In this document: one piece after another, positions 1-52,323 of the stretch
How positions within the stretch are numbered: the first letter of the stretch is position 1
Layout: each line of letters opens with the position of its first letter
IMG/VR virus record: IMGVR_UViG_2563367002_000003
Origin: a virus
Taxonomy: Duplodnaviria; Heunggongvirae; Uroviricota; Caudoviricetes
Length of the DNA stretch: 52,323 nucleotides
Strand: one strand, 5' to 3'
Notes under the pieces: generated by a model
Seen by the model: the letters and a program-made list of their open reading frames with translations, nothing else
Told to the model about the DNA's origin: nothing
Database searches by the model: none
Made by a program: the position numbers and the translations under genes

Positions 1-1182
1 TTACATAACAAACACTTCTTGTATATTACTAAGCGTCTTAGCACCTATACCTTTTATGTTTTTTAAAATATCCAGATCAAGCTTGCCTTCACGAACTCGT
101 GCTTTAACAATTTCTTTAGCGATTGTTCTATTTATATTTAACAATGCTTCCAGTTCATCTAAAGTAGCTTTATTGATATCAGGCTTAGATACAGAGGTTT
201 TGGTATTTGACATATACTCAAGCATATCCGCCACTACTAAATACGTGTGAAATACTGACTTTACAGCTTCAATCCGATCTAACTCGGCATGAACACCTTT
301 ATTTGTTAACTTATTAACTTTATCTAACCATGATCCGAGAAAATCTATATGTGCTTTGGCAAGGTCTTTATTACTATCAGACTGAATAGCCCCATCCATA
401 AATGCCCAAAGGCGGTTTACGTATTGACCTTGCCCAACGGCCCGACCATTAAATTTTTCCTTCGATGCCGGATAAAGTTCATCAGCCAACCCTTCTAGAA
501 GCCTACGACATGTAGTTAAAGCTTGAGACCATTCTTCTTCTTTATCTGAAGAAATAGCTTTAAATGCCAACATTAGTTGTTCTGCGATCACTGGATTTAG
601 ATCTAATAATTTATCATCAACAGCATTTTTCAATACATCAAAACAGTTGCTGACAGTACCTGAAAATTTTAGTTGATTATATATTTGCGATGCTAATTCA
701 TGTGCTTTTTTTCTAACATAATTGATATGTTGATTTAAACTATTCTTATAATACGTTCCGTCATTGCCTTGTTTTTTTCTTACAAGATCGGCATATTTCT
801 CTTCAATAAACCCAATGTTATTATATCCACCACCACTTTCAATATTTTTTAATGTGAGTTCTTCATCTGAATAATGTATATTAGCCTTAACTCCTAATTT
901 GGCAAGTTCTTGTATTCGTTTGTCTAAATTTTCTTGGAAAGATTTATTTTTTGTATTTTCAGCCTCAATAACAAACTTAAGCAATTCAGTTATTGGCTTT
1001 GTATATTTAGTATCACCTAATTGAATAGCACACCATATCTTTTTATCATCATCATTGATGATATCCGAAGTCCGCTGTAGTTTTTGTATAGCCGATAACA
1101 AAGAACCTTTTGGTGACTCGAGTTCTTTAAGTGTTTCTTCAATGAGCTGTAATGCTACTTTCTTGTGTGGCATGTGAATCAT
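1..1182 (-). CDS. hypothetical protein with C-terminal helix-hairpin-helix motif (second gene of a two-gene operon)
   Basis: 393-codon ORF with TAA stop at 1-3; in-frame Met at 1173 has AAGGA at SD distance; C-terminal ~50 aa carries HhH-like signature (LKNIKGIGAKTL); AT-rich; family not recognised. Confidence 0.55.
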   Translation of the reverse strand: MIHMPHKKVALQLIEETLKELESPKGSLLSAIQKLQRTSDIINDDDKKIWCAIQLGDTKYTKPITELLKFVIEAENTKNKSFQENLDKRIQELAKLGVKANIHYSDEELTLKNIESGGGYNNIGFIEEKYADLVRKKQGNDGTYYKNSLNQHINYVRKKAHELASQIYNQLKFSGTVSNCFDVLKNAVDDKLLDLNPVIAEQLMLAFKAISSDKEEEWSQALTTCRRLLEGLADELYPASKEKFNGRAVGQGQYVNRLWAFMDGAIQSDSNKDLAKAHIDFLGSWLDKVNKLTNKGVHAELDRIEAVKSVFHTYLVVADMLEYMSNTKTSVSKPDINKATLDELEALLNINRTIAKEIVKARVREGKLDLDILKNIKGIGAKTLSNIQEVFVM

Positions 1183-1233
1183 CCTTCAACTTATAGCTTC
1201 GTAATCATTAAGTGGTAGATTGTTGCTTTTAAA

Positions 1234-2196
1234 CTAAAAATGAAACTCTGGTGGCTCAGCCATTTTAATACCACCAATACGTATGGGCAGCTCACCTTCT
1301 CGTTGGCACAGGTTCTTAATAGATTGCCACTCCTCAGCTTCTGTTTCCATGTGAGCAGCGACCGAATCAAAAGCACCTTCGGCTACGACTATAGTAGGTT
1401 CTTTATCTGTTTCATTGCCATTCGAATCCACTTTTGGTACTTCGGCCAGTTCTTCTTCCAGCCCAGCCAAACTCACTTTCAGTTCATCAAGACTACTGGC
1501 GGCGTCTATTGGCGCATAGAAGAACAGCCCACTGATGAAGATAGCTTCCATTACCTCACTGAAAGAAAACGAGGTATCGCCATAAACAAAGCAGCCATGC
1601 TTGGAACTCTTCACCCCTGATACATTCTTCTTCAACAGGCCGTCCTTTGCCGACGTCATCAACGCCTGTTTGCTATAGAGGATTACAGGAAGATTTTTAA
1701 TTTCGTGAACATCACCGCTGATACTCCAGCGTTCTTTATCACCTTTAATGAAACCTGAAGCATCGCAGCTACTTTCTATGTCAAACTCATCAGTCGGGAA
1801 CCGCTCACGATTAAAATAGGTCGAAAAATCTTCCCCTTCTTCCATATCCTGACGCTTGTAAGCGCGATAAACCGAGCTACGACGGTCAATCCCAATCCAT
1901 TCAATATCCCATGTCGTTGGCCCGGACGGTTTTCTTACCTCATCTATATAAGCACCAACATCTCTGTCCAGATAAGCTGCTAACAGTGCCTTCCACAGTT
2001 CTATTGCCAGAAAGATACTTGCCAGCGATGTTCCTTCTTCAATCAGAACAGTATGGTGGAAGAAGCGAAGAAGAAAGAAGGGATCGGTATTGGCTATCGT
2101 GTTCTGGATGGATAGCAATGGAACCGCCGAGGTTTCATCGTAATCGGACTGAAACCGCAGTATTGCATCGGAACAAAAAATTAATTTACCTTCCAT
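1234..2196 (-). CDS. hypothetical protein (first gene of the two-gene operon)
   Basis: 320-aa ORF; ATG at 2196 preceded by AGGAGG 9 nt upstream; 52-bp gap to downstream ORF on same strand; no recognisable motif. Confidence 0.55.
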   Translation of the reverse strand: MEGKLIFCSDAILRFQSDYDETSAVPLLSIQNTIANTDPFFLLRFFHHTVLIEEGTSLASIFLAIELWKALLAAYLDRDVGAYIDEVRKPSGPTTWDIEWIGIDRRSSVYRAYKRQDMEEGEDFSTYFNRERFPTDEFDIESSCDASGFIKGDKERWSISGDVHEIKNLPVILYSKQALMTSAKDGLLKKNVSGVKSSKHGCFVYGDTSFSFSEVMEAIFISGLFFYAPIDAASSLDELKVSLAGLEEELAEVPKVDSNGNETDKEPTIVVAEGAFDSVAAHMETEAEEWQSIKNLCQREGELPIRIGGIKMAEPPEFHF

Positions 2197-2959
2197 CGCT
2201 CATCGCCTCCTGACGCTATCAGACAACGCATTTTACCAGAACACTACCACTTACCGCATTCGACTTTAACCTGACCCATGTTCGTTGATAGCTCTGGATA
2301 TATATTCAACCCAAAAGCATTGACCTTATGGATAACATCACAATATCTGAAACTGATAACTCAGATTATAACATCTGTGATTTTATAGTTTCTTCACTCA
2401 TTTGTGTGAGTTCTGAAACCAAGCGAATATAAGTATTTTTCAACCTATCTTTATCGCAACGACTTACAGACTCCGATAACAGATAATGGCTATAATTATT
2501 GACATAAATATCATTGTCATTTTCAATGAGTGAGTTTTATTCCATGTTCAGTATCTTCTACTTTGTTTACAATACAGATCATAAATGGTGTTTTCTCATA
2601 GGGATGAAAGAGTGTTATCATTTTAATATTTTTCATTTTATTTTTTACTTTTTTATTACTATTTAATACAACATCGCGATCGTGAAAATCAAATTTATTT
2701 ATTTTTTAACCATGATTTTCCCTCTTATTTTTAAACTACTTTTGAAAAAATCTTTATCTCTGTGCTGACGCACGGCTACGCCCTGACGCTGACATTTTTA
2801 TTTTATTCATCTCCTGTCTGTTAAATAAAAAGAAAAGCACTCGATCATTGTTTGATCTCTTTTCCTCATGATGCTGAATTTAGATCCTATGTTTAAACAT
2901 AGTTTTTCCCTTTAGACATATAGCATTTGCTCTTAAACGTATAGGAAAACTACATCCTT

Positions 2960-3003
2960 GGTAGCAGCGCTTCGTGATTGTTGCGAACAATCACTCTGCT
3001 GAA
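2960..3003. repeat. palindromic ~43-bp repeat, copy 1 (candidate operator or structured RNA)
   Basis: GGTAGCAGCGCTTCGTGATTGTTGCGAACAATCACTCTGCTGAA; internal inverted repeat TGATTGTT/AACAATCA flanked by CAGCG/CGCTG; second near-identical copy ~138 bp downstream. Confidence 0.6.
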
Positions 3004-3097
3004 CAGGGCTTGCCCCTGTTAATATTGGATTTATCCAAAAAAGATCGCGTCGTAGACGCATATAAAGTTAAAGTAAAATTAATCAAGCAGTCCCGAT

Positions 3098-3142
3098 AGT
3101 AGCAGCGGTTCATGATTGTAGAAAACAATCACTTCGCTGTAA
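3098..3142. repeat. palindromic ~43-bp repeat, copy 2
   Basis: AGTAGCAGCGGTTCATGATTGTAGAAAACAATCACTTCGCTGTAA; same orientation and same inverted-repeat core as copy 1, ~86 percent identical. Confidence 0.6.
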
Positions 3143-3548
3143 TAACATAGTAGGAAAAATAACACAGATAACACCACTGGTGCCATTTTGATAAGGCACC
3201 AATCAACTAAAGAGAAGAACTATTTTCAATATTACATTCTTTAAAATGTCATCCAAAGCTTCGCTATTTGAATAATGAAGAAGAAAAATGCTCTCAAGCC
3301 AGCTATAGCTTAAAACAAAGTACGCACTCTTGGGAGTTAAAGTCCCGAATCCCGGTACTTAAGTTGATAACTATTCTCAAATAAAAATAATAAAGTGTTA
3401 TTGTATATATTCTGTAGCACTACAATTTTTATACGTAAAAACATCAAGTGTTAGTTATTTTAAAAAATATAAACTTTAAGTATTGACTTGCACACAAAAT
3501 ATAGTATCTACTTAAATGTATAACTAAAAAAATAAAGGAGTAAATACC

Positions 3549-4130
3549 ATGATAGAAAATAAGATACAAACTGAAGTAAAGAAATCAAGAAGAGGTCTCC
3601 CACGTCATACTAAAAACCCATTTCTTAATGATACAAGTCTACATACAAAAACTGGCGTCAGACGTATTACTACAGGAAAAGATCGATTAGCATTAGTTAA
3701 TGAGAGTACGGGAGAACAAGTTGGTAATGGTGGTTTCTTTCAGTCTATGGAAGTAGACAAGACACAGTTTGTGAAGCTTTATGTGGATGGCGTATCAGCT
3801 ATTGAGGGTTTATCCTCATCCGGTAAGAAAGTATTCAAGATACTGTATCTTGCTATCAGAGATAATAAAGATACAGATACGATATTAATGTCATTCGATA
3901 TTGTTGATCAAGATATCGTGAAAATATCAAGAACTACTTATTTCAAAGGTATGAAAGAACTTGCTGACAAGAAATTTATTGCTGAGACCATGATACAGAA
4001 CTATTATTTTATTAATCCAGACTATATGTTTAATGGTGATCGTTTAACTTTCATGAAAACTTATTACTTGAAGGACAAAAAAACTAAAACTAAAGAGAAC
4101 AAAATTAATTGCCAAGGCAAAACACAGTAG
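3549..4130 (+). CDS. hypothetical protein, possibly DNA-binding
   Basis: 193-aa ORF; strong SD AAAGGAG 8 nt before ATG at 3549; sits at the end of a 1.3-kb AT-rich intergenic region containing the palindromic repeats; function unknown. Confidence 0.6.
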   Translation: MIENKIQTEVKKSRRGLPRHTKNPFLNDTSLHTKTGVRRITTGKDRLALVNESTGEQVGNGGFFQSMEVDKTQFVKLYVDGVSAIEGLSSSGKKVFKILYLAIRDNKDTDTILMSFDIVDQDIVKISRTTYFKGMKELADKKFIAETMIQNYYFINPDYMFNGDRLTFMKTYYLKDKKTKTKENKINCQGKTQ

Positions 4131-4214
4131 TTTCAAGAAAGAGATTTTCTCAAGCAACTCCTATCTGAATGATAACTCCATAAAGCCAATGCATTTTAAC
4201 AAACTCCCACCCTA

Positions 4215-4946
4215 CTATAAAAATTGTATAGGGTGATTAAAAAATGAAGCGAAATCGAATGAGAAAACGTTTTTTATATACCAGTTTACAAACTCATATC
4301 TTGGAGAGCTGCTTTTTATCATTGCTGACATATCAATTATATTATGTGTTGATCTACGTAGTTCTGATATATAGAGAACAAAATCAACATGTTCATAATG
4401 TGGATTTTCAACAAGAAAATTAAGTTCTGCCATTACATATTCAGATTCATAAGGCATTATCGATTCATTAAGAATAACAAGTCCACCGACTGCTCTAGGA
4501 ATATTTAAAGATTCCTTTGTTGCTCTAATCTGTCTATTGGAGGTTGCTACAAGATCTTTTATATTTCTATAAGCATAATCCATTATCTTTTTTCTGAAAG
4601 CATCTGAGTCGGGGTGTTTTTGAATCAATTCCTCAATATGAACCCTACCGAACCAACTTCTTTTAAGCCATTCATCAGTCTTAGCTAGCTCATTAATTTT
4701 TTCATTTATTAAATCAGTTCTGTCATTTGTGAGTAATTTTTGCTCTAAAATAACATCGTTATTAAATAACAAATAATCTGCCATTTTCGAACTAGAGCCA
4801 TCGTCTTTTTTGAAATCATCCTTCATATCGTCCAATACTATATTATTTTTCTTAGATCGAATAAAATCAAGAAACCTTTTATCTATAGAATCCATCTTTC
4901 CTACCTTCAGTTTTATTTCATCGTCCCGAGCCTGATGATACACCAT
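4215..4946 (-). CDS. hypothetical protein
   Basis: 243-aa AT-rich ORF; alternative in-frame ATG at 4895 has GAAGGTAGGAAAG upstream; no family recognised. Confidence 0.5.
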   Translation of the reverse strand: MVYHQARDDEIKLKVGKMDSIDKRFLDFIRSKKNNIVLDDMKDDFKKDDGSSSKMADYLLFNNDVILEQKLLTNDRTDLINEKINELAKTDEWLKRSWFGRVHIEELIQKHPDSDAFRKKIMDYAYRNIKDLVATSNRQIRATKESLNIPRAVGGLVILNESIMPYESEYVMAELNFLVENPHYEHVDFVLYISELRRSTHNIIDMSAMIKSSSPRYEFVNWYIKNVFSFDFASFFNHPIQFL

Positions 4947-5119
4947 GTCATTTGTCTCTTACAACATTATTAATGTATTAAGCATGGCCATAATAAACAA
5001 CAAAAAAACATTGGCGAGACAAATCAACAGAAATAAACATTGCTGCAAACGGTTAATTTGACACTTACACCATATCTCGTAATATAAATATATCCACTAT
5101 TTTATCCACGAGGTTTTAT

Positions 5120-5599
5120 ATGAGAAAAGTAAAAACAGACAACAGTGATTTAATCGAATATGTAAATACAGTTAAAGAACTAAAAAATCACATTCCAATA
5201 GAAGAATACAGAAATGAATATCGTAAACTGCGTTCTGATGATATTCCATTGGTTAAGGCGCAAAAATTTAAATCTGCCCATACCGAAGTTCGCAGGTTGG
5301 AAAAAAAGAGAGAATCTCTTATTGAATACTTTATTGACGAGTTAAATCCCATCAGCAGTTCAAAAGCTAACACATCAGCAAGATCAACTGGTAATCTCGA
5401 TTTATTTAACGAACGCGTGTTATACCGTAAGGCCATTTCAGAAAAGAGCGATGAAGAAATAGTAGCCTTGGTCATAAAACAACGTACAGAAGCCGCTGTT
5501 GAGTTCCAACGTTCAATTGAACAGAGTCTTGAGCAACTATCTCGTATCTCGTCAGAGTTCGAACCATCAAACCAAAAGCGCAGGAAAATGTCTCTTTAA
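5120..5599 (+). CDS. hypothetical protein
   Basis: 159-aa ORF; GAGG 8 nt upstream of ATG at 5120; charged, likely helical; no family recognised. Confidence 0.5.
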   Translation: MRKVKTDNSDLIEYVNTVKELKNHIPIEEYRNEYRKLRSDDIPLVKAQKFKSAHTEVRRLEKKRESLIEYFIDELNPISSSKANTSARSTGNLDLFNERVLYRKAISEKSDEEIVALVIKQRTEAAVEFQRSIEQSLEQLSRISSEFEPSNQKRRKMSL

Positions 5600-5757
5600 A
5601 ACGACTCTATGCTATTCGTGTGAAATGTGATGTATTAGATTGCTTATGCAATAATGTTTACTATATTATTTACTGACTGTTTTTTTTTGATTTTTCCAAC
5701 AGCACCGTAAGCATTATTTTTATTAATCGCCTATTTTAAAACACCGGATGACATACT

Positions 5758-6162
5758 ATGAGTGAAGCTCTTAAGGCACTGAACAATATTCGTACACTTC
5801 GCGCACAGGCTCGTGAAACAGATCTGGCAACTCTGGAAGAGATGCTGGAAAAACTCACCACAATCGTTGAAGATCGCCGTGAGGAAGAAAATTCAGCCCG
5901 TAAAGAACAAGAAGAACGTCAGGCTAAACTGGAAGCCTTCCGCCAGAAATTGTTAGAAGACGGTATCGATCCTACAGAACTACTCGCTTCAGTTGGTTCA
6001 TCCCAGCCTAAAACCAAATCAACTCGTGCTCCTCGTCCTGCTAAATACAAATATACAGATGAAAACGGTAATGAGCAGACTTGGACGGGTCAGGGCCGTA
6101 CTCCTAAAGCAATCGCCGCTGCTATCGAAGCTGGTAAGACACTGGAAGACTTTGCTATCTAA
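5758..6162 (+). CDS. H-NS family nucleoid-associated protein (horizontally acquired H-NS paralogue, Hfp-like)
   Basis: 134 aa beginning [20 protein letters not shown] and containing TWTGQGRTP, collinear with H-NS/StpA over the full length; lies in the islet next to serU. Confidence 0.9.
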
Positions 6163-6225
6163 CCGCTACAGCATATCCGGGCTTCACTGTTCTCAAGATA
6201 ACAGGCCCGGAAAATATTCGATTAT

Positions 6226-6576
6226 TCATCCAAGACTATCCCAGTCTGGCAGGTTGTTAACGACCTTTCGCCACCAATGATACGCAGCCATAAGAACACC
6301 AAAACAAATACCTGCGACGACGCTTGAGACAAATGCAGTGCCCGGTTGTATCCCTGTATCCTTCCAAGTAAAAAACCACATACAGATCCCCCATGCCGGA
6401 CCAAACCATCCACCCATCAACAAAGTGATTTGCCAGAATGAGGCAAAAGGTAGCGGTGGTATCTTGAGTCCAGCTTTCCATGCGAGGTGTAGCAAAGGAG
6501 GGGCATAATTACTTCGCCACATCCTCTTGCTTTCCATGATGGCAATAGCGTGTTTCTTTTTAGCTTCAAAGCCCAT
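6226..6576 (-). CDS. small membrane protein, function unknown
   Basis: track ORF 6226-6606; in-frame ATG at 6576 has GGAAGG SD; two or three hydrophobic segments; normal GC content. Confidence 0.45.
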   Translation of the reverse strand: MGFEAKKKHAIAIMESKRMWRSNYAPPLLHLAWKAGLKIPPLPFASFWQITLLMGGWFGPAWGICMWFFTWKDTGIQPGTAFVSSVVAGICFGVLMAAYHWWRKVVNNLPDWDSLG

Positions 6577-6684
6577 AAGGTTCCTTCCAGATCCACCTTT
6601 ACTCATCTATCTATCGATAAAAAGCCACAATAGACAATAATGATTATCAATTCCATGTATGTAAGTCAAAAATAACTCAAATAG

Positions 6685-6927
6685 TCATTCCTTTAGATCT
6701 TCTGGTGAAACCCGGTCACATGCCATTTTCTCAAGCATTCTTTGTAATCTTTTCATTTTCAACTTATGTGCTTTTTTCTCACCAATCTCCTGATAGTATT
6801 CTTCACGACGTTCGTTGACCACGCTCCTGAATTTTTTCAAAAGCTGTTCAAGTGTTTTGATGTCGGTAGTTGCGGCTTCCACTTGGATTTTTTTATACAT
6901 ATACATCACATGAAATTCATCAATCAT
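6685..6927 (-). CDS. hypothetical small protein
   Basis: track ORF begins at a TTG (6972); ATG at 6927 is preceded by AAGGAG 6 nt upstream; 80 aa, charged/coiled-coil-like. Confidence 0.45.
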   Translation of the reverse strand: MIDEFHVMYMYKKIQVEAATTDIKTLEQLLKKFRSVVNERREEYYQEIGEKKAHKLKMKRLQRMLEKMACDRVSPEDLKE

Positions 6928-6999
6928 TTTTTGCTCCTTGGATAGAAAAATAATATTTGTTATCAGCCCCAAGAAGGGGCCGATAGACCTCAGAACATA

Positions 7000-7296
7000 T
7001 CAACATATTGATTCCGCCAGAACCGTATAATGCATTTTGGCTAATGCCTGCTTAACCCCTTTAAAATCCACTTCAGACAGTTTTCCAGCAGCGTTCTTTT
7101 TCCATGCTTTTTTCAGAAGATGTTTCTCAGCATTCCTCATCGCCAGATCGATTAGCTTACAAACAAACTCATGATCCATTACATGCGTTATAATCATATT
7201 GCTGGTCGTTTTATCCTTTGAGTTAAAAAGCTCCGCATAGATATGCAAGGACACAACATAAAAGATTTCAGTGTTTTTATTTTTAAATGTATTCAT
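7000..7296 (-). CDS. hypothetical small protein
   Basis: 98-aa ORF; ATG at 7296 with AGAGGA SD ~9 nt upstream; AT-rich. Confidence 0.45.
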   Translation of the reverse strand: MNTFKNKNTEIFYVVSLHIYAELFNSKDKTTSNMIITHVMDHEFVCKLIDLAMRNAEKHLLKKAWKKNAAGKLSEVDFKGVKQALAKMHYTVLAESIC

Positions 7297-7348
7297 TTTT
7301 ATTTCCTCTTTAGTTTAATATTGGAATAGCAAAATATTTGTATGAGCA

Positions 7349-7639
7349 TTAGCGGTATACACACTTATAGACAATCCAAAGCTGACGAAGGTGTTGCTTT
7401 ACCTTACAGTGGTTTACTTCTCCATAAATCCGATTCCTTTTGCCTTCTTCTGTGTCATCGTAAAAATGATATCGCGTTTTTTTAATGATACTTTCCATAA
7501 TGTCATTCATATTGTATTTATTGTTGAGAAAATAATAAAAATCATCTGGTGCATTCCGCCGTAATCCGTCCATATAGTTCCTGAAATAACATTCGGCTTG
7601 TTCAATAAACTCTTTTATCGTAATAAGTTCTATCTTCAT
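7349..7639 (-). CDS. hypothetical small protein
   Basis: track ORF 7349-7651; second ATG at 7639 has GGAG SD 8 nt upstream; AT-rich. Confidence 0.4.
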   Translation of the reverse strand: MKIELITIKEFIEQAECYFRNYMDGLRRNAPDDFYYFLNNKYNMNDIMESIIKKTRYHFYDDTEEGKRNRIYGEVNHCKVKQHLRQLWIVYKCVYR

Positions 7640-7720
7640 ATTTTTCTCCATTATTGTTTAGGGTAATAAGATGCCCTGTGCGAACAGATATTTGTTCGAC
7701 ACGAGATCTTGTTTCTTTTT

Positions 7721-7939
7721 TTATGCAGCGTTCTGGCGTGAGTGTCGAATAGTCACTTCAATCCATTCATCAATCTCACTTTCAACAAAAGCGACACACC
7801 TCGGACCTATTTTTACTCTGTCAGGAAAGTTTCCTTCCTTAATACGCTCATATAAAGTCGTGCGACTAAATCCCACTCGATTTAAAACATCAGGAACGCG
7901 GATAAATCGTTTTACGCTGGTTTCAATATTTTCTTTCAT
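7721..7939 (-). CDS. alpA: AlpA-family phage/island transcriptional regulator (excisionase-like)
   Basis: 72 aa from ATG at 7939 (MKENIETSVKRFIRVPDVLNRVGFSRTTLYERIKEGNFPDRVKIGPRCVAFVESEIDEWIE) fits the AlpA pattern; track ORF is extended upstream to 8011. Confidence 0.8.
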   Translation of the reverse strand: MKENIETSVKRFIRVPDVLNRVGFSRTTLYERIKEGNFPDRVKIGPRCVAFVESEIDEWIEVTIRHSRQNAA

Positions 7940-8155
7940 TGTCTGCCCTCTATTATTGTAAGTAATCTCTATGAGATTTCGCTTTTCTCTATGTTGTTTC
8001 GACGTGAACAATGATAGCGATTTTGCTTATGGTAATTTAGGGACGTTCAAAGAAGTTTTTTTTGAAAAATTCGAAGGGGCACGGATGGAAAGATAACGGT
8101 TAACACTGGATGCGATCACGTTCGCACGGAGCGAACGTAACCCTTTTTACTTGGC

Positions 8156-8992
8156 TTATTTTTTCTTATTCCTGTCGTCTTCTACATGCTTTTCAACAGG
8201 GGAGTCTTTCAAGTGATTGTTTTCCATCATGTAATCTTCAAGCGATTTCAGATAGCTCGCATCCGTCAGAAAAGCCATTGCTAACGGGTAGTCCGTTGCC
8301 TTTAGCATTCCTTCATCACGATCGTTGTCGCTGTCCTCGTGAAGCAGCGAGGAAATCAGTGAAAGCGGGATTTTAATGCCGTTATCTTCTCCCCAGAAGA
8401 TCAGGTCCATCATCGGGATAAGACGATATTCAATAATTTTTCTGAATGTGCTTTTCCCAAAACGATACTCTCTTGGCGCTGGAGACTTCATCTTAAGCTG
8501 TCTCTTCCATCGGGGGATCAACACTTTCAGATGTTCAATGATCTCTTCGGTTGATGCTTCTTCCAGATGAATATCGACAGTAATACGTGAAAGATTATTA
8601 AGGGATGTCTCTTTCAGATACTCGGACAGAAATTCAGACTGGCTTAACCCAGAGAGTTCAGGCGTGGCTTCGGTTAATGCCAGCGTTTTCGCATAAAATT
8701 GCGCGTGGCTTCGTGTCGTAGGATTTACTGCGTAGGTTCTGGCAAGCTCATGTCCAAGAGTAGCGGTATCACCACTGAAAAAGATTTCACCGCTGAGGAT
8801 CTTGTTGCGGTAATCATCCAGCATTAATCGGTTAAAGGTAGGTATGGTGTTCCGGCTCAACAACATTCTGTAAGCCAAGATGCGCCGCTCAACCTCAACA
8901 TAAAAATGCTGTAAGGTGAGTTTCTCTATCGCCTCATAGCGTTCAACATCAAACCATGCTTCCAGTGCTTTCCTGATTTCACTTCTTTTCAT
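8156..8992 (-). CDS. island-associated protein, possibly YfjJ/YagK family
   Basis: 278 aa from ATG at 8992 with GGAGGA SD 4 nt upstream (track start 9049 is TTG); position next to alpA is typical of P4-like islands; family assignment from memory only. Confidence 0.5.
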   Translation of the reverse strand: MKRSEIRKALEAWFDVERYEAIEKLTLQHFYVEVERRILAYRMLLSRNTIPTFNRLMLDDYRNKILSGEIFFSGDTATLGHELARTYAVNPTTRSHAQFYAKTLALTEATPELSGLSQSEFLSEYLKETSLNNLSRITVDIHLEEASTEEIIEHLKVLIPRWKRQLKMKSPAPREYRFGKSTFRKIIEYRLIPMMDLIFWGEDNGIKIPLSLISSLLHEDSDNDRDEGMLKATDYPLAMAFLTDASYLKSLEDYMMENNHLKDSPVEKHVEDDRNKKK

Positions 8993-9270
8993 CCATCCTC
9001 CAACAATCCATTTCCTTTGATATATCTTCACAGGATCCGTTTGGAACAATTGAAGTTCAACTGTTTTGTCATCAGAGACGGGGGAATGGCTAAGTTGTTG
9101 TTAAGAGTGTGAACTCGAGAGCATAAAAGTGGATGCCCGACGCGCGGCAAAATGGTAAAAAACAGCATCAGTAGTAAGAAAAATTGAGCGAGAGAAAGGA
9201 ATTTTAATGCAGGGATTTATGCATGACAAAATCAAAAATGCTTTGTAAGTGATTGATTTTGTTGAATGAT

Positions 9271-9332
9271 TGGCGGAGAGAGGGGGATTTGAACCCCCGG
9301 TAGAGTTGCCCCTACTCCGGTTTTCGAGACCG
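9271..9332 (-). repeat. displaced 3' portion of tRNA-Ser gene (att direct repeat, distal prophage junction)
   Basis: 62 bp matching the 3' end of the intact tRNA-Ser at 51343-51404 with two substitutions (GTAGAG/CCCTACT versus GTGGAG/CCCCACT) that are complementary within the variable-arm stem. Confidence 0.85.
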
Positions 9333-10060
9333 ATGATACAGAGTCGAAAAATCAAAGAGTTAAAAATTTTTCTTGGAATAAATGTCTTAAAATCGTACAC
9401 GAAAAATCAATAAATTACATAACATTAAAGAAGAATATTCCAAGCCTTCTTGAGGCCACCACCTGTTTTCAGGTGTCATTCAGATGTGATTTACCCCAGA
9501 TTGGGAAAGCACGCTTTTTTTTCTCAGCTTATTCCGTTTTGCCTGTGTGTTGAATAATTCCACTGCAGTTATATAAAATCAGTAACAGCTGGAAATCATT
9601 CAATACTCGCACTATCGAAAGTTCGCCAGCCAGCCGTGGCACGTTCTTGCATACGACGTGCTACGGTTTCATTTATCTCCGACCGGAAACCTCTTATACA
9701 AAGTCGATATGCCAACATCATAGATGATCGCCTACTGGTGGAACTTATATATAAAGCAATAATGACCAAACTTTACAGGCGGAGAAGAGCCGCTTCTTTA
9801 AACTTTCCTCAATAACAGCATTACTTGTATAATGCATCAGTTCACAATAGAAAAATGCATACTGCTATGTTGCCCGGATCATCACGGGCATTTTTTATCC
9901 ACCCTACCACGACATATTCATACGCTGCCACACAGAACATTTCAATCCACCAGTATGTTTCCGGTGTTTCACTCTCAGCAACAAACAACAGGAGAACGCA
10001 TAATCGCAGCATAAAATGCATGATGTAAGGAGCTTATATCGCTCCTTACATTAATATTAT

Positions 10061-11340
10061 TCACTGGCCAGACAGCGATGCCAGCATGAAATAATGCAGC
10101 TCATCATTCCTTACAGACATTATTTCACCAGCCTCCCTGACCAGCTTGCGCTCTCCGGTATCGTATTCTTCCATTGTAAGGAGTCCGTCAGGACCAAGCT
10201 CCATACGAGTCCCGTAAACCACTTCATATTCCGCCGGATATTCATCACGACACAAAATACCGTAATCAAAAGCGTCCAGCCCTTCCTCAGAGAAGACCTT
10301 CTGTACGTCCTGAGCAATCACTCCTACATGCCATCTGGCTGCGTTCCCTTTGCTGGACACTGCATCTCTGAAACGGAACCGACAGATATACCCGAGCAGC
10401 TTTCTGGCAACCCTTTTTTCTGCATCCGACAGAATTGTTTCGTCCTGTTTATGAGTCCGGTCTGATGTACTGATACTTCCCGTAGCTGAATAAACCTGTG
10501 CGGGTCGCCATGAGGCATAACCGATCGAATACGTATTATCTGTATAAGGGCGGAGATTTCCTGATGAATCTATGCGCCATCTCTTTTCTCCTCCTGTGGC
10601 ATTTGCATCCTGATTCGTTGCAAAATCAATCACTGTCGCTGACCTGAACACAGATGAACCACCGCCAATTACCAGCGTGTTATTCCCCTCTGATGCCTGT
10701 TGGTCAACTACCAGTATTTTATCCTGATTTTTACCTGAACCACTTTTCGAGGCAGCGATAATACGATTAAACTGATCCTCACCATCGCTCTTTTGTGCGA
10801 TGGTGATAACATTGGACCAGATTGCCTCTCTTTGTCGCTGAAAACCATATTCTCCGCTGTCTGTAGTGACAGCTTTATATTTTATTCCACCTTCAGCTGA
10901 CTCCTGCGTTATATAGAATGTCTGGTTATTAGCATTCTTGATGAACACATAATTGTCAGCAGGAATGTCATTTCCACTCAGATCTTTAATCGGTGTCGTG
11001 GTTGTATGCAGACAAAACCATTTCTGACTCACAGAACGCATATATGCCAGAATTTCAGACAGGGATGTGAATACCGTCCCCAACACCGGGTTTACCAACC
11101 CCTGGGCACTACGGGGAAATGTTCCAATACTGGCATGAGACACATCAAACCCCGTGTACAACCAGGCTGCCTGACGAAAATCAATAGCATCTCTGCCAGT
11201 ACTGAACTCTTTCATCAGAACAATTCCTTTCTGATAAGCCTGTGGTAACCCACGCTCCAGAAAGATATAAAGCGAATATATACTGCCGCCGTCGTCAGAA
11301 ATACAAATTCCTTCGTTCTCAATGCGCGAAGGTGTAAAAC
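10061..11340 (-). pseudogene. tail-fibre gene, C-terminal fragment (S74-type intramolecular chaperone domain), separated from N-terminal part by IS911
   Basis: C-terminal residues SDAEKRVARKLLGYICRFRFRD...WHVGVIAQDVQKV resemble the self-cleaving chaperone domain of tail fibres/endosialidases; track ORF reads through into IS sequence; frame is continuous with 12591-13689 once IS and one TSD copy are removed. Confidence 0.7.
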
Positions 11341-11412
11341 TGAAGTGGTTTACTGAATTTGGCCACCTGAACAGAGGTGATATGCTCACCTCAGAACAAC
11401 ACAGGTGCCATA

Positions 11413-12560
<1,148 letters not shown>

Positions 12561-12590
12561 CTCGGTGGCCAGTTTTTGTTGACCACTTCA

Positions 12591-13689
12591 AACCCTGCCT
12601 GGTAAGCACATCTATCATTTTTTGGGGATGAAGAATGGATTCCTGCTGCTTTACTCCATCCGGAGAAAAGACCTTAACCCCCTGAAACTGGTTAAATCCG
12701 GCTGATGCCCCGGTATTAAAATAGCCACCATAAGAACAGGCAATATAATCGTCTCCCACAGCAATTCCCTGACGTTTTGTGAAGCGTCTTGCATAGCTGT
12801 CTGTGCTTTCCGTGATATATCCGGAATCATGCAACGGTAATGTGAATGTCCCTGTCCGACGAAACTGAAAATCATACACCGCAAATACTGTGCGGGTGAT
12901 CAGGCCTCCCACTTCCGGCGCTGACTGTTCAACCACCCAGCGGTTTTTACGATAGCTGAACTGGTTGTAAACACCGACATCATGTTCATCAATTAACGGC
13001 AATACTGAACCAGAAATTGCCCCATCAAGCGAAAACTGTTTCAGTAATCCATTTTCTCCTGACATGAACAAACGTAATCCACCGTAATCCGTTGTCACCA
13101 CAAGGCCTTCGCTGACAACGCCACGACCTCCATTATCGACATAATAATATCCCTCATATTCGCCGGATGTTGTGTACTGAACTATAACGTTCCGTGTCTG
13201 CTTTGGCTCAACGGTATAACTCAGATAGATTTTTTCTCCTGTCACCACAAATCCCTGTGGATACATATATTCCGCACCAGACTGAGCAGCCAGCACCGTA
13301 TCGTAGTCTGGGAATAATAACGGCAATTCCATTAAGACACTACGGGAATGGTTAGTGTACAGATTGTTCAATGAACCAGCTTTTACATCCTGTAACCCCA
13401 GATTTTCAAGAGCGCGTTCTACCGTGCCATCCGATTTGATATCGCCAAACGGATTTTTGCGGCTTAACAGCAGCGCACGAAGCGCGGTAAGCAGCTGGTC
13501 GTGCCGCGCCTTCTCCAGACTGGCACCGGAGGCCTCCACCACGCTGCAAAGTTCTTCCTGCAACATGTCAAAGTAGTCATCATCCAGATCGGTGGCAGGC
13601 GTGCCGGTCTGGGGGTTACCACGGGTAAAACCGTTCTTACCCGCGCCGAACTTATCCTTCTGCGCGGTTTTCGTGTCTATACGATGCAT
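12591..13689 (-). pseudogene. tail-fibre gene, N-terminal fragment
   Basis: ATG at 13689 ([26 protein letters not shown]...), phage tail-fibre-like N-terminus; ORF runs into the IS911 right end at 12590. Confidence 0.7.
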
Positions 13690-13692
13690 GGA

Positions 13693-14277
13693 TTACTCCG
13701 GATATTTGAAAATTACGTAGGTATGCGAAGGGCAGAGTTTGTTAAGCACGCACTCGACAACGGTATCGCCCCAGATACGCAGTGCGGAATCACAGGGATC
13801 GCCACATGTCATCCAGGTGGTGTTGGTGGCGGCTGGCATGTTGACCTGCCAGTAATACCGCCATTCCGTCGCATTCACTGCGTCAGTACAGGCCGATGAG
13901 CAGGTGAACGTGCTTTTGTCGTATCGCGTGATGGTGGCGTCTGGTCTGCCCAGGGCAGCAAGCTGTGCAAGGTAAAAATCCTCATTGATGCCGCCCGCCA
14001 GATTAACCTTCGCATCCAGCCGTTGCTGACGCTGGCGAAGGGTCTGCGTTCCCGCCGGAATACATTCATCCGGCAGGCCGCACAGACGCTCCCAGCGGTT
14101 TATCAGTTCAGTGGTGGTGCGCGGATCCAGCTCCCGCATCAGGGCATCCGCACGCTGATGAACGCGGGTTAATGACGGTGCCGCACCGGCAATCGCTGGA
14201 TCGCTGGATGACCACGCCGGACCGGGGGGCAACAGTGCCGACAACAGACGGATGTAATCATCGTTTGTCACGTCCAT
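13693..14277 (-). CDS. tail/baseplate protein (Mu gp48-like)
   Basis: 194 aa; position between baseplate J-like gene and tail fibre; overlaps upstream gene end. Confidence 0.6.
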
Positions 14278-15326
14278 GAAATCGTCCCCAGTACCGCCAG
14301 TTCATTTTTTGCAATGGAGATATTGTCTGCCGGTGCAAGCAACTGATGGCTGTATTCCCCGTTCGCACCGGAAATCGCTTCACTGATACGCGACACCTTC
14401 AGTTCTCCCTGCGGATAACCATCACGCAGCAGGAACGAACGCAACTCGGCGGTGATGGCAGCCCGTATTTCCGGTGTGTCCGGCGTCACGCGGATATGAA
14501 AATCCACTTTATGCGCCACCGGCCTGAATACATATAAATCAGAGCCTGCCACCGGGGCCAGTGGCCCGATATGTTGTCTTGCCGCCGTTTCCGTTGATTC
14601 TTCCGGAATGGGATTAATCAGGTCACTGCTGGCAATCATCACACCGACAGTTCCCGTTCCCATCCAGTGACGGTATGTCCATGCGCGGGTAATGCCGGGC
14701 ACTTCTTTAGCCCAGACGACATAGTCCCCGTCAGCCCCGCCCTGCGGCGTCCAGTAATACCGCTCAATGACGCGGGCGCGCCACGTTTCCAGATCTTCAG
14801 TATCGAATCCGCCAGTCAGGGTATCTGCAACACCGGAAGACGGCAGACCATTCACCGGCGTGACCAGGATTAATGCCGTACCGTCGTCAGCGTTACCGAC
14901 CGCGCCTGTAGTTGAGCAAGTGATCGGCGCACGCAGGACACCACCGGAGCTGGTTGCATCGGCAGTTGCCGTGTACTGAACCAGGTCATCGCGCTGAATC
15001 ACGCTCCCGGCAGTCACCTTCAGGCCATCGCTGACACCTTCCCAGCGCATATACCCGCTGGCAGCCGTGGCCCCCTTGCGCGGACACCGTTTCATCGCAG
15101 CATGTCGTGCCAGCCAGGACTCATCGCACAGGTCAGGCAGCATATTCATTGCCAGATAATCGATGTACCCATAAACCGTATGCAGCGCCGCCGCATACAC
15201 CTTTGCCCGCACGTCTTCATCCATGCGCCGGAGCGTGTCGCTGACGTCCAGCCTGGCGAATAAATCGTTACGGAGCATACTGATATTTTCTGCCAGCGTC
15301 GGGCGCTGAAATTCACTGTCCGCCAT
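14268..15326 (-). CDS. baseplate J-like protein (Mu gp47 / P2 gpJ family)
   Basis: 352 aa; conserved position and size in a Mu-type baseplate operon; overlapping stop/start with neighbours. Confidence 0.7.
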
Positions 15327-15741
15327 GCGTTATCGCACTCCACAGATCATCAAAAGAAATCATTACCGGTCCGTCACGACGCCAGAGAGTGATACTGTTA
15401 CCCAGTTCATTAATCCCGGTGCGGCGGATATCCAGATCAATACGGGACACCACGCCGTCATCAATCATCCATTGCAGGCATTCGCGGATATACCCCCTTA
15501 CCGTCTGCACCAGCTGATTGGTCAGTTTGCTGCGCTGAAGCAGCCACAGCCGGGAGCCGTAACGGTCATTCTGTACCGCAGGCCAGGTATCCCCCCACCA
15601 TCCCATCGGGACGTCGGCGTTGTCATCAGGCTCCGCCCGCCGCCAGGTAAACAGGGAAATCACCACGGCGCGGGTCAGCGGATCCAGCGGTGCGCTGGCG
15701 CAGGTGCGTTTACCGTTCACCGTCAGCCACAGTTCCATCAT
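15313..15741 (-). CDS. baseplate protein (Mu gp46-like)
   Basis: 142 aa; operon position between spike and J-like gene. Confidence 0.6.
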   Translation of the reverse strand: MMELWLTVNGKRTCASAPLDPLTRAVVISLFTWRRAEPDDNADVPMGWWGDTWPAVQNDRYGSRLWLLQRSKLTNQLVQTVRGYIRECLQWMIDDGVVSRIDLDIRRTGINELGNSITLWRRDGPVMISFDDLWSAITHGGQ

Positions 15742-16286
15742 GCCTCCATCGCTTTATCCGGTTTGTCGGTGTTACTGTCCTGACCGTTCTCTCTGTGACG
15801 ATGCCCGTTATAGGCAAGCCGCATCGCTGACATGGTGGTGCCGCCGGAGTCGCACAGGTCTTTCACCTGTCCTGTCACTTCCAGGTCCATTTCAAAACGT
15901 GCTTTAGGTGAATTGCGAAACGTGATCGTTTTACCTGCACCGTCCACCACGATCCCCTCCCGGGTCAGCGTCACGGACTGCCCCTGATCGTCATAGACAG
16001 CCACCTCACCCGTCTGCAGTCCTTTCAGGCGGTAGCGCCGGTCCGACACCGTAACAACCACCGCATGAGAACGGTCGCCATCCGGAAACAACACCACCGC
16101 TTCCGCACCGCTGTTTGCCCTTGCGGTAAAACCGTAGGGTTCAAGATGTTCAACCCCGGCTTTGGGTTCACCGGCAATCAGGGACACATCCACGGTCTGA
16201 CATTTCGTGGCGGCACTGATGCTTTTCACCACGGCCCGCCCAATCAGGCCGAGTAGTTGTCGCTGCATGGCTTCAATCGCCCTCAT
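15738..16286 (-). CDS. baseplate spike/assembly protein (gpV-like)
   Basis: 182 aa; position after hub gene; overlapping stop/start. Confidence 0.6.
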   Translation of the reverse strand: MRAIEAMQRQLLGLIGRAVVKSISAATKCQTVDVSLIAGEPKAGVEHLEPYGFTARANSGAEAVVLFPDGDRSHAVVVTVSDRRYRLKGLQTGEVAVYDDQGQSVTLTREGIVVDGAGKTITFRNSPKARFEMDLEVTGQVKDLCDSGGTTMSAMRLAYNGHRHRENGQDSNTDKPDKAMEA

Positions 16287-17365
16287 CAGAACGGGTCCTC
16301 CTGTACTCTGGCTTTTTTCTTTTTCCGCGCGCCGGGGTCTTCGGGTTCAGGCAGATAAGCATCAGGCGGGCCGACACGGATTTCCGTCAGGGTGCCGTTC
16401 TGGTCCTGAGTAAACGTGACTTCCGAGACAAGCAGTTCGGTATTGTCAAAACCACAGACCGGATCAAAGACAATCACCCGCTGGTTGGGCTGCCACAGCG
16501 TACCGTTACCCTGTCGCCAGCCCTGCACCACATAGGTGGTTTCATCCGTCCGCGCCGCCCGTTGTCGGGCTTCAAAGTCAGCACGCGCAATACAGCCTGC
16601 CCCCGTAGCCTGCCCTGTCTGCCTGATATACATCGGACGGTAACGGGCAATAAATGCGTCCTCTGTGCGGGCCCGCAGCGCGGTGGTGGTGGCCTCACCG
16701 AAATCATCGTCGTTTCCGGCACGCTGCCCCGCCACCTGGTAAACAGAAAACCGCTCCCGGATACTCTTCTCCGTATCACAGGAAAGGATATTTTCCCCAA
16801 GTACCAGCGCGGTATGTGCCCGCGTTGAGCCAATACCGCCAATCACCAGCCTGCCGTGCGGGTCGTCGTAAGCCAGTGCCTGCTGCTGACCGAGTATTTT
16901 GTTGATTACCTCAATCACCGTTTCACCGTGATCAGGCTGAACATCAGGAATAACACCCGATGGCGCACCGCTGTTCACCACCTCAATGCCGAAAGGCGCA
17001 GCAAGCGCCTGCGCAATCTGCACCAGCGAGCGTCCGTTAAACTGTGTCGGTTCGGCTGCACAGTCAATCAGGTCAGCCGTCAGACTACGTCCGGCAATAC
17101 CGGTGCTGACCGAACGGGCATCGTAATGAACGGGAGTCGCCTCCACCCAGCCGGTGATCACCAGCTCATCACCAATCAGCACTTCCACTTTTGAACCGTT
17201 TTTAATGCGCGGCTGAAGCGTGGTGATACCCTCATCACCCGGCCACTGGCGGGTGATCTCCACACTGAAATCCCGCGCCAGCCGTTCAATACCGGCACCG
17301 ATGCGCACCGATGTCCAGCCATTCCACTCCCGGCCATTTACCCGTAGCGTGACATTGTCGTTCAT
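16286..17365 (-). CDS. baseplate hub / late-control-D-like tail protein (Mu gp44-like)
   Basis: 359 aa; position between DNA-circulation gene and spike; 1-nt stop/start overlap. Confidence 0.65.
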   Translation of the reverse strand: MNDNVTLRVNGREWNGWTSVRIGAGIERLARDFSVEITRQWPGDEGITTLQPRIKNGSKVEVLIGDELVITGWVEATPVHYDARSVSTGIAGRSLTADLIDCAAEPTQFNGRSLVQIAQALAAPFGIEVVNSGAPSGVIPDVQPDHGETVIEVINKILGQQQALAYDDPHGRLVIGGIGSTRAHTALVLGENILSCDTEKSIRERFSVYQVAGQRAGNDDDFGEATTTALRARTEDAFIARYRPMYIRQTGQATGAGCIARADFEARQRAARTDETTYVVQGWRQGNGTLWQPNQRVIVFDPVCGFDNTELLVSEVTFTQDQNGTLTEIRVGPPDAYLPEPEDPGARKKKKARVQEDPF

Positions 17366-18735
17366 TGCACTGGCACCTTCAGAGGGATCACCGGCACAAA
17401 GCCGGGATGCGTAATGGCATTACGCCGGATAATGTCCGCGTCACGCGCCGCGTTATCAAACCAGGTCGCCGCCAGCACCAGCGCGGGTAAAACCTCATCC
17501 GGTGTGCGCTGAATGATCCGTGCAGACTGTTCAAGGCGCGTGTTGATATCCGCATTCAGATCTGCTTTCACCCGGCGCAGCGCCAGAAACAGCGCATCAC
17601 TGGTTGTACGGGACAACTCCTTATCAATTGCCGTATTCAGTGTGTCGCGAATGTCAGTCAGTTCTTCCCACGTCGGCAGGTCAACCGTGTTTTTCACCGC
17701 CGGTGCATTGTTCAGTGCCGGATGCGTGACGGCAGGCCAGCCAGTGCTCTGCGCGGGTGTTGTTGCCTGCCCCACTGCGGAATTCTGCATCACCGCGGAA
17801 GTTGTTGGCGCAGGCAATCGCGTGACGGCATACGCCGCTTCGCTGATTGCGGTCGTACGAAGGGTGCTGGCAACCACGTTACGCTGCTGCGTAGCCGTGG
17901 CGGTGGTTTTACTGTCCGTTTTCCAGACGCCGCGCGGTTGCAGATCGCTGCCGAGGCTGACACCGGAAAGCGTTTTGATCATGGTGACCAGGTCGCTGGC
18001 GTTACCATAAAGGCGTTTCCCGGTACGCCACATTTTCTGCACCTGCTCAACGAAATTTTTGCCTGACGATGGCGGCGGCAGAAGTACCGAGATATCCCCC
18101 TGCAACAGCCTGGCGGCATCCGATACGGTAGAATCCACCACTTTCATCGCATCAGAAACATACCCCAGCATTATGCTGGCATTACCGATAACGTCGTTCT
18201 GCACGAAATCCGCCACGCCATCGATACTGAAACCGCTGAAGCTGTCACTGATGCAGTCATCCAGTGCAGAACAGGATGACATCAGCGTCTGCGCCGTCGC
18301 CGCACCTGATGTGGGGTAAGAGAGTTCTCCCGCTTCGACAAACTTCAGGTCAAAGCGGACAATACGCCCTTCACTTTTCGATGTGCTGACCCGAACTTCC
18401 CCGTCAACACAGACTTTCATCTCACCGTATGTCGGATGGACAAGCGTGCCGGGACCGGGTTTATTCAGCGCGTCAATCAGGCGATCGCGCTGGTCAAAGC
18501 AGTCATCTCCCACCACATAAGCTGTGATGGACGGGCGGAAAGTGACTTTTCCCAGATCTTCGGTATAAGGCTTGTCGCGGTTCGGGTATTCATGTGTTTC
18601 CACACGGCGACCGGTTCCCGCACTTTCTTCTTCAACCTTAAACGGCACACCTCGAAATGATGCTTCAAGTAGCTTTTCACGCCAGCCACTTCGAGAATTA
18701 GAGGATAGGTACGAAGAAATATGAGAAAAATCCAT
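17362..18735 (-). CDS. phage DNA-circulation protein (Mu gp43 / N-like)
   Basis: 457 aa; ATG at 18735 with GAGGTG SD; position downstream of tape measure in a Mu-type tail module. Confidence 0.65.
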   Translation of the reverse strand: MDFSHISSYLSSNSRSGWREKLLEASFRGVPFKVEEESAGTGRRVETHEYPNRDKPYTEDLGKVTFRPSITAYVVGDDCFDQRDRLIDALNKPGPGTLVHPTYGEMKVCVDGEVRVSTSKSEGRIVRFDLKFVEAGELSYPTSGAATAQTLMSSCSALDDCISDSFSGFSIDGVADFVQNDVIGNASIMLGYVSDAMKVVDSTVSDAARLLQGDISVLLPPPSSGKNFVEQVQKMWRTGKRLYGNASDLVTMIKTLSGVSLGSDLQPRGVWKTDSKTTATATQQRNVVASTLRTTAISEAAYAVTRLPAPTTSAVMQNSAVGQATTPAQSTGWPAVTHPALNNAPAVKNTVDLPTWEELTDIRDTLNTAIDKELSRTTSDALFLALRRVKADLNADINTRLEQSARIIQRTPDEVLPALVLAATWFDNAARDADIIRRNAITHPGFVPVIPLKVPVQ

Positions 18736-18752
18736 GGTGTCACCTCAAATAA

Positions 18753-18778
18753 AAACCGCGTGTAAACGCGGTTTTTTA
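18753..18778 (-). terminator. rho-independent terminator (hairpin flanked by A and T runs, bidirectional in form)
   Basis: aaaaaccgcgtgtaaacgcggtttttt: 6-bp GC-rich stem ACCGCG/CGCGGT with 6-nt loop and T-run; lies immediately downstream of the lipoprotein moron. Confidence 0.6.
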
Positions 18779-18791
18779 TTAGGTAATAAAA

Positions 18792-19280
18792 TTAAAGATC
18801 ATAATCAACATTATGAGTATCTATTCTACATGATGAATAAGTAATTCCGCTTTCACCACTAATATTTACGCCAGCCTTTACCTTCCCTGATTTCGTAACA
18901 TCAACAAAGAATTGCCCTCTTGGCATTTTAAATGCAAAAGAGAAACCAATAATTTCCGAGTCAAAGTTATTTTCATCCTCACTAATTGGTACAATAAAAG
19001 CCAATGGTGCAGATTGTGAGTTATTTTCAAAATCAAAAACACCAATACCTTTATTAAACTCGTAGGATGCTTTTTTTATTAAAAGAGTTCCACTTGCCGA
19101 CTTTGCTGGGCATATTACAGACAGTCTATTTATTCCACCTACATCTAGATCTATATTCTTATCTGCTGAAGTTTTAACGTTATCTATAAAGTATGTAGCA
19201 AGCTGCTTTTCCGTTACTGGCTTCGCAAAGGAGTTTAATGGCAGTCCTGCAGCCAACAACAATATAAACATTTTCTTCAT
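18792..19280 (-). CDS. secreted/lipoprotein-like moron protein of unknown function
   Basis: ATG at 19280 with AGGAGA SD; N-terminal signal peptide MKKMFILLLAAGLPLNSFA; strongly AT-rich gene inserted between tape-measure and DNA-circulation genes; own terminator. Confidence 0.6.
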   Translation of the reverse strand: MKKMFILLLAAGLPLNSFAKPVTEKQLATYFIDNVKTSADKNIDLDVGGINRLSVICPAKSASGTLLIKKASYEFNKGIGVFDFENNSQSAPLAFIVPISEDENNFDSEIIGFSFAFKMPRGQFFVDVTKSGKVKAGVNISGESGITYSSCRIDTHNVDYDL

Positions 19281-19344
19281 ATTCTCTCCTACATTCAGCA
19301 CAAACTTTACCACTCAATAACCCTACTTGATTAAAGTAGGGTTA

Positions 19345-21246
19345 TTATCGCCTGAATGGAGAATACCCCACATCGTGCGTGATTTTCATCAGGGGATCGG
19401 CTTTGCCCGGTACATCAATTATCTTCATGCCTGGCGGAGCATTCTCGAACGTGACTTTCAGTTCGCTGTGCTGTGTCATGGAAGAAGATGGATTCAACAG
19501 CGGAACATTGGGTTTGTACTGACTCAGGCTGGCCTGATACTGCTCGTACTCTTTACGATCAAAAAAAGGCGTCCAGTCTGAAGCCAGAAACAGCCCTTTA
19601 TTATCCAGCCAGTTAACTGTATCTTCAGGAACAACACTTTCCAGAGTATCTTTAACCGGCTCATACATCAGGGTTCCCAGAAAACCATATACCCCGGCCT
19701 TCCCGATAAAGCCGCGGCCTTTCCCCATCAATCCCGTTTCTGCCGACACCTTCCCCAGCGTACGCATCTCTCTGGTCACTGCGGTAATGGATTTGGTAAC
19801 GTCAGCAACCCATTTGGTTGTCATAAACAGGGCGATCGCTTTCAGAACAGTTTCCCATCCCCCCATCGCCTGCGCCGTTTCATCCACCACGCGCCAGACT
19901 TTTTTTATGACAGGACCTACGGTTTCCCAGTTATCAATAATGAGGTAAGCGGCACCGACCAGAAGAGCAATCAGACCCTTAGCAGGCGTCATATTCATCA
20001 CACCGCCGAGAACTTTCATGATTCTGGACAAAGAGCCTGCAGCGGCCCCCACTGTCAGTAAAGCCAGACCGATTTTAGCAATGGTCTTAACGAGCTCCGG
20101 GTTTTCACGGACAAACGTTCTCACTTCCTCAAGGAGCGGTTTTACCGCTTCAAGACCATCATTAACCTCAGGAAGAAACGTTTCCCCCAGAGTGGAAGAA
20201 ATGGCATCAAGTTGATTTTGCAGAAGTAAAAGCTGGTTTTCCGTCGTCGCTGCCCTCGAAGCATATTCCTTCTGCATCGAACTGCCATACTGCTGGGAAT
20301 CCGCAACCCGCCTGAAGTTGGTACGCAACAAATCAAGGTTAGTCAGCAGAGGTGCTATCGCGCCCAGAGACTCTTTCCCGAACAGGGCATTCAGCACAGC
20401 TGCCTGTTTTTCTTTAGGCACTTTAGCCATCGCATCCAGTACAGACAGCATGGTTCCCCGGGCATCTTTCTGCATATCAGCAGCTAATTTCTTCGGATTG
20501 ATCCGCAGAAAACGTAATGCCTGTTTCTGCGATTTTGTCGCTGAATTTCCCGCGGTCAGGGAAAGCATGAAGTTCTTGATCCCTGTGGCGGCAATTTCTG
20601 ACTCCACGCCCATCCCGGCAATGGTTGCCCCCATTGCCGCGATTTCGCCGGAAGCCACACCTGCAACACCACCTAAAGGACCAATACGCGTAACAATATC
20701 GGAGATTTTCTTCGCATTCGCCGGGCCGGTATTACCAAGGTAGTTGATTTTGTCAGCCAGCCCAGCCACTTCATCCTGCGTCATATTAAACGCAGTACGC
20801 CACTGGGCCATCATCTGCCCGGACTCTTCAGCCGTGGTATCAAAGGCCACGCCCATCTTCACCGCATCAGTGGCAAACTGCATCAGTTCATCACGTGCAA
20901 TCCCGGCCTGACCGCCAGCCGCCACAATTTCCGCGATCCCGTCTGCAGACATGGGAAGCTCAGTAGACAAAGCGCGTACCTGCTCCGTCATGGCCTTAAA
21001 CGCATCCGGCGTATCCAGACCGTCCACCACTTTGCGGACATCAGCCATCTTCGATTCAAGGGTGATGGCTGATTTTACAGGGAGTGCCAGTGCCCCCATT
21101 ATTGCAGTACCCGCCCCGGCAGCGCCCAGAGCAAGGCTGGAGACTTCTTTCTGAAACCCCTTAAGCTGACGCTGCATACCTTTAAGCGGGCCGGACAGCC
21201 TGTCAACGGCGGTGATGATGGCTTTCAGCTGAAAATTATCAGCCAT
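19345..21246 (-). CDS. tail tape-measure protein
   Basis: 633 aa, Ala/Gly-rich helical protein with hydrophobic central segments; position after tail assembly chaperone gene. Confidence 0.85.
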   Translation of the reverse strand: MADNFQLKAIITAVDRLSGPLKGMQRQLKGFQKEVSSLALGAAGAGTAIMGALALPVKSAITLESKMADVRKVVDGLDTPDAFKAMTEQVRALSTELPMSADGIAEIVAAGGQAGIARDELMQFATDAVKMGVAFDTTAEESGQMMAQWRTAFNMTQDEVAGLADKINYLGNTGPANAKKISDIVTRIGPLGGVAGVASGEIAAMGATIAGMGVESEIAATGIKNFMLSLTAGNSATKSQKQALRFLRINPKKLAADMQKDARGTMLSVLDAMAKVPKEKQAAVLNALFGKESLGAIAPLLTNLDLLRTNFRRVADSQQYGSSMQKEYASRAATTENQLLLLQNQLDAISSTLGETFLPEVNDGLEAVKPLLEEVRTFVRENPELVKTIAKIGLALLTVGAAAGSLSRIMKVLGGVMNMTPAKGLIALLVGAAYLIIDNWETVGPVIKKVWRVVDETAQAMGGWETVLKAIALFMTTKWVADVTKSITAVTREMRTLGKVSAETGLMGKGRGFIGKAGVYGFLGTLMYEPVKDTLESVVPEDTVNWLDNKGLFLASDWTPFFDRKEYEQYQASLSQYKPNVPLLNPSSSMTQHSELKVTFENAPPGMKIIDVPGKADPLMKITHDVGYSPFRR

Positions 21247-21330
21247 GCTTCATCTCCTCATTTATACGGACGGCCTCTGCCTCCAGATCAGCAAAGTGGG
21301 AAATAGCCGTCCTGCGAAGTTCAAGGGGGT

Positions 21331-21654
21331 TTAATTTCCAGAACCACGCGACATTGTAGAATCGCTTCCGGAGGTCTCTTCCGTCTCCAAGCCGGTAAAA
21401 AAACGCATTACAATCATGCCTGCCTTGAAAATATCCAGCTTCGTCATCTGCGCTGCAGACGAGCGCGGGATCCCGGCCAGAAGCGGGATATATTTCAGCG
21501 CCACCTGACTGTCCATTTTCATACCACCATCAGGCGAAACAGAGAAAGGGAACCCCAGCGCCTCAATCTCGTCATACGTAGGCTCACGTATTTCCAGCAC
21601 ATGCAGTGTTTCTTTGTGGGCGATGATCGGTTTTTTAAGTACAAGCTCAATCAC
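21331..21654 (-). CDS. tail assembly chaperone-like protein (Mu gp41-like)
   Basis: 107 aa; located between tail tube and tape measure, the canonical chaperone position. Confidence 0.55.
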   Translation of the reverse strand: MIELVLKKPIIAHKETLHVLEIREPTYDEIEALGFPFSVSPDGGMKMDSQVALKYIPLLAGIPRSSAAQMTKLDIFKAGMIVMRFFTGLETEETSGSDSTMSRGSGN

Positions 21655-22007
21655 TGGTAATCCCCTTCTTCACCGTGGAACTCAAGATCAACCGTGCCTT
21701 CTTCGGCATTATGGTTCGCTTCACCGTGCAGCCAGGCAGACGACAATACATAGACCTGACCGTTCGCCAGCTCGGCAGTGATGGTCATCTCATCAGACGA
21801 GGTGATTTTGCTCACCGGAAAATTCTTCGGCACCTTGAAGGTCCCTTTGACATAAGGTGCACGGTGAGTTTCCTTGCGGTCCACTGAACCGTCCAGGCCG
21901 ATGATGTCATCATTTACCGTCCTGTTCATGGGCACCTCAATGCCGCCGGTCAGCGATAGCTGCTGACCGTCAATTTTGAAATAACAGGTTCCCCCGATAC
22001 GGGCCAT
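21651..22007 (-). CDS. contractile tail tube protein
   Basis: 118 aa; immediately downstream of sheath gene with overlapping stop/start. Confidence 0.7.
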   Translation of the reverse strand: MARIGGTCYFKIDGQQLSLTGGIEVPMNRTVNDDIIGLDGSVDRKETHRAPYVKGTFKVPKNFPVSKITSSDEMTITAELANGQVYVLSSAWLHGEANHNAEEGTVDLEFHGEEGDYQ

Positions 22008-32195: not shown

Positions 32196-32663
32196 TTACT
32201 TCCGACACTGAGTGTCAATATATTCCTGTAACGCTCTCAATGATGCTTGATCTCTGATAATTCCGGATCTGATACCGAGAAGGTTTCGTCCAGCAATTGG
32301 AGAGAGTTCGACGGTGGCATCATTGCCCACGCTGGCGGTGCCGGAGGCTTTTGTTGTGGCTGGCACTGGACATCTGCCTTTGACGAGCACCCTACCACCA
32401 TTATCAAGCTTGCGCCGAAGAGCATCATTTTCAGCTTTCGCATCAGCTAACTCCTTCGTGTATTTAGCATCAAGTGCATCAGCATCACGCTGGCGCTGCT
32501 GCATGTCAGCGATGGTGGCGGTCAGCTGCTTCAGCTCACTGACTTTTTTATCACGCTGTTCTTTGTAGGTGATGGCGTTATCACGGTAATGATTGACCGC
32601 CCACGACAGGCAGACGATGATGCAGATAACCAGAGCATAAATAATCGCGGCGACTCTGCTCAC
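32196..32663 (-). CDS. i-spanin (lambda Rz homologue)
   Basis: close to lambda Rz over the full length ([34 protein letters not shown] ...); GTG start at 32663 overlapping endolysin stop. Confidence 0.8.
32237..32443 (-). CDS. o-spanin (Rz1-like lipoprotein) embedded in the Rz frame
   Basis: 68 aa in +1 frame inside Rz; AAGGAG SD; lipobox VVGC and proline-rich region, as in lambda Rz1. Confidence 0.75.
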
Positions 32664-33193
32664 TGATCTATTCCCCAACAGGCTAATGCGCTTTCTTGGT
32701 CACGACGAATAACCTGTCCATAGCAGTTATTTGAACGTATGCGGCAATCGCGCCCACCATCTTTTATCCACCAGCGAATCGCCTCGCATGCGCCCTTACG
32801 ATCACCAGCATTCAGCCGCTTATAAAACGTCGATGGAAAACACTTACCGGGGCCAATGTTATAGGGACAAAATGACGCGATACCCGCTTTTTGTGGTTCG
32901 GTCAGTGGTACTTTAATATTGCGCTCCACCCATGCCAGCGCCTTATCACGCTCAATGGCGTTGACCTGGTCGCATTTTTCCTTCGACAGTTTCATACCGG
33001 GAAAAACGGGTTTTCCATCCACCATCGTGGCACCCCGACAGATGGTCCAGATGCCGGAACCATCGCGGTATGCCGTTGTGTGGTTACCTTCTTTTTCATC
33101 CAGAAACTGGTCGAGAATATCAGGCGCGGGCGCACCGACGGCAATCAGTGCCAGAACGGCAGCCGACAGGCCGTATCTGATTTTTGCGTTCAT
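32660..33193 (-). CDS. endolysin (phage lysozyme with N-terminal signal-anchor-release segment)
   Basis: 177 aa; N-terminal weakly hydrophobic Gly/Ala-rich segment followed by lysozyme catalytic region. Confidence 0.8.
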
Positions 33194-33256
33194 GGATATT
33201 TATCAGGATTTATCGGTTTCTGCCCACGGACAGGTTTATCTGTTCCGGTCAGTGAC

Positions 33257-33607
33257 TTAAGGTTGTGATTCCGGAGGAGTCTTCAGAGAACCAGTAATTC
33301 TTCCTGGTAGCTTTCCTTTGTAGGTTATCCACACATTCTGCGCCTCTAAAATTACGGGGCGCTTTTCCGGCGACTGCTCATCCCCTTCACATAACCCGGC
33401 AGCAACATCCAGGAAGACCTGTCTGATGCTCCTTCTGGCTGCTGCCTCATAAAACCCCAGCGCGGCACCTTCAACACGGTCCAGCGAGATGTCCAGGTCA
33501 AAAATTTCACCGTCAAAGCGTTTTTTGTCCCGTAACGCTAAAGTTACCGTAACTTTATTCTCAAAATTGCGGATCCCTTTCACAATCAGTTCATAGTTTT
33601 GAGTCAT
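33257..33607 (-). CDS. hypothetical protein inside lysis cassette
   Basis: 116 aa; GGAGAG SD 9 nt upstream of ATG at 33607; inserted between holin and endolysin. Confidence 0.5.
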   Translation of the reverse strand: MTQNYELIVKGIRNFENKVTVTLALRDKKRFDGEIFDLDISLDRVEGAALGFYEAAARRSIRQVFLDVAAGLCEGDEQSPEKRPVILEAQNVWITYKGKLPGRITGSLKTPPESQP

Positions 33608-33611
33608 TGAA

Positions 33612-33827
33612 TTACTCTCCCCGTGCAGCCTTACGACGGTCCTCTCTGATTTTGAAATACAGGTTAGTCAGATATGTCAGGAAGCCCAGAACCAGACTCC
33701 CCAGTACACCAATCGCAGCCCACTGTGACGGACTGACCTGATCAAGCCACTGTAAAAACCAGTAGCCAGCACTGCCTGCGGAGGTGCCGTAGGCAATGCC
33801 CGTTGAAATTTTATCCATGGATTTCAT
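33612..33827 (-). CDS. holin (phage-21 S-type pinholin) with dual-start motif
   Basis: 71 aa from ATG at 33827 ([71 protein letters not shown]), GGAGGTG SD; second Met three codons in gives the classic holin/antiholin pair; track ORF is N-extended. Confidence 0.85.
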
Positions 33828-33996
33828 AGCCTCACCTCCGCAGCGAACGGATGGCGTAGTTATAAGGGGAGCGAAAAAGAAAGAATGCGCGATTGCGCAA
33901 TATGGTAACGTCAGGGTATTATCCACTGGCTGAATAGATCACTTCACGTTTTTTGTTCCTTGCCGCCCGTATCCATATGCGGGCTTTTTTTTGCAT

Positions 33997-34028
33997 GTAA
34001 AAAGGCCCCAACACATGTGCGTGGGGCC
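33997..34028 (-). terminator. rho-independent terminator in late leader (tR'-like)
   Basis: minus-strand hairpin GGCCCCA-(11 nt)-TGGGGCC followed by TTTTT; lies between tRNA cluster and holin; an opposite-polarity terminator-like hairpin sits adjacent at 33962-33992. Confidence 0.5.
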
Positions 34029-34267
34029 TGAGAGTATACATGGTTTCAGTCAACTGCATGGTGCCGGGTGCCTCCCGGTGAATTCAGTACCAGCACCTGA
34101 ATCCGCGATTATCCCATATACCTACTCGCTGATTGCCCCTCCGCACAGGGGGATTCACCATGCCAGTTTCTTTTAACAAACTCCCCGCAAAACAGACAAC
34201 TGTCAACCGTCTGAATTGTGAGACATTTAAAAAAAAGGCCCGCAAAAGCGAGCCGGGAAAAATAAGT

Positions 34268-34344
34268 CTGGCGCGTTGTACTGGATTCGAACCAGTGACC
34301 GATTGCTTAGAAGGCAATTGCTCTGTCCGGTTGAGCTAACAACG
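34268..34344 (-). tRNA. tRNA-Arg (anticodon UCU), phage-encoded
   Basis: 77 nt ending CCA; manual fold gives 7-bp acceptor stem, T-loop GGTTCGAATCC, anticodon loop CTTCTAA; closely resembles host argU. Confidence 0.8.
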
Positions 34345-34357
34345 CAGGGTACAGATA

Positions 34358-34434
34358 ATGGACCGCCATCGAGGACTCGAACCCCGCGCAACCAGCTTCG
34401 AAGGCTGGTGCTCTATCCTGATGAGCTAATGGCG
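34358..34434 (-). tRNA. tRNA-Arg (anticodon UCG), phage-encoded
   Basis: 77 nt ending CCA; perfect 7-bp acceptor stem (C1-G72), D-stem GCTC/GAGC, anticodon loop CTTCGAA, T-loop TTCGAGT. Confidence 0.7.
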
Positions 34435-34441
34435 GTATGTG

Positions 34442-34517
34442 ATGGTGGCCCTTGCTGGATTTGAACCAGCGACCTGGCGATTATGAGTCGCTCGCTCTCA
34501 CCTCTGAGCTAAAGGGC
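34442..34517 (-). tRNA. tRNA with CAU anticodon, ileX-like (tRNA-Ile2 read as AUA after lysidine modification, or Met)
   Basis: 76 nt ending CCA; near-identical to host ileX in acceptor, anticodon (loop CTCATAA) and T arms. Confidence 0.75.
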
Positions 34518-34650
34518 CGGGCGCAGGATAATAACGTTACGAAATCAATGTTGCAAGCATTCAAAAATCACCTGGTTAAAAATCACCCTTAGCTCCTCCA
34601 CCAGCGCATTCACCATGTCTATCCGAGATAAGTGGCACAAAAAAACCCGC

Positions 34651-34672
34651 TTGTGGGCGGGTTTTGTTTGCT
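34651..34672 (-). terminator. terminator-like hairpin downstream of Q-like gene
   Basis: AAACCCGC-TTGTG-GGCGGGTTTT flanked by A-run and T-run; between Q-like stop and first tRNA. Confidence 0.45.
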
Positions 34673-34728
34673 TTTGCCATCACGTACAAAATCGGCAAAA
34701 TATCAGATTTGCATGAAATATATGCCTT

Positions 34729-35418
34729 TCAATCTACTTTTGCAACACTTTGCTTTGAAAATGCCGCCTTTTGTTTTGAACGTGTTCTCATTACAAACAA
34801 TAAAGCCTCACTATCCAGTCGTTGAAAAATGTGTTTCATTGCAACCCAGTGACGAGTAAATGTTTTGGACCAGTTTTTAGTTGTCACTCCCGCCAGTAAT
34901 GCCAGCTCCTGGTATTCATAACCTTCCCCACCAAAAAGTTCTGCTTTTACTGCCTGCGCCGCCAGCCAGATTAATTTTTTCAGGCGTTCCTGCGTTTTCC
35001 CTGCAATTTTTCTGGTACCGGATTGAGTATTAAATTCATTCCACGCCCACTGTGTTATCGCGATCTGATATTCCCAACAAATACTCTCGCCGTAACACCA
35101 CAACAACCAGGCTTTATGATGCTCTTCAAGAGACAGCAAAGCCCGCCGCCATGATGATGTCGAAAACTCAACCGGGCTGACCAGGGCAATTGATGAGCCA
35201 TTCGCCAGTGATTGTTTTCCCGGGATTGGTGGATTATCCCGCGTTATCATTTTTCCAGTCACTTCATCGCGGTACCGGATTTTTTTTCGCCTGTAACGCC
35301 CTGTATCGAACATGGCATTCTCCTGCCAGGCTTCAAGCTGACCTTTTGTTGCCCCACTCAAATCAGCGGTGGCGATAATGAGCTGCTCACGCACAAACTG
35401 TAAATACTGGTTATTCAT
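34729..35418 (-). CDS. putative late-gene antiterminator (Q-like) by position
   Basis: 229 aa from ATG at 35418 (GGAG SD; ATGA overlap with rusA stop); last early gene before tRNAs and lysis genes; sequence family not confirmed. Confidence 0.5.
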   Translation of the reverse strand: MNNQYLQFVREQLIIATADLSGATKGQLEAWQENAMFDTGRYRRKKIRYRDEVTGKMITRDNPPIPGKQSLANGSSIALVSPVEFSTSSWRRALLSLEEHHKAWLLWCYGESICWEYQIAITQWAWNEFNTQSGTRKIAGKTQERLKKLIWLAAQAVKAELFGGEGYEYQELALLAGVTTKNWSKTFTRHWVAMKHIFQRLDSEALLFVMRTRSKQKAAFSKQSVAKVD

Positions 35419-35780
35419 GCGCACTCCAGTTCTGTGATTTTTATCCCCAGCCGCCCACCAGGAACGAGCTGACCGCGCACAATATTGATTTCATCAAACT
35501 GCTCGTCGTCTATAAGTAGTCCGGCATGCGTCAGCGCATCCAGTGGTGCCTTCAGGATATTGTCCAGGTCACGACGGCGCTTATCCGGTGGCTCTGCAAT
35601 AATCTTTATCGCCAGCCTTCCGGACAGGTTTAATTTCAGCCGCTGCTGGCGAACAATTAGCGCCACATCACGGCGATAACGCTTTCCGGCCTCCGAGATG
35701 AAATACGTATTGCCATGACGTCGCCAGTAGGTATTCACCGTCGGCGGGTAAGGCAAAACAAATTCTATGCGTTCAGTCAT
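35415..35780 (-). CDS. rusA: Holliday-junction resolvase RusA
   Basis: 121 aa (MTERIEFVLPYPPTVNTYWRR ... RRDLDNILKAPLDAL ...), characteristic RusA motifs. Confidence 0.85.
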   Translation of the reverse strand: MTERIEFVLPYPPTVNTYWRRHGNTYFISEAGKRYRRDVALIVRQQRLKLNLSGRLAIKIIAEPPDKRRRDLDNILKAPLDALTHAGLLIDDEQFDEINIVRGQLVPGGRLGIKITELECA

Positions 35781-36836
35781 TCATGCTTTCCACTTCAGGA
35801 CACCCGAATTTCTCGCGTGCATTAAAAAACGAATCAGCAACAACAGCTGGCTGCCGTGTTTTTCTTCAAAATCTTTTACCCCGGCGTGCAGTTCGTTATG
35901 ACATTTACGGCACAGCGGAATAACAAACAAATCATCAGCCTTTGTTCCCATCCCTCCCAGTCCATGACCAATGATGTGATGCGGATCATCTGCCTGATTA
36001 CCGCACGTCATGCATTTCTGCGTTTTTACCCAGCGCGTGTATACAGGCATCTCTTCCCGTTGTGGTTTCTGGCGCTGGAGATACTGAGCCGGTGACTCCG
36101 GATCAACAGCAATGCTGACCACCGTCTTTTCCTGTGGCGGGTTTTGCTGGTGGGCGTGAGGCAGCGGCGCAAGATTTTTTGTGCGCTGCTTCAGTATGCT
36201 GGTGGCGGTCTGCTCTCCCGGTACGATGTCGCTTTCACGGTACATTGAACGGATTTTTTCCGCACGCAACCCCAGCGAACGACGTAATACCGCTTCCGGT
36301 AGCGCGTCCGCCACCTGATTGCGGACCGCCCACCAGGATAATTCAGCCAGAGATAATTCACGCTCCTGCGTACCGCTTATTGCGTGACCGATGACGTCAA
36401 TCATCCATGCTGACAGGTTTTGATGAGCAAGTTGCTCGAGTGATTCGGATGTCTGGTCACGCAGCTGGTTGTCGCAGTGCCAGCACAACACCATTGCGCC
36501 GGTACCATAACGGTGAATGACGGTTTCGCTGTGATGATAATCGCCGTGTGGCCACTGGCAGGATTTAATATGGCGCAACAGCCAGTCAGACAATGCACCA
36601 GCACCACCAGCAGCACGAATCACCCGTGCGTTACTGAAAAACGGCAGCAATGTTTTGTCTTCCACCAGCGGCTGGCGAGCGGCAGGAACGACCCCGGACG
36701 GCAGATTACGCATGCTTTTTGGTTCCGGCTCCACCAGTATTCTGCCGTTATGGAATGCTGACATTGATTCACGGCCTGGCTTAACGATAACCAGACCGAG
36801 TTCCGGTACCAGAACAGGTCGAAGTAATACCCGCAC
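35781..36836 (-). CDS. DUF968-type phage protein (YdfU-like) with C-terminal HNH-like zinc motif
   Basis: 351 aa; C-terminal CMTCGNQADDPHHIIGHGLGG ... CRKCHNELH; GTG start abutting upstream stop; Qin-like position before rusA. Confidence 0.7.
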   Translation of the reverse strand: MRVLLRPVLVPELGLVIVKPGRESMSAFHNGRILVEPEPKSMRNLPSGVVPAARQPLVEDKTLLPFFSNARVIRAAGGAGALSDWLLRHIKSCQWPHGDYHHSETVIHRYGTGAMVLCWHCDNQLRDQTSESLEQLAHQNLSAWMIDVIGHAISGTQERELSLAELSWWAVRNQVADALPEAVLRRSLGLRAEKIRSMYRESDIVPGEQTATSILKQRTKNLAPLPHAHQQNPPQEKTVVSIAVDPESPAQYLQRQKPQREEMPVYTRWVKTQKCMTCGNQADDPHHIIGHGLGGMGTKADDLFVIPLCRKCHNELHAGVKDFEEKHGSQLLLLIRFLMHARNSGVLKWKA

Positions 36837-36837
36837 A

Positions 36838-37116
36838 TTACCTCCAGATCCGTTGCTGGAATGTGCGGGACGGACGCGCTGGCCGTTCGGAGTAAGGGAG
36901 CCTGACGGAGATTATCCAGTGACGGTAGTCGAGGCTAAGGGCTTTTTTAACCTCGCATCCGCGCCTGCGGTAACACTGAATGAGCCATTCGGCCTGTTCT
37001 TCAGTGCATGGGGGATGCTGGTACCAGTCAGATTTGAATGCGTGAAAACACCGTCCGCGCCTGCTGGCAAAGACGGCAGAATCATCAGAATTGTATAATT
37101 TGGTATCGTGCGCCAT
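36838..37116 (-). CDS. hypothetical small phage protein
   Basis: 92 aa, Cys/His/Trp-rich (CFHAF ... PPCTEEQAEWLIQCYRRRGC); no clear SD. Confidence 0.4.
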   Translation of the reverse strand: MAHDTKLYNSDDSAVFASRRGRCFHAFKSDWYQHPPCTEEQAEWLIQCYRRRGCEVKKALSLDYRHWIISVRLPYSERPARPSRTFQQRIWR

Positions 37117-37185
37117 CGGTTGTCTCTGCTGGCGCAGCAGGTGCCAGTTGTTCAGGCTGGCCTGTGGATTGTAAACCAGAATACG

Positions 37186-37211
37186 TAAAACAAAAACCCG
37201 CCGAGGCGGGT
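37186..37211 (-). terminator. rho-independent terminator closing the cargo operon
   Basis: minus-strand hairpin CCCGCC-TC-GGCGGG followed by TTTTTGTTTT, 12 nt after the HTH-ImmA stop; near-identical to hairpin at 39057-39077. Confidence 0.55.
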
Positions 37212-37222
37212 ATGAATGAGAA

Positions 37223-38368
37223 TTATTTTTGTTTTATGGTAAATGAAATAACATTGTCAGAATGAATCATATCTGATTCTTTAAATCGTGTAATTGCAGA
37301 TAACTCATTTAAAGGAAGAGCAAAGATATCAGTTAACTCAGTTACCTTTATGATTGAATGCTTATCAAGAAGTAAAAGTAACTTATTAAGTAACTCAGGC
37401 TCTTCTTTTGGGATTGCATCATCTAACGGCTCCCTACGATGGAATGGCGCTAATTGCTTAAATATATAGCTTTTCTGATTATCGCTAATTAACTTAAGGC
37501 TATGACTCCTCATGGCAATACTACCGATAGATGTAATCCAACGTAGTTTTAATCGTTCTAACGCTGATAAATTTGGACTATAAAATTCACGCCCGAAAGT
37601 CGTGGCTGGCATTAAAAAGCTGGAGGCAAAATAATCGGCCTGCAACTCCACTAGGTCGAATAATTCTTTATCATTCAGGTAGTCATCCTCCACTGCCCTA
37701 TGCATAATTAAATGGCCAAGTTCATGAGCAAGACTAAATCGCATGCGAACAGCCGTCTTCGAGCTATCTAACATAATTAAAGGCCGCCCATTATGCCAGA
37801 ACGAAAAGGCATCAACTTTCTCACCAGAAGGTAAATGAGAAACCACGATTCCTTTATTTTCAACAAGTCTAGTTAAATTGAGTATTGGACCATCACCTAA
37901 CCCCCAAAAACGCCTTAATTGGGTGGACATATCCTCAATATCAGATAGAGACAGAACCTCAAAATCAATAATATCGAATTCAGGCAGAACCACATCTGGT
38001 AATTGAGCATATTTTAGACATTCATCCAATATTAATGCCGCCCAACGCCCACGTGTTTTCCCTGTAACTCGAGCCTTTTTGGTCGCAGTTGAACGACTTC
38101 TAAAATGAATCGCCCCCTCCAGAGATGGAGAAGCACTGGAGGCTAAGAAAAATCGTTCTGGAAATCCTAACACCTTGGCTATTGCAGAAAGTGTATCAGC
38201 AGAGGGAGACTTCAACCCCTTCTCAAATGACGAAATAGCTTGTCTTGAAATATTGAGCACTCTGGCAAGTTCAGCCATCGTCAACCCTTTTGCCTCTCTT
38301 GCCTCCTCAAGGCGACGAGGATTAAACGATTTATCAGTAAATGGTGTTTGTGCGATATTCATGCTCAT
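37223..38368 (-). CDS. fused HTH-XRE DNA-binding / ImmA-IrrE-type zinc metallopeptidase regulator
   Basis: 381 aa; N-terminal HTH (LTMAELARVLNISRQAISSFEKG); HEXXH motif HELGHLIMH near aa 215; AT-rich; ATGA overlap with upstream gene. Confidence 0.75.
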   Translation of the reverse strand: MSMNIAQTPFTDKSFNPRRLEEAREAKGLTMAELARVLNISRQAISSFEKGLKSPSADTLSAIAKVLGFPERFFLASSASPSLEGAIHFRSRSTATKKARVTGKTRGRWAALILDECLKYAQLPDVVLPEFDIIDFEVLSLSDIEDMSTQLRRFWGLGDGPILNLTRLVENKGIVVSHLPSGEKVDAFSFWHNGRPLIMLDSSKTAVRMRFSLAHELGHLIMHRAVEDDYLNDKELFDLVELQADYFASSFLMPATTFGREFYSPNLSALERLKLRWITSIGSIAMRSHSLKLISDNQKSYIFKQLAPFHRREPLDDAIPKEEPELLNKLLLLLDKHSIIKVTELTDIFALPLNELSAITRFKESDMIHSDNVISFTIKQK

Positions 38369-38979
38369 GATTGCTGTGATTTAATTATTTGTTCGGTAAG
38401 AATCTTGATTTTATCTTCAATCTCAGAATCCACATTTTCTGCTTCAACTTCTACCATCGTCATAATTGGTAAAGACTCAGTATAAAGAATCCCGTAATTA
38501 TCCGAAGAAGGAACAGTTAAATTCAGTTTGGACAAGTGCTGATTACTGCCATCATGTAACATATAAACATGTCCACCAGACGCTCTCCCATCCAGGGAGT
38601 CGGCATTTTCATCCCCAAAATTCAATTCATAATTTTGATTAGCGTAAACAGCTCTATACAATGCCTGCTTAGGAAGTGGCGCATTACCCGATAAATGATG
38701 TGCCGTCATTTTCCAGTTGTTCGAGTGAATCGCAATGTGTTTACAATTTTTAGCAGCATTGCTACCGACTTCAAAATCCAGCCCCACACGCTTAGCCGCA
38801 TTCTCAAGCAATGCATCGGCATAAAACCAGCGCAAATATGACTGTGCTTGAGCCCAAAAAGAACCAAACTCTTTTGCCTTCATATGCGAATGAAGATAAG
38901 CCTGTGCTAACGCGATCGAAAGCTCTTTGCGGCACTCCTTGTCATATGCTTCTAACAACTGTTGAGATAAATTCTGCAT
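38365..38979 (-). CDS. hypothetical protein, upstream partner of the HTH-ImmA gene
   Basis: 204 aa; AAGGA upstream of ATG at 38979; AT-rich; no family recognised. Confidence 0.6.
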   Translation of the reverse strand: MQNLSQQLLEAYDKECRKELSIALAQAYLHSHMKAKEFGSFWAQAQSYLRWFYADALLENAAKRVGLDFEVGSNAAKNCKHIAIHSNNWKMTAHHLSGNAPLPKQALYRAVYANQNYELNFGDENADSLDGRASGGHVYMLHDGSNQHLSKLNLTVPSSDNYGILYTESLPIMTMVEVEAENVDSEIEDKIKILTEQIIKSQQS

Positions 38980-39056
38980 GACCGTAATATCCTTGTTGTT
39001 TTGGTGTCAACCATATTTCCATTTAACATAGACTTTGTCAACCAGATAGATGCTAG

Positions 39057-39077
39057 AAAAACCCGCCGAAGCGGGTT
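39057..39077 (-). terminator. terminator-like hairpin downstream of hok gene
   Basis: minus-strand ACCCGC-TTCG-GCGGGT followed by TTTTC; between hok and the cargo operon. Confidence 0.45.
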
Positions 39078-39145
39078 AAGCGCGGGTGCATTGAGGATGC
39101 CTGACTCATCAGAGGTGGCGAGGGATTTCTCCCCCGCCAGGTCTC

Positions 39146-39301
39146 TTACTCCTCAGGTTCGTAAGCTGTGAAGACAGCGACCTCCGTCTGGCCGGTTCGG
39201 ATTCGTACCTCGCAGAGGTCTTTCCTCGTTACCAGTGCCGTCACAATGACGGTTAAACAGATGACGATCAGGGCGATTAGCATCGCCTTTTGCTGCTTCA
39301 T
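39146..39301 (-). CDS. hokD: Hok/Gef-family type I toxin (HokD/RelF-like)
   Basis: 51 aa from ATG at 39301: MKQQKAMLIALIVICLTVIVTALVTRKDLCEVRIRTGQTEVAVFTAYEPEE, matching HokD as I recall it; longer in-frame upstream ORF to 39358 is the mok-like leader. Confidence 0.8.
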   Translation of the reverse strand: MKQQKAMLIALIVICLTVIVTALVTRKDLCEVRIRTGQTEVAVFTAYEPEE

Positions 39302-39578
39302 AGCCTGCTTCTCCTTGCCTTTCGGCGCGTAAGAGGCTAACCTAGATTTGCCGTTCATAGATTGAGCCTCAGATTAATGTTAAGCGTCTTGCAGGACGCG
39401 TAAGGTTAACTGGGGCTTTTCTCTATCTGCCTTTGGTGTTCATGCCTGAGACAGATAGCCTCAAGCACCCGCAGCCATTCTACTTAACTCCCGTCACCTC
39501 GCCAATATGAAATCAATCAGAAAGGCGAACCATAAGAGCAATAGCAAAACAATAAGGCCCGCATGGTCGTACAAAGAC

Positions 39579-42377
39579 TCAGGCACCGTGACATTTTTTG
39601 TACTTTATTCCCGAGCCACAGGGGCATTGTTCATTCCGGCCGACCGCACCAAAAACTTCAGTTAATTTAGTCTTTGCTGCTTTATGGGCAAGCTGTACGA
39701 TGTAATTTGATTGATTTTGGATTTCTTGACGCTGTACACCTGTGAGGCCTTCGATATAGGGAGCAAGGCGCTGCATTTCGACATCAGCTGCTTTATGCTG
39801 ACCCGATAGTGCCAATATGACTGCGTACTGGCTTCGAACCTGAATCAGTCGGTGTACTAGACCTGCCTCATTGACAACCGGCAGGACATGTTGCTCCATG
39901 ACTTCCTTGGCACCGTCGTAATCCTTTATGGCAACAAACTCATCCGCCAGATCTTGGCCCACCCTAACCATGGATTCCGGGGCCATGGCCAGATTGTAGA
40001 ACTTCATCGAATGAATACGCAGTAATGGTGACAGTTTTCCCTGCGCATCACGAATTCTGGCCAGCAACTCCAGAGCATCAGCCATATGTTTAAAGTGTTC
40101 CTGCATATTTTCGGAATGATTAATAGTTTTCCATAATGCGTCGGCGTTTTTTCCTATGACATCAGCAGGTGTGATACCAAATAAAGAATAGTACCCTTGT
40201 ATAACATTACAGCTTAATGTTTCAGCATCCTTGAGTTTTTTTAATCTCCAGAGTGCAATGGCATGGTTGTAGTCAAAGATGCGTTTATGTTCTTCATCTG
40301 GGAGTTGGGGGCGGACTTCCTGTGCCAGCTTTTGAACTTCTCGTGCATCATTGCTTTCTGCCGAAAATAACATTCGTTTCATTGCATAGGCCATCTCTTC
40401 TTGATAGCCGAACTTGTGCTCCGCAAGTAAAGCTCCCATGATGTTTAACCTCTGAGCAATGTGGTCGGATATTCCGTCTTTAAGCTCAACGAAAACAAGG
40501 CCATCCAATGCCCAGAATTTATGAACAGGTCCCAATAAGTCCGATGTTGCAGCACGCTCCAAGCTTGCAAGAATGTCGACCGTCACGCCCATCTCATAAA
40601 ACATTTCTTGGCCTGAGAGTTCGATCAACGTCGTGACATCATTGAGCTTAATATAAAGTTGAGTCAACAACGATAACCGTTTTGTATTGCGGGTATTATG
40701 AAGACTTTCAACTAAAAGGTCTTTCAGCGCTAGTAGCGCTTTGTTCGATATACCCTGATCCATCAGTTCCAGATGTTGCAGTCCTAGCCCCCTGACAGCA
40801 TCATGTACCTTCAGGGTCTGGTTTCCATAAATTTCAATAGTGCCAGTAGCGCGCATTTTCCTAATTAAAGAAGCCGCACTGCTTGGTGAAATGTTCAGCG
40901 AATTGATTAGGAGCGTAGAAATCTCTTCGCGACTCAGCCCTACGTCAGAGAGACTGAACAATGCCAGCGCGCTCTGAAGTAGTGATTCAAATCCCTGAAA
41001 TACACGTGACAGAATAATTTCTTGGGCGGTTTCCGCAGTATGGGTTTGTTGCTGGAGTTCAGCACACAGAGCATCGACACTACGCTCATAATCAGAAACG
41101 GCGATTTTTGCGGCGCTCTCTACATACAGGGGAAGACCACCAGTGTAAGCCCGTAGCTGCTCGTATCCCATAGCGGTGGCAAATCCTCCGATATCGTTTA
41201 CAACGACAGCTACCGTATCGAGATTCCATCCCTGCAGGCCCTCGCGCTGTAGCCCCGTCATGACCTCCAGTTCGCGAACGTTTTCGTGAGGCTGGCACAA
41301 CAGCACAAAACGAATATGTGTAGTTGCATTCAGAACATCCCGTAGATTTTCCGCAGGTACACGATGGGCGTTATCCAGAACCAGCACCAAGGTGGTACCC
41401 TGCTCTTTCAGGTAGGTATCAAAACTCCTAAGAGCCTCAAAACCACTGGCACCGGGGAGCAAAATCCTGCGCAAACCGTCTTGGTCACGGGCTGTAAATC
41501 TAGCAGCCATCTCGCGCACCAGCGTACTGGCCAGAGCTGGACCGGGAAGATCACCGGTGTCGTAATAAGCACAAAGTGCAGTGGAGTGTAATGCGGCCTG
41601 TGCGGCCCAAGCTGTCTTGCCTGCACCTGAGAGTCCACAAAGGATACGGATCCGCTCACCAGATGTGAGAGAAGGTTCTTCGTTTTGTGGGCGGTACAGT
41701 GCTGGTGGTGCAGGAAAGTCCTGTAGCTGAACGATCAACTGTTCAAATAGTTCAGTAAGTTCCTCCGTGAAAAACGTATGTTGTCCATTGGTATCGCCTC
41801 CGGTGGCGGCAAGCTGAACCAACCCTGCTAACTTCCAAATCAAGGATTCTGGGGACAATAGTGAAAATTTCAGCTTTTCTGCTTCTGCGATACACCATGT
41901 GGCCGCATCAGCCAGAGTACTCCATGCGGGCGGAAGTGCCGGATGACGTCCAGCTGTCGACTGGGGCCAGACAATAAGAACATCAGAAGGAAGCTTTTTA
42001 TCGTCAATCATCTTCTGAAGCAGCGGTCCAGGCGCCTGGTTTACAATAATCACAAAAGAAGCCACCCCTTCGCGGTTTGCCGAAGTATGCTCATTTCTGA
42101 GCTTTACAAATCGCTCCAGAGCCCCCGACACATCGTTGGGCATAATAGGCTTTGAACGGGTTTTAACCTGAATGTAGAGACGTTCCTGTTTGGATTTCAG
42201 CTCAATATCCTCATCAAGCTCGACAGTTACTGAGTCCATAGCAGCCCTCTGCGCCAAAAGTAAGCAGCCTACAGCGTAAAGATGCTGGTAAAGGAACCCC
42301 CGGTGTACCGCTTCGATACGCACCAACTGCACAGGATCCAGTACGTCCAGATTTTGTTTGTTTTCACTTCCCCACAT
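39579..42377 (-). CDS. STAND-like P-loop NTPase, three-part architecture with C-terminal SEC-C zinc motif; candidate antiviral (Avs-like) protein
   Basis: 932 aa; AAGGA SD 8 nt before ATG at 42377; Walker A GLSGAGKT and Walker B-like LVLVLDNAH; N-terminal ~200 aa with D..E.K-like pattern (VELDEDIELK ... YIQVKT); long helical C-terminal region; ends CPCGSGIKYKKCHGA. Confidence 0.7.
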   Translation of the reverse strand: MWGSENKQNLDVLDPVQLVRIEAVHRGFLYQHLYAVGCLLLAQRAAMDSVTVELDEDIELKSKQERLYIQVKTRSKPIMPNDVSGALERFVKLRNEHTSANREGVASFVIIVNQAPGPLLQKMIDDKKLPSDVLIVWPQSTAGRHPALPPAWSTLADAATWCIAEAEKLKFSLLSPESLIWKLAGLVQLAATGGDTNGQHTFFTEELTELFEQLIVQLQDFPAPPALYRPQNEEPSLTSGERIRILCGLSGAGKTAWAAQAALHSTALCAYYDTGDLPGPALASTLVREMAARFTARDQDGLRRILLPGASGFEALRSFDTYLKEQGTTLVLVLDNAHRVPAENLRDVLNATTHIRFVLLCQPHENVRELEVMTGLQREGLQGWNLDTVAVVVNDIGGFATAMGYEQLRAYTGGLPLYVESAAKIAVSDYERSVDALCAELQQQTHTAETAQEIILSRVFQGFESLLQSALALFSLSDVGLSREEISTLLINSLNISPSSAASLIRKMRATGTIEIYGNQTLKVHDAVRGLGLQHLELMDQGISNKALLALKDLLVESLHNTRNTKRLSLLTQLYIKLNDVTTLIELSGQEMFYEMGVTVDILASLERAATSDLLGPVHKFWALDGLVFVELKDGISDHIAQRLNIMGALLAEHKFGYQEEMAYAMKRMLFSAESNDAREVQKLAQEVRPQLPDEEHKRIFDYNHAIALWRLKKLKDAETLSCNVIQGYYSLFGITPADVIGKNADALWKTINHSENMQEHFKHMADALELLARIRDAQGKLSPLLRIHSMKFYNLAMAPESMVRVGQDLADEFVAIKDYDGAKEVMEQHVLPVVNEAGLVHRLIQVRSQYAVILALSGQHKAADVEMQRLAPYIEGLTGVQRQEIQNQSNYIVQLAHKAAKTKLTEVFGAVGRNEQCPCGSGIKYKKCHGA

Positions 42378-42599
42378 GACCTATTCCTTGAGCTATTTGT
42401 TTGACGGACTCACATTATTACTTCAATGTAATCAATTGAACTTGAATTATAATTAAAAGAGGCAAAGAAAAGTCCTCCGTTGATTAATACAAACTAACGA
42501 TACCAACGTTCACCTGGCTCAAAGCTGACAACCAAACTAGGTCTGGGACTGTGCCATCGAAGTGTCAATTAATATCTGAACTAATGCTCTTTAATTTCG

Positions 42600-43016
42600 T
42601 CACTTCAATAAATACCGAACATTTCCCTGATAAAATTCTAGTATACGCTGCATAACTTCGCTCTGACGACACTCGCAACAAATTATATTCTGTCGTCTGT
42701 TGTAACGGCGTATTTCGCCATCTAGCAATGAATAAATCAGGTCAGGGTCGCTCTTCTTTTTCACTGCCGCTCTCGACATTTTTTTGCGGGCTTTTCCCCA
42801 GTCCTTACGAGCCTGCTCCGAAGGAAATATTCCATGTCCTGAACCATATACTGCGCCACTAACTACCAGCTCTTTCGCCAGAACTTCTATTAGGTGTCTC
42901 GTCGCCCCGGTTTCATTTTCCAGTTGTTTACGCGTTTTTCGCCCATCTCTGCGTACCAGTTCCACAATGCGCGCCTTCACTTCTTCCCGCAGTTCGGGAG
43001 TAAAAACTTTTGCCAC
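42600..43016 (-). CDS. hypothetical phage early protein
   Basis: 138 aa basic protein; GTG start at 43016 with AGGAGG SD 5 nt upstream; follows replication gene. Confidence 0.5.
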   Translation of the reverse strand: MAKVFTPELREEVKARIVELVRRDGRKTRKQLENETGATRHLIEVLAKELVVSGAVYGSGHGIFPSEQARKDWGKARKKMSRAAVKKKSDPDLIYSLLDGEIRRYNRRQNIICCECRQSEVMQRILEFYQGNVRYLLK

Positions 43017-43056
43017 AAGTCCTCCTGAAAATTACCTCATAACCTGAAATACACAC

Positions 43057-44127
43057 TTACCCCCTGAAGCCCGGTGGAATTTCGGTATCCGGTTCAGAAA
43101 TATGATTCACACAACGCTGGTTGTTCGTACCGCTTACCGGGAGCAACCAGGGGTTTTCAAAATTCCGGTCCGGTCCAAAAAACGTCGTCGCTCGCTGAAC
43201 AAATTCCGTTCCCGTTTTCTCGGTAGCCGCCAAGTATCTTGCGTAACGCCTCACGCCATCCAGCATGGCCTCTGGTGGCACCCCCTCGCGTAATCTGGCC
43301 TTCCAGGCACTGAAAGCGGATTTCTTCGGGTTTGCTCCGGCACGCAACGGGTACTCCCGCCAGACCTGTTCGAACACATCCGGATAATCCACTCGTCCCA
43401 CAGACAGCCCGGTGTTTTCCGGGACTACCCGATCGGCTTCCCGCTGAATGGCGGAATCGGTTTCAGGCTGCTGCAGTTGGTGTGATTGTTCCGGCCTTTG
43501 GGTCATCACCTGCTGCACAGCGCCCGAATCGGCTTTCAGCGCATACGCTGAATCGGCTTCCGGTGTCGTGCCTGCTGGCTGACCAGGATTGACGGTCTGA
43601 ACATCCCCTGCCTGGTTCGTGGCGTTTTTTACGCCATGGCCCATAGTGTTTTGATCTTCTTGATCTGTATCTTTATCTGTATCTTTATCTGTCGTGACTC
43701 GTCGTGACATGTGCGTGACATTTCGTGACGCGCCGTGACAATCGCCATTTTGTTCCCGCTTTCTTTCCCTCTCTCGCTGCGCCCTCTTGCGCTCTGCAGG
43801 AGATTTTGCGGTTTGCGAAATATTGCCGTTGTCCTCTTTAAGCACCTGGCGTTTTTCCCATCCAGTGATTAAATCACCATCAAGTACCCGCCCCTGCATC
43901 GTCTGCAAAATTGAATCAATTACCTCTTCTGTCACGTCGAGCGCACTTGCCAAATCTTCTGTCGTGACATCAATGTGACCTCGCGTGACATTTCGTGACG
44001 CGCTCACCAGGAGGTGGATATACACTGCCATCACTGTTGCAATTGGCTGCCCTGACACCCTGGCAATTGTTCGCCACTTAGGGTCATTTGGCATGTCATG
44101 CCATAATCTGAGCCAGGCGTTAGCCAT
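43057..44127 (-). CDS. putative phage replication initiation protein (contains internal repeat clusters)
   Basis: 356 aa from ATG at 44127 (GAGGTGA SD); position after cII-like gene; two clusters of CGTGAC repeats embedded in the coding sequence. Confidence 0.55.
   Translation of the reverse strand: MANAWLRLWHDMPNDPKWRTIARVSGQPIATVMAVYIHLLVSASRNVTRGHIDVTTEDLASALDVTEEVIDSILQTMQGRVLDGDLITGWEKRQVLKEDNGNISQTAKSPAERKRAQRERERKREQNGDCHGASRNVTHMSRRVTTDKDTDKDTDQEDQNTMGHGVKNATNQAGDVQTVNPGQPAGTTPEADSAYALKADSGAVQQVMTQRPEQSHQLQQPETDSAIQREADRVVPENTGLSVGRVDYPDVFEQVWREYPLRAGANPKKSAFSAWKARLREGVPPEAMLDGVRRYARYLAATEKTGTEFVQRATTFFGPDRNFENPWLLPVSGTNNQRCVNHISEPDTEIPPGFRG
43691..43740. repeat. iteron-like CGTGAC repeat cluster 1 (candidate origin of replication)
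   Basis: five CGTGAC copies at 10-11 bp spacing, preceded by tandem TGTATCTTTATC x2; 21-bp segment GCGTGACATTTCGTGACGCGC recurs in cluster 2. Confidence 0.45.
43931..43999. repeat. iteron-like CGTGAC repeat cluster 2
   Basis: four direct plus one inverted GTGAC-core copies; shares an exact 21-bp segment with cluster 1. Confidence 0.4.
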
Positions 44128-44198
44128 ACTCACCTCTTCTGATACCGAATCTTTTTACTCACGAGTTGCCGGAAGCGATTCGATATGGCTATTATCAC

Positions 44199-44624
44199 TC
44201 AATGCACTGCCACAGCATTTCCTGCCGGGCCACCACGGTTCATCTGATTGAAACCGGCGATTGCCACTGCGACAAAATCATCAGCGTCTCTCACCAGTCG
44301 CTCCCGCGTCTCCACCAGCTCCCGAAAATAAGCTGAACTGTGGCTGCGCATTCTGGCCACCAGCAAAGGTGGCATTGCCTTTTCGATCGCTGGTAACAAC
44401 GCCTGAATTTTTTCAACTGCATCAGGGGTGTCTTTCTCTATCCAGCGGAAAATTTTCTGGGTATTACGAGCCAGGGCTTCCGGATGGCTGTCGTCGTACA
44501 GTTCAGGAAACGTCATACCCAACTCAAAATAAGCCTGGGTTATTCCAGCTGCCGGAACTTTTTCGCCATCAGGACGCGCCCAGGCATTCATCGCCATGCG
44601 GATGTGTTCATGCTTGATTTTCAT
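44199..44624 (-). CDS. CII-like / YdaT-like early regulator
   Basis: 141 aa from ATG at 44624 (MKIKHEHIRMAMNAWARPDGEK...) with AAGGGGGG SD; immediately downstream of cro-like gene. Confidence 0.5.
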   Translation of the reverse strand: MKIKHEHIRMAMNAWARPDGEKVPAAGITQAYFELGMTFPELYDDSHPEALARNTQKIFRWIEKDTPDAVEKIQALLPAIEKAMPPLLVARMRSHSSAYFRELVETRERLVRDADDFVAVAIAGFNQMNRGGPAGNAVAVH

Positions 44625-44850
44625 GAATCCCCCCTTGGTTAGAAGGCGGATTATGATCTGAACCGGGAATGACAACCGTCGGTATGTGTAACTCATATTT
44701 GAGCGCCCCGGCAGTGACTGCCTGAATTAGCAACGCCCATTTCCACGGAACCTCTTCCCCCCACATGCTGACTGTGGTTTTTGACGTTCCTAGAGCTGCG
44801 GCTGTTTTAACAACTCCGCCAAAATAGCCTAATACTTCTGATTTTTTCAT
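44608..44850 (-). CDS. Cro-like / YdaS-like HTH regulator
   Basis: 80 aa from ATG at 44850 (MKKSEVLGYFGGVVKTAAALGTSKTTVSMWGEE...) with GGAG SD; divergent from the cI-like gene. Confidence 0.6.
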   Translation of the reverse strand: MKKSEVLGYFGGVVKTAAALGTSKTTVSMWGEEVPWKWALLIQAVTAGALKYELHIPTVVIPGSDHNPPSNQGGIHENQA

Positions 44851-44941
44851 GAGTCGCTCCATAAAACTGAACGCCAAAAGTTTAATAATCAAAACCAAAG
44901 AAAGTCAAGAAACAAAACCATCTGTGTTTTAAAATCAAAAC
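44851..44941. promoter_or_regulatory. divergent immunity-region promoter/operator interval
   Basis: 91-bp AT-rich interval between cro-like and cI-like starts; two related 15-bp elements TTTAATAATCAAAAC (44881-44895) and TTTTAAAATCAAAAC (44927-44941); cI ATG has no SD. Confidence 0.45.
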
Positions 44942-45580
44942 ATGAGCAAGCAAACAATATCTGAACGCATAACCCAACGTATGCATGCGCTAAACCTGAA
45001 AGGCAAAGACCTTGTCAATGCCACTGGCGCATCAAAAGGCTCCGTAAGTCAATGGATGAACGGTGGAGGAGCGCCGTCCTCGCGTTACATAAGTTCACTG
45101 GCAAACATATTGAAAGTAAACGAAAATTGGCTTCTTAATGGAGGAGAGTTAAATACAGGTGATTCGCTTGATCTATCTTTACCGCCGATAAAAACGGTTC
45201 CGCTACTATCACTTCAGCAGGCAGCAAGCTGGAGTGATTATATGAAAAATTCCTCAATAACCTCTTGTGTGCAGCTTGTCGGAGAAATCCCGGCCAATAC
45301 CTTTGCAGTTGTTCTAGAGAGTGACAGTATGTCAACATCTGGTGGGGGAGTTTCCATCCCAAATGGTTCAACAGTTTTTGTTGATCCCGATCGAACCGTA
45401 CAACCGGGAAATATTGTCCTTGCCTTACCCAAAGGGACCACAACACCTGTCATTCGTAAACTGGAGATAGAAGGGCCGGATATTCTTTTAGTCCCCACGA
45501 ATCCTCGCTACCCTTCAATTATGCTGGATGATCTATCTTGCATATTGGGCGTATGCTTTAAAATTCAACAAGATATTTAA
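44942..45580 (+). CDS. CI-type prophage repressor (HTH-XRE plus S24 LexA-like autopeptidase domain)
   Basis: 212 aa; N-terminal HTH (GKDLVNATGASKGSVSQWMNG); C-terminal S24-like region with catalytic Ser/Lys candidates (ESDSMS ... TPVIRKLE). Confidence 0.8.
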   Translation: MSKQTISERITQRMHALNLKGKDLVNATGASKGSVSQWMNGGGAPSSRYISSLANILKVNENWLLNGGELNTGDSLDLSLPPIKTVPLLSLQQAASWSDYMKNSSITSCVQLVGEIPANTFAVVLESDSMSTSGGGVSIPNGSTVFVDPDRTVQPGNIVLALPKGTTTPVIRKLEIEGPDILLVPTNPRYPSIMLDDLSCILGVCFKIQQDI

Positions 45581-45872
45581 CCGACCTCATTTATTTGATT
45601 AACTGTATGCCATCGTGGTGATGGCTTAACAACTGCCTGCTTAAAATGTTTTGATAAAAAAACATTGACCTGAAAAGTTCATTTTTCTAAACTTCATTCA
45701 TTCCCTCTCCCCACCCCACAGAATGCAGGGCAATACTTCGAGTTACCAGGCAGTGGTCAGGGGTTAAGTAGCCAGCCCGAGGCGTAAGAACATGACGGCA
45801 GGGTTCAACTTTAATAACTATGCAGCAGGTTTTTGTTCCGCTACCCCGGCGTTAAGGGGAAATGAGGTCAGC

Positions 45873-46028
45873 ATGGATACTATCGATCTTGGCAACAACG
45901 AATCTCTGGTGTACGGCGTGTTTCCAAACCAGGACGGCACCTTCACCGCAATGACGTATACCAAAAGCAAAACGTTTAAAACCGAAAATGGTGCCCGTCG
46001 CTGGCTGGAAAGAAACTCAGGTGAGTGA
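45873..46028 (+). CDS. ydfA: YdfA-like small protein
   Basis: 51 aa from ATG at 45873 (MDTIDLGNNESLVYGVFPNQDGTFTAMTYTKSKTFKTENGARRWLERNSGE), GAGG SD; track ORF is N-extended. Confidence 0.65.
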   Translation: MDTIDLGNNESLVYGVFPNQDGTFTAMTYTKSKTFKTENGARRWLERNSGE

Positions 46029-46029
46029 T

Positions 46030-46605
46030 ATGGATTTCGACACAATCATGGAAAAGGCTTACGAAGAATACTTCGAAGGCCTTGCCGAAGGCGAAGAAGC
46101 TCTCAGCTTCAGTGAGTTTAAACAGGCACTCAGAATAAGAATGTGCTCTCACAATGACGCGGAGCACAAATATGAGAAGCAAAATCAGACCGCAGAAAAT
46201 TTTGTTCTGGAACCCGGAGAAACGCTTTTCAAAATTCCCGTTACGTGCCCCATTTGCGGTTTTACATCAGAAGAACTTGACGACTCCTGTAACAATCAGG
46301 AAACAACCAAGTATGTCGAAGATGATACCGAGTGCGCACGAAAAACGATTATATCCACGAGTCCAAACTCCAGGGCCAATAAATCTCACTTTGAGAGGGT
46401 GATTAATCCACTCCCCCAAACCAATAAAAAAGATGCCGGAGGACAAAAAACCCAATGGAACAACGGGATATCTGTCAAAAAAAGACGTTCCATTAAAGAC
46501 AAACAACGCAGCGCCAACAACTGTAAGCGCTTTATACCAGTAATCAATTTTCATGTTCTTAAGCGGATTTATTGGTGGTTGCGACATTGCTTAATGAATC
46601 CTTAA
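46030..46605 (+). CDS. YdfB-like protein, extended ORF of uncertain extent
   Basis: ATG at 46030 right after ydfA stop (MDFDTIMEKAYEEYFEGLAEGEEALSFSEFKQAL...); downstream part is A-rich/basic and may not be coding. Confidence 0.35.
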   Translation: MDFDTIMEKAYEEYFEGLAEGEEALSFSEFKQALRIRMCSHNDAEHKYEKQNQTAENFVLEPGETLFKIPVTCPICGFTSEELDDSCNNQETTKYVEDDTECARKTIISTSPNSRANKSHFERVINPLPQTNKKDAGGQKTQWNNGISVKKRRSIKDKQRSANNCKRFIPVINFHVLKRIYWWLRHCLMNP

Positions 46606-46641
46606 AACTGTGGTGATTTTAAGGATACCACCTCGCCTGAC

Positions 46642-46833
46642 GTGGTTAAAAGCAGGCACACAACACGAAAGCGCACGGCGAAGTTCGTCTCACTGTACGG
46701 TGTCGTTAAATTTAATTCGACCGTGCGCTTCCGGTTGTGGCAACCCGCAAAATGGCGCGGCGGTAAGTATGGCGGGGTTATTCCTTCCCCGTTGAGGACA
46801 CCGGGTTGTCAGGTTGACCATACGCTTAAGTGA
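46642..46833 (+). CDS. small basic protein, possibly YdfC-like
   Basis: 63-aa ORF with GTG start and weak SD; Qin-like gene order predicts a ydfC here. Confidence 0.3.
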   Translation: MVKSRHTTRKRTAKFVSLYGVVKFNSTVRFRLWQPAKWRGGKYGGVIPSPLRTPGCQVDHTLK

Positions 46834-46864
46834 CAACCCCGCTGCAACGCCCTCTGTTATCAAT

Positions 46865-46917
46865 TTTCTGGTGACGTTTGGCGGTATCAGTTTTACTCCG
46901 TGACTGCTCTGCCGCCC
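46865..46917 (+). ncRNA. dicF: DicF small regulatory RNA (cell-division inhibitor sRNA)
   Basis: 53-nt TTTCTGGTGACGTTTGGCGGTATCAGTTTTACTCCGTGACTGCTCTGCCGCCC followed by T-run, matching the DicF sequence as I recall it; upstream inverted repeat GGGTTGTCA/TGACAACCC (46803-46840) fits a processing stem; dicB follows. Confidence 0.6.
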
Positions 46918-47091
46918 TTTTTAAAGTGAATTTTGTGATGCGGTGAATGCGGCTAAGCGCACGCGGAACAGTTAAAACCAAAAACAGTGTTATGGGTGGA
47001 TTCTCTGTATCCGGCGTTAATTGTTAACTGGTTAACGTCACCTGGAGGCACCAGGCACCGCATCACAAAACTCATTGTTGAGGGCGCGATA

Positions 47092-47280
47092 ATGAAAACG
47101 TTATTACCAAACGTTAATACGTCTGAAGGTTGTTTTGAAATTGGTGTCACTATCAGTAATCCTGTATTTACTGAAGATGCCATTAACAAAAGAAAACACG
47201 AACGGGAGTTATTAAATAAAGTATGCATTGTTTCAATGCTGGCCCGTTTACGTCTGATGCCAAAAGGATGTGCACAATGA
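47092..47280 (+). CDS. dicB: cell-division inhibitor DicB
   Basis: 62 aa from ATG at 47092: MKTLLPNVNTSEGCFEIGVTISNPVFTEDAINKRKHERELLNKVCIVSMLARLRLMPKGCAQ. Confidence 0.8.
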   Translation: MKTLLPNVNTSEGCFEIGVTISNPVFTEDAINKRKHERELLNKVCIVSMLARLRLMPKGCAQ

Positions 47281-47468
47281 ATCCAGTATTTGCACTTATT
47301 CTGACGGTTTTTCTTGTTTCCGGAGAGCCAGTTGATATTGCAGTCAGTGTTCACAGAACAATGCAGGAATGTATGGCAGCAGCAACCGAACAGAAAATTC
47401 CAGGCAACTGTTATCCGGTCGATAAAGTTATTCACCAGGATAATAACGAAATCCCGGCAGGATTTTAA
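47277..47468 (+). CDS. ydfD: YdfD (small membrane/lysis-associated protein)
   Basis: 63 aa from ATG at 47277 (ATGA overlap with dicB stop, AAGGA SD): MNPVFALILTVFLVSGEPVDIAVSVHRTMQECMAAATEQKIPGNCYPVDKVIHQDNNEIPAGF. Confidence 0.75.
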   Translation: MNPVFALILTVFLVSGEPVDIAVSVHRTMQECMAAATEQKIPGNCYPVDKVIHQDNNEIPAGF

Positions 47469-47561
47469 AACAGCACCGTAATAAATATCCAGTTTCATTC
47501 TTATATGTCAGCAATGGCAGAGATTTGTTCACCCTTAAATCTGTGATGAGGTTTACCAATA

Positions 47562-50003
47562 ATGAGCACTGATAAAGAAGAATTTGCACTATATTGCGAA
47601 GCAAAAAATGACAAAGTAAGAAAACGCCTGGGAATTAAAGGTGGTTTTTACTGGACTACAGCAAAAAAATTATCTGTTGCAATCTCCCGCTGCATTACCG
47701 CAATGGATGACAACGATTATGATGAAGACGACTTTAAAAAACCCGTCCGCGTCAATTTGCCCGTTGTTGACGACCTTCCGCCAGAAGGCGTGTTTGATAC
47801 TGAATTCTGCAACCGCTATGAAAAAGGCGGGAAAGATGGCATCACAATGACATTTATCGGCCCTTCCCCCTCTGTTCAGGACAAACCAGCCAGCACTGAC
47901 AATACCAACATCAACGGCGAAGACATGACTGAGATTGAGGAGAGCATGCTTCTGCCTGTCTCCGGTCAGGAACTGCCCATTCGTTGGCTTGCTCAACACG
48001 GCAGCGAAAAACCAGTAACGCACGTTTCACGCGACGAACTCCAGGCATTACACATTGCACGGGCTGAAGAACTACCGGCTGTTACTGCCCTGGCTATTTC
48101 GCATAAAACCAGTCTGCTCGACTCGCTGGAGATTCGCGACCTCCACAAACTGGTTCGTGACACTGACAAAGTTTTCCCTAATCCTGGTAATTCAGACCTG
48201 GGACTAATAACTGCTTTTTTCGAAGCATACCTGGACGCTGACTACACTGATCGGGGTCTGCTGACAAAAGAGTGGATGAAAGGAAATCGTGTTTCACGCA
48301 TCACCCGCACGGCTTCCGGTGCTAATGCTGGCGGTGGGAACAAAACCGATCGCAATCCGAATTTAGTACACACCCTCGACACACTGGATGTGGAGATTGC
48401 AGCAGCCACACTTCCGATGGATTTTAATATTTATGAAATTCCGGGCAGCGTTTATCGTCGCGCAAAAGAAGTAGTCCTGAACAAAGAAAGTCCGTTCAAA
48501 GAATGGTCCGCAGCACTTCGTGCAACCCCGGGTATTCTGGACTATTCCCGCGCCGCTATTTTTGCACTTATCCGAAGCGCACACCCTGAATTTTATCACT
48601 ACCCGGGACGCCTTCAGGGGTATATCAACGCCTATTTGACGGAAACTGATCACGAGAACCCCAGCAAGGAAACTCTCACAGCTGCCCGGCATACGCCGGA
48701 AAAAGATATCCTGGAAGAAATTAACCGCGAGGTGGTTACTGAGCGTGAAACAGAAGAAGAAAAACCACAACCATCTGACGCAATGGCAGGTGAACAGGCA
48801 ACAACTGAAACAATGGAACCGGATACAACTGAACATGGCCAGAACGCGCAGTCGCTGGATGCTCAGTCGCAGGTGAGTTCCGCTAACCAAGTAAAAGTCA
48901 CCGCTGACGAAGCAAACAAAATTATGCAGGCAGCCAATATCAGCCAGCCTGACGCCGATAAGTTACTTGCTGTATCGCGTGGTGAATTTGTTGAGGGGAT
49001 TAGCGACCCTAATGATCCGAAATGGGTCAAGGGGATCCAGACTCGCGATTCTGTGAACCAGAACCAGCATGAATCGGAACGGAACGACCAAAAAGCGGAA
49101 CAAAACAGCCCAAATGCGTTACAAAACGAGCCAGAAACGAAACAATCCGAACCAGTAGCGCAACAGGAACCGGAAAAAGTCTGCACCGCCTGCGGTCAGA
49201 GCGGTGGCGGCAACTGCCCTGATTGTGGCGCGGTGATGGGCGACGCAACATACCAGGAAACATTCGATGAAGAGAATCAGGTTGAAGTTCAGGAAAATGA
49301 TCCGGAGGAAATGGAAGGCGCTGAACATCCACACAAGGAGAACCCTGGCGGCAATCAGCATCACGCCAGCGATAATAAAACTGGCGAGACGGCAGATCAC
49401 TCAATTAAGGTGAACGGTCATCACGAAATCACATCCACCAGCAGGACGTGTGACCATCTAATGATCGACCTTGAAACCATGGGAAAAAATCCTGATGCCC
49501 CGATCATCTCAATAGGTGCAATATTTTTCGATCCGCAAACCGGAGATATGGGACCGGAATTTAGTAAGACTATCGATCTGGAAACTGCTGGCGGAGTCAT
49601 TGATCGGGACACCATTAAATGGTGGCTTAAGCAATCACGCGAAGCGCAATCTGCCATTATGACCGATGAAATCCCGTTAGATGATGCACTGTTACAATTG
49701 CGGGAATTTATCGACGAAAACTCCGGTGAATTTTTTGTTCAGGTCTGGGGAAATGGAGCCAACTTCGACAACACGATTTTGCGCCGTTCATACGAACGGC
49801 AGGGGATCCCCTGCCCGTGGCGTTACTACAACGATCGCGATGTACGCACAATCGTTGAGCTGGGGAAAGCCATAGACTTCGATGCCAGAACGGCTATTCC
49901 ATTCGAAGGTGAGCGACATAATGCACTTGATGACGCTCGTTACCAGGCAAAATACGTTTCAGCTATCTGGCAAAAACTGATCCCGAGTCAGGCTGATTTT
50001 TAA
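47562..50003 (+). CDS. large multidomain phage protein with C-terminal DEDDh-type 3'-5' exonuclease domain (YdfE-like N-terminus)
   Basis: 813 aa; C-terminal ~180 aa has DnaQ-like motifs ([19 protein letters not shown]); CxxC-N9-CxxC zinc ribbon ([16 protein letters not shown]); long acidic low-complexity linker. Confidence 0.7.
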
Positions 50004-50061
50004 TGTTCAACCCTAATTGCCGCTAACCGTATATAGTTAGCGGCGGTTATGAGATATAGCT

Positions 50062-50265
50062 ATGAGCAGCTTATTTTTAACCGAAGATGAATTGCTAATA
50101 TTAACGGGCTGCAAATATGCAAGCCACCAGCGAAAATGGTTAATGGAAAACGGGCTTCCGTTCTATACCAATCGTAGTGGCAAACCGATTGTCAGCCGGG
50201 ATCTATTTACCTGCAATAAAACTTTACCACCACGCGAGGTAGAGCCGAATTTTGGTGCGATCTGA
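50062..50265 (+). CDS. excisionase (Xis-like)
   Basis: 67 aa; immediately upstream of integrase with 1-nt stop/start overlap. Confidence 0.6.
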   Translation: MSSLFLTEDELLILTGCKYASHQRKWLMENGLPFYTNRSGKPIVSRDLFTCNKTLPPREVEPNFGAI

Positions 50266-51290
50266 TGGGAAGACGAAGGAAAAATCCTGAACACGAAAAA
50301 TTACCTCCAAATGTATACCCAAATAAATATAGTTATGTATGGAAACCAACATCCAGAGAATCTGTCACACTAACCGCCATCAAGGATGGTTTAGCTGCTT
50401 TATGGAAAAAGTATGAGGAAACTGTAAATAATCGCGATCGTGCAATGACATTCGGTCGCTTGTGGGAAAAATTCCTCGCCAGCGCCTATTACAGTGACCT
50501 TAGTCCAAGAACACAAAAAGATTATCTGCAACATCAAAAAAAGTTGCTTGCCGTATTCGGTAAGGTACCAGCGGATTCCATAAAACCAGAACACATCCGT
50601 CGATACATGGACAAAAGAGGGGAGCAGAGTAAAACGCAAGCCAACCATGAAAAAAGCAGTATGTCCCGTGTTTACAGTTGGGGGTATGAGCGAGGGTACG
50701 TCAAGGCTAACCCATGTGCAGGTGTAAGTAAATTCAAGGCCAAAAACCGCGAACGATATGTAACCGACAAAGAATACCAGGCAGTATTAAGCGTTGCACC
50801 TCTTCCTGTTTTTATCGCAATGGAAATTGCCTATCTGTGTGCAGCGAGGGTTTCCGATGTGTTATCGCTGAAATGGGAACAGATTGGAAACGACGGGATA
50901 TTCATCCAGCAAGGGAAAACCGGAAAAAAACAGATAAAAGCATGGAGTCCACGATTACAGGCAGCGATCGAAAAAGCAAAACAGTTACCAAAATCTGCCT
51001 ATGTGATCAGCAATCAATACGGCAACCGATATATGTACAAAGGCTTTAACGAAATGTGGGTAGAAGCAAGAAATCGTGCTGGAAAAATTTCAGGTATTTT
51101 AACCGACTTCACCTTTCATGATCTGAAGGCGAAAGGAATTTCAGACTATGAAGGAAGCAGCCGGGATAAGCAACTTTTCTCTGGTCACAAAACCGAAGGG
51201 CAAGTGCTAATCTATGACAGGAAGGTTAAAGTTTCACCAACACTTGATGTCCCGTTACCTGAAAATATTCCAAGAAAATATTCCAAGTAA
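50265..51290 (+). CDS. tyrosine integrase (lambda family)
   Basis: 341 aa; C-terminal catalytic region (… FTFHDLKAKGISDYEG … HKTEGQVLIYDR …); adjacent and convergent to the tRNA-Ser attachment site. Confidence 0.9.
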   Translation: MGRRRKNPEHEKLPPNVYPNKYSYVWKPTSRESVTLTAIKDGLAALWKKYEETVNNRDRAMTFGRLWEKFLASAYYSDLSPRTQKDYLQHQKKLLAVFGKVPADSIKPEHIRRYMDKRGEQSKTQANHEKSSMSRVYSWGYERGYVKANPCAGVSKFKAKNRERYVTDKEYQAVLSVAPLPVFIAMEIAYLCAARVSDVLSLKWEQIGNDGIFIQQGKTGKKQIKAWSPRLQAAIEKAKQLPKSAYVISNQYGNRYMYKGFNEMWVEARNRAGKISGILTDFTFHDLKAKGISDYEGSSRDKQLFSGHKTEGQVLIYDRKVKVSPTLDVPLPENIPRKYSK

Positions 51291-51342
51291 TTCCAAGTGT
51301 GATTTTTGTCACTGACTTAATGATGTGTAAGTGATTGAATTT

Positions 51343-51404
51343 TGGCGGAGAGAGGGGGATTTGAACCCCCGGTGGAGTTGCCCCCACTCCGGTTTTCGAG
51401 ACCG
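51343..51404 (-). repeat. att core repeat (proximal copy, within serU 3' end)
   Basis: 62 bp matching 9271-9332 except for two compensatory substitutions. Confidence 0.8.
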
Positions 51405-51432
51405 GTCCGTTCAGCCGCTCCGGCATCTCTCC
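51343..51432 (-). tRNA. serU: tRNA-Ser (anticodon CGA), serU; 3' portion is the phage-derived att core
   Basis: 90 nt, GGAGAGATGCCGGAGCGGCTGAACGGACCGGTCTCGAAAACCGG ... CCCCCTCTCTCCGCCA; long variable arm; anticodon loop CTCGAAA. Confidence 0.9.
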
Positions 51433-51525
51433 GTTCAGATGGTTGCCATGATGCCAGGAAATTTGGCATTTTAACAGTCCCTGTCCGTGCAATTTTGTTC
51501 AAGTGACGAGTTTGCGAGCAAAACG

Positions 51526-52323
51526 ATGATTAAGTGGCCCTGGAAAGTACAAGAATCAGCACATCAAACTGCCCTTCCCTGGCAGGAAGCACTATCGATC
51601 CCCCTTTTAACGTGTCTGACAGAACAGGAACAAAGCAAATTGGTCGCTCTTGCCGAACGTTTTTTACAGCAAAAACGGCTTGTTCCTTTACAGGGCTTTG
51701 AGCTGAATTCATTAAGAAGCTGCCGGATAGCACTTCTATTTTGCCTGCCCGTTCTGGAGTTAGGACTGGAATGGCTGGATGGTTTTCATGAAGTCTTAAT
51801 TTATCCTGCGCCATTTGTGGTCGATGATGAATGGGAAGACGATATCGGTCTGGTGCATAACCAACGTATTGTTCAGTCAGGTCAGAGCTGGCAGCAAGGG
51901 CCTATCGTTTTGAACTGGTTGGATATACAAGATTCTTTTGATGCTTCTGGTTTTAACCTGATTATTCATGAAGTCGCTCATAAGCTGGACACCCGTAACG
52001 GCGATCGCGCCAGCGGAGTTCCCTTTATTTCGTTGCGTGAGGTTGCTGGCTGGGAACACGATCTTCATGCTGCAATGAACAACATTCAGGAAGAAATCGA
52101 ATTAGTTGGTGAGAATGCGGCGAGCATTGATGCTTATGCTGCCAGTGATCCTGCTGAATGTTTTGCCGTACTTTCTGAATATTTCTTTAGCGCCCCAGAA
52201 CTTTTTGCTCCTCGTTTCCCTTCATTGTGGCAACGTTTCTGTCAATTTTATCAACAAGATCCTTTGCAGAGACTGCATCACGCTAATGATACAGACTCGT
52301 TTTCGGCGACGAATGTTCATTAA
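51526..52323 (+). CDS. mtfA: MtfA (Mlc titration factor A) zinc-dependent peptidase
   Basis: 265 aa from ATG at 51526 ([28 protein letters not shown] ... HEVAHKLD ...), HExxH motif; host gene flanking serU. Confidence 0.9.

Follow-up and report, generated by a model that had tools for sequence, protein, structure and literature searches.

The window analysed, a stretch of 52,323 nucleotides, is 100% identical to E. coli CFT073/Nissle by sequence comparison and is the serU (tcpC) island of these strains, a ROD21-like (EARL) integrative mobilizable island. The EARL family was defined in PMC6035254; the present island is tRNA-integrated and carries a P4-like integrase, a MobA/MobL relaxase, a TraD-like protein, type IV pilin genes and an H-NS paralogue. 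Its genes were assigned from the CFT073 annotation and Pfam as MobQ, TraD, pilins, TcpC, RepL, DUF4756 and the H-NS paralogue. When the genes were tabulated one by one against ROD21 the layouts matched, with SEN1988, a 1.36-kb gap and SEN1990-1993 in that island (PMC3198454). In uropathogenic E. coli, Salmonella, Klebsiella and plant pathogens, islands of the ROD21-like/serU type harbour virulence genes (tcpC/tlpA, H-NS paralogues), and hardly any of their cis-acting sites have been mapped. The island of the DanRI preprint is the leuX island, which differs from the serU island, and the "minimal hitchers" preprint makes no mention of the latter.

The region at positions 2197-3548 has a G+C content of 27-37% and lies between minus-strand genes at 1-1182 and 1234-2196 and the plus-strand repL gene, as in the initial annotation, which had described an AT-rich region separating divergent gene sets. 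The AT-richness is what bears on the putative role as an H-NS target, likewise proposed there. Its further description as intergenic, with no convincing open reading frame, requires correction. A decayed, frameshifted gene (Table 1) was detected by tblastn, with 94-97% identity to an 89-aa gene and split over two frames. ORF clustering showed this gene unbroken and divergently oriented in 19 related loci, and SEN1988 in ROD21 is 270 bp long (PMC3198454). The truly non-coding part is therefore approximately 2637-3548. In the literature the region has been treated as a "long intergenic region" upstream of SEN1990, guessed to be a possible oriT (PMC10655114); searches for CFT073 locus tags and transcription-start maps returned nothing useful for it.

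Table 1. Features located in and beside the region upstream of repL
Feature	Position	Strand	Description and basis
c2 pseudogene	2369..2636	-	Conserved 89-aa gene (SEN1988 equivalent); tblastn, RefSeq C_RS30675
Block Z	2740..2795	+	TTTTGAAAAAATCTTTATCT, hairpin GTGC-tgac-GCAC (2762-2773), GGCTACGCCCTGACGCTGACAT; 17-locus alignment
16-bp perfect palindrome	2887..2902		CTATGTTTAAACATAG, ~15 nt left of block A; motif scan
Block A	2918..2957	+	ATATAGCATTTGCTCTTAAACGTATAGGAAAACTA(T>C)ATCC, ~37 nearly invariant nt; alignment
Palindrome P1	2961..3001	+	Outer stem 2965-2969/2997-3001, inner stem 2974-2982/2986-2994, free loop
Hairpin H2	3002..3020	+	AACAGGG-cttgc-CCCTGTT; compensatory changes in relatives
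Box	3025..3039		TTGGATTTATCCAA, near-invariant, self-complementary; alignment
Hairpin H3	3036..3060	-	GCGTC-gta-GACGC (3047-3059) and TTTTTT on minus strand; intrinsic-terminator-like
Palindrome P2	3099..3139	+	Outer stem CAGCG/CGCTG
Predicted sigma-70-like promoter in P2	3115..3143	-	ATTACA, 17 nt, TACAAT; promoter scans
Hairpin H4	3168..3200	-	GGTGCC...GGCACC and T-rich tail; terminator-like, conserved in most lineages
18-nt direct repeats	3356..3526	+	TACTTAAGTTGATAACTA (3356-3373), TACTTAAATGTATAACTA (3509-3526); repeat finder
RepL-like winged-helix gene	3549..4130	+	Class 1, 193 aa; Pfam RepL, RefSeq, synteny

The non-coding module upstream of repL

The non-coding part holds a previously undescribed module of ~450 bases, in which block Z, the 16-bp palindrome, block A, P1, H2, the TGGATTTATCCA box, H3 and P2 follow one another in this order. 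The palindromes are its most invariant parts. These were the elements recognised in the initial annotation, whose account was partly right: they are two pieces of the larger module (~2740-3139), which also includes two covarying hairpins.

A search of other genomes, proposed with that annotation, found the module in 778 of 5426 E. coli genomes (72-100% identity; median of one place per genome carrying any copy) and, in contigs from one genome per species, at 29 loci from more than 15 enterobacterial genera. Mean column identity was 81% over 41 aligned units. Phage sequences and IMG/VR gave no match to the module; plasmid records gave only four, two of them chromosome-sized or megaplasmid, and metagenome contigs gave three. 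Of 30 informative loci, 29 have a RepL-like gene that is co-oriented with the module and begins ~500-1190 nt downstream of it. The adjacent RepL-like proteins share 21% identity between classes and differ in their recognition-helix regions, and the module is unchanged beside very different classes. Because the palindrome arms are constant between protein classes, P1 and P2 are unlikely to be sites for the 193-aa protein, and this protein, once suggested for gel-shifts, is an improbable specific binder. Some loci contain tandem arrays of 325-bp module units. Each locus has two to five palindrome copies in the same orientation. The P1-P2 spacing is held at 135-142 bp, though the sequence between H3 and P2 drifts.

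These alignments, which span more than 15 genera, show strong purifying selection on the module, and it is almost certainly functional. That it has no function, and is a decaying remnant or a selfish REP/MITE-like repeat, is extremely improbable. The window's lineage does differ at two positions that are constant elsewhere, 2953 (T>C) and 3112 (G>A), and has a pseudogenised neighbour. However, in more than 15 genera the arms have stayed constant even as the genes beside them were replaced, a pattern that contradicts this reading; compensatory changes are present, there are no target-site duplications or terminal repeats, and only two copies occur in 52 kb, with none elsewhere in the island. 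A dispersed repeat of the REP/BIME type, the possibility that had been named as refuting a link with the neighbouring genes, was rejected on the two copies in 52 kb, the zero in a further 18 kb and the median of one place per genome, and the position upstream of a RepL-like gene ties the element to its neighbours.

Protein-coding readings were also rejected. A recurrent 65-aa minus-strand ORF and ORFs of 23-27 aa inside the module were considered by-products of DNA conservation: none has a ribosome-binding site or a hydrophobic product, and 1-nt indels between units interrupt their reading frames. A survey of small ORFs at 12 loci for a type I toxin-antitoxin system found no conserved hydrophobic peptide and no Shine-Dalgarno sequence.

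The repeat finder reported a single family of 41-nt direct repeats, P1 and P2, with start positions 138 nt apart. This confirmed two long palindromic elements in the same orientation; their similarity also stood, with the figures revised from ~86% over 43 nt to 83% over 41 nt. Where shuffles lead one to expect 0.01 copies of the core TGATTGT-N5-ACAATCA, the window has exactly two; for the full 41-nt degenerate pattern the numbers are 0.00 expected and two present. Both results are in keeping with the view that the palindromes are non-random and functional-looking. With up to 2 mismatches and loops of 4-7 nt allowed, neither the window nor 18 kb of the island's left part yielded further copies. 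Each palindrome can fold on either strand into a two-helix hairpin, in which a 4x2 internal loop separates a 5-bp outer stem CAGCG/(T/C)GCTG from an inner stem of 7-9 bp (-14 to -16 kcal/mol; z-scores -2.1 to -5.4). The inner arms were invariant in the 41 aligned units and the loops varied freely; in the window's lineage P2 carries the G>A change at 3112, a site that is constant elsewhere. The outer stem is CAGCA/TGCTG in P1-type and CAGCG/CGCTG in P2-type copies, an A-T versus G-C covariation. Long-range P1:P2 pairing, though it is the minimum-free-energy fold of the window, is disfavoured by this difference.

Regulator site or structured RNA, the alternatives offered in the initial annotation, is still the right pair of options. 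A folded hairpin fits better than a symmetric dimer site because the outer stem is asymmetric (4 versus 2 nt) and covaries between P1 and P2. We regard as unlikely a duplex operator pair in which a repressor, dimeric or tetrameric, binds P1 and P2 and draws the 138-bp interval into a loop, hairpins having no role. In its favour, the half-sites GTGATTGT/ACAATCAC are invariant with a free spacer between them, their 135-142-bp separation is kept despite the drift between H3 and P2, and P2 overlaps a promoter-like site. Against this, the asymmetric outer blocks covary like a helix, one lineage has a 6-nt rather than a 5-nt centre in P1 and not in P2, and all spacings from 138 to 142 occur, with no helical phasing. 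None of the neighbouring proteins shows the conservation expected of the binder, and the covariation of H2 and H3 would be left unexplained. To our knowledge, on informal comparison, none of the consensus sites of CRP, FNR, Fur, LexA, MatP, SlmA, LacI, OxyR, MntR and others fits the palindrome.

Pairing across the aligned units was retained in 97.3% of cells, compared with 32-53% when the partners were slid, and 28 cells had changed on both sides, compared with 6.2 in shuffles. Double changes affected four of the five pairs of H3 and two of the seven of H2; comparison of the aligned stems thus shows H2 and H3 keeping their pairing through compensatory changes. On the plus strand there were 24 G.T cells and 5 A.C cells. 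The strand that folds could not be chosen by energy, the RNAalifold consensus energies being nearly equal (-25.4 versus -24.9 kcal/mol).

These hairpins might belong to a structured plus-strand RNA of 200-400 nt, extending from block A to P2 or from block Z to H4, with a function of its own. Protein or RNA would then dock on the palindrome hairpins, perhaps in an immunity of the P4 RNA type, in which complementary sequences that are repeated lead to premature termination. Several covarying hairpins separated by conserved single-stranded linkers agree with such an RNA, as do a 35-nt insertion tolerated in the loop of the block Z hairpin, a slight plus-strand G.U excess and the difference between P1 and P2 types, which favours local hairpins over cross-pairing. 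A boxA-like GCTCTTAA and a GAAAA-loop hairpin in block A also resemble a lambda nut site. We nevertheless consider this RNA improbable. No plus-strand terminator follows H3 or P2, the 17-locus alignment yields no convincing promoter, and ROD21 RNA-seq coverage is low (PMC10655114). The boxA 8-mer is not enriched (4 versus 2.9 expected), and its hairpin is without covariation and broken in several lineages. Rfam 15 gave no hit to 2197-3548 at the gathering score, and at E<=10 the single match was a snoRNA (E=1.6).

Block Z is near-invariant across genera in the 17 aligned loci; some relatives have an extra hairpin or the 35-nt loop insertion. In other loci three to four copies of the CTATGTTTAAACATAG palindrome, spaced 22-23 bp apart, are arrayed immediately before the genes of one repL-like subclass, and these arrays look like iterons or operators. 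The ATAG motifs of block A recur with a 21-nt period. Block A may contain a weak plus-strand promoter, the candidate being TTGCTC-18-TATAT(T/C) (TACATC in the window), and a putative boxA at 2929-2936. The TATAG-GAAAA-CTATA hairpin that follows is broken in the window by the T>C change at 2953. Nearer to repL, the 18-nt repeats flank a proximal repL promoter-like TTGACT (3483-3488), and the segment 3356-3526 was found specifically in class-1 repL loci.

Transcription signals and a candidate control region

The module is most likely a transcriptional control region, the exact role of which we infer from its signals. By their sequence, H3 and H4 have the anatomy of intrinsic terminators on the minus strand. 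H3 was scored as one in the window, in three units of locus L026 and in two of locus L029, and with its T-run was terminator-like in every unit scanned. Terminator-like sites in these three loci numbered 2, 5 and 4, against 0.5, 1.1 and 0.5 expected. Promoter scans placed a minus-strand -35/17/TACAAT site inside P2 at the same place in the window, L026 and L029. The A that creates TACAAT is present in 24 of 33 P2 copies and in none of 41 P1 copies. Together, the putative P2 promoter and H3 predict a minus-strand RNA of ~70 nt, running roughly from 3108 to 3037.

Our preferred reading, held tentatively at a probability of about 0.4, is that the module is a transcriptional switch or leader with convergent promoters before the repL, DUF4756 and H-NS-paralogue genes. 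From a weak plus-strand promoter, situated within block A or immediately before it, a long untranslated leader would extend toward repL, passing through P1, H2, the box, H3 and P2, and the promoter inside P2 would produce the short ~70-nt antisense RNA ending at H3. P1, at the start of the plus transcript, and P2, over the antisense core promoter, would serve as common control elements. A single conserved factor, a product of the island core or the host rather than the variable RepL-like protein, would recognise them either as RNA hairpins in the transcript or as DNA, extruded or duplex, and would determine the expression of the repL-DUF4756-hns gene set.

Several observations weigh against the switch. 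The plus-strand promoter is weak: its -35 matches at 3/6 positions, its -10 is TATATC in half of the units and TACATC in the window, and the promoter scan of the window did not call it. Inspection of the 17-locus alignment by eye gave no convincing -35/-10 in block Z or upstream of block A. TACAAT is absent from 9 of the 33 P2 copies, promoter-like sites were no commoner in the region than in shuffles at the three loci, and the predicted antisense RNA folds no better than shuffles (z -1.1, +0.7 and -1.5). The invariant box, H2 and the tandem 325-bp arrays of some loci are not obviously explained. The sole published RNA-seq for a related island, that of ROD21, has low coverage upstream of SEN1990 (PMC10655114).

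Antisense and leader regions of this kind precede replication genes in other elements. In the lytic replicon of phage P1, P53 is countered upstream of kilA-repL by an antisense RNA of 180 nt, and CopA/CopT of R1 is an antisense-RNA control of a plasmid replicon. Like these, the module is a long untranslated region with conserved stem-loops upstream of a rep-like gene, and a short convergent transcript is predicted from a promoter in the leader, ending at an intrinsic terminator. Unlike these, it gave no phage or Rfam match, the predicted antisense RNA is ~450 nt from the repL start and misses the most conserved parts, and the RepL-like protein is perhaps no initiator (PMC10655114).

The start of the untranslated stretch was also compared with lambda nut and Nus boxA leaders. 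The lambda nut site consists of boxA (CGCTCTTA-like) and then the boxB hairpin with a GAAAA-type pentaloop, and functions with an early promoter and N protein. Most module units have the boxA-like 8-mer and a GAAAA-loop hairpin, GCTCTTAA in block A being followed within 4 nt by the 5-bp stem. In contrast to nut, no covariation was seen in the block A hairpin, which several lineages, that of the window among them, have in broken form; the 8-mer is not enriched. No N-like gene and no promoter was found, and neither of the two remaining GCTCTTTA sites of the window looks like nut.

The par region of pSC101 acts through gyrase binding and supercoiling. It resembles the module as a non-coding region of a few hundred bp beside a rep gene with direct copies of hairpin-capable segments, but is not known to be related to it in sequence, and nothing in the module points to gyrase binding or supercoiling.

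Possible roles in replication, establishment and transfer

Another reading is that the module is the origin of a RepL replicon, in which it would supply a DnaA box, an unwinding region and structure, the class-specific repeats being initiator sites. The near-invariant TTATCCAAA/TTATCCATA is DnaA-box-like; TTATCCAAA, within the TTGGATTTATCCAA box, agrees at 8/9 positions with what we take to be the DnaA-box consensus. This 8/9 sequence is conserved and the region is AT-rich, two features of which neither is specific. The distance between module and repL is constant. Class-2 RepL-like proteins match phage O-like initiator families (PHROG 678 at 8e-8; PF04492 on homologues), and between the module and class-2a repL there are lambda-like arrays, four 16-bp palindromes at 22-23-bp spacing and an AT-rich stretch. 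Related loci thus resemble lambda-type origins, in which such elements precede an O-like gene, and one copy of the 16-bp palindrome flanks block A in the window. The 41-nt palindromes, however, have another sequence than these 16-bp elements, are paired 138 bp apart and are constant across protein classes.

An origin is nevertheless very unlikely. The window has no iteron array, the same module stands beside very different RepL classes, and the Pfam RepL match of the window's 193-aa protein is weak (E=1.2e-5). Nor do the palindromes behave as iterons, as they are identical beside proteins of 21% identity and the class-specific repeats are elsewhere in the region. ROD21 is single-copy, and deletion of its class-2a gene SEN1990 altered neither copy number nor the excised circle (PMC10655114). 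As the deletion spares copy number and slightly raises SEN1991 (PMC10655114), there is a hint that SEN1990 acts as a regulator rather than as a replication initiator, which is compatible with the switch reading.

The hairpins might instead act in single-stranded DNA, P1, H2, H3 and P2 folding in a transferred or displaced strand and, like sso, ssi or Frpo elements, serving to prime synthesis or to start early transcription. Complementary-strand synthesis, or early expression of establishment genes such as the H-NS paralogue, would follow. Covarying hairpins that adjoin sequence-invariant single-stranded linkers, their asymmetric internal loop, and the tandem modules of some loci, as with ssi signals in plasmids, are consistent with such an element, as is the weak transcription of the double-stranded ROD21 form (PMC10655114). 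By analogy with RSF1010 the transferred strand should be the template strand of mobQ, and therefore that of repL, DUF4756 and hns, as expected for early genes templated by the T-strand. The strand assignment is itself indirect, however, and the hairpins are too short for a -35 plus a -10. The module is not in a leading position, since it would enter only after ~13 of 22 kb, and if the minus strand is transferred the minus-strand promoter and terminators would be irrelevant. We consider this single-stranded role rather unlikely.

A further, speculative proposal of low probability is that the module is an establishment switch for mobilizable islands, whose hairpins would act either in the transferred strand as it arrives or in a leader RNA during its synthesis. 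If the RNA is the acting form, the two self-complementary palindromes would pair or bring in a factor, by analogy with P4-type RNA immunity. While the island resides in the chromosome, the winged-helix regulator, DUF4756 and the island's H-NS paralogue would be silent, and they would be switched on only briefly, when the island enters a cell or is excised. If the module is an on/off switch or an establishment signal, this would explain how the islands are silent yet transferable, and would make the module a short sequence tag for recognising the family, carried by ~14% of complete E. coli genomes. What is new here is a testable anatomy of invariant hairpins, covarying stems, a predicted antisense unit and class-specific repeats near repL.

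That the palindromes or block Z form the nick region for the island's MOBQ relaxase, that is, an oriT, was considered with the MOBQ nick-core consensus TAAGTGCGCCCT taken from PMC3832669 and verified against plasmids. The relaxase is RSF1010-like (29% identity, E=1e-19). The minus-strand family consensus ACAATCAC-(T/G)AAGTGCTGCT places an inverted repeat against 7/12 of the core, and block Z on the plus strand reads hairpin-GGCTACGCCCT. Transcription is low, and the ROD21 authors suggested an oriT in the region (PMC10655114). The MOBQ oriT of RSF1010/R1162 is an inverted repeat followed by TAAGTGCG/CCCT. On the minus strand of the module, (T/G)AAGTGC likewise lies directly beside an inverted repeat whose arms are conserved, and the relaxase is a MobA/MobL homologue; the module differs in matching 7/12 core bases in the family and fewer in the window, in its several tandem copies and in its distance of 7 kb from the relaxase gene.

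Such an oriT is very improbable, and an RSF1010-like one at P1/P2 or block Z was rejected on its partial motif matches and on a better candidate near mobQ. The palindrome flanks in the window, CGAAGCGC and TGAACCGC, match the core poorly, and the best 12-mer in the whole island reaches at most 9/12, the chance level. Two to five diverged copies in the same orientation are stably kept in many genera, which speaks against oriT because functional tandem nick sites should delete the interval at each transfer. Literature on IncI/IncP nick sequences yielded only unrelated papers. The module is ~7 kb from mobQ, whereas the better-placed candidate is in the traD-mobQ gap, at 2200560-2201203 of CFT073; the region upstream of repL is thereby set apart from it. 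The candidate lies ~140 nt upstream of mobQ and consists of an 8-bp inverted repeat abutting TAGGTGGGCATT, on the strand that RSF1010 predicts. It is as conserved and widespread as the module (787 versus 778 genomes).

Anatomy and distribution of the palindromic module

The two palindromes described in the initial annotation (P1 and P2) were recovered with a repeat finder, which gave 41 nt, 83% identity and a distance of 138 nt, and the surrounding region is, as had been stated, AT-rich and placed between divergent genes. The palindrome core occurs twice in the window against 0.01 expected, and a search allowing 2 mismatches gave no extra copies in the window, nor in 18 kb from the island's left part. 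The fold of each copy is a two-helix hairpin with a 4x2 internal loop between the helices. The statement that the region holds no convincing ORF needs correction. A conserved 89-aa gene, the equivalent of SEN1988 in the island ROD21, is present there in frameshifted form; the gene is intact in 19 related loci and had no family match in NCBIfam or PHROGs.

Other genomes were searched for the element. With window 2850-3250 as query, a sensitive search returned module matches in 778 of 5426 complete E. coli genomes, all chromosomal, at 72-100% identity. In divergent matches the conserved core stops exactly at the end of P2. Three divergent loci were annotated, and in all three a gene annotated repL follows the core at a distance of 360-400 bp; RepL of two of them is 21% identical to the window protein, with the non-coding core aligning at ~83%. 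Scanning one genome per species for the exact pattern gave 29 loci with both palindromes (Pectobacterium, Dickeya, Brenneria, Serratia, Photorhabdus, Erwinia, Salmonella, Citrobacter, Klebsiella, Enterobacter, Kluyvera, Cedecea, Pluralibacter, Apirhabdus and Biostraticola). MAG contigs contributed two more loci. Loci L008 (MAG labelled Bacillota) and L027 (MAG labelled Suipraeoptans) are short contigs of enterobacterial island sequence ~80% identical to E. coli, and their Firmicutes assignment is probably binning contamination.

A profile search defined a unit of ~160 nt consisting, in order, of block A, P1, hairpin H2, a TGGATTTATCCA box, an A-run and hairpin H3; P2 follows after ~40 nt and is without a block A of its own. 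Mean column identity across 41 aligned units was 81%. Several loci have 2-4 tandem copies of the unit at a period of ~325 bp. Such tandem units were seen in L026, L029, L031, L019, L014, L013, L006, L004 and L008, with a ~165-nt spacer carrying a block Z-like hairpin; the copies have diverged by 10-20%, and the arrays are therefore old.

Features of the module and its surroundings (window coordinates unless a locus is named)
Feature	Position	Strand	Description
Frameshifted 89-aa gene	2369-2636	-	SEN1988 equivalent
Block Z	2740-2795		near-invariant, upstream of unit; one or two small G+C-rich hairpins
CTATGTTYRAACATAG	2887-2902		16-bp perfect palindrome, single copy, ~15 nt left of block A
Block A	2918-2957
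P1	2961-3001		palindrome
H2	3002-3020		hairpin
H3	3047-3059		hairpin; 3036-3060 with T-run
H3-P2 spacer	3061-3098
P2	3099-3139		palindrome
Predicted RNA	roughly 3108 to 3037	-	~70 nt
H4	3168-3200		hairpin, right of P2
repL	3549-4130	+	RepL-like, 193 aa, class 1
serU insertion	9333-51334		~42 kb; flanks 9262-9332 and 51335-51432
Tandem units	L026 4264-5480
CTATGTTYRAACATAG arrays	L026 5625-5710; L029 4785-4870; L002 7411-7494; others
oriT candidate	L034 15040-15110 (CFT073 2201040-2201110)	-	ACACTGC-gta-GCAGTGT abutting TAGGTGGGCATT, ~140 nt upstream of mobQ; outside window

The finding is real and more substantial than the initial annotation could show: the module is a deeply conserved, previously undescribed, structured non-coding element. 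Its general kind is known, namely the cis-acting control or hairpin regions of mobile elements, and it matches no described family. There was no match in Rfam or among phage sequences and IMG/VR contigs, and no small toxin-like ORF in the module; neither the palindromes nor the module were found described in the searchable literature.

Covariation, transcription signals and probable role

The inner arms of the palindrome (GTGATTGT/ACAATCAC) are invariant in essentially all copies and the 5-6 nt at the centre vary freely. P1-type copies have CAGCA/TGCTG as outer stem and P2-type copies CAGCG/CGCTG, and both G.T and A.C intermediates were found. For the structure comprising P1, H2, the box and H3, 97.3% of cells were paired against 32-53% with slid partners, and double-sided changes numbered 28 cells against 6.2 in shuffles; compensatory changes affected 4 of 5 pairs in H3 and 2 of 7 in H2. 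That the module has no function is accordingly given hardly any credence. The asymmetric, covarying outer stem favours recognition of the hairpins, as RNA or as extruded DNA, over recognition of duplex DNA; a pure duplex operator pair is considered improbable, and a single-stranded-DNA establishment or priming element, though itself unlikely, is placed just before it. On the plus strand 24 G.T were counted against 5 A.C cells, many of them from related sequences, and consensus fold energies were equal on both strands (-25.4 and -24.9 kcal/mol), so that either strand may be the one that folds. A stand-alone structured RNA is regarded as less likely again, followed by a replication origin, an oriT and, last, absence of function.

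In the CFT073/Nissle lineage block A carries T>C at 2953 (CTATAT>CTACAT) and the P2 arm G>A at 3112 (GTGATTGT>ATGATTGT). Both positions are invariant in every other copy, which suggests relaxed constraint in this lineage. Because of these changes, and since the left neighbour is a pseudogene, the window's copy may be partly decayed.

Terminator-like sites were found in excess in scans of three loci (2, 5 and 4 against 0.5, 1.1 and 0.5 expected). Every unit examined has a T-run after H3 on the minus strand, and H3 was called terminator-like in three loci; H4 is also terminator-like on this strand. A promoter scan located a minus-strand -35/17/TACAAT site inside P2, between H4 and H3, in the window, L026 and L029. 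Of 33 P2 copies, 24 have the A that creates TACAAT in the arm; of 41 P1 copies, none does. From this site a minus-strand RNA of ~70 nt is predicted, the fold of which is unremarkable. A weak plus-strand promoter candidate (TTGCTC, 18 nt, TATAT(T/C)) was read from the unit alignment in block A and would make the first base of P1 the transcription start; it was not called by the promoter scanner, and promoter-like sites as a class were not enriched in the three loci scanned. The otherwise variable H3-P2 spacer keeps a purine-rich motif, (A/G)GGAAAACAAT(T), which on the predicted minus-strand RNA would be pyrimidine-rich and anti-Shine-Dalgarno-like, UUUUCCU(C/U).

The simplest reading that uses most of this anatomy, to which a probability of roughly 0.4 is assigned, is that the module controls transcription of the repL-DUF4756-hns gene set. 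It would have convergent promoters and produce a short antisense RNA, with P1 and P2 as common control elements that a factor conserved across islands would recognise. The RepL-like protein is an unlikely binder of the palindromes, since the binder would be conserved and the RepL-like protein is variable.

RepL-like neighbours, replication and transfer

All ORFs around the module were clustered. Of 30 loci with enough sequence, 29 have a co-oriented repL-like gene whose start is 500-1190 nt downstream of the unit. The left neighbour varies: in some loci it is the 89-aa gene, in others an oppositely oriented second repL-like gene. This second gene (~210-268 aa, minus strand, ~650-1480 nt left of the module) was seen in eight loci (L006, L007, L012, L014, L017, L018, L021 and L032), where the module is flanked by repL-like genes that diverge from it on both sides. 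The proteins fall into class 1 (~190 aa) and class 2 (233-265 aa). The window protein is a bare match to Pfam RepL (E=1.2e-5); class-2 homologues carry PF04492 (phage O), and names vary by source (MarR, "replication protein"). As the RefSeq name "replication/maintenance protein RepL" covers very different classes, judged from homologues P0006, P0008, P0009, P0031 and P0035, the annotation is unreliable.

At other loci CTATGTTYRAACATAG forms arrays of 3-4 copies with 22-23-bp spacing ~100 bp upstream of one repL-like subclass, the last two copies giving a plus-strand hairpin followed by TTTTTT. The arrays look like lambda-O-type iterons, or an autoregulatory operator array also serving as terminator. 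A replication origin would agree with lambda-like arrays of four 16-bp palindromes before class-2a repL genes at other loci, with the O-like class-2 proteins and with a DnaA-box-like sequence in the module. It is nevertheless doubtful, as ROD21 is single-copy and deletion of SEN1990, the ROD21 homologue of repL, leaves copy number and the quantity of excised circle unchanged (PMC10655114). The same study noted the long non-coding region upstream of SEN1990 homologues, with low RNA-seq coverage, and suggested as a guess that an oriT might lie there.

For a MOBQ oriT at the palindrome, the minus strand has an inverted repeat and then (T/G)AAGTGCTGCT, resembling the MOBQ nick core TAAGTGCGCCCT (PMC3832669), and the island relaxase is 29% identical to RSF1010 MobA; the RSF1010 sequence and orientation were verified against plasmids. 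However, the window copies match the nick core poorly (island-wide best <=9/12), several same-orientation copies are stably kept, and the traD-mobQ gap has its own candidate, in which an 8-bp inverted repeat directly adjoins TAGGTGGGCATT on the strand that analogy predicts. That candidate is conserved, with invariant sequence following it in divergent islands, and equally widespread in E. coli (787 genomes against 778 for the module). It is the best candidate oriT of the island, and one at the palindromes is very doubtful.

Host island and the insertion at serU

Region 2197-3548 is 100% identical to CFT073, Nissle 1917 and ~175 further complete E. coli genomes, and belongs, in CFT073, to the serU island, where the genes run integrase, pilV, pilin, traD-like, mobQ, tcpC, ..., ComEA-like, 320-aa hypothetical, the region, repL, hypothetical, DUF4756, H-NS paralogue, ..., AlpA-like HTH, DUF6387 and tRNA-Ser. 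This is the gene set that defines EARL (Enterobacteriaceae-associated ROD21-like) islands (PMC6035254), and the module is diagnostic of this clinically relevant island family. ROD21 and the CFT073 island have been aligned gene by gene (Table 1 of PMC3198454), with SEN1986 = c2406, SEN1992 = c2410 and SEN1993 = c2411. ROD21 runs SEN1986, SEN1988 (270 bp), a 1.36-kb gap, SEN1990 (735 bp), SEN1991, SEN1992 and SEN1993, and the gap holds one doubtful 300-bp ORF (PMC3198454).

Relative to CFT073, the sequence of which resumes at 51335, the ~42-kb insertion comes after the island, between it and tRNA-Ser(CGA). Its contents include three tRNAs (Arg, Arg, Met), STnc100, sok and DicF, so that it resembles a lambdoid prophage inserted at serU in tandem with the island. 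Each junction has a copy of ~70 bp from the end of the tRNA.

Follow-up and report, generated by a model that had tools for sequence, protein, structure and literature searches.

Integration into tRNA genes by tyrosine integrases, with the target regenerated and a 3' fragment displaced, was reportedly described by Reiter in 1989 and by Williams in 2002. The principle of a regenerated target and a displaced fragment is the one used by Islander, for which a tandem array is a series of elements each with its own fragment and its own integrase; 125 such arrays were catalogued in 2168 genomes (PMC4383910). A preprint (bioRxiv 10.1101/2020.11.02.365908, citing Williams 2002) distinguishes integrase subfamilies with anticodon-loop sublocations from those with T-loop/3'-end sublocations. 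In E. coli, prophages of STEC, e.g., those of O145:H28, are known to use serU (PMC7067040), and the gene is also the site of PAI-CFT073-serU, a 22 kb island with 38% GC that carries TcpC (PMC7545054) and is listed, as PAI-CFT073-serU/PAI VII536, in PMC5521745 as well.

The stretch of DNA analysed here, hereafter the window, is 52,323 nucleotides long and comes from the blood isolate E. coli AHB10 (NZ_OZ546984.1; window position 1 is record position 321933), which is a CFT073-like E. coli of phylogroup B2. We read the window as a two-element tandem array in the single-copy serU gene, in which the island appears to have arrived first and a 42-kb phage second, and we give this reading a probability of about 0.93. 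When the locus is compared with Islander-type elements nothing essential differs: here too an intact tRNA gene and a same-orientation 3' fragment bound an integrase-bearing element, and the 3' part of the gene comes from that element. What is particular to this array is a matter of detail, namely the use of two sublocations of one gene, a 62-bp block from the anticodon stem and 14 bp at the 3' end, and the position of the island integrase, which lies at the end of the island away from the tRNA, a minor peculiarity of the catalogued island. The island, the integration site and the mechanism are all known, and the locus is an ordinary, textbook example of stacking at one tRNA, of a kind already catalogued.

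The serU repeat and its two variant positions

The only copy of the tRNA-Ser(CGA) gene serU that ARAGORN found in the window lies at 51343-51432, on the minus strand, and is followed by the host backbone gene mtfA (51526-52323, plus strand), which runs to the end of the window. The 3' part of this gene, 51343-51404, recurs in the same orientation at 9271-9332, as a direct repeat of 62 nt with 2 mismatches. A 61-nt probe (9272-9332) matched itself and 51344-51404 only, again with 2 mismatches, and had no match in 100 shuffles; the T common to 9271 and 51343 extends the match to 62 nt, and at the other end the identity of the two copies stops abruptly at 9333/51405. In terms of the 90-nt tRNA, the repeat comprises linear nt 29-90, that is, the anticodon stem minus its first nucleotide through to the encoded CCA. 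The intact gene and its displaced fragment thus bound an interval, and within this interval, at 50265-51290, there is an integrase with tyrosine recombinase domains.

The two variant positions fall at 9302, which is A where 51374 is G (tRNA nt 59, U and C, respectively), and at 9313, which is T where 51385 is C (tRNA nt 48, A and G, respectively). In the cloverleaf fold obtained with RNAfold the variable-arm stem of serU has 6 bp, formed by nt 46-51 with 56-61, and nt 48 pairs with nt 59, so that this pair is A-U in the displaced copy (minus strand, 9302-9313) and G-C in the intact gene. The predicted energies were -42.6 kcal/mol for the G-C form and -40.6 kcal/mol for the A-U form; of the possible intermediates, the one with G-U kept the variable-arm stem (-40.3), while in the one with A/C the stem was lost. 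By our own estimate, the chance that two random changes in 62 nt form one internal Watson-Crick pair is (30/62)(1/61)(1/3) = 0.003. The preliminary description of this DNA had noticed a 62-bp copy at 9271-9332 with two variants that pair with each other in the variable arm; its coordinates are exact, the pairing is reproduced by RNAfold, and the observation of a displaced serU 3' end with a compensatory pair is confirmed.

The tcpC island to the left of the repeat

The part of the window that precedes the repeat, 1-9270, corresponds to 9.27 kb at the right end of the tcpC serU island known from B2 ExPEC (PAI-CFT073-serU/PAI VII536), with 99.98% identity to CFT073 and a GC content of 37%. To the left of the window the AHB10 chromosome carries tcpC (11125-12048 of the fetched left segment, L025), a second TIR gene, a macro-domain gene, a mobQ gene interrupted by an IS, traD, pilin genes, a large hypothetical gene, an integrase and then zinT. 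The island spans 22,507 bp between its direct repeats in CFT073 and 23.8 kb in AHB10. Hence, its position at serU, its size of about 22 kb, the 37% GC of the part in the window and the presence of tcpC all agree with PAI-CFT073-serU, and so do the right end (99.98%), the junctions and the integrase, WP_001298509.1, the published values being 22 kb and 38% GC. AHB10 differs from the described island in that a prophage separates the island from the working serU, and in that an ISEc52 copy interrupts mobQ.

The island integrase is intact, 406 aa long and the same protein in AHB10 and CFT073; its gene lies 13.1-14.3 kb to the left of window position 1 (L025 1621-2841). Its Pfam domains, Arm-DNA-bind_3 (DUF4102), Phage_int_M and the catalytic domain, together with 31% identity to IntA of the K-12 element CP4-57 (E=1e-37) and a 14-bp repeat at the serU 3' end, place it with the P4/IntA-type integrases. 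The 14-bp repeat, TGGCGGAGAGAGGG, is the extreme 3' end of serU and marks the right junction of the island at 9271-9284 (minus strand), as located by comparison with the K-12 junctions. Its left copy is found at L025 1443-1456, 14.5 kb to the left of the window and 164 bp before the start codon of the island integrase, in serU orientation and joined to the sequence that in K-12 stands immediately 3' of serU. Overall, TGGCGGAGAGAGGG occurs once in the left segment of AHB10, twice in the window and never in shuffles.

The order along the chromosome is therefore the zinT side, a K-12-type flank, the 14-bp copy, the island, the 62-bp copy, the prophage, the whole serU and mtfA, so that in AHB10 the serU 3' end is present in three nested direct copies and the locus has two integrases; each element has a copy and an integrase of its own (the 14-bp copy for the island, the 62-bp copy for the prophage). 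A single integrase serving both elements was considered and ruled out, since in a BLASTP comparison of the two proteins the only match was of 27 residues (E=0.003), which is no meaningful similarity. The stacked acquisition at one tRNA that had been proposed from the window is borne out by this arrangement. It had also been held that an integrase with its own direct repeat lying beyond position 1 would speak against stacking; the sequence to the left does contain the island integrase and its 14-bp repeat, but they read as completing the tandem array. Moreover, the view that the element at 1-9270 lacks an integrase and is probably older holds in part: it is not integrase-less, its integrase being to the left of the window, while population data, considered below, favour its earlier arrival.

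Within the window, the island has an AlpA-family helix-turn-helix gene at 7721-7939 (minus strand; a RefSeq CDS; Pfam Phage_AlpA, E=2e-18; 32% identity to K-12 AlpA, E=2e-10), as had been noticed, and its product is likely the excision/regulatory factor of the P4-type integrase of the island. The last island gene before serU is a DUF6387 gene at 8156-8992 (minus strand; Pfam DUF6387, E=8e-52). The YfjJ-like gene that had been proposed for this region was not found: a tblastn search of the window with K-12 YfjJ gave no match at E<=0.01, and BLASTP of YfjJ against the DUF6387 protein gave E=34. As a consequence, of the alpA plus yfjJ pair of a CP4-57-like module only the AlpA homologue is present.

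Other genes of the island were noted in passing. At window positions 1-1182, 3549-4130 and 5758-6162 there are genes for a ComEA-like helix-hairpin-helix protein, a RepL-like replication/maintenance protein and H-NS-family proteins, a content that fits an integrative element of plasmid origin, capable of mobilisation, better than the remnant of a phage. The tcpC gene, which encodes an NAD+ hydrolase TIR protein, stands beside the second TIR-domain gene and the macro-domain gene (L025 11125-13662); the island variant of APEC IMT5155 has instead, near the H-NS genes, a SMODS nucleotidyltransferase and a SLATT gene (L003 2178-4061). Both sets, TIR/macro-domain and SMODS/SLATT, look like anti-phage defence cargo. 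In THO-006, a sequence of about 222 bp between zinT and the left flank of the island (L004 4567-4790) replaces the yodB region, which measures 995 bp in K-12 (L005 4027-5021).

The prophage and the origin of the two alleles

The prophage occupies 9333-51342 (42,010 bp), limits which follow from the RefSeq annotation of close relatives and from its precise absence in CFT073 and in 340 island-only genomes. Its GC content is 50%, against 37% for the island part of the window. According to the RefSeq annotation of closely related copies, its late genes encode a P27-type small terminase, an HK97-type head and a contractile tail, and its early region is lambdoid, with CI/Cro, replication P, an exonuclease, DicB and lysis genes. 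The integrase gene (50265-51290, plus strand), which adjoins the regenerated serU, encodes a tyrosine integrase of 341 aa with Pfam Phage_integrase, Phage_int_M and SAM-like domains; directly upstream is a DUF4224 gene (50062-50265, plus strand; Pfam DUF4224, E=1.9e-15), whose product, judged by size and position, is likely an excisionase/directionality factor.

Candidate arm-type sites flank the core on both sides. In the P arm (9372-9444) there are TTATTCCAAG at 9372-9381 on the minus strand and ATATTCCAAG at 9435-9444 on the plus strand, and in the P' arm tandem (GAAAAT)ATTCCAAG repeats at 51261-51298 (plus strand) overlap the end of int. Exact copies of ATATTCCAAG occur three times in the 52-kb window (9435-9444, 51265-51274 and 51278-51287), all within about 110 bp of an att core, and the copy at 9372-9381 is inverted, with one mismatch. 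Motifs of the ATATTCCAAG type may be the arm-type sites of the integrase. In other strains, the phage bodies joined to the module of int, P', core and P are quite different. The LT-IIb prophage SerU-LTIIb (KU052038) uses the same locus as the AHB10 prophage, and its distal junction has the same tRNA-Ser pseudogene of 62 nt, with a P arm related to that of AHB10; compared with other serU prophages, the phage body of AHB10 differs in its contractile tail, P27-type terminase and three tRNA genes, and is one mosaic of many.

An IS3-family element, ISEc52-like, lies in the tail-fibre region of the prophage at 11341-12589 (plus strand), as a 1249-bp insertion whose flanks overlap by 4 bp; ISEc52 is annotated at this insertion in the AHB10 record. 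The prophage of THO-006, near-identical in other respects, lacks this IS, and the junction of the insertion was found in one of 5426 genomes. The two prophages have 99.6% identity, being one IS and 77 SNPs apart, and int is frameshifted in the THO-006 sister. The AHB10 prophage may still be competent for excision; on the other hand, the IS in its tail-fibre region and the frameshifted int of THO-006 make its present-day mobility uncertain. ISEc52-like copies were also seen elsewhere, in mobQ of the AHB10 island (L025 8822-9991) and in the tape-measure gene of FDAARGOS_1293 (L012 30126-31295), and these differing positions in near-identical elements suggest that the IS has been active recently, disabling the prophage independently. 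A cluster of tRNA genes for Arg(UCU), Arg(UCG) and Met(CAU) is located at 34269-34518 on the minus strand of the prophage; none is annotated in the matching region of THO-006.

The two versions of the repeat can be assigned to host and phage by comparison with other sequences. The serU gene of K-12 MG1655 is identical to the displaced copy at 62 of 62 positions, and so is that of CFT073, which carries the A-U pair; neither matches the intact copy. CFT073 is collinear with window 1-9332 (99.98%; L023 14573-23903 in CFT073) and with 51335-52323 (99.6%), the two alignments overlapping by 71 nt at serU. With the island present and the prophage absent, CFT073 corresponds to the window minus 42 kb and offers an exact empty attB, where only the core is common to both flanks. 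For a synthetic excision product, a 100% match was obtained in a Nissle-derived genome, and 340 genomes covered at least 80% of it. The claim that the displaced copy is the canonical host serU thus stands.

When the best serU match was taken in each of 5426 complete E. coli genomes, 1179 records had the G-C allele, i.e., about 22%, with a match identical to the gene of the window, and 4246 the A-U allele (97.8% identity to that gene, from which it differs at the two positions). An integrase of the prophage type immediately beside serU was found in 1144 genomes, close to the number of G-C records, about 35 of which had no match of at least 80% to the int query. In an evenly spread sample of the serU match list, a second partial serU copy was present in 7 of 7 G-C genomes and in 2 of 22 A-U genomes (Fisher p=2e-5); the association between allele and occupancy is thus drawn from matching totals and from this 29-genome spread sample.

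To see the phage form of the core, IMG/VR was scanned with an attP pattern in which P' arm, core and P arm were contiguous and both variable positions were N. One contig (L011) matched, with 97.5% identity to window 46622-51404 and 96.8% to 9262-9631, and its order is int, P' arm, the GGTGGAGTTGCCCCCACTCC core and then ATGATACAGAGTCG; the P'-core-P continuity is that of an attP, and the junction of a tandem lysogen would look alike. The core of this contig is the G-C allele, identical to the 62 nt of the working serU (51343-51404, minus strand; G48-C59). Since the attP contig carries G-C, the working serU (51343-51432, minus strand; ARAGORN, RNAfold) is a chimera of host nt 1-28 and a phage-supplied 3' part, and the fragment at the distal junction (9271-9332, minus strand; tRNA nt 29-90) has the host allele, A48-U59. 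This result, with the 1144 genomes that have int beside serU and the 1179 with G-C, upholds the earlier proposal that the functional gene has a phage-derived 3' part. The double substitution preserves the variable-arm stem, and hence the phage-borne segment rebuilds a foldable tRNA.

In the GenBank phage collection, searched with the reconstructed attP, no free phage carrying it was found. The two best hits, vB_EcoS-689R5 and vB_EcoM-606R7, were rejected as free carriers, since they are predicted prophages whose sequences also contain mtfA and asnT of the host; ev099, mEp332 and PhiR70_1 were rejected as well, as their match comes from a fossil junction of host flank, serU and P arm with the A-U allele. 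This fossil serU distal junction, found at 2239-2773 in ev099 (NC_049953.1) and at 2051-2585 in mEp332 (fetched segments L006 and L007), and also in PhiR70_1, consists of 278 bp of E. coli flank (K-12, L005 5191-5468), the 62-nt A-U fragment and ~197 bp of the P arm of this phage family, and is placed between the tail-fibre module and the AraC/transposase/int region. In the three lambdoid phages it looks like host DNA that an imprecise excision picked up and that later became fixed in a phage lineage.

Outside E. coli, serU likewise lies in an mtfA-asnT neighbourhood and has G-C as its resident allele in Brenneria populi, Entomohabitans teleogrylli, Rosenbergiella sp. and a Pluralibacter MAG. 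No homologue of either integrase was found in the fetched flanks of serU in these four. In Enterobacillus tribolii, a remnant of the C-terminus of a phage-type integrase (83% identity over 48 aa) adjoins the tRNA. The presence of G-C in a few other Enterobacterales is suggestive, nothing more, of an older host origin of the phage core.

Order of events and biological meaning

The arrangement would be explained by two integrations. The tcpC island, in our reading the first, would have entered at the last 14 bp of serU by means of its P4/IntA-type tyrosine integrase, leaving, towards zinT, a 14-bp direct repeat beside the former chromosomal flank. The 42-kb temperate phage would then have recombined its attP, which carries a 62-bp copy of serU nt 29-90, with serU by means of the unrelated tyrosine integrase. 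The gene beside int would have kept host nt 1-28 and gained the phage 3' part with G48-C59, and the host 3' part with A48-U59 would have been displaced by 42 kb to 9271-9332, still abutting the island. As both phage alleles are beside int and both host alleles are in the displaced copy, strand exchange would have occurred within 9314-9332/51386-51404, that is, in nt 29-47, the anticodon stem-loop region, inside an attP/attB identity block that reaches from the anticodon stem to the 3' end (nt 29-90); this bracket, deduced from the segregation of the alleles, assumes that there was no heteroduplex repair. A motif TAAGT(G/C)ATTGA is found just 3' of serU in the K-12 flank (L005 5453-5465), at the right end of the island (9244-9256) and in the phage P' arm (51329-51341), and the island end and the P' arm share a block of 13 nt, TGTAAGTGATTGA, without any mismatch; target homology therefore reaches beyond the tRNA in both elements.

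The integrations need not have taken place in the AHB10 lineage itself. The serU/HPI/pks region is a recombination hot spot that has moved in large blocks (PMC5521745), and a large chromosomal segment already bearing island and prophage could have been acquired by homologous recombination. A query over the junction of island, displaced copy and P arm was covered to at least 80% in 19 genomes only, and five of them share the exact junction over the full query, as such a transfer would allow. We consider this unlikely, the junctions being precise att junctions; moreover, a transfer of this kind would alter where the integrations happened and not the structure that resulted.

The map alone would be the same for either order, because the displaced 62-bp copy keeps the 14-bp target of the island, TGGCGGAGAGAGGG, beside the native flank; the phage could thus have entered serU first and the tcpC island later, into the target retained in the displaced fragment, and genomes with the prophage only are indeed common (int in 1144, island in 383). 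The population data point the other way. Of the genomes with the island left junction, about 383, no prophage is present in 340, where the island directly adjoins an A-U serU; by comparison, the query over the junction of island, displaced copy and P arm was covered to at least 80% in only the 19 genomes given above. Island and backbone of AHB10 are 99.98% identical to those of CFT073, which has the island only. Between AHB10 and THO-006 the prophage has diverged more (99.6%) than the island (99.98%, the same value as with CFT073), different phages stand behind the same att module in island-bearing strains, and the island is reported to be clonally inherited within B2 PAI groups (PMC5521745). 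For these reasons, an entry of the phage before the island appears very improbable, and island first, prophage second is favoured.

That the alleles are the reverse of our assignment, with G-C a native E. coli polymorphism and the A-U copy at 9271-9332 phage-borne, deserves next to no credence in spite of genera such as Brenneria, Rosenbergiella, Entomohabitans and Pluralibacter, where G-C is resident and no related integrase is close by, since it is already contradicted by the G-C of the attP-form contig and the A-U of K-12 and CFT073, and is further opposed by an A-U copy that runs into host/island flank and not into phage DNA, and is beside K-12 flank in the fossil junctions too, and by G-C counts that follow the presence of the integrase (1179 and 1144).

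The long variable arm of serU is the main recognition element for seryl-tRNA synthetase (SerRS). Phage lysogeny could in principle act as a silent tRNA conversion, the G-C pair altering charging, stability or UCG decoding and being selected rather than neutral, in which case about one fifth of sequenced E. coli would express a serU with a phage-chosen G-C in place of the native A-U; we give this idea very little credit. G-C is resident in several other Enterobacterales and is thus a viable native form of the serU tRNA; we rate a functional effect of the phage-supplied pair as unlikely.

The serU tandem array of AHB10 raises no new question. Its analysis fixes the exact ends of the 42,010-bp prophage and identifies the 62-nt tRNA-Ser fragment as an att scar and not a gene; in this blood isolate, a phage now stands between the tcpC island and serU. 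About 22% of complete E. coli genomes carry the G48-C59 allele, a simple marker of a serU that this integrase family occupies or once occupied, and the compensatory pair illustrates how selection acts on phage-borne tRNA segments to rebuild a working tRNA.

Follow-up and report, generated by a model that had tools for sequence, protein, structure and literature searches.

A probably dispensable gene for an exported orphan protein between the tape-measure and DNA-circulation genes of an SfV-type prophage

The Llp protein of T5 is an exported late-region lipoprotein of exclusion and conversion, the Ltp protein of TP-J34 is an exclusion protein that targets the incoming tape measure from outside the cytoplasmic membrane, and Spackle of T4 is an exported protein that inhibits the incoming tail lysozyme. 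Lambda bor and lom and the Cor proteins of phi80 and N15 are exported late-region proteins that alter the surface or block entry (PMC3594210). HK97 gp15, the first moron to be described, is a superinfection-exclusion protein with tail-dependent specificity (PMC3594210). By the Juhala/Hendrix definition, the hallmarks of a moron are extra DNA, deviant GC, its own terminator, its own promoter and expression from the prophage (PMC3594210). The gene described here resembles that of gp15 in being a small extra gene of deviant composition that lies beside a tape-measure gene and is absent from close relatives, and in the predicted envelope location of its product. It differs in that gp15 is a small inner-membrane, YebO-like protein encoded 5′ of the tape-measure gene, whereas the present product is predicted to be a soluble barrel of 143 residues encoded 3′ of it, the two having no sequence relation; moreover, prophage expression has been shown for gp15 and is putative for our gene. 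The moron phenomenon is well known, the protein family uncharacterized.

The window, i.e., the whole 52,323-nt stretch of DNA that was analyzed, contains a prophage of the SfV/SfIV/SfII type, in which an HK97-like head and lambdoid regulation are combined with a contractile tail of the Mu kind; a CI-like repressor and an integrase are also encoded. Holin, lysozyme (32660-33193), Rz and morphogenesis genes lie downstream of the Q antiterminator gene, all on one strand. The gene under study, hereafter the cargo gene, lies on the late-operon strand and is tightly spaced to its neighbors. The relevant features, in the direction of transcription, are:
34729..35424, minus strand: lambda-type Q antiterminator gene, upstream of the late operon (PF06323, E 2.3e-91)
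19345..21246, minus strand: tail tape-measure protein (TMP) gene, 633 aa, 5′ neighbor (PF10145, E 2e-42; PHROG 28)
19286..19290, minus strand: Shine-Dalgarno sequence AGGAG, 5 nt 5′ of the ATG (read from the sequence)
18792..19280, minus strand: cargo gene CDS, 162 aa plus stop, for an exported protein of PHROG 5586 (ORF list, PHROG match, PGAP, homologues)
18741..18746, minus strand: Shine-Dalgarno sequence GAGGTG of gene N (read from the sequence)
17362..18735, minus strand: gene N, 457 aa, for a Mu gp43/N-like DNA-circulation/baseplate-hub protein, 3′ neighbor (PF07157, E 2.5e-34; PHROG 184)

A first-pass annotation of this DNA had described an AT-rich 162-aa gene with a good Shine-Dalgarno sequence, situated between the tape-measure and DNA-circulation genes. 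All three points were borne out, the position by the PF10145 and PF07157 matches of the neighbors, the ribosome-binding site by the AGGAG and its spacing, and the composition by a GC content of 34% against 52-55% in the flanking genes. In the composition count the cargo gene had a GC of 0.342 and a GC3 of 0.245, as compared to 0.519 and 0.543 for TMP and 0.553 and 0.587 for N, and it formed the sole trough below 0.40 in the 14-24 kb GC profile; the same AT-rich composition was found in lineages L006 and L007 and in six others. The 489-nt CDS was called identically by PGAP in identical E. coli prophages, and its translation begins MKKMFILLLAAGLPLNSFA, with the mature part starting at KPV. A longer, GTG-initiated frame of the same ORF reaches 19313. 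The ATG start is preferred over the GTG since it has a ribosome-binding site and is the start annotated by the NCBI pipeline. Given the atypical composition and the lack of an annotated function, the ORF could also be viewed as a spurious frame within an AT-rich spacer and no true gene, but the chance of this is next to negligible and we discarded it as already refuted by conservation: the frame is maintained among homologues of 39-97% identity with indels in-frame, it is preceded by a strong Shine-Dalgarno sequence, and its product gave a full-length PHROG match and a confident AF2 fold.

The N-terminus of the product reads as a signal peptide:
19224..19280, minus strand: Sec signal peptide, residues 1-19, consisting of MKK, MFILLLAAGLPL and NSFA, cut before K (read from the sequence)

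The gene product has a Sec signal peptide, as the first-pass annotation had proposed, and the classical n-h-c layout was present in it and in all of its relatives. The family signal peptides end in A-x-A followed by K or N (by K in nearly all relatives), and the cleavage site of the present protein, SFA/KP, is of the signal-peptidase-I type. The further claim that the product is a lipoprotein had to be given up: no lipobox ([LVI][ASTVI][GAS]C) was present at the end of the signal peptide, and the first cysteine is residue 57. A lipobox-like LTSC occurred only in a 48%-identical Shigella allele, beside a canonical AQA/K site. In this respect the protein also departs from Bor, Cor and Llp, which are lipoproteins, and from Lom, an outer-membrane barrel; it has no lipobox, no membrane-barrel features and no homology to any of them. 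The mature protein comprises 143 aa (15.6 kDa, pI 5.1), no hydrophobic or membrane segment was seen in it, and its two cysteines, C57 and C151, are conserved throughout the family. We infer that the mature product is a soluble periplasmic protein. A predicted, barrel-closing disulfide would, in the oxidizing periplasm, tie the first strand of the barrel described below to the last one; on our reading the two cysteines lie near these strands.

The protein matched PHROG 5586, a family with no assigned function, at an E-value of 2.1e-82, with residues 1-161 aligned to profile positions 1-161, and all 16 aligned relatives matched the same PHROG. An exhaustive HMMER search, which covered 1.84 billion representative proteins, returned only 17 matches; PHROG 5586 is a tiny orphan family. 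Its full-length members have about 150-175 aa, each with a signal peptide and two cysteines, and the homologues are 39-54% identical with indels in-frame. Phage vB_EcoM-720R4 is the only sequenced phage isolate with a family member, and other members were found in Salmonella, Shigella, Erwinia and Pantoea elements. None of the 16 members matched Pfam or NCBIfam even at E-values up to 10, neither the protein nor its 48%-identical homologue matched a defense HMM of PADLOC-DB at E-values up to 1, no sequence match was found in the PDB, and a literature search on the protein accession and phage 720R4 found no paper. AF2 run with the 16-sequence alignment gave a model with a pLDDT of 85.3 and a pTM of 0.79, while a three-sequence alignment gave an unusable one (pLDDT 41). 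The former model shows a helix (residues 24-41) packed on an eight-stranded up-and-down beta-barrel. Foldseek comparison of this model returned no significant structural match in either the PDB (best E 0.04, Brucella PhiA) or a viral library (best E 0.012), only generic eight-stranded up-and-down barrels, and the predicted calycin/streptavidin/PliC-like barrel is a fold class and not a family assignment.

We then consider how constant the gene is at this place. Loci were searched for with a four-sequence alignment, and the survey took in 35 IMG/VR loci together with three genomes. In every one of them the TMP and N genes of an SfV-type tail flanked the family member, a position that was constant in at least eight divergent lineages. 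Such constancy between TMP and the hub gene speaks for a structural or assembly part of the Mu-like tail, e.g., a tape-measure or baseplate accessory. We nevertheless regard this as very improbable and rejected it, seeing that the protein carries a signal peptide, that viable relatives lack the gene and that homologues occur away from tail genes. The cleavable Sec signal peptide would export the protein from the cytoplasm, where tails assemble. No homology to a structural tail family was found in Pfam, PHROG, NCBIfam or PADLOC searches, in line with the first-pass annotation, which had not taken the gene for a tail component. Furthermore, viable phages and many prophages do without it. SfIV, which was isolated as a functional phage (PMC3851460), has a TMP 99% and an N 95% identical to those of the window, separated by a gap of only 24 nt, and the cargo gene was also missing from SfV, SfII and 689R6. 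Among 5426 complete E. coli genomes the N allele was found in 1094, the TMP allele in 215 and the cargo gene in 101, such that, where an E. coli prophage has the matching, 99%-identical TMP, the gene is missing in about half of the cases; the empty SfIV-type junction with its 24-nt gap was checked in two TMP-positive, cargo-negative genomes, GF3-3 and ET846.

The fate of homologues elsewhere pointed in the same direction. In one lineage the homologue was disrupted by IS1, and in another it had survived in what a deletion left of the prophage. Of the homologues whose context could be read, the two most distant lay on phage-plasmid-like contigs beside IncFII RepA, MazEF, ParA and a CI-like repressor, i.e., in a maintenance/immunity region and not among tail genes. 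In SKA5 the slot was occupied by an unrelated gene of 31% GC, whose product has a signal peptide (MRIFVFFISALLSFNLAA, cut before EE) and belongs to PHROG 8976, and which is followed by a hairpin and a T-run; hhalign gave a probability of 0.7% between PHROG 8976 and the cargo family, i.e., no detectable homology, so that a different family, likewise AT-rich, exported and terminator-flanked, sits in the same TMP-N slot. Another contig carried a HIRAN-domain gene together with a family member 3′ of TMP. Because unrelated exported genes recur there, we take the TMP-N junction to be a recurrent cargo position that favors exported proteins. Since the gene is absent from SfIV, SfV, SfII and half of the prophages, it is better seen as optional cargo than as part of the tail, a reading also supported by the homologues outside tail operons, the swap in SKA5, the IS1 disruption and the empty junctions. 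We consider it very probable that it is a dispensable, moron-type gene for an exported protein at a recurrent TMP-N slot.

The extent of the variable DNA was defined by alignment:
18645..19352, minus strand: AT-rich module, variable with respect to SfIV-type phages (alignments with SfIV and SfV)

This module contains the last 2-3 TMP codons, a hairpin, the cargo gene, a terminator and the first ~27 codons of N; the segment differing from SfIV thus reaches ~90 nt into N, whose residues 1-27 differ. Identical copies of the module were found in E. coli ST131 chromosomes. In the divergent lineages the cargo proteins were 39-54% identical, as compared to 53-72% for TMP and 52-71% for N, and because the cargo identities track those of the flanks, the cargo gene has diversified at this position along with the tail module. 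Between closely related alleles dS was equal for TMP, cargo and N (~0.02-0.06), whereas non-synonymous divergence was several-fold higher in cargo, with omega at 0.2-1.2 for cargo, 0.02-0.16 for TMP and 0.15-0.26 for N, values that derive from fewer than 15 substitutions per pair and from non-independent pairs. Faster evolution of the cargo gene at equal dS is expected for an accessory or arms-race protein. The SfIV junction (ACGCAGTCCTTTTTGAGGTCA) aligned with the T-run and the 3′ arm of the stem in the window terminator (ACGCGGTTTTTATTTGAGGTGA), a short alignment which suggests that the SfIV-type empty state arose when a deletion removed the gene but left the terminator's 3′ half behind. We judged a simple insertion of recent date unlikely given the dS equal to that of the flanks, the extension of the module ~90 nt into N and the alignment of the SfIV junction. 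The gene had been described as inserted in the tail operon; this holds insofar as there is extra DNA between TMP and N, but the gene is old at the slot, with a dS matching that of its flanks. Its long residence could also mean that it serves the phage's own lytic cycle in a way that is conserved and yet optional.

The 3′ end of the cargo gene is followed by a hairpin:
18747..18777, minus strand: intrinsic terminator with an 11-bp stem (5 G-C pairs) and a 4-6 nt loop, then UUUUUAUUU (folding)

Its sequence, AAAAAACCGCG-TTTACA-CGCGGTTTTT and then ATTT, lies directly 5′ of the Shine-Dalgarno sequence of gene N. The predicted fold had a free energy of -20.4 kcal/mol and a z-score of -6.3, and 0 of 200 shuffles were as stable, in agreement with the strong hairpin terminator reported by the first-pass annotation. 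A consensus terminator scan missed the 18747-18777 hairpin, probably because the T-run is taken up into the A/T extension of the stem, and an Rfam scan of 18300-19700 gave sub-threshold matches only, which picked up the terminator hairpin. The terminator was intact in 24 of 25 close loci. The divergent lineages had a hairpin and T-run built on other stems (GCCGCCA/TGGCGG, CCCAC/GTGGG, CCCGC/GCGGG and CCCCGCC/GGCGGG), and since every divergent lineage has one with a different stem, the terminator is maintained by selection. Whether it is the gene's own is less clear-cut. A strong hairpin was indeed found in all lineages, but cargo-free SfV and SfII carry a homologous CCCAC-TCCG-GTGGG hairpin with a T-run immediately 5′ of N, annotated as a rho-independent terminator in the SfII record; the terminator may therefore belong to the junction or the tail operon and not strictly to the gene. 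In SfV and SfII it may either be part of the junction as such or have been left over from a cargo gene since lost.

With respect to transcription, a tool scan for minus-strand sigma-70 promoters found none in the 17-22 kb region, and when the 300 nt preceding the gene were scanned in seven lineages with relaxed settings, only 7-8/12 consensus matches came up, at a density near background. The best candidate in the window was TAATCA-18-TAAAGT, preceded by TG. As no better promoter was seen, the cargo gene may be expressed only within the late operon. Measured against the moron hallmarks, the locus thus shows three of the five: extra DNA that is absent between the same genes in close relatives (SfIV, GF3-3, ET846, SfV, SfII and 689R6), a deviant GC (0.342 against 0.52-0.55) and a terminator. 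The first-pass designation as a lipoprotein moron therefore stands for the moron-like features and falls for the lipoprotein. As the phage encodes a Q antiterminator, read-through in the lytic cycle is expected by analogy with lambda: the Q-modified late transcript would pass the terminator, and baseplate genes would still be made. In the lysogen, transcription entering or starting in the AT-rich module would stop at the terminator.

The want of a convincing promoter of its own, the shared strand and tight late-operon spacing, and the long residence at the slot with co-diverging flanks would suit a late-expressed periplasmic helper of the phage's own lytic cycle, one that masks receptors or envelope debris to spare progeny from being wasted, or acts as a PliC/PhiA-like hydrolase inhibitor that tunes peptidoglycan hydrolysis or the timing of lysis. 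Such a helper would be transcribed along with the tail genes from the Q-dependent late promoter and leave the cytoplasm just before lysis. We rate this as a rather doubtful alternative. The fold matches were non-significant and no better than those to avidins or designed barrels, there was no Pfam MliC/PliC match, half of the near-identical prophages lack the gene, and the homologues on phage-plasmid-like contigs lie in a maintenance/immunity region and not among late genes. The resemblance to MliC/PliC and Brucella PhiA should be read in the same light, since their insignificant scores equaled those of avidins, MoaF-like proteins and designed barrels, with no Pfam match; besides, the cargo protein is ~50 residues longer, with an additional helix at its N-terminus.

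An exported calycin/PliC-like barrel might alternatively serve the bacterial host, as a fitness or virulence conversion factor, e.g., by inhibiting animal lysozyme in the periplasm or by binding a small ligand, to the benefit of ExPEC such as ST131. Many clinical ST131 genomes had a cargo gene of 100% identity, and envelope morons in a late region have a precedent in lambda bor and lom (PMC3594210). We hold this to be quite unlikely, however: E. coli from animals, water and the environment carry the gene as well, the family extends to elements of Salmonella, Shigella, Erwinia and Pantoea, sequence searches gave no match to MliC/PliC/Ivy-type families, and the structural likeness is generic only.

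We return to cargo that acts on incoming phages. The first-pass annotation had named superinfection exclusion and serum resistance as typical functions of genes at this place, and either role is plausible for the present gene, though by analogy only. The mature protein would most likely bind or block in the cell envelope, where it would intercept a part of an incoming Mu-type tail exposed in the periplasm (tape measure or hub); alternatively, its target would be a host factor needed by the incoming tail. Superinfection exclusion at DNA entry is possible and is our leading guess, tentatively held, which we favor because the protein is exported cargo, because its gene is persistently linked to that for the tape measure, which passes through the periplasm when DNA is injected, and because HK97 gp15 offers a precedent. 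The tight and ancient linkage to the tape-measure gene also fits an interception in the periplasm. TP-J34 Ltp and T4 Spackle would be the models for intercepting a tail component during injection, although Ltp is a Gram-positive lipoprotein with helical repeats and Spackle is helical, and neither showed a sequence or fold relation to the predicted barrel. Taken as a whole, the combination of a cargo gene, a periplasmic product and a leaning towards exclusion is our best explanation, to which we give somewhat less than an even chance. On a more speculative note, PHROG 5586 might be the founding family of a new class of soluble periplasmic exclusion proteins, genetically locked to the Mu/SfV-type tape-measure gene, which would catch the tape measure or hub of an incoming phage in the periplasm, with the TMP-N junction as an exchange slot (PHROG 5586, PHROG 8976), a proposal that we think more apt to fail than to hold.

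If a periplasmic block of entry were true, the protein would be a structurally new exclusion factor, a soluble beta-barrel as opposed to a membrane protein or lipoprotein. In that case, too, its presence in ~2% of the complete E. coli genomes, many clinical ST131 strains among them, could affect the choice of therapeutic phages, and the TMP-N junction of SfV-type prophages would be a useful place to seek exported conversion genes.

Folding of the region also revealed a second hairpin, upstream of the cargo gene:
19315..19347, minus strand: 14-bp hairpin overlapping the TMP stop codon, without a U-tract (-19.6 kcal/mol, z -4.0)

Its left arm was broken in 16 of 26 close loci and the hairpin was missing from the divergent lineages, for which reasons it was set aside as a regulatory or recombination element; it is probably non-functional and incidental.

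The junction where the tape-measure gene meets gene N (the TMP-N slot), where the window carries its PHROG 5586 cargo gene, is occupied by other genes in related loci:

L053:3082-3594, minus strand, slot gene of phage SKA5 (OR670062), AT-rich at 31% GC
L055:2387-2974, gene for a 195-aa HIRAN-domain protein, lying between the tape-measure gene and P0019, a distant PHROG 5586 member

The SKA5 gene sits at the same position as the cargo gene of the window and is a different gene, whose product of 164-170 aa has two cysteines and a signal peptide (MRIFVFFISALLSFNLAA|EE) and belongs to PHROG 8976 (function unknown), which is unrelated to PHROG 5586. A hairpin with a T-run also lies behind this gene. 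The HIRAN-domain gene is an additional cargo at the slot.

A terminator-like element was likewise found at the junction in SfV and SfII, two phages that carry no cargo gene at this position:

SfV (L003), 2900-2935, rho-independent terminator-like hairpin, CCCAC-TCCG-GTGGG followed by a T-run
SfII (L052), 3001-3039, the same CCCAC-TCCG-GTGGG hairpin and T-run

The SfII record itself annotates the hairpin at this junction as a terminator. Placed in the middle of a tail operon, such a terminator may adjust the dosage of the baseplate genes; alternatively, it may be the relic of a lost cargo.

The variation extends into the start of the neighboring hub gene:

Window 18645-18735, minus strand, ~27 codons at the start of gene N, AT-rich and unlike SfIV

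This region of the gene N product reads MDFSHISSYLSSNSRSGW in the window versus MDLSSFPTRPSLLSSSSGW in SfIV, and the SfV-type N proteins are entirely without this N-terminal extension, starting M-T-W-K-D-R-L. Since the beginning of gene N is AT-rich, differs from that of SfIV and is missing in the SfV type, the N-terminus of the hub protein belongs to the variable module.

Losses and rearrangements of the cargo gene were also seen:

L039:4054-5001, IS1 (InsA/InsB ORFs), within the 5′ end of a homologue of the 48%-identical type
L016:4583-5001, Rz lysis gene joined directly to the cargo gene by a deletion, in one IMG/VR prophage remnant

The IS1 insertion removed the signal peptide of the homologue, a case in which the cargo gene was lost independently. 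The deletion junction in the remnant falls inside the loop of the hairpin upstream of the cargo gene, which has been kept together with the terminator and the baseplate genes. A 431-nt contig of a Gram-positive assembly ('Macrococcus sp.', NZ_SDSC01000039.1, coverage 0.8), with 97-100% identity to the end of an E. coli phage tape-measure gene and the start of the cargo gene, is almost certainly contamination.

Elsewhere, the window carries further genes:

8156-9049, minus strand, DUF6387 protein, past the tail-fibre genes
37223-38979, minus strand, gene pair for a 204-aa protein, then a 381-aa HTH_3 plus Peptidase_M78 (IrrE-like) protein
39579-42377, minus strand, early region, 932-aa protein whose N-terminal domain is Cap4-nuclease-like, with AAA ATPase domains and a SEC-C motif at the C-terminus
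47562-50003, plus strand, near the integrase, 813-aa RecE-like exonuclease VIII fused with an Rv2179c-like 3′-5′ exoribonuclease domain

The gene pair, whose 204-aa product had no Pfam match, may form a regulatory or defence module within the prophage, and the 932-aa gene is a candidate for anti-phage defence.

Follow-up and report, generated by a model that had tools for sequence, protein, structure and literature searches.

Toxin-antitoxin systems in which a zinc peptidase is the antitoxin have been catalogued as RosmerTA, which confers protection against phages (Millman et al. 2022, bioRxiv 10.1101/2022.05.11.491447). For the pair of E. coli OLC-716, a construct deleted for rmrA could not be transformed (bioRxiv 10.1101/2022.05.11.491447). 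Later work has pictured RosmerTA as varied, unrelated toxins (RmrT) paired with an ImmA-type protease antitoxin (RmrA), often with an N-terminal HTH. A phage-borne example is RmrTA of Gordonia phage Kita, whose antitoxin is of the ImmA type and for which defence has been demonstrated (NetFlax, PMC10440598); the toxin of Kita is directed to the membrane and depolarises it. RipA/RipB (Spr1630/Spr1629) of Streptococcus pneumoniae is also a toxin-antitoxin pair that was placed in the Rosmer family by its authors, and RipA has the sliding clamp as its target and is dependent on ClpX (PMC12795458).

Two further pairs have the toxin gene first. These are vmi480/vmi470 of Vibrio mimicus, in which vmi480 is 198 aa (PMC4671572), and E101_02645/02644 of E. 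coli E101, in which loss of ClpP unleashes the toxin (bioRxiv 10.1101/2020.05.25.114553). In S. pneumoniae it is the loss of ClpX that unleashes the toxin. The same XRE HTH and M78 HEXXH domains are also found in ImmR/ImmA (ICEBs1), DdrO/IrrE (Deinococcus) and CapH/CapP (CBASS), where the repressor and the protease are separate proteins.

We analysed a two-gene locus within a 52,323-nt stretch of viral DNA (IMGVR_UViG_2563367002_000003), called the window here. The locus lies in the early-right (nin) region of a Qin/Tritos-like lambdoid E. coli prophage, between hokD and rem, and the order along the window is backbone, hairpin, a 1845-bp cassette, hairpin, backbone. A moron is a prophage insert that is autonomously expressed and non-essential. 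The cassette is present or absent at a fixed junction of the backbone, has a promoter and a terminator of its own, and is expressed in the lysogen. We conclude that the prophage carries, as a moron in its nin region, a toxin-antitoxin cassette of the RosmerTA type, a reading to which we give a probability of about 0.8.

When compared with the OLC-716 system, which is also from E. coli, the locus has the same arrangement of a two-gene operon with the toxin first, and an RmrA that has an XRE HTH, an M78 domain and a C-terminal region. The toxins, however, differ: the OLC-716 RmrT and the window toxin have no sequence similarity, and they match different RmrT models (PDLC03933/34/37/38/40 for the window toxin, PDLC03935/03932 for that of OLC-716). 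The vmi480/vmi470 and E101 pairs, which are carried on a genomic island and a prophage, resemble the locus in having a toxin of about 200 aa without a recognised domain, followed by an HTH and zinc-peptidase antitoxin; ClpP dependence applies to E101 only. E101_02645 corresponds to WP_001179380.1 and vmi480 to VMD_06480; the accessions of these pairs are unlike those of the window proteins, and the comparison with them is one of description. RipA was likewise compared with the window toxin by description; no NCBIfam model matched the 204-aa protein.

The two overlapping genes and their products

The features of the locus are collected in Table 1. The sequence-only reading had noted two AT-rich genes overlapping by ATGA and had taken them as likely to be co-translated. 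We confirmed the overlap: the rmrT stop and the rmrA start share the four bases 38365-38368, ATGA when read on the minus strand. The GC content of the cassette genes is 0.34-0.43, lower than in the flanks, where it is 0.51-0.56 towards rem/ydfU and 0.47-0.51 towards hokD. The overlap supports a two-gene operon in which translational coupling is probable. The Shine-Dalgarno sequence of rmrT, AAGGA, was found at 38994-38990. Some annotations give a 379-aa variant of RmrA, which starts from a second in-frame ATG two codons downstream.

Table 1. Features of the cassette and its boundaries in the window
Feature	Position	Strand	Description
upstream hairpin	39057..39076	-	predicted hokD intrinsic terminator, ACCCGCUUCGGCGGGU + UUUUU; 5' insert boundary
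cassette promoter + putative operator	39005..39044	-	two direct TGGTTGACA repeats
rmrT	38365..38979	-	204-aa soluble, acidic toxin candidate, WP_001180546.1
rmrA	37223..38368	-	381-aa antitoxin/repressor candidate, WP_000062344.1
downstream hairpin	37185..37211	-	predicted cassette intrinsic terminator, ACCCGCCUCGGCGGGU + UUUUUGUUUUA; 3' insert boundary

The second gene had been read as a fusion of an XRE HTH with an ImmA-type peptidase, and this was borne out by the Pfam matches of its product to HTH_3 (residues 20-73, E 2.4e-16) and Peptidase_M78 (170-287, E 9.7e-19). The peptidase motif HELGHLIMH begins at residue 215 (HELGH, 215-219). The protein is thus laid out as an XRE HTH, a linker, an M78 zinc peptidase and a C-terminal region (about 291-381). 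It matched the PADLOC RmrA model with an E value of 5.5e-102 across residues 11-380. When aligned with the verified RmrA of E. coli OLC-716 (both OLC-716 sequences were taken from the supplement of Millman et al. 2022), it was 31% identical over 354 collinear aa (E 4e-41). The match to the NCBIfam model 'spr1629 family repressor/antitoxin', which represents RipB, extended over the full length (E 4.8e-55), with a score of 187 bits that is below the equivalog cut-off of 335.

Among nine orthologs compared, the HTH was the most conserved segment of RmrA, with GLTMAELARVLxISRQAISSFEKG nearly invariant, and the HEXXH and the downstream E..QAD motif were kept among the orthologs. The closest solved structures to the M78 domain were those of CapP and IrrE. 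An XRE HTH joined to an M78 peptidase, together with homology to RmrA, is what defines a RosmerTA antitoxin.

The 204-aa protein had been described as lacking any recognisable motif. This holds for Pfam and NCBIfam, where we found no match, but not for PADLOC: the protein matched the RmrT model PDLC03933 with an E value of 7.5e-10, a partial match over residues 47-161. The same model was matched by all 62 aligned relatives of the toxin (best E 1.8e-53), and we therefore consider the window toxin to be a diverged member of a catalogued RmrT subfamily. The small gene is adjacent to rmrA, co-oriented with it and matches an RmrT model, as expected of a RosmerTA toxin. The matches to the RmrT toxin models support the earlier suggestion that this gene is the effector candidate. 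The 204-aa protein had been presented as unknown, and this has to be revised, as the arrangement corresponds to the RmrT/RmrA pair of a catalogued toxin-antitoxin defence family. RosmerTA systems of this kind are recognised by current defence-finding models.

We further evaluated how widely the toxin subfamily occurs. With a cut-off of E <= 0.001, a HMMER profile search of 1.84 billion representatives yielded 78 related clusters. Nearly all of them are about 200-220 aa long, and almost all of their representatives are unannotated. When one genome per species was scanned, no relative came up, and a word-indexed protein search with the 62-sequence toxin profile added almost nothing. Searches with the sequence profile of the toxin family against PDB, Pfam and NCBIfam gave no match.

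An AlphaFold2 model of the 204-aa protein made with the 62-sequence alignment had a mean pLDDT of 85.2 and a pTM of 0.77, while one made from 9 close homologs instead was unusable (pLDDT 38). The better model suggests a restriction-endonuclease-like fold. Residues conserved across the RmrT family are Y28, N74, N78, H81, T92, R109, N116, F121, H142, P157 and E181. N74, N78, H81 and T92 fall on strands 2-3, where H94 is invariant only among the closer relatives; this assignment of residues to strands comes from predicted secondary structure and not from a superposition. There was no conserved D...(D/E)xK catalytic set in the RmrT alignment, as a PD-(D/E)xK active site would require. We have therefore not filed the protein as a PD-(D/E)xK nuclease, and for us the nuclease-like fold is no more than a lead. 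That RmrT acts on or binds nucleic acid would be a guess from the model, made with low confidence. The window toxin is acidic. We also considered that it might act on the membrane, as the Kita toxin does, and rejected this because it has no hydrophobic segment (highest 19-residue hydropathy 0.7).

Promoter, putative operator and expression

Within the 77 bp that separate the upstream hairpin from the rmrT start, the 9-mer TGGTTGACA is present twice, at 39036-39044 and 39005-39013, 31 bp apart. There are no other copies of it in the window. The first copy supplies a perfect -35 box (TTGACA, 39041-39036), and the -10 box (AAATAT, 39018-39013) follows after a 17-nt spacer that ends in the TGG of an extended -10. 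The second copy spans the predicted transcription start, which would lie near 39006 on the minus strand. A consensus promoter scanner missed this promoter because the -10 box fits at just 3 of 6 positions.

Both copies and their spacing were kept in all 10 distinct loci compared, down to 51% RmrT identity, while the surrounding DNA diverges. Judged from this conservation, the TGGTTGACA repeats are the likely operator of RmrA. Since the HTH of RmrA is nearly invariant and the TGGTTGACA repeats are invariant, autorepression by RmrA is a reasonable inference. We found no LexA box near the cassette promoter, and direct SOS control of the cassette was rejected on this ground.

Expression of the same genes has been recorded in the adherent-invasive strain LF82. 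The proteins encoded by LF82_281 and LF82_280 are identical to the window proteins. In published transcriptomes of the uninduced LF82 lysogen, LF82_281 was 30-fold and LF82_280 14-fold above the prophage background. There, LF82_281 is listed as a 'hypothetical protein' and LF82_280 as an ImmA/IrrE peptidase of the LF82 prophage Tritos, and the cassette is among the transcribed morons of Tritos. The LF82 hokD gene, just upstream of the cassette, showed 3792-fold expression, and so the LF82 cassette expression could partly be read-through.

Candidate function and other readings

By analogy with members for which they were shown, toxicity of the window RmrT and phage defence by the cassette are candidate roles. 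In the working that we propose, a sigma-70 promoter would transcribe rmrT and rmrA as one mRNA in the lysogen, as suggested by the conserved promoter and the published transcription of the identical genes, and the ATGA overlap would couple the synthesis of RmrA to that of RmrT. RmrA would keep RmrT harmless, as in other RosmerTA pairs, where deletion of rmrA is lethal. The HTH of RmrA would probably also bind the TGGTTGACA repeats, which lie over the -35 box and the transcription start, and so repress its own promoter. Infection by another phage may then disable the neutralisation by RmrA, and, going by the relatives, the zinc peptidase and the host ClpXP may take part in this. The freed RmrT, a soluble protein with a predicted nuclease fold, would stop the cell and abort the infection. 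The upstream hairpin would end hokD transcription, and the downstream hairpin would keep cassette transcripts out of rem-ydfU-rusA-Q in the lysogen.

We weighed three other readings, all of which we consider less likely than a defence cassette. The first is that the pair is a pure addiction module, which stabilises the prophage by post-segregational killing and gives no protection against other phages. The cassette does lie next to another killer gene, hokD, and its relatives on a genomic island and a prophage were first described as plain toxin-antitoxin pairs. Only some RosmerTA members have been assayed for defence, and their spectra are narrow. However, the verified members of the family defend against phages, and the cassette occupies typical moron and defence slots of prophages, including one beside cI. 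Addiction without defence thus appears unlikely, and the two roles are not mutually exclusive.

The second reading is close to the framing of the sequence-only reading, which had likened the pair to repressors and proteases that derepress prophages after DNA damage. Here the HTH-peptidase would be the prophage's own switch of the ImmR/ImmA or DdrO/IrrE type, sensing DNA damage and releasing phage genes from repression, with the 204-aa protein as a regulated function of the phage instead of a toxin. It is true that the M78 domain resembles CapP and IrrE, and that XRE repressors are cleaved by ImmA-type proteases. But this prophage already has a cI/cro-type switch, and most related prophages are without the unit and have the empty site intact. 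The unit also moves between unrelated phage slots, always with the 204-aa gene. In ImmR/ImmA a separate XRE repressor that controls the element is cleaved by the protease; the window RmrA, in contrast, is a fused protein paired with a toxin, and we found no evidence that it is controlled by DNA damage. The promoter has no LexA box and transcription is already seen in the uninduced lysogen. We therefore found no specific support for the DNA-damage analogy, and consider a switch of this type very improbable.

The last reading reverses the roles, with the peptidase domain as the toxic effector and the 204-aa protein as its inhibitor or sensor; COG2856 is reportedly a putative toxin partner of Xre antitoxins in earlier comparative genomics, and such older predictions of Xre-COG2856 pairs are in its favour, but where systems of this fused architecture have been tested, toxicity lay with the small upstream protein and the HTH-peptidase was the antitoxin, which makes the reversal hard to credit.

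Returning to the defence cassette, its assignment places two genes that are annotated as 'hypothetical protein' and 'helix-turn-helix domain-containing protein' in a defence/toxin-antitoxin family. The general picture of RosmerTA is unchanged by it. The cassette is compact, comes from E. coli and has natural isogenic empty sites, and it would make a convenient model.

Insertion between two terminator hairpins

The two hairpin repeats, AAAAACCCGCCGAGGCGGGT (37192-37211) and AAAAACCCGCCGAAGCGGGT (39057-39076), are identical at 19 of 20 positions. When the 17-mer core of the repeat was searched with up to 2 mismatches, just these two sites were found in the 52 kb, where shuffled sequences gave an expectation of 0.02. 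Folded on the coding strand, both hairpins have a G+C stem of 6-7 bp and a tetraloop, followed by a U run. The fold energies were -12.1 kcal/mol (z -3.6) for the downstream hairpin and -13.9 kcal/mol (z -3.1) for the upstream one. A consensus terminator scanner called the downstream hairpin and passed over the upstream one, because the T run of the latter is shorter.

The near-identical hairpins had been taken as the signature of an inserted module, and a comparison of related prophages had been proposed. The insert is real, and the repeat is nearly perfect as claimed; the hairpins, however, are intrinsic terminators and not a transposon-like mark. In phage vB_EcoS-640R1, the homologies to the left and the right flank overlap by 19 bp, which correspond to one copy of the hairpin, and there is no cassette. 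The flanks are adjacent to each other in thousands of E. coli prophages. That related prophages lack the cassette and have only one hairpin at the site shows the unit to be an insert.

The cassette was present in 41 of 5426 complete E. coli genomes (about 0.8%), always on the chromosome and always at >= 99% identity. Fifteen of these carriers were sampled, and all 15 had the same junction, with homology continuous from ydfU/rem through hokD. The carriers include the Crohn's-associated AIEC strain LF82 and avian pathogenic strains. In translated searches for the toxin, only phage Tritos was found among 50,697 phage records, and plasmids gave no match. We observed that rmrT and rmrA were adjacent in every locus that had enough flanking DNA, with RmrT identities of 51-100% and RmrA identities down to 63%. 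In the relatives, the pair occupied the nin region, where it is flanked by the replication genes and Q, or lay between cI and N or after a primase gene. The cassette's own promoter and terminator were kept in 10 diverged loci.

In every orthologous locus, the rmrA stop is followed within about 40 nt by a G+C hairpin with a T run. The stems differ, and several of these terminators are of the CCCGC/GCGGG type. In the Salmonella loci, the cassette is also preceded by a hairpin almost the same as the upstream one of the window. Homology between these loci and the window begins at the rmrA stop codon and ends shortly beyond that hairpin; in Salmonella, the gene that precedes it is not hokD.

We considered a transposon-style target duplication as the origin of the two hairpins. 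This was rejected, as both copies look like functional terminators, the unit comes without a transposase or integrase, and the terminators of orthologous cassettes differ in sequence. Instead, similar terminator hairpins may have served as short recombination homologies for the insertion. The comparison with the empty site thus bears on how a prophage gains such cargo at a terminator.

A wider reading, which we hold doubtful, joins two separate proposals: that the RmrT subfamily is a new kind of effector, and that cassettes with near-identical terminator hairpins are portable units. On the modelled restriction-endonuclease-like scaffold, a conserved set of Asn, His, Thr and Arg residues could replace the acidic catalytic residues, and the chemistry or the target binding could be one undescribed for the toxins of toxin-antitoxin systems. 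The portable units could insert by recombination at any phage terminator with a similar sequence. This latter idea arises because two cargos at the junction share the bracketing hairpin, and because the Salmonella cassette has the hairpin upstream.

The second cargo was seen in another strain, where a 130-aa lipoprotein-like gene lies at the same junction between two copies of the hairpin, the upstream copy being truncated. In a third strain, the junction holds a 326-bp AT-rich filler and one hairpin.

Cargo between hokD and rem

The rmrT-rmrA cassette is adjoined directly on its upstream side by hokD, a Hok/Gef-family type I toxin gene that is overlapped by a mok-like frame. In E. coli LF82, a gene identical to hokD has been reported as by far the most transcribed prophage gene (3792-fold over background). 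On the downstream side we observed genes that are ordinary for a lambdoid prophage: a rem-like gene (92-aa), ydfU (DUF968 and an HNH-like region), rusA and a homolog of antiterminator Q. This late-regulation backbone assigns the cassette to the nin region of a prophage resembling Qin and Tritos.

The hokD-rem junction acts as a small hotspot for cargo. Cargo other than the cassette was present in E. coli FDN-4 and SK1144. In FDN-4 this was a 130-aa lipoprotein-like gene (with a signal peptide ending in LGGC), flanked by two copies of the window's terminator hairpin, the upstream one truncated. In SK1144 we observed 326-bp of AT-rich filler without a gene, and a single hairpin.

When we examined the Salmonella cassettes, we observed that they were preceded by a near-identical hairpin (AACCCGCTGCGGCGG[G/T]T followed by a T run). 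The downstream terminator there had a different loop. The gene upstream was that of a dATP/dGTP pyrophosphohydrolase, not hokD.

Features in and around the cassette region
Feature	Location	Strand	Remark
Late-regulation backbone	window 34729-37116	(-)	lambdoid; downstream of cassette
hokD	window 39146-39358	(-)	PF01848, E 3e-23
932-aa protein gene	window 39579-42377	(-)	upstream of hokD
FDN-4 cargo	L003 1599-2275		equivalent to window 37192-39076
SK1144 cargo	L004 1563-1906		equivalent to window 37192-39076
IS3-family element (orfA, orfB)	L024 465-1713		equivalent to window 41263-41266
Upstream hairpin, Salmonella cassette	L010 4901-5000; L026 3901-4000

The slot upstream of hokD

The slot upstream of hokD is also variable. 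In the window it holds a gene whose 932-aa product combines a Cap4/DUF4297-type nuclease domain at the N-terminus, an AAA ATPase domain (residues 239-364) and a SEC-C motif at the C-terminus. Against PADLOC, this protein gave weak matches to LmuA and DUF4297 and nothing else. The gene looks like a single-gene defence candidate. Among relatives, its place is taken by QueH in APEC E19035, and by an FRG-domain gene in LF82/Tritos. In an IMG/VR relative (L024), a 1.25-kb IS3-family element interrupts the 932-aa gene; this relative is otherwise 100% identical to the window across 34368-41726.

Follow-up and report, generated by a model that had tools for sequence, protein, structure and literature searches.

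Results

Location and organization of the locus

A short gene of the Hok/Gef type, on the minus strand of a prophage accessory region, raises the question of whether it belongs to a working type I toxin-antitoxin (TA) locus, is a toxin reading frame left behind in a decaying prophage, or acts together with its neighbors as a larger defense or addiction system. We analyzed this gene within a 52,323-nt stretch of viral DNA (IMG/VR record IMGVR_UViG_2563367002_000003), hereafter referred to as the window. Our results indicate that positions 39056-39555 are very probably a complete and autonomous hok/mok/sok type I TA cassette of the hokD/hokW subtype in a Qin-like lambdoid prophage of E. coli. 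The cassette is self-contained in approximately 0.5 kb and carries the full set of regulatory elements of the hok/sok family.

The surrounding element is a Qin-like lambdoid prophage. Window positions 31000-41794 are 100% identical to DNA of E. coli AHB10, where the genes are annotated in the order ydfABC, cI/cro-like genes, replication genes, DUF977, an NTPase gene, hokD, a pair of genes for 204-aa and 381-aa proteins, DUF968, RusA, Q, tRNAs and lysis genes. The cassette is thus located in the accessory region, with the replication genes on one side and the Q antiterminator gene on the other. In the RefSeq annotation of the identical AHB10 DNA, only the hokD coding sequence is present, and mok and Sok are without annotation.

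Other RNA genes were also found in the window at 33993-34192 (minus strand), 34269-34518 (minus), 46866-46917 (plus) and 51343-51432 (minus), corresponding respectively to the STnc100 sRNA (140 bits), three clustered tRNAs, DicF (76.7 bits) and tRNA-Ser (cga). The tRNA cluster lies downstream of Q and consists of Arg-tct, Arg-tcg and a tRNA with a CAT anticodon, which ARAGORN assigned to Met and RefSeq to Ile. The tRNA-Ser (cga) gene near the end of the window could mark an integration site.

The hok and mok reading frames

The hok (hokD) open reading frame encodes 51 aa (39146-39301, minus strand, ATG at 39301), with the sequence MKQQKAMLIALIVICLTVIVTALVTRKDLCEVRIRTGQTEVAVFTAYEPEE. This product is a small (~50 aa) hydrophobic protein that matched the whole of the Pfam HOK_GEF model (PF01848, positions 1-42 of 42; E = 1.2e-23; score 82.9 bits, cut-off 22) and PHROG 251, 'MokW-like host killing' (2.8e-33). 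WP_000813254.1 (HokD) is the RefSeq protein both of the identical AHB10 DNA and of the K-12 derivative MC1061. The first-pass annotation of this DNA had named the gene a hokD-type member of the Hok/Gef family, and the Pfam match and the HokD accession bear this out. The NCBIfam Hok models scored the 51-aa protein at 48.5 bits, under their curated cut-off of 73, and a PADLOC search with the same protein returned no match.

The same annotation had noted that a longer in-frame leader resembles the mok arrangement. This leader is a 70-aa frame (39146-39358, minus strand, ATG at 39358), the last 51 codons of which are the nested hok frame, and it has an equivalent in the 70-aa mokW of the Stx2 phage 933W, with 61 of 70 residues identical. 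Both frames are uninterrupted, and each has a Shine-Dalgarno (SD) sequence of its own. That of hok, AAGGAG (39311-39316, minus), was read from the sequence, and its AGGAG is conserved in our alignment of 29 homologs. That of mok, GAGG (39367-39370, minus), lies 8 nt upstream of the mok ATG at 39358; it is invariant in the same alignment, in which the mok ATG is retained in 28 of the 29 sequences. Thus, mok overlaps hok and starts upstream of it, with its own ribosome-binding signal. The translation initiation region of hok is intact, and its disruption, which had been proposed as the sign of an inactive relic, is not the case here.

The Tyr47 codon of hok together with the following G reads UACG (39160-39163, minus), which we take to be the TadA recognition sequence, making this a candidate site for A-to-I editing that would change Tyr to Cys. 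This UACG is invariant in 29/29 aligned homologs (alignment positions T313-A318). Previous studies reported that TadA editing of hokC, hokD and hokE mRNAs recodes Tyr to a disulfide Cys, for hokD at the equivalent Cys position (PMC12214031, bioRxiv 10.1101/2025.08.07.668861), and that the hokD mRNA of K-12 is edited to only 6% (PMC12214031). As a caution on the activity of this copy, full toxicity of Hok may need editing of Tyr47 to Cys.

Regulatory elements and predicted folds of the hok mRNA

The promoter scan found a sigma-70-like hok promoter, TTGGCG-17 nt-TAGAAT (39477-39505, minus strand; 9/12 matches), although by itself the scan was not significant, with 2 sites found against 0.9 expected. 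The -10 hexamer of this promoter lies 6 nt upstream of G 39470, the nucleotide that aligns to position 1 of the Rfam leader model. From this model position and the onset of conservation at GGGTGCTTGAGG, we placed the 5' end of a predicted full-length hok mRNA of ~414 nt (39057-39470, minus).

The Rfam model RF01794 matched 39296-39470 on the minus strand over its full length, with 106.3 bits (gathering score 59) and E = 3.3e-23, well above what chance would give and indicating that the complete hok leader is present. On the hok strand, the first model position aligns to GGGUGCUUGAGG and the last three to the hok AUG. Because the match of this model, named 'sok', is on the same strand as hok and extends from the mRNA 5' end to the hok AUG, it models the leader of the hok mRNA. 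We therefore dropped the match as evidence for the antitoxin, since a hit on the hok strand is silent on Sok transcription and on the position of the antitoxin gene.

The fold-back elements of hok, which the first-pass annotation had proposed to search for, are all intact on the minus strand. The tac box (GGGUGCUUGAGG, 39459-39470), the 5' translational activator element, is near-invariant in the 29 homologs. The ucb, an anti-SD box with the sequence AAGCCCC, is at 39412-39418, the dcb box AGCCUC at 39333-39338, and the fbi box (CCUCAAUGCACCC), the 3' fold-back inhibitory element, at 39084-39096. A hairpin, AACCCGC-UUCG-GCGGGUU, followed by a U-run (39057-39077, minus) forms in the predicted folds and was taken as the hok terminator. 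A consensus terminator scan flagged neither the hok nor the Sok terminator; it probably missed that of hok because only 4 T remain after the A-U pairs join the stem.

Folding of the hok mRNA (39470-39052) gave a minimum free energy (MFE) of -172 kcal/mol (z = -7.1). In the MFE structure predicted for the full-length RNA, tac pairs with fbi and ucb pairs with the mok SD GAGG, and with ucb over the mok ribosome-binding site this form would be closed. In the MFE structure predicted for a 3'-trimmed RNA (39470-39100), tac pairs with ucb and the GAGG region pairs with dcb; this pairing agrees with helix 1 of the Rfam consensus. Hence, the predicted folds contain both the long-range tac/fbi closure and an alternative pairing after trimming, and these predicted closed and open folds are the conformations described for the R1 hok mRNA (PMC9841398). 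The tac/fbi helix is 94.7% paired across the 29 homologs; most of it does not vary, and a single pair shows a compensatory GC/AU change. The dcb box abuts the -10 hexamer of Sok on the opposite strand, and in R1 the Sok promoter mutation falls within dcb (PMC9841398).

The tip of the Sok-target stem carries a nested hairpin, GCGUCCUGCAAGACGC (39387-39402, hok sense strand), which is a 16-nt insertion relative to the Rfam consensus. In the alignment, this hairpin was found in the hokD, hokW and Kluyvera types, among which its stem varies with compensatory changes, and neither the hokC type nor the Erwinia copies have it.

The predicted Sok antisense RNA and its promoter

A Sok-like antisense RNA had been expected on the plus strand across roughly 39300-39420, with a promoter that could not be recognized by eye. 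We placed this promoter from homology to 933W and from published mutagenesis primers rather than from the promoter scan. It consists of a -35 hexamer, TTGCCT (39315-39320), a 17-nt spacer and a -10 hexamer, TAACCT (39338-39343), on the plus strand (39315-39343), and both hexamers and their spacing are identical to those of 933W sokW. The consensus promoter scan did not detect it. Counted by hand, it matches consensus at 7/12 positions, and this weak match is the reason that both the scan and the earlier reading missed it. In a promoter-less sokW construct made with primer YO-421, sense TAGGTTA was changed to CCGGCTC, i.e., Sok-strand TAACCT(A) to GAGCCG(G); protection against HokW was lost in this construct and was restored by sokW provided in trans (PMC8621323).

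Because the window and 933W align without indels in this region, the misc_RNA annotation of 933W sokW could be transferred, and it maps a predicted Sok RNA of 71 nt to 39350-39420 (plus strand), within the interval first suggested for it. The predicted Sok is encoded in cis, would have its own promoter, and spans the mok start and SD region of the hok mRNA, to which it is complementary. Its predicted fold (-31.1 kcal/mol, z = -4.5) begins with an unpaired 5' tail, continues into a long hairpin and ends with GGGGCUUUU. A consensus from 20 non-identical homologs likewise contained the unpaired tail, 13 stem pairs, five of which show compensatory changes, and the conserved GGGGCUUUU U-tract. Within hokD-type cassettes, internal variability peaks at positions 39345-39360, which hold the 5' tail of Sok and the opening codons of mok.

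With these elements in place, the range of 39146-39420 originally given for the locus proved to cover both reading frames and the antisense RNA, but to miss the hok promoter and tac on one side (to 39505) and fbi and the terminator on the other (to 39057).

Conservation and distribution of the cassette

A protein-seeded scan of one genome per species yielded 53 loci. BLAST against these loci showed homology to the module, from just upstream of the transcription start through fbi, in Escherichia, Shigella, Kluyvera, Pseudocitrobacter, Erwinia and other genera. The structure test was based on the 29-sequence alignment, with homologs from Escherichia, Shigella, Kluyvera, Pseudocitrobacter and Erwinia. 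When the MFE structure of the window was imposed on these 29 homologs, 86.6% of cells were paired, compared to 37-44% with slid partners, a measure that is favored because the structure came from one of the aligned sequences. Counts of pairs changed on both sides are less biased, and there were 38 of these, compared to 12-18 in the slid controls. The observed covariation score was reached by 0 of 500 shuffles.

The cassette was present at a minimum of 80% of the 581-nt query length in 2606 of 5426 complete E. coli genomes, and full-length copies by the same threshold were found in 74 phage records. Up to 10 places per E. coli genome match the hok/sok query.

Relationship to characterized hok/sok systems

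The closest characterized relative is mokW/hokW/sokW of the Stx2 phage 933W and the Sakai prophage Sp5, with 92% nucleotide identity over 417 nt and the same layout, in which the 70-aa mokW is in frame with the 51-aa hokW and SokW is a 71-nt antisense RNA. The toxins are identical at 47/51 residues and differ at the C-terminus, which reads FTAYEPEE in the window copy and FVDYESEK in HokW. The predicted Sok differs from SokW at 8 of 71 positions, six of them among the 10 nt that open the 5' tail. Homology to 933W begins at window position 39490, downstream of the hok -35 hexamer (39500-39505). The 933W locus lies near the right end of its genome (58.5 of 61.7 kb) and not between DUF977 and DUF968-RusA-Q. 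It was shown experimentally that hokW-sokW is a type I TA system, in which HokW is toxic and is neutralized by sokW (PMC8621323).

The prototype of the family, hok/sok (parB) of R1, contains the same elements, the same predicted switch from tac/fbi and ucb/SD pairing to tac/ucb and SD/dcb pairing, and a cis-antisense Sok that overlaps the mok initiation region. It differs in its carrier, which is a plasmid for R1 and a prophage here, and in the extra nested hairpin GCGUCCUGCAAGACGC at the tip of the Sok-target stem of the window copy. The Sok RNA of R1 is 64 nt. HokW, a near relative of the window toxin, is only 44% identical to R1 Hok (PMC8621323). For R1, differential RNA stability, 3' processing, cleavage of the duplex by RNase III and killing at the membrane were all demonstrated (PMC9841398), and these steps were partly demonstrated for hokW-sokW (PMC8621323).

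The chromosomal hokC/mokC/sokC (gef) locus of E. coli is ~74% identical at the nucleotide level across the whole module, shares the landmarks tac, fbi, SD and ATG, and likewise has mok in frame. It lacks the 18-nt nested hairpin, and in the hokC-type Sok the -35 is TTGACC and the -10 region is shorter by 1 nt. In the aligned E. coli copy of hokC type, at ~16 kb on its chromosome, homology stops before fbi.

Proposed mechanism

From homology and the presence of every element, the molecular mechanism of the cassette can be assigned with high confidence, as predicted from its DNA. The promoter-like TTGGCG-17-TAGAAT would yield the ~414-nt hok mRNA, which would be closed by tac/fbi and ucb/SD pairing. 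Removal of the 3' end in silico switches tac to ucb and the mok SD to dcb, giving the predicted open form of the R1 model. From the opposite strand, the sokW-like promoter would yield the 71-nt Sok over the mok start and SD. By the R1 and hokW-sokW literature, Sok would be unstable but constantly made and would pair with the trimmed mRNA; this pairing would block translation of mok, and hence of hok, and cleavage by RNase III would follow. Should transcription of the cassette stop, Sok would decay first. Such a stop could come from prophage induction, from loss of the element, or from shut-off of the host by an infecting phage. The stable mRNA pool would then be translated, and the 51-aa Hok would enter the inner membrane and depolarize or kill the cell. 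For the copy at 39056-39555, we infer hok and Sok transcription, 3' processing and toxicity from these better-studied relatives.

Probable role in the prophage

By analogy with hokW-sokW, the most likely role of the cassette would be activation upon prophage induction, leading to earlier growth arrest and greater phage release. In the only direct experiment on a close homolog, the hokW-sokW locus with its 92% nucleotide identity, mitomycin C treatment caused loss of Sok and RecA-dependent production of HokW; growth arrest occurred ~40 min earlier and phage release was doubled (PMC8621323).

Characterized TA systems generally serve in mobile-element maintenance and phage defense. A role of Hok in defense was reported, and hok genes were found to be approximately four-fold enriched in prophages (bioRxiv 10.1101/2025.08.07.668861). 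The cassette described here is, moreover, flanked by two slots that often hold defense or TA genes. These observations would favor abortive infection or phage exclusion, or stabilization of the prophage by post-segregational killing, as the role of the cassette rather than assistance of lysis. The mitomycin C experiment on hokW-sokW speaks for lysis assistance instead, and according to the statements cited in bioRxiv 10.1101/2025.08.07.668861, the chromosomal hokA, hokB and hokC loci do not exhibit post-segregational killing, so an intact structure is no guarantee of a phenotype. A second caution from this preprint is that hok is not enriched near defense systems. We therefore consider a defense or stabilization role in place of the induction role possible but rather doubtful. 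Phage exclusion and prophage stabilization need not exclude the induction role, and they are possible alongside it.

Comparison with the truncated hokD of K-12

The K-12 hokD gene (relF), located downstream of relBE in Qin, encodes the same toxin protein, WP_000813254.1. Its place in the prophage is also the same, upstream of DUF968 and Q. In K-12, Qin is a cryptic prophage, and the prophage surrounding the window copy is Qin-like. The K-12 gene is held to have been inactivated by rearrangement (PMC12214031). These similarities, together with the weak consensus match of the Sok promoter, would fit a locus that is likewise an inactive relic, i.e., a toxin frame that persists, with neither functional regulation nor expression, in a prophage undergoing decay. 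Alignment of the two copies argues strongly against this. The K-12 gene is 97.3% identical across the 259 nt that run from the hok SD through fbi to the terminator, but homology starts only ~15 nt upstream of the hok ATG, and farther upstream (beyond ~39315) the K-12 sequence is the end of relE. Accordingly, K-12 hokD is without the hok promoter, tac, ucb, the Sok target region, the mok SD and start, dcb and the Sok promoter, a loss consistent with the published view of inactivation by rearrangement.

The window copy is the intact form and retains the ~240 nt of upstream DNA that K-12 hokD lacks, including the promoter, tac, ucb, Sok target, mok start and Sok promoter. All of its elements are intact and match those of the experimentally active hokW-sokW, both of its reading frames are uninterrupted, and the module is kept at 80% or more of the query length in the 2606 genomes noted above. 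On these grounds we rejected the relic explanation, which is very unlikely for this copy.

Neighboring genes and the mosaic structure of the region

Downstream of hok, two genes on the minus strand that overlap by 4 nt (37223-38979) encode proteins of 204 and 381 aa. The 381-aa protein matched the PADLOC model of RmrA over its full length (5.5e-102) and contains Pfam HTH_3 and Peptidase_M78 (ImmA/IrrE) domains, and the 204-aa frame upstream of it matched RmrT models (7.5e-10, PADLOC). The genes at 37223-38979 thus place a predicted HTH-metalloprotease antitoxin beside a putative variable toxin, the arrangement of the RosmerTA (RmrT/RmrA) family (PMC10440598), and on these domain matches the pair is a predicted RosmerTA-type toxin-antitoxin defense pair. 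RefSeq names its products 'hypothetical protein' and 'helix-turn-helix domain-containing protein'. The same two genes also come after hokD in phage Tritos and E. coli LF82.

Upstream of hok, the minus-strand gene at 39579-42377 encodes a 932-aa protein, of which only the N-terminal 50 to 95 residues matched Cap4_nuclease (5.7e-6) or LmuA (5.7e-7); beyond this short nuclease-like segment lie a P-loop domain (AAA_22/AAA_16), a long helical stretch outside any assigned domain and, at the C-terminus, a SEC-C motif. The annotation of the surrounding genes includes neither LmuB nor LmuC. Since the match is confined to the N-terminus and no such partner is annotated nearby, we rejected assignment of the protein to a Lamassu (LmuA) or Cap4 system, and no system named by PADLOC fits it. 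From its domains, it looks like an uncharacterized nuclease-NTPase defense candidate.

The AHB10 version of the 932-aa gene is split by an ISEc52 insertion. A 1256-bp stretch of the window (11339-12594) is 99.9% identical to this ISEc52-family, IS3-like element, indicating that the IS that splits the AHB10 NTPase gene is present elsewhere in the window.

The first-pass annotation had grouped hok with these neighbors as a cluster of candidate defense or addiction functions. The neighbors do look defense-like, from the RmrA and RmrT matches and from the Cap4-nuclease, AAA and SEC-C domains of the 932-aa protein, and all of these genes lie on one strand within 5.2 kb; the parts nevertheless assort independently. 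The NTPase, hokD and RmrTA were found all together in only 4 of 5426 genomes; in E. coli CB7453 the match is 100% identical over 5155 bp. Pairs lacking the third part were also seen, both the NTPase with hokD and hokD with RmrTA, and the breaks fall at the edges of the cassette: partial genome matches stop at query positions 3319-3322 (window 39056-39059), by the hok terminator, or start at query positions 2823/2843 (window 39555/39535). Elsewhere, the hokD cassette is preceded by relBE, DUF5677, FRG-domain, DUF4209, QueH or DUF551 genes, and followed by rem, a gene for a 130-aa hypothetical protein, or nothing. The cassette also has, from the scan and the folds, its own promoter and terminator, and a survey found no enrichment of hok near defense systems (bioRxiv 10.1101/2025.08.07.668861). 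A joint multi-gene defense or addiction system of hok, the nuclease-NTPase and the RmrT/RmrA-like pair, for instance one in which a sensor NTPase acts through Hok, is thus highly improbable and appears already largely refuted by this genome distribution, on which we rejected it. The rarity of co-occurrence (4/5426) and the breakpoints at the hok edges indicate a mosaic of independent modules rather than an operon or a co-inherited system.

In this mosaic, one variable cargo slot lies on either side of the cassette, giving the arrangement DUF977, cargo A, hokD, cargo B, DUF968, RusA, Q. It is conceivable, though on balance unlikely, that the hok/sok cassette serves as a homology anchor between exchangeable cargo slots, while the hypervariable 5' tail of Sok insulates paralogous copies from each other. 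If the anchor reading is true, recombination at 39056 and at 39535-39555 would shuffle relBE, RosmerTA and nuclease-NTPases between phages, and if the insulation reading is true, the Sok 5' tail (39345-39360) would keep up to ten hok/sok copies per genome from cross-talk. The data are compatible with both, yet they show nothing beyond ordinary lambdoid mosaicism.

Discussion

The hok/sok locus of this prophage is an ordinary, previously described system in a known kind of place. It has little discovery value as such, because hok/mok/sok of lambdoid prophages was already annotated in 933W and tested in Sp5. Its practical points lie elsewhere. The hokD of the K-12 reference strain is a truncated form, while the complete cassette is the common form, present in 2606 of 5426 complete genomes. 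The Rfam model named 'sok' hits the hok-sense strand and so is unusable for placing the antitoxin gene. Finally, with a variable cargo slot on each side, the cassette is a useful landmark for accessory and defense genes in Qin-like prophages.

Follow-up and report, generated by a model that had tools for sequence, protein, structure and literature searches.

A prophage-encoded Cap4-nuclease STAND protein with a SecA-like SEC-C tail, probably an Avs-type antiviral receptor

The STAND NTPase superfamily was reportedly defined by Leipe, Koonin and Aravind in 2004. A GxP motif in the helical domain and a winged-helix His at an MHD-like position are its defining motifs. Among the antiviral receptors that combine a Cap4-type nuclease, a STAND module and a TPR sensor are Avs3 (SeAvs3, PDB 8DGC) and Avs7 (SeAvs7), and the same combination was found in the prophage protein analysed here, which has 932 aa compared to the 2,028 aa of SeAvs3, with a sensor of just about 370 aa, and which ends in a SEC-C tail that is undescribed for the Avs3 and Avs7 families. 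The NBD-HD-WHD core followed by helical repeats is also common to the prophage protein and to PH0952 (PDB 6MFV), MalT, CED-4/Apaf-1 and the plant NB-ARC NLRs, but the latter have no nuclease effector and act in transcription, apoptosis or plant immunity. Regarding the effector, Cap4 (CBASS), LmuA (Lamassu), HamA (Hachiman) and DUF4297 (DUF4297-HerA) show the same Cap4-type fold and a D...QxK-type active site; these nucleases are controlled by SAVED/cyclic nucleotides, the SMC-like LmuB, the HamB helicase and HerA, respectively, whereas a fused STAND switch takes this place in the prophage protein, and LmuA, HamA and DUF4297 have a partner gene, whereas none lies beside the prophage gene. Finally, the C-terminal metal-binding domain (MBD) of SecA, YecA and YchJ carry, like the prophage protein, a CxCxSGx8C[H/C] knuckle with a conserved Ser at the extreme C-terminus, after a flexible linker, although the remainder of these proteins is unrelated to it.

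The gene was found in a window of 52,323 nt, this being the whole stretch of viral DNA that was analysed, and shows the following features.

42378..42599, minus strand: intergenic spacer before the gene, richer in AT, holding an AAGGA Shine-Dalgarno sequence
39579..42377, minus strand: whole ORF, 932 aa plus stop (Cap4 nuclease, STAND NTPase, TPR-like sensor, SEC-C tail)
41733..42344, minus strand: Cap4-type PD-(D/E)xK nuclease domain, residues 12-215, predicted effector
42162..42215, minus strand: nuclease catalytic motif D55-x-D57 ... Q70-x-K72, from conservation
41223..41657, minus strand: nucleotide-binding domain, residues 241-385 (Pfam AAA_22 and AAA_16; alignment)
41613-41636, minus strand: Walker A, GLSGAGKT, residues 248-255
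41370-41390, minus strand: Walker B, residues 330-336, within the stretch LVLVLDNAH (330-338)
41028..41222, minus strand: helical domain, residues 386-450, with the STAND GxP motif TGGLPL at 412-417 (alignment, AF2 model, profile match)
40758..41027, minus strand: winged-helix domain, residues 451-540, with His525 (VHDA, MHD-like position) (alignment, AF2 model, Foldseek)
39651..40757, minus strand: TPR-like all-helical sensor, residues 541-909
39582..39650, minus strand: short linker and SecA-like SEC-C metal-binding knuckle, residues 910-932 (C918, C920, S922, C929, H930) (Pfam PF02810)

The 932-aa ORF starts with an ATG and is read from the minus strand, a detail absent from the earlier note on this DNA. 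As more than 900 homologue clusters have about the same length, a chance ORF is ruled out. The good Shine-Dalgarno sequence and the AT-rich upstream region claimed in that note were both recovered, the former as an AAGGA located 8-12 nt before the ATG, and the latter as a 221-bp spacer between the DUF977 gene and the ORF, with a GC content of 0.425 compared to about 0.45-0.53 within the gene. A simple consensus scan of this spacer revealed no strong sigma-70 promoter, which leaves a promoter of the gene's own putative.

The same four-part domain layout of the protein emerges from profiles, sequence and fold, and every motif listed in the earlier note was present and conserved. The N-terminus, in which a PD-(D/E)xK-like pattern had been claimed, matched the Cap4_nuclease family of Pfam (PF14130/DUF4297) with 27.1 bits, above the curated gathering cut-off of 26.2. 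The stretches VELDEDIELK and YIQVKT contain the catalytic set D55, D57, Q70 and K72, which is invariant in an alignment of 66 homologues reaching down to 28% identity, and the D.D...Q.K pattern was detected in 216 of the 218 full-length members of the family. The assignment to the Cap4-type nucleases combines a match above threshold with a conserved PD-(D/E)xK-type active site.

The central P-loop proposed from the sequence proved to be part of a complete STAND NTPase module (residues 241-540), with Walker A, Walker B, the GxP motif and the winged-helix His. In the 66-sequence alignment, G251, G253, K254, D335 and P416 are invariant, whereas T412, G414, L417 and H525 are found in at least 90% of the sequences. 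The same holds for N336, meaning that the second residue of Walker B is Asn and not Asp or Glu; consequently, ATP hydrolysis by the protein may be weak or absent. The helices and strands of the AF2 model match a helical domain followed by a winged-helix domain. The profile search and the Foldseek comparison of the predicted model, both proposed earlier as checks, led to STAND proteins: the profile matched PH0952 (6mfv) with E 1.4e-5 over the whole NOD (profile positions 236-544), and the top fold matches were 6mfv (6e-13), the wheat G10 resistosome (9h2l), CED-4, NRC3/NRC4 and MalT, with ORC/Cdc6 also matched but ranked below the STAND/NLR proteins. The C-terminal region, described in the note as helical and repeat-like, is all-helical in the confident AF2 model (pLDDT 89.3). 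The protein thus shows the P-loop core, the GxP and winged-helix His motifs, the NOD fold and the C-terminal repeat sensor of the STAND superfamily, and a single polypeptide holds the Cap4 nuclease effector, the STAND module and the TPR sensor of an Avs protein in the broad sense, in agreement at the sequence, profile and fold levels with the effector-NTPase-sensor order noticed at first.

The family is not undiscovered. Table S1 of Lee...Koonin, Gao (bioRxiv 2026, 10.64898/2026.01.04.697583) lists the NTPase segment 227-435 of WP_021564393.1 (Escherichia) as seed #193 of a defence-STAND seed set, and this segment is identical to that of the 932-aa protein, which means that their phylogeny of 589 STAND clades already includes this very family. 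Therefore, the novelty implied by the earlier note was overstated, whereas its remark that no named family could be assigned still holds for PADLOC and Pfam. No family covering the whole protein was returned by PADLOC, NCBIfam or PHROGs. PADLOC 2.0.0 includes AVAST models. Of the outcomes of the PADLOC check, which had also been suggested, the positive ones were limited to the N-terminus of LmuA and to models containing SEC-C, whereas the Avs/AVAST models (PADLOC-DB 2.0.0; Avs1-Avs5) were unmatched even at E <= 1. Sequence searches of the PDB likewise did not reach Avs3 or Avs4, and consequently any kinship with the Avs families characterised so far is drawn from architecture and fold. Compared to Avs7-Avs24 of Lee et al. 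(2026), the size is unlike that of Avs7 and no sequence match was found, nor is the accession named in any main text. Searches of the literature by accession returned nothing for the WP_021564393.1 family, and such a protein is unmentioned in DefensePredictor, the domain-centric NAR 2026 paper, the modularity-network preprint and Kaur et al. (2020).

We consider it probable (about 0.75) that the product of this prophage cargo gene is an antiviral STAND receptor of the Avs type, bacterial NLR-like and acting as a single protein, in which sensor-triggered oligomerisation would activate the nuclease and lead to abortive infection. By homology to Avs3, Avs4 and Avs7, the protein would stay as an autoinhibited, nucleotide-bound monomer in the uninfected cell until the TPR-like sensor (residues 541-909) binds a molecule that is produced during phage infection, with a conserved protein of the phage as the likeliest ligand. 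Ligand binding would then free the NBD-HD-WHD switch (K254, D335, GxP at 414-416 and His525) for ATP-dependent oligomerisation, and the oligomer, by analogy expected to be a tetramer, would gather the Cap4-type nuclease domains (D55, D57, Q70 and K72) into an active dsDNA endonuclease. By degrading DNA, the endonuclease would abort the infection, to the benefit of both the prophage and the population of lysogens. It counts against this reading that a prophage-borne sensor of conserved phage proteins has to escape activation by its own prophage, or else to tolerate it.

The SEC-C motif claimed for the C-terminus was confirmed: the tail CPCGSGIKYKKCHG matches Pfam SEC-C (PF02810) with E = 8e-10 and 38.8 bits against a cut-off of 20.4, shows the CxCxSGx8C[H/C] pattern with the conserved Ser, and is identical at 16 of 20 positions to the zinc-domain peptide of E. 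coli SecA. Peptides of SecA and YchJ in the PDB were matched by the tail in phmmer and profile searches, and were the sole matches of the single-sequence phmmer search. C918, C920, S922 and C929 are invariant in the 66 sequences. The tail is the most conserved segment where present (76% identity), and is preceded by a variable linker of 26-57 aa, like the C-terminal tail of SecA. It is found in 171 of the 219 full-length members (78%) and missing from the other 22%, with losses scattered through the family, such that just 17 of 49 tail-less members have a tail-less nearest neighbour. The tail is flexibly tethered. It was lost repeatedly, and is therefore dispensable for the core function. SEC-C also stands at the end of the PADLOC E2, E1-E2 and PDC-S12 models and at the start of the lactococcal Rugutis. 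A contig scan based on the family alignment returned 80 loci that were discarded as unrelated SEC-C proteins (L076 is SecA, and L073 holds no family member), because the two peptide patterns picked automatically for the scan included the SEC-C motif, which is ubiquitous.

These features bear on the alternative that survives best, namely a defence STAND that senses infection indirectly, with the tail reading a host factor or state (SecB, the ribosome, membrane phospholipid, or metal/redox conditions) as a co-sensor or enhancer. The bona fide SecA-like character of the tail and its conservation argue in its favour, as does its recurrence in the defence models named above. The MBD of SecA is reported to bind SecB and ribosomes, with SecA-like MBDs binding Zn or Fe (10.1101/613315), and a ROS-sensing function is ascribed to YchJ (PMC13377102), from which we infer a redox role for its SEC-C motifs. 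Lee et al. (2026, 10.64898/2026.01.04.697583) also provide STAND precedents, EF-Tu for Avs7 and DnaJ for bNACHT25, although their main text makes no mention of SEC-C, and no paper joining SEC-C with STAND or Cap4 was found in the literature searched. The absence of the tail from more than one-fifth of the full-length members, with scattered losses, speaks against this alternative, which we regard as rather unlikely. A functional co-sensing or localisation module, tethering the protein to SecB, translating ribosomes or another polyanionic host structure, or responding to metal or redox state, is likewise an unlikely assignment for the knuckle itself; as read from its sequence, the tail is an accessory, putatively metal-binding knuckle that may dock a host factor or a polyanion, or may act in regulation. 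If the co-sensing reading were true, phage proteins would be sampled while being made, or host perturbation would add to activation. This would add another bacterial STAND to those that have repurposed a host factor, and the same might extend to PADLOC E2, E1-E2, PDC-S12 and Rugutis.

The genomic context supports the defence role proposed for the receptor. The prophage order is Cro/CI, YdaT, replisome organiser, DUF977, the 932-aa gene, hokD, two cargo genes, DUF968, RusA and Q, and the RefSeq annotation of identical loci confirms this placement, in agreement with the replication-to-Q slot next to hok and cargo recognised at the outset. The gene is rare in E. coli (16 of 5,426 complete genomes), where all copies occupy the DUF977-hokD cargo slot of lambdoid prophages. 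Outside E. coli, known defence genes were detected in 8 of 10 sampled neighbourhoods, a small sample without statistical control, and the other two (Serratia and Nannocystaceae) had no recognisable defence genes. The gene therefore shows the association with defence systems or mobile elements seen for Avs proteins in the broad sense.

The position directly after the replication genes could also suggest an accessory factor of prophage replication or recombination, an ORC/Cdc6-like AAA+ loader with a nuclease that serves the phage itself. This is very improbable: nearly all related prophages lack the gene and have other, unrelated small genes in its place, homologues are found in chromosomal defence islands without phage replication genes, and one E. 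coli copy is disrupted by an IS3-family element. The GxP motif, the winged-helix His and the TPR sensor, with best fold matches to STAND/NLR proteins and not to ORC, point the same way, and a phage replication role was rejected on the sporadic presence in prophages, the STAND motifs and the defence-island homologues.

There is also little chance that the protein is one component of a Lamassu- or Hachiman-type system made up of several genes, or a partner of the adjacent RmrTA-like pair or of hokD. Its N-terminus resembles LmuA and HamA, but this likeness is restricted to the common Cap4-type nuclease fold, and no LmuB/SMC, HamB helicase or HerA was adjacent in the 11 contexts examined, among which no neighbour is conserved and the gene is solitary; the lack of an obligate partner gene led us to reject a Lamassu, Hachiman or DUF4297-HerA component. 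Furthermore, the gene occurs without RmrTA, and RmrTA and hokD occur without the gene. That the protein is a signalling STAND without an immune role, comparable to MalT or AfsR, or else an accessory factor of the Sec pathway, is hardly credible despite the profile and fold matches to MalT, AfsR and PH0952 and the SecA-like tail, as the output comes from a conserved nuclease and a DNA-binding output domain is absent, the gene is mobile, occurs sporadically and is tied to defence islands, and the match to SecA covers about 20 residues without the motor domain, on which grounds a Sec-pathway factor was rejected.

The protein is, in summary, a predicted single-protein NLR-like sensor. Bacteria are already known to have sensors of this kind, and the concept of effector-STAND-TPR pattern recognition is established. 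Its one unusual feature is the SEC-C tail, which offers an inexpensive way of asking if host factors linked to the Sec pathway or the ribosome are recruited by the NLR-like sensors of bacteria. If confirmed, a compact (105 kDa) Cap4-nuclease Avs would join the defence genes that lambdoid prophages of E. coli carry as cargo. Their DUF977-hokD-RmrTA slot is a hotspot in which further cargo could be sought, and rare prophage-borne sensors of this type would help to explain strain-specific resistance in phage therapy.

The gene analysed here encodes a protein with a Cap4-type nuclease (residues 12-215), a STAND NTPase (241-540), a TPR-like sensor (541-909) and a SEC-C tail (910-932):

39579-42377, minus strand, STAND ORF of 932 codons, ATG start, no interruption

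An AAGGA Shine-Dalgarno sequence lies 8-12 nt 5' of the ATG and the 221-bp spacer to the DUF977 gene has a GC content of 0.425 vs. about 0.45-0.53 within the gene, so that both the ribosome-binding site and the AT-rich upstream region described in the earlier note were found. A simple consensus scan of this spacer revealed no convincing sigma-70 promoter, and independent transcription of the gene is plausible. In one E. coli genome, an otherwise 100%-identical gene is cut by the IS3-family element ISEc52 (NZ_OZ546984.1, 361232-365885), its halves being annotated apart as 'SEC-C metal-binding domain-containing protein' and 'dsDNA nuclease domain-containing protein'.

All the motifs named earlier were located: GLSGAGKT (248-255), LVLVLDNAH (330-338), VELDEDIELK and YIQVKT (52-73) and the terminal CPCGSGIKYKKCHG. 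In Pfam, Cap4_nuclease was detected at the N-terminus with 27.1 bits vs. a cut-off of 26.2, aligned over residues 25-77 only, together with AAA_22 and AAA_16 at 239-364 and SEC-C at 914-931 (E = 8e-10). In PADLOC, the N-terminus matched LmuA (5.7e-7), DUF4297 and HamA were matched weakly and the SEC-C-containing E2, E1-E2 and PDC-S12 models were also retrieved; no Avs/AVAST model matched the protein there, even at E <= 1.

Conservation was assessed in an alignment of 66 sequences (identity range 81-28%). The Cap4-type D...QxK set (D55, D57, Q70, K72) was invariant, in agreement with the nuclease proposed for the N-terminus, as were G251, G253 and K254 of Walker A and D335 of Walker B, in agreement with the proposed NTPase, P416 of the TGGLPL GxP motif and C918, C920, S922 and C929 of the SEC-C knuckle; the winged-helix H525 (VHDA) was kept in at least 90% of the sequences. 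The invariant residues are those predicted to be functional. Walker B (window 41370-41390, residues 330-336) has the form hhhhD-N, and in the D335-N336 pair the Asn, present in at least 90% of members, occupies the position of the usual second acidic residue; ATP hydrolysis may therefore be slow or weak, which would favour a binding-driven switch. The profile from this alignment reached PH0952 (6mfv, E = 1.4e-5), a solved STAND ATPase with a TPR sensor, over the whole NBD-HD-WHD switch (NOD), and also matched AfsR, HamA and LmuA weakly.

The Cap4 nuclease, the STAND motifs and the match to PH0952 support the effector-NTPase-sensor order of antiviral STAND (Avs) proteins that had been suggested, the contexts described below support a role in defence, and we put the probability that this is a defence STAND at about 0.75. 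The supported assignment is to an Avs-type STAND with a Cap4 nuclease that travels as cargo of a prophage and matches none of Avs1-5. According to Lee et al. (2026; bioRxiv 10.64898/2026.01.04.697583), prokaryotic STANDs form 589 clades, 198 of them defence-associated; Avs7, with Cap4 nuclease-STAND-TPR architecture, recognises the major capsid protein, EF-Tu serving as a structural cofactor, triggers are assigned to Avs8 and Avs10-21, and Avs22-24 are active with no trigger found. The seeds in its Methods were earlier predicted defence STANDs plus BLAST finds, the queries being STANDs already known and four effectors (Cap4, Mrr, Trypco2, MBL), and about 30 sensor clusters were cloned in the same study. 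Entry #193 of the 656 seed NTPase domains in its Table S1, WP_021564393.1 (Escherichia), residues 227-435, is identical in sequence to our protein, and therefore the family was already catalogued as a candidate defence STAND. The main text cites Brenes & Laub 2025 for prophage-encoded STANDs and makes no mention of SEC-C, and the accession of the protein was not found in the searchable literature text. The protein belongs to a known kind, of which it is a new member or at least one with no visible characterisation, and its family features in a published set of seeds.

This is a large family with a fixed architecture. The scored candidates included 934 clusters at 90% identity; at 50% identity, 733 representatives had E <= 1e-3, of which 287 reached <= 1e-30. 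Nearly all are about 930 aa long and align over their entire length. Named sources are mainly Gamma- and Betaproteobacteria (Escherichia, Serratia, Providencia, Klebsiella, Yersinia, Vibrio, Shewanella, Aeromonas, Alteromonas, Pseudomonas, Methylophilaceae, Variovorax), and a 28%-identity member comes from a Nannocystaceae (Myxococcota) genome. A full-length homologue with 39.5% identity is encoded at 3171-5993 of MT836905.1, an 8.3-kb contig labelled 'Bacteriophage sp.' that came from human faeces and bears no annotation, and a partial one on MT836015.1; therefore, the family is phage-borne beyond E. coli lambdoids.

The SecA-like tail is the sole unusual element of the protein. Its last 20 residues are identical at 16 positions to the E. 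coli SecA zinc-domain peptide, including the conserved Ser (S922). SecB and ribosomes are bound by the metal-binding domain (MBD) of SecA, and the SecA-like MBDs of SecA, YecA and YchJ take Zn or Fe (10.1101/613315). The motif was present in 171 of the 219 full-length members surveyed (78%), in which it is the best-conserved segment (76% identity), with 26-57 often Pro-rich residues between the conserved Q889 position and the first Cys. Tail-less members are scattered, only 17 of 49 having a tail-less nearest neighbour, and most stop after the last helix. In P0164, P0240 and P0257, homologues without SEC-C, the C-terminal tails are 47-50% Lys/Arg, and P0110 retains a degenerate remnant (GRNEPGLSQS), suggesting that the tail's job may be polyanion binding and that losses are recent. 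We read the tail as a putative optional, flexibly tethered basic metal knuckle, lost repeatedly and therefore dispensable for the core switch, though strongly constrained when present. SEC-C also terminates the E2, E1-E2 and PDC-S12 models (PDLC00833, 00865, 00870-00872, PDLC04917) and a PHROG of unknown function (phrog_18195), and begins the lactococcal Rugutis (PMC11381338); the motif therefore recurs in unrelated defence proteins, a recurrence at their termini of which no discussion was found in the searchable literature. By analogy with Avs7 and EF-Tu, and with bNACHT25 and DnaJ (Lee et al., 2026), it is a reasonable guess that the tail docks to a host factor or polyanion. That infection is sensed indirectly, by a host factor acting through the tail, is unlikely.

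The STAND gene was found in full in 16 of 5,426 complete E. coli genomes, where its annotation goes no further than 'SEC-C metal-binding domain-containing protein', and is located without exception between the DUF977 gene and hokD. The annotation of identical loci is that of a lambdoid prophage, placing the gene in the replication-to-Q slot as had been proposed (Cro/CI, YdaT, replisome organiser, DUF977, STAND gene, hokD, 204-aa gene, 381-aa gene, DUF968, RusA, Q). The relevant features of the window are:

34269-34518, tRNA cluster: Arg(TCT), Arg(TCG) and one CAT-anticodon tRNA (Met per ARAGORN, Ile per RefSeq annotation of identical loci)
37223-38368, minus strand, 381-aa ORF overlapping the 204-aa ORF
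38365-38979, minus strand, 204-aa ORF, 3' of hokD
39146-39301, minus strand, hokD type I toxin gene, between two cargo modules
51343-51432, tRNA-Ser(CGA)

An integrase adjoins tRNA-Ser(CGA) at the right end of the window, and therefore this prophage copy occupies a tRNA-Ser site; STAND-carrying prophages are integrated at ompW and at tRNA-Ser/mtfA, and strains EC13 and CB7453 hold the same cargo region within an ompW prophage. In related prophages the slot is filled by unrelated small genes and, in all those examined, bordered by hokD. The DUF977 gene and hokD seem to form the constant edges of a hotspot for cargo. The neighbouring hok and second cargo operon noted before correspond to hokD and the overlapping pair, which matches PADLOC RmrA (HTH + M78 peptidase-like, E = 5.5e-102) and RmrT (7.5e-10) and, under cut-off, the NCBIfam 'spr1629 family repressor/antitoxin'. 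As the pair occurs without the STAND gene (locus L002) and the latter without the pair (L095), the pair represents a separate defence/TA-type cargo, the second in this hotspot.

Outside E. coli, defence-type genes were found within 8 kb in 8 of ten distinct neighbourhoods. Vibrio cholerae, Yersinia and Klebsiella showed Gabija-like OLD-TOPRIM/UvrD pairs, AbiH, PIN and AAA_13, the pair (AAA_15/OLD-TOPRIM ATPase and UvrD helicase) lying directly upstream of the homologue in three genera:

L003, 3754-7778, Gabija-like locus of V. cholerae
L008, 4511-7655, Gabija-like locus of Yersinia
L092/L093, Gabija-like loci of Klebsiella

In Pseudomonas (L004-L007) an AbiH-like gene lies 60 bp downstream; this and the Gabija-like adjacency may reflect shared islands or functional association. 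A CBASS-like E1/E2/JAB gene was found nearby in P. putida, and HNH, M78-HTH and Druantia genes in Variovorax. A 43%-identical homologue is surrounded by type I R-M, HNH, PARIS-like and AbiE genes, and around a 33%-identical one there are HEPN-Toprim and trypsin-like genes together with a Mu-like element's repressor end. No recognisable defence genes were found within 8 kb in Serratia and Nannocystaceae. No neighbour was conserved across the neighbourhoods examined, and therefore the STAND gene is a single-gene system.

A role in prophage replication, which the position could suggest, was rejected: it is contradicted by the rarity of the gene, by the different cargo in the same slot elsewhere, by homologues found in defence islands outside phages and by the motifs specific to STANDs. 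Membership of Lamassu or Hachiman is contradicted by the lack of a partner gene at any context examined. The nuclease output and the restriction of the SecA match to 20 residues contradict a reading as a MalT-like regulator or Sec factor.

For the defence STAND, a mechanism can be proposed by homology to Avs3, Avs4 and Avs7, in which ligand and ATP drive an assembly that brings the Cap4 domains together as tetramers that cut dsDNA (Lee et al., 2026). The resting protein would be a nucleotide-bound monomer stabilised by His525 of the winged-helix domain, and a ligand specific to infection, most probably a conserved phage protein, would bind to the TPR-like sensor. Conservation of the sensor is close to that of the catalytic domains (44-49% vs. 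49-57% identity to the query on average), which is compatible with a ligand that is itself conserved. The NOD would then open, bind ATP and allow oligomerisation, and the assembled Cap4 domains, through D55, D57, Q70 and K72, would degrade DNA, so that the infection would be aborted.
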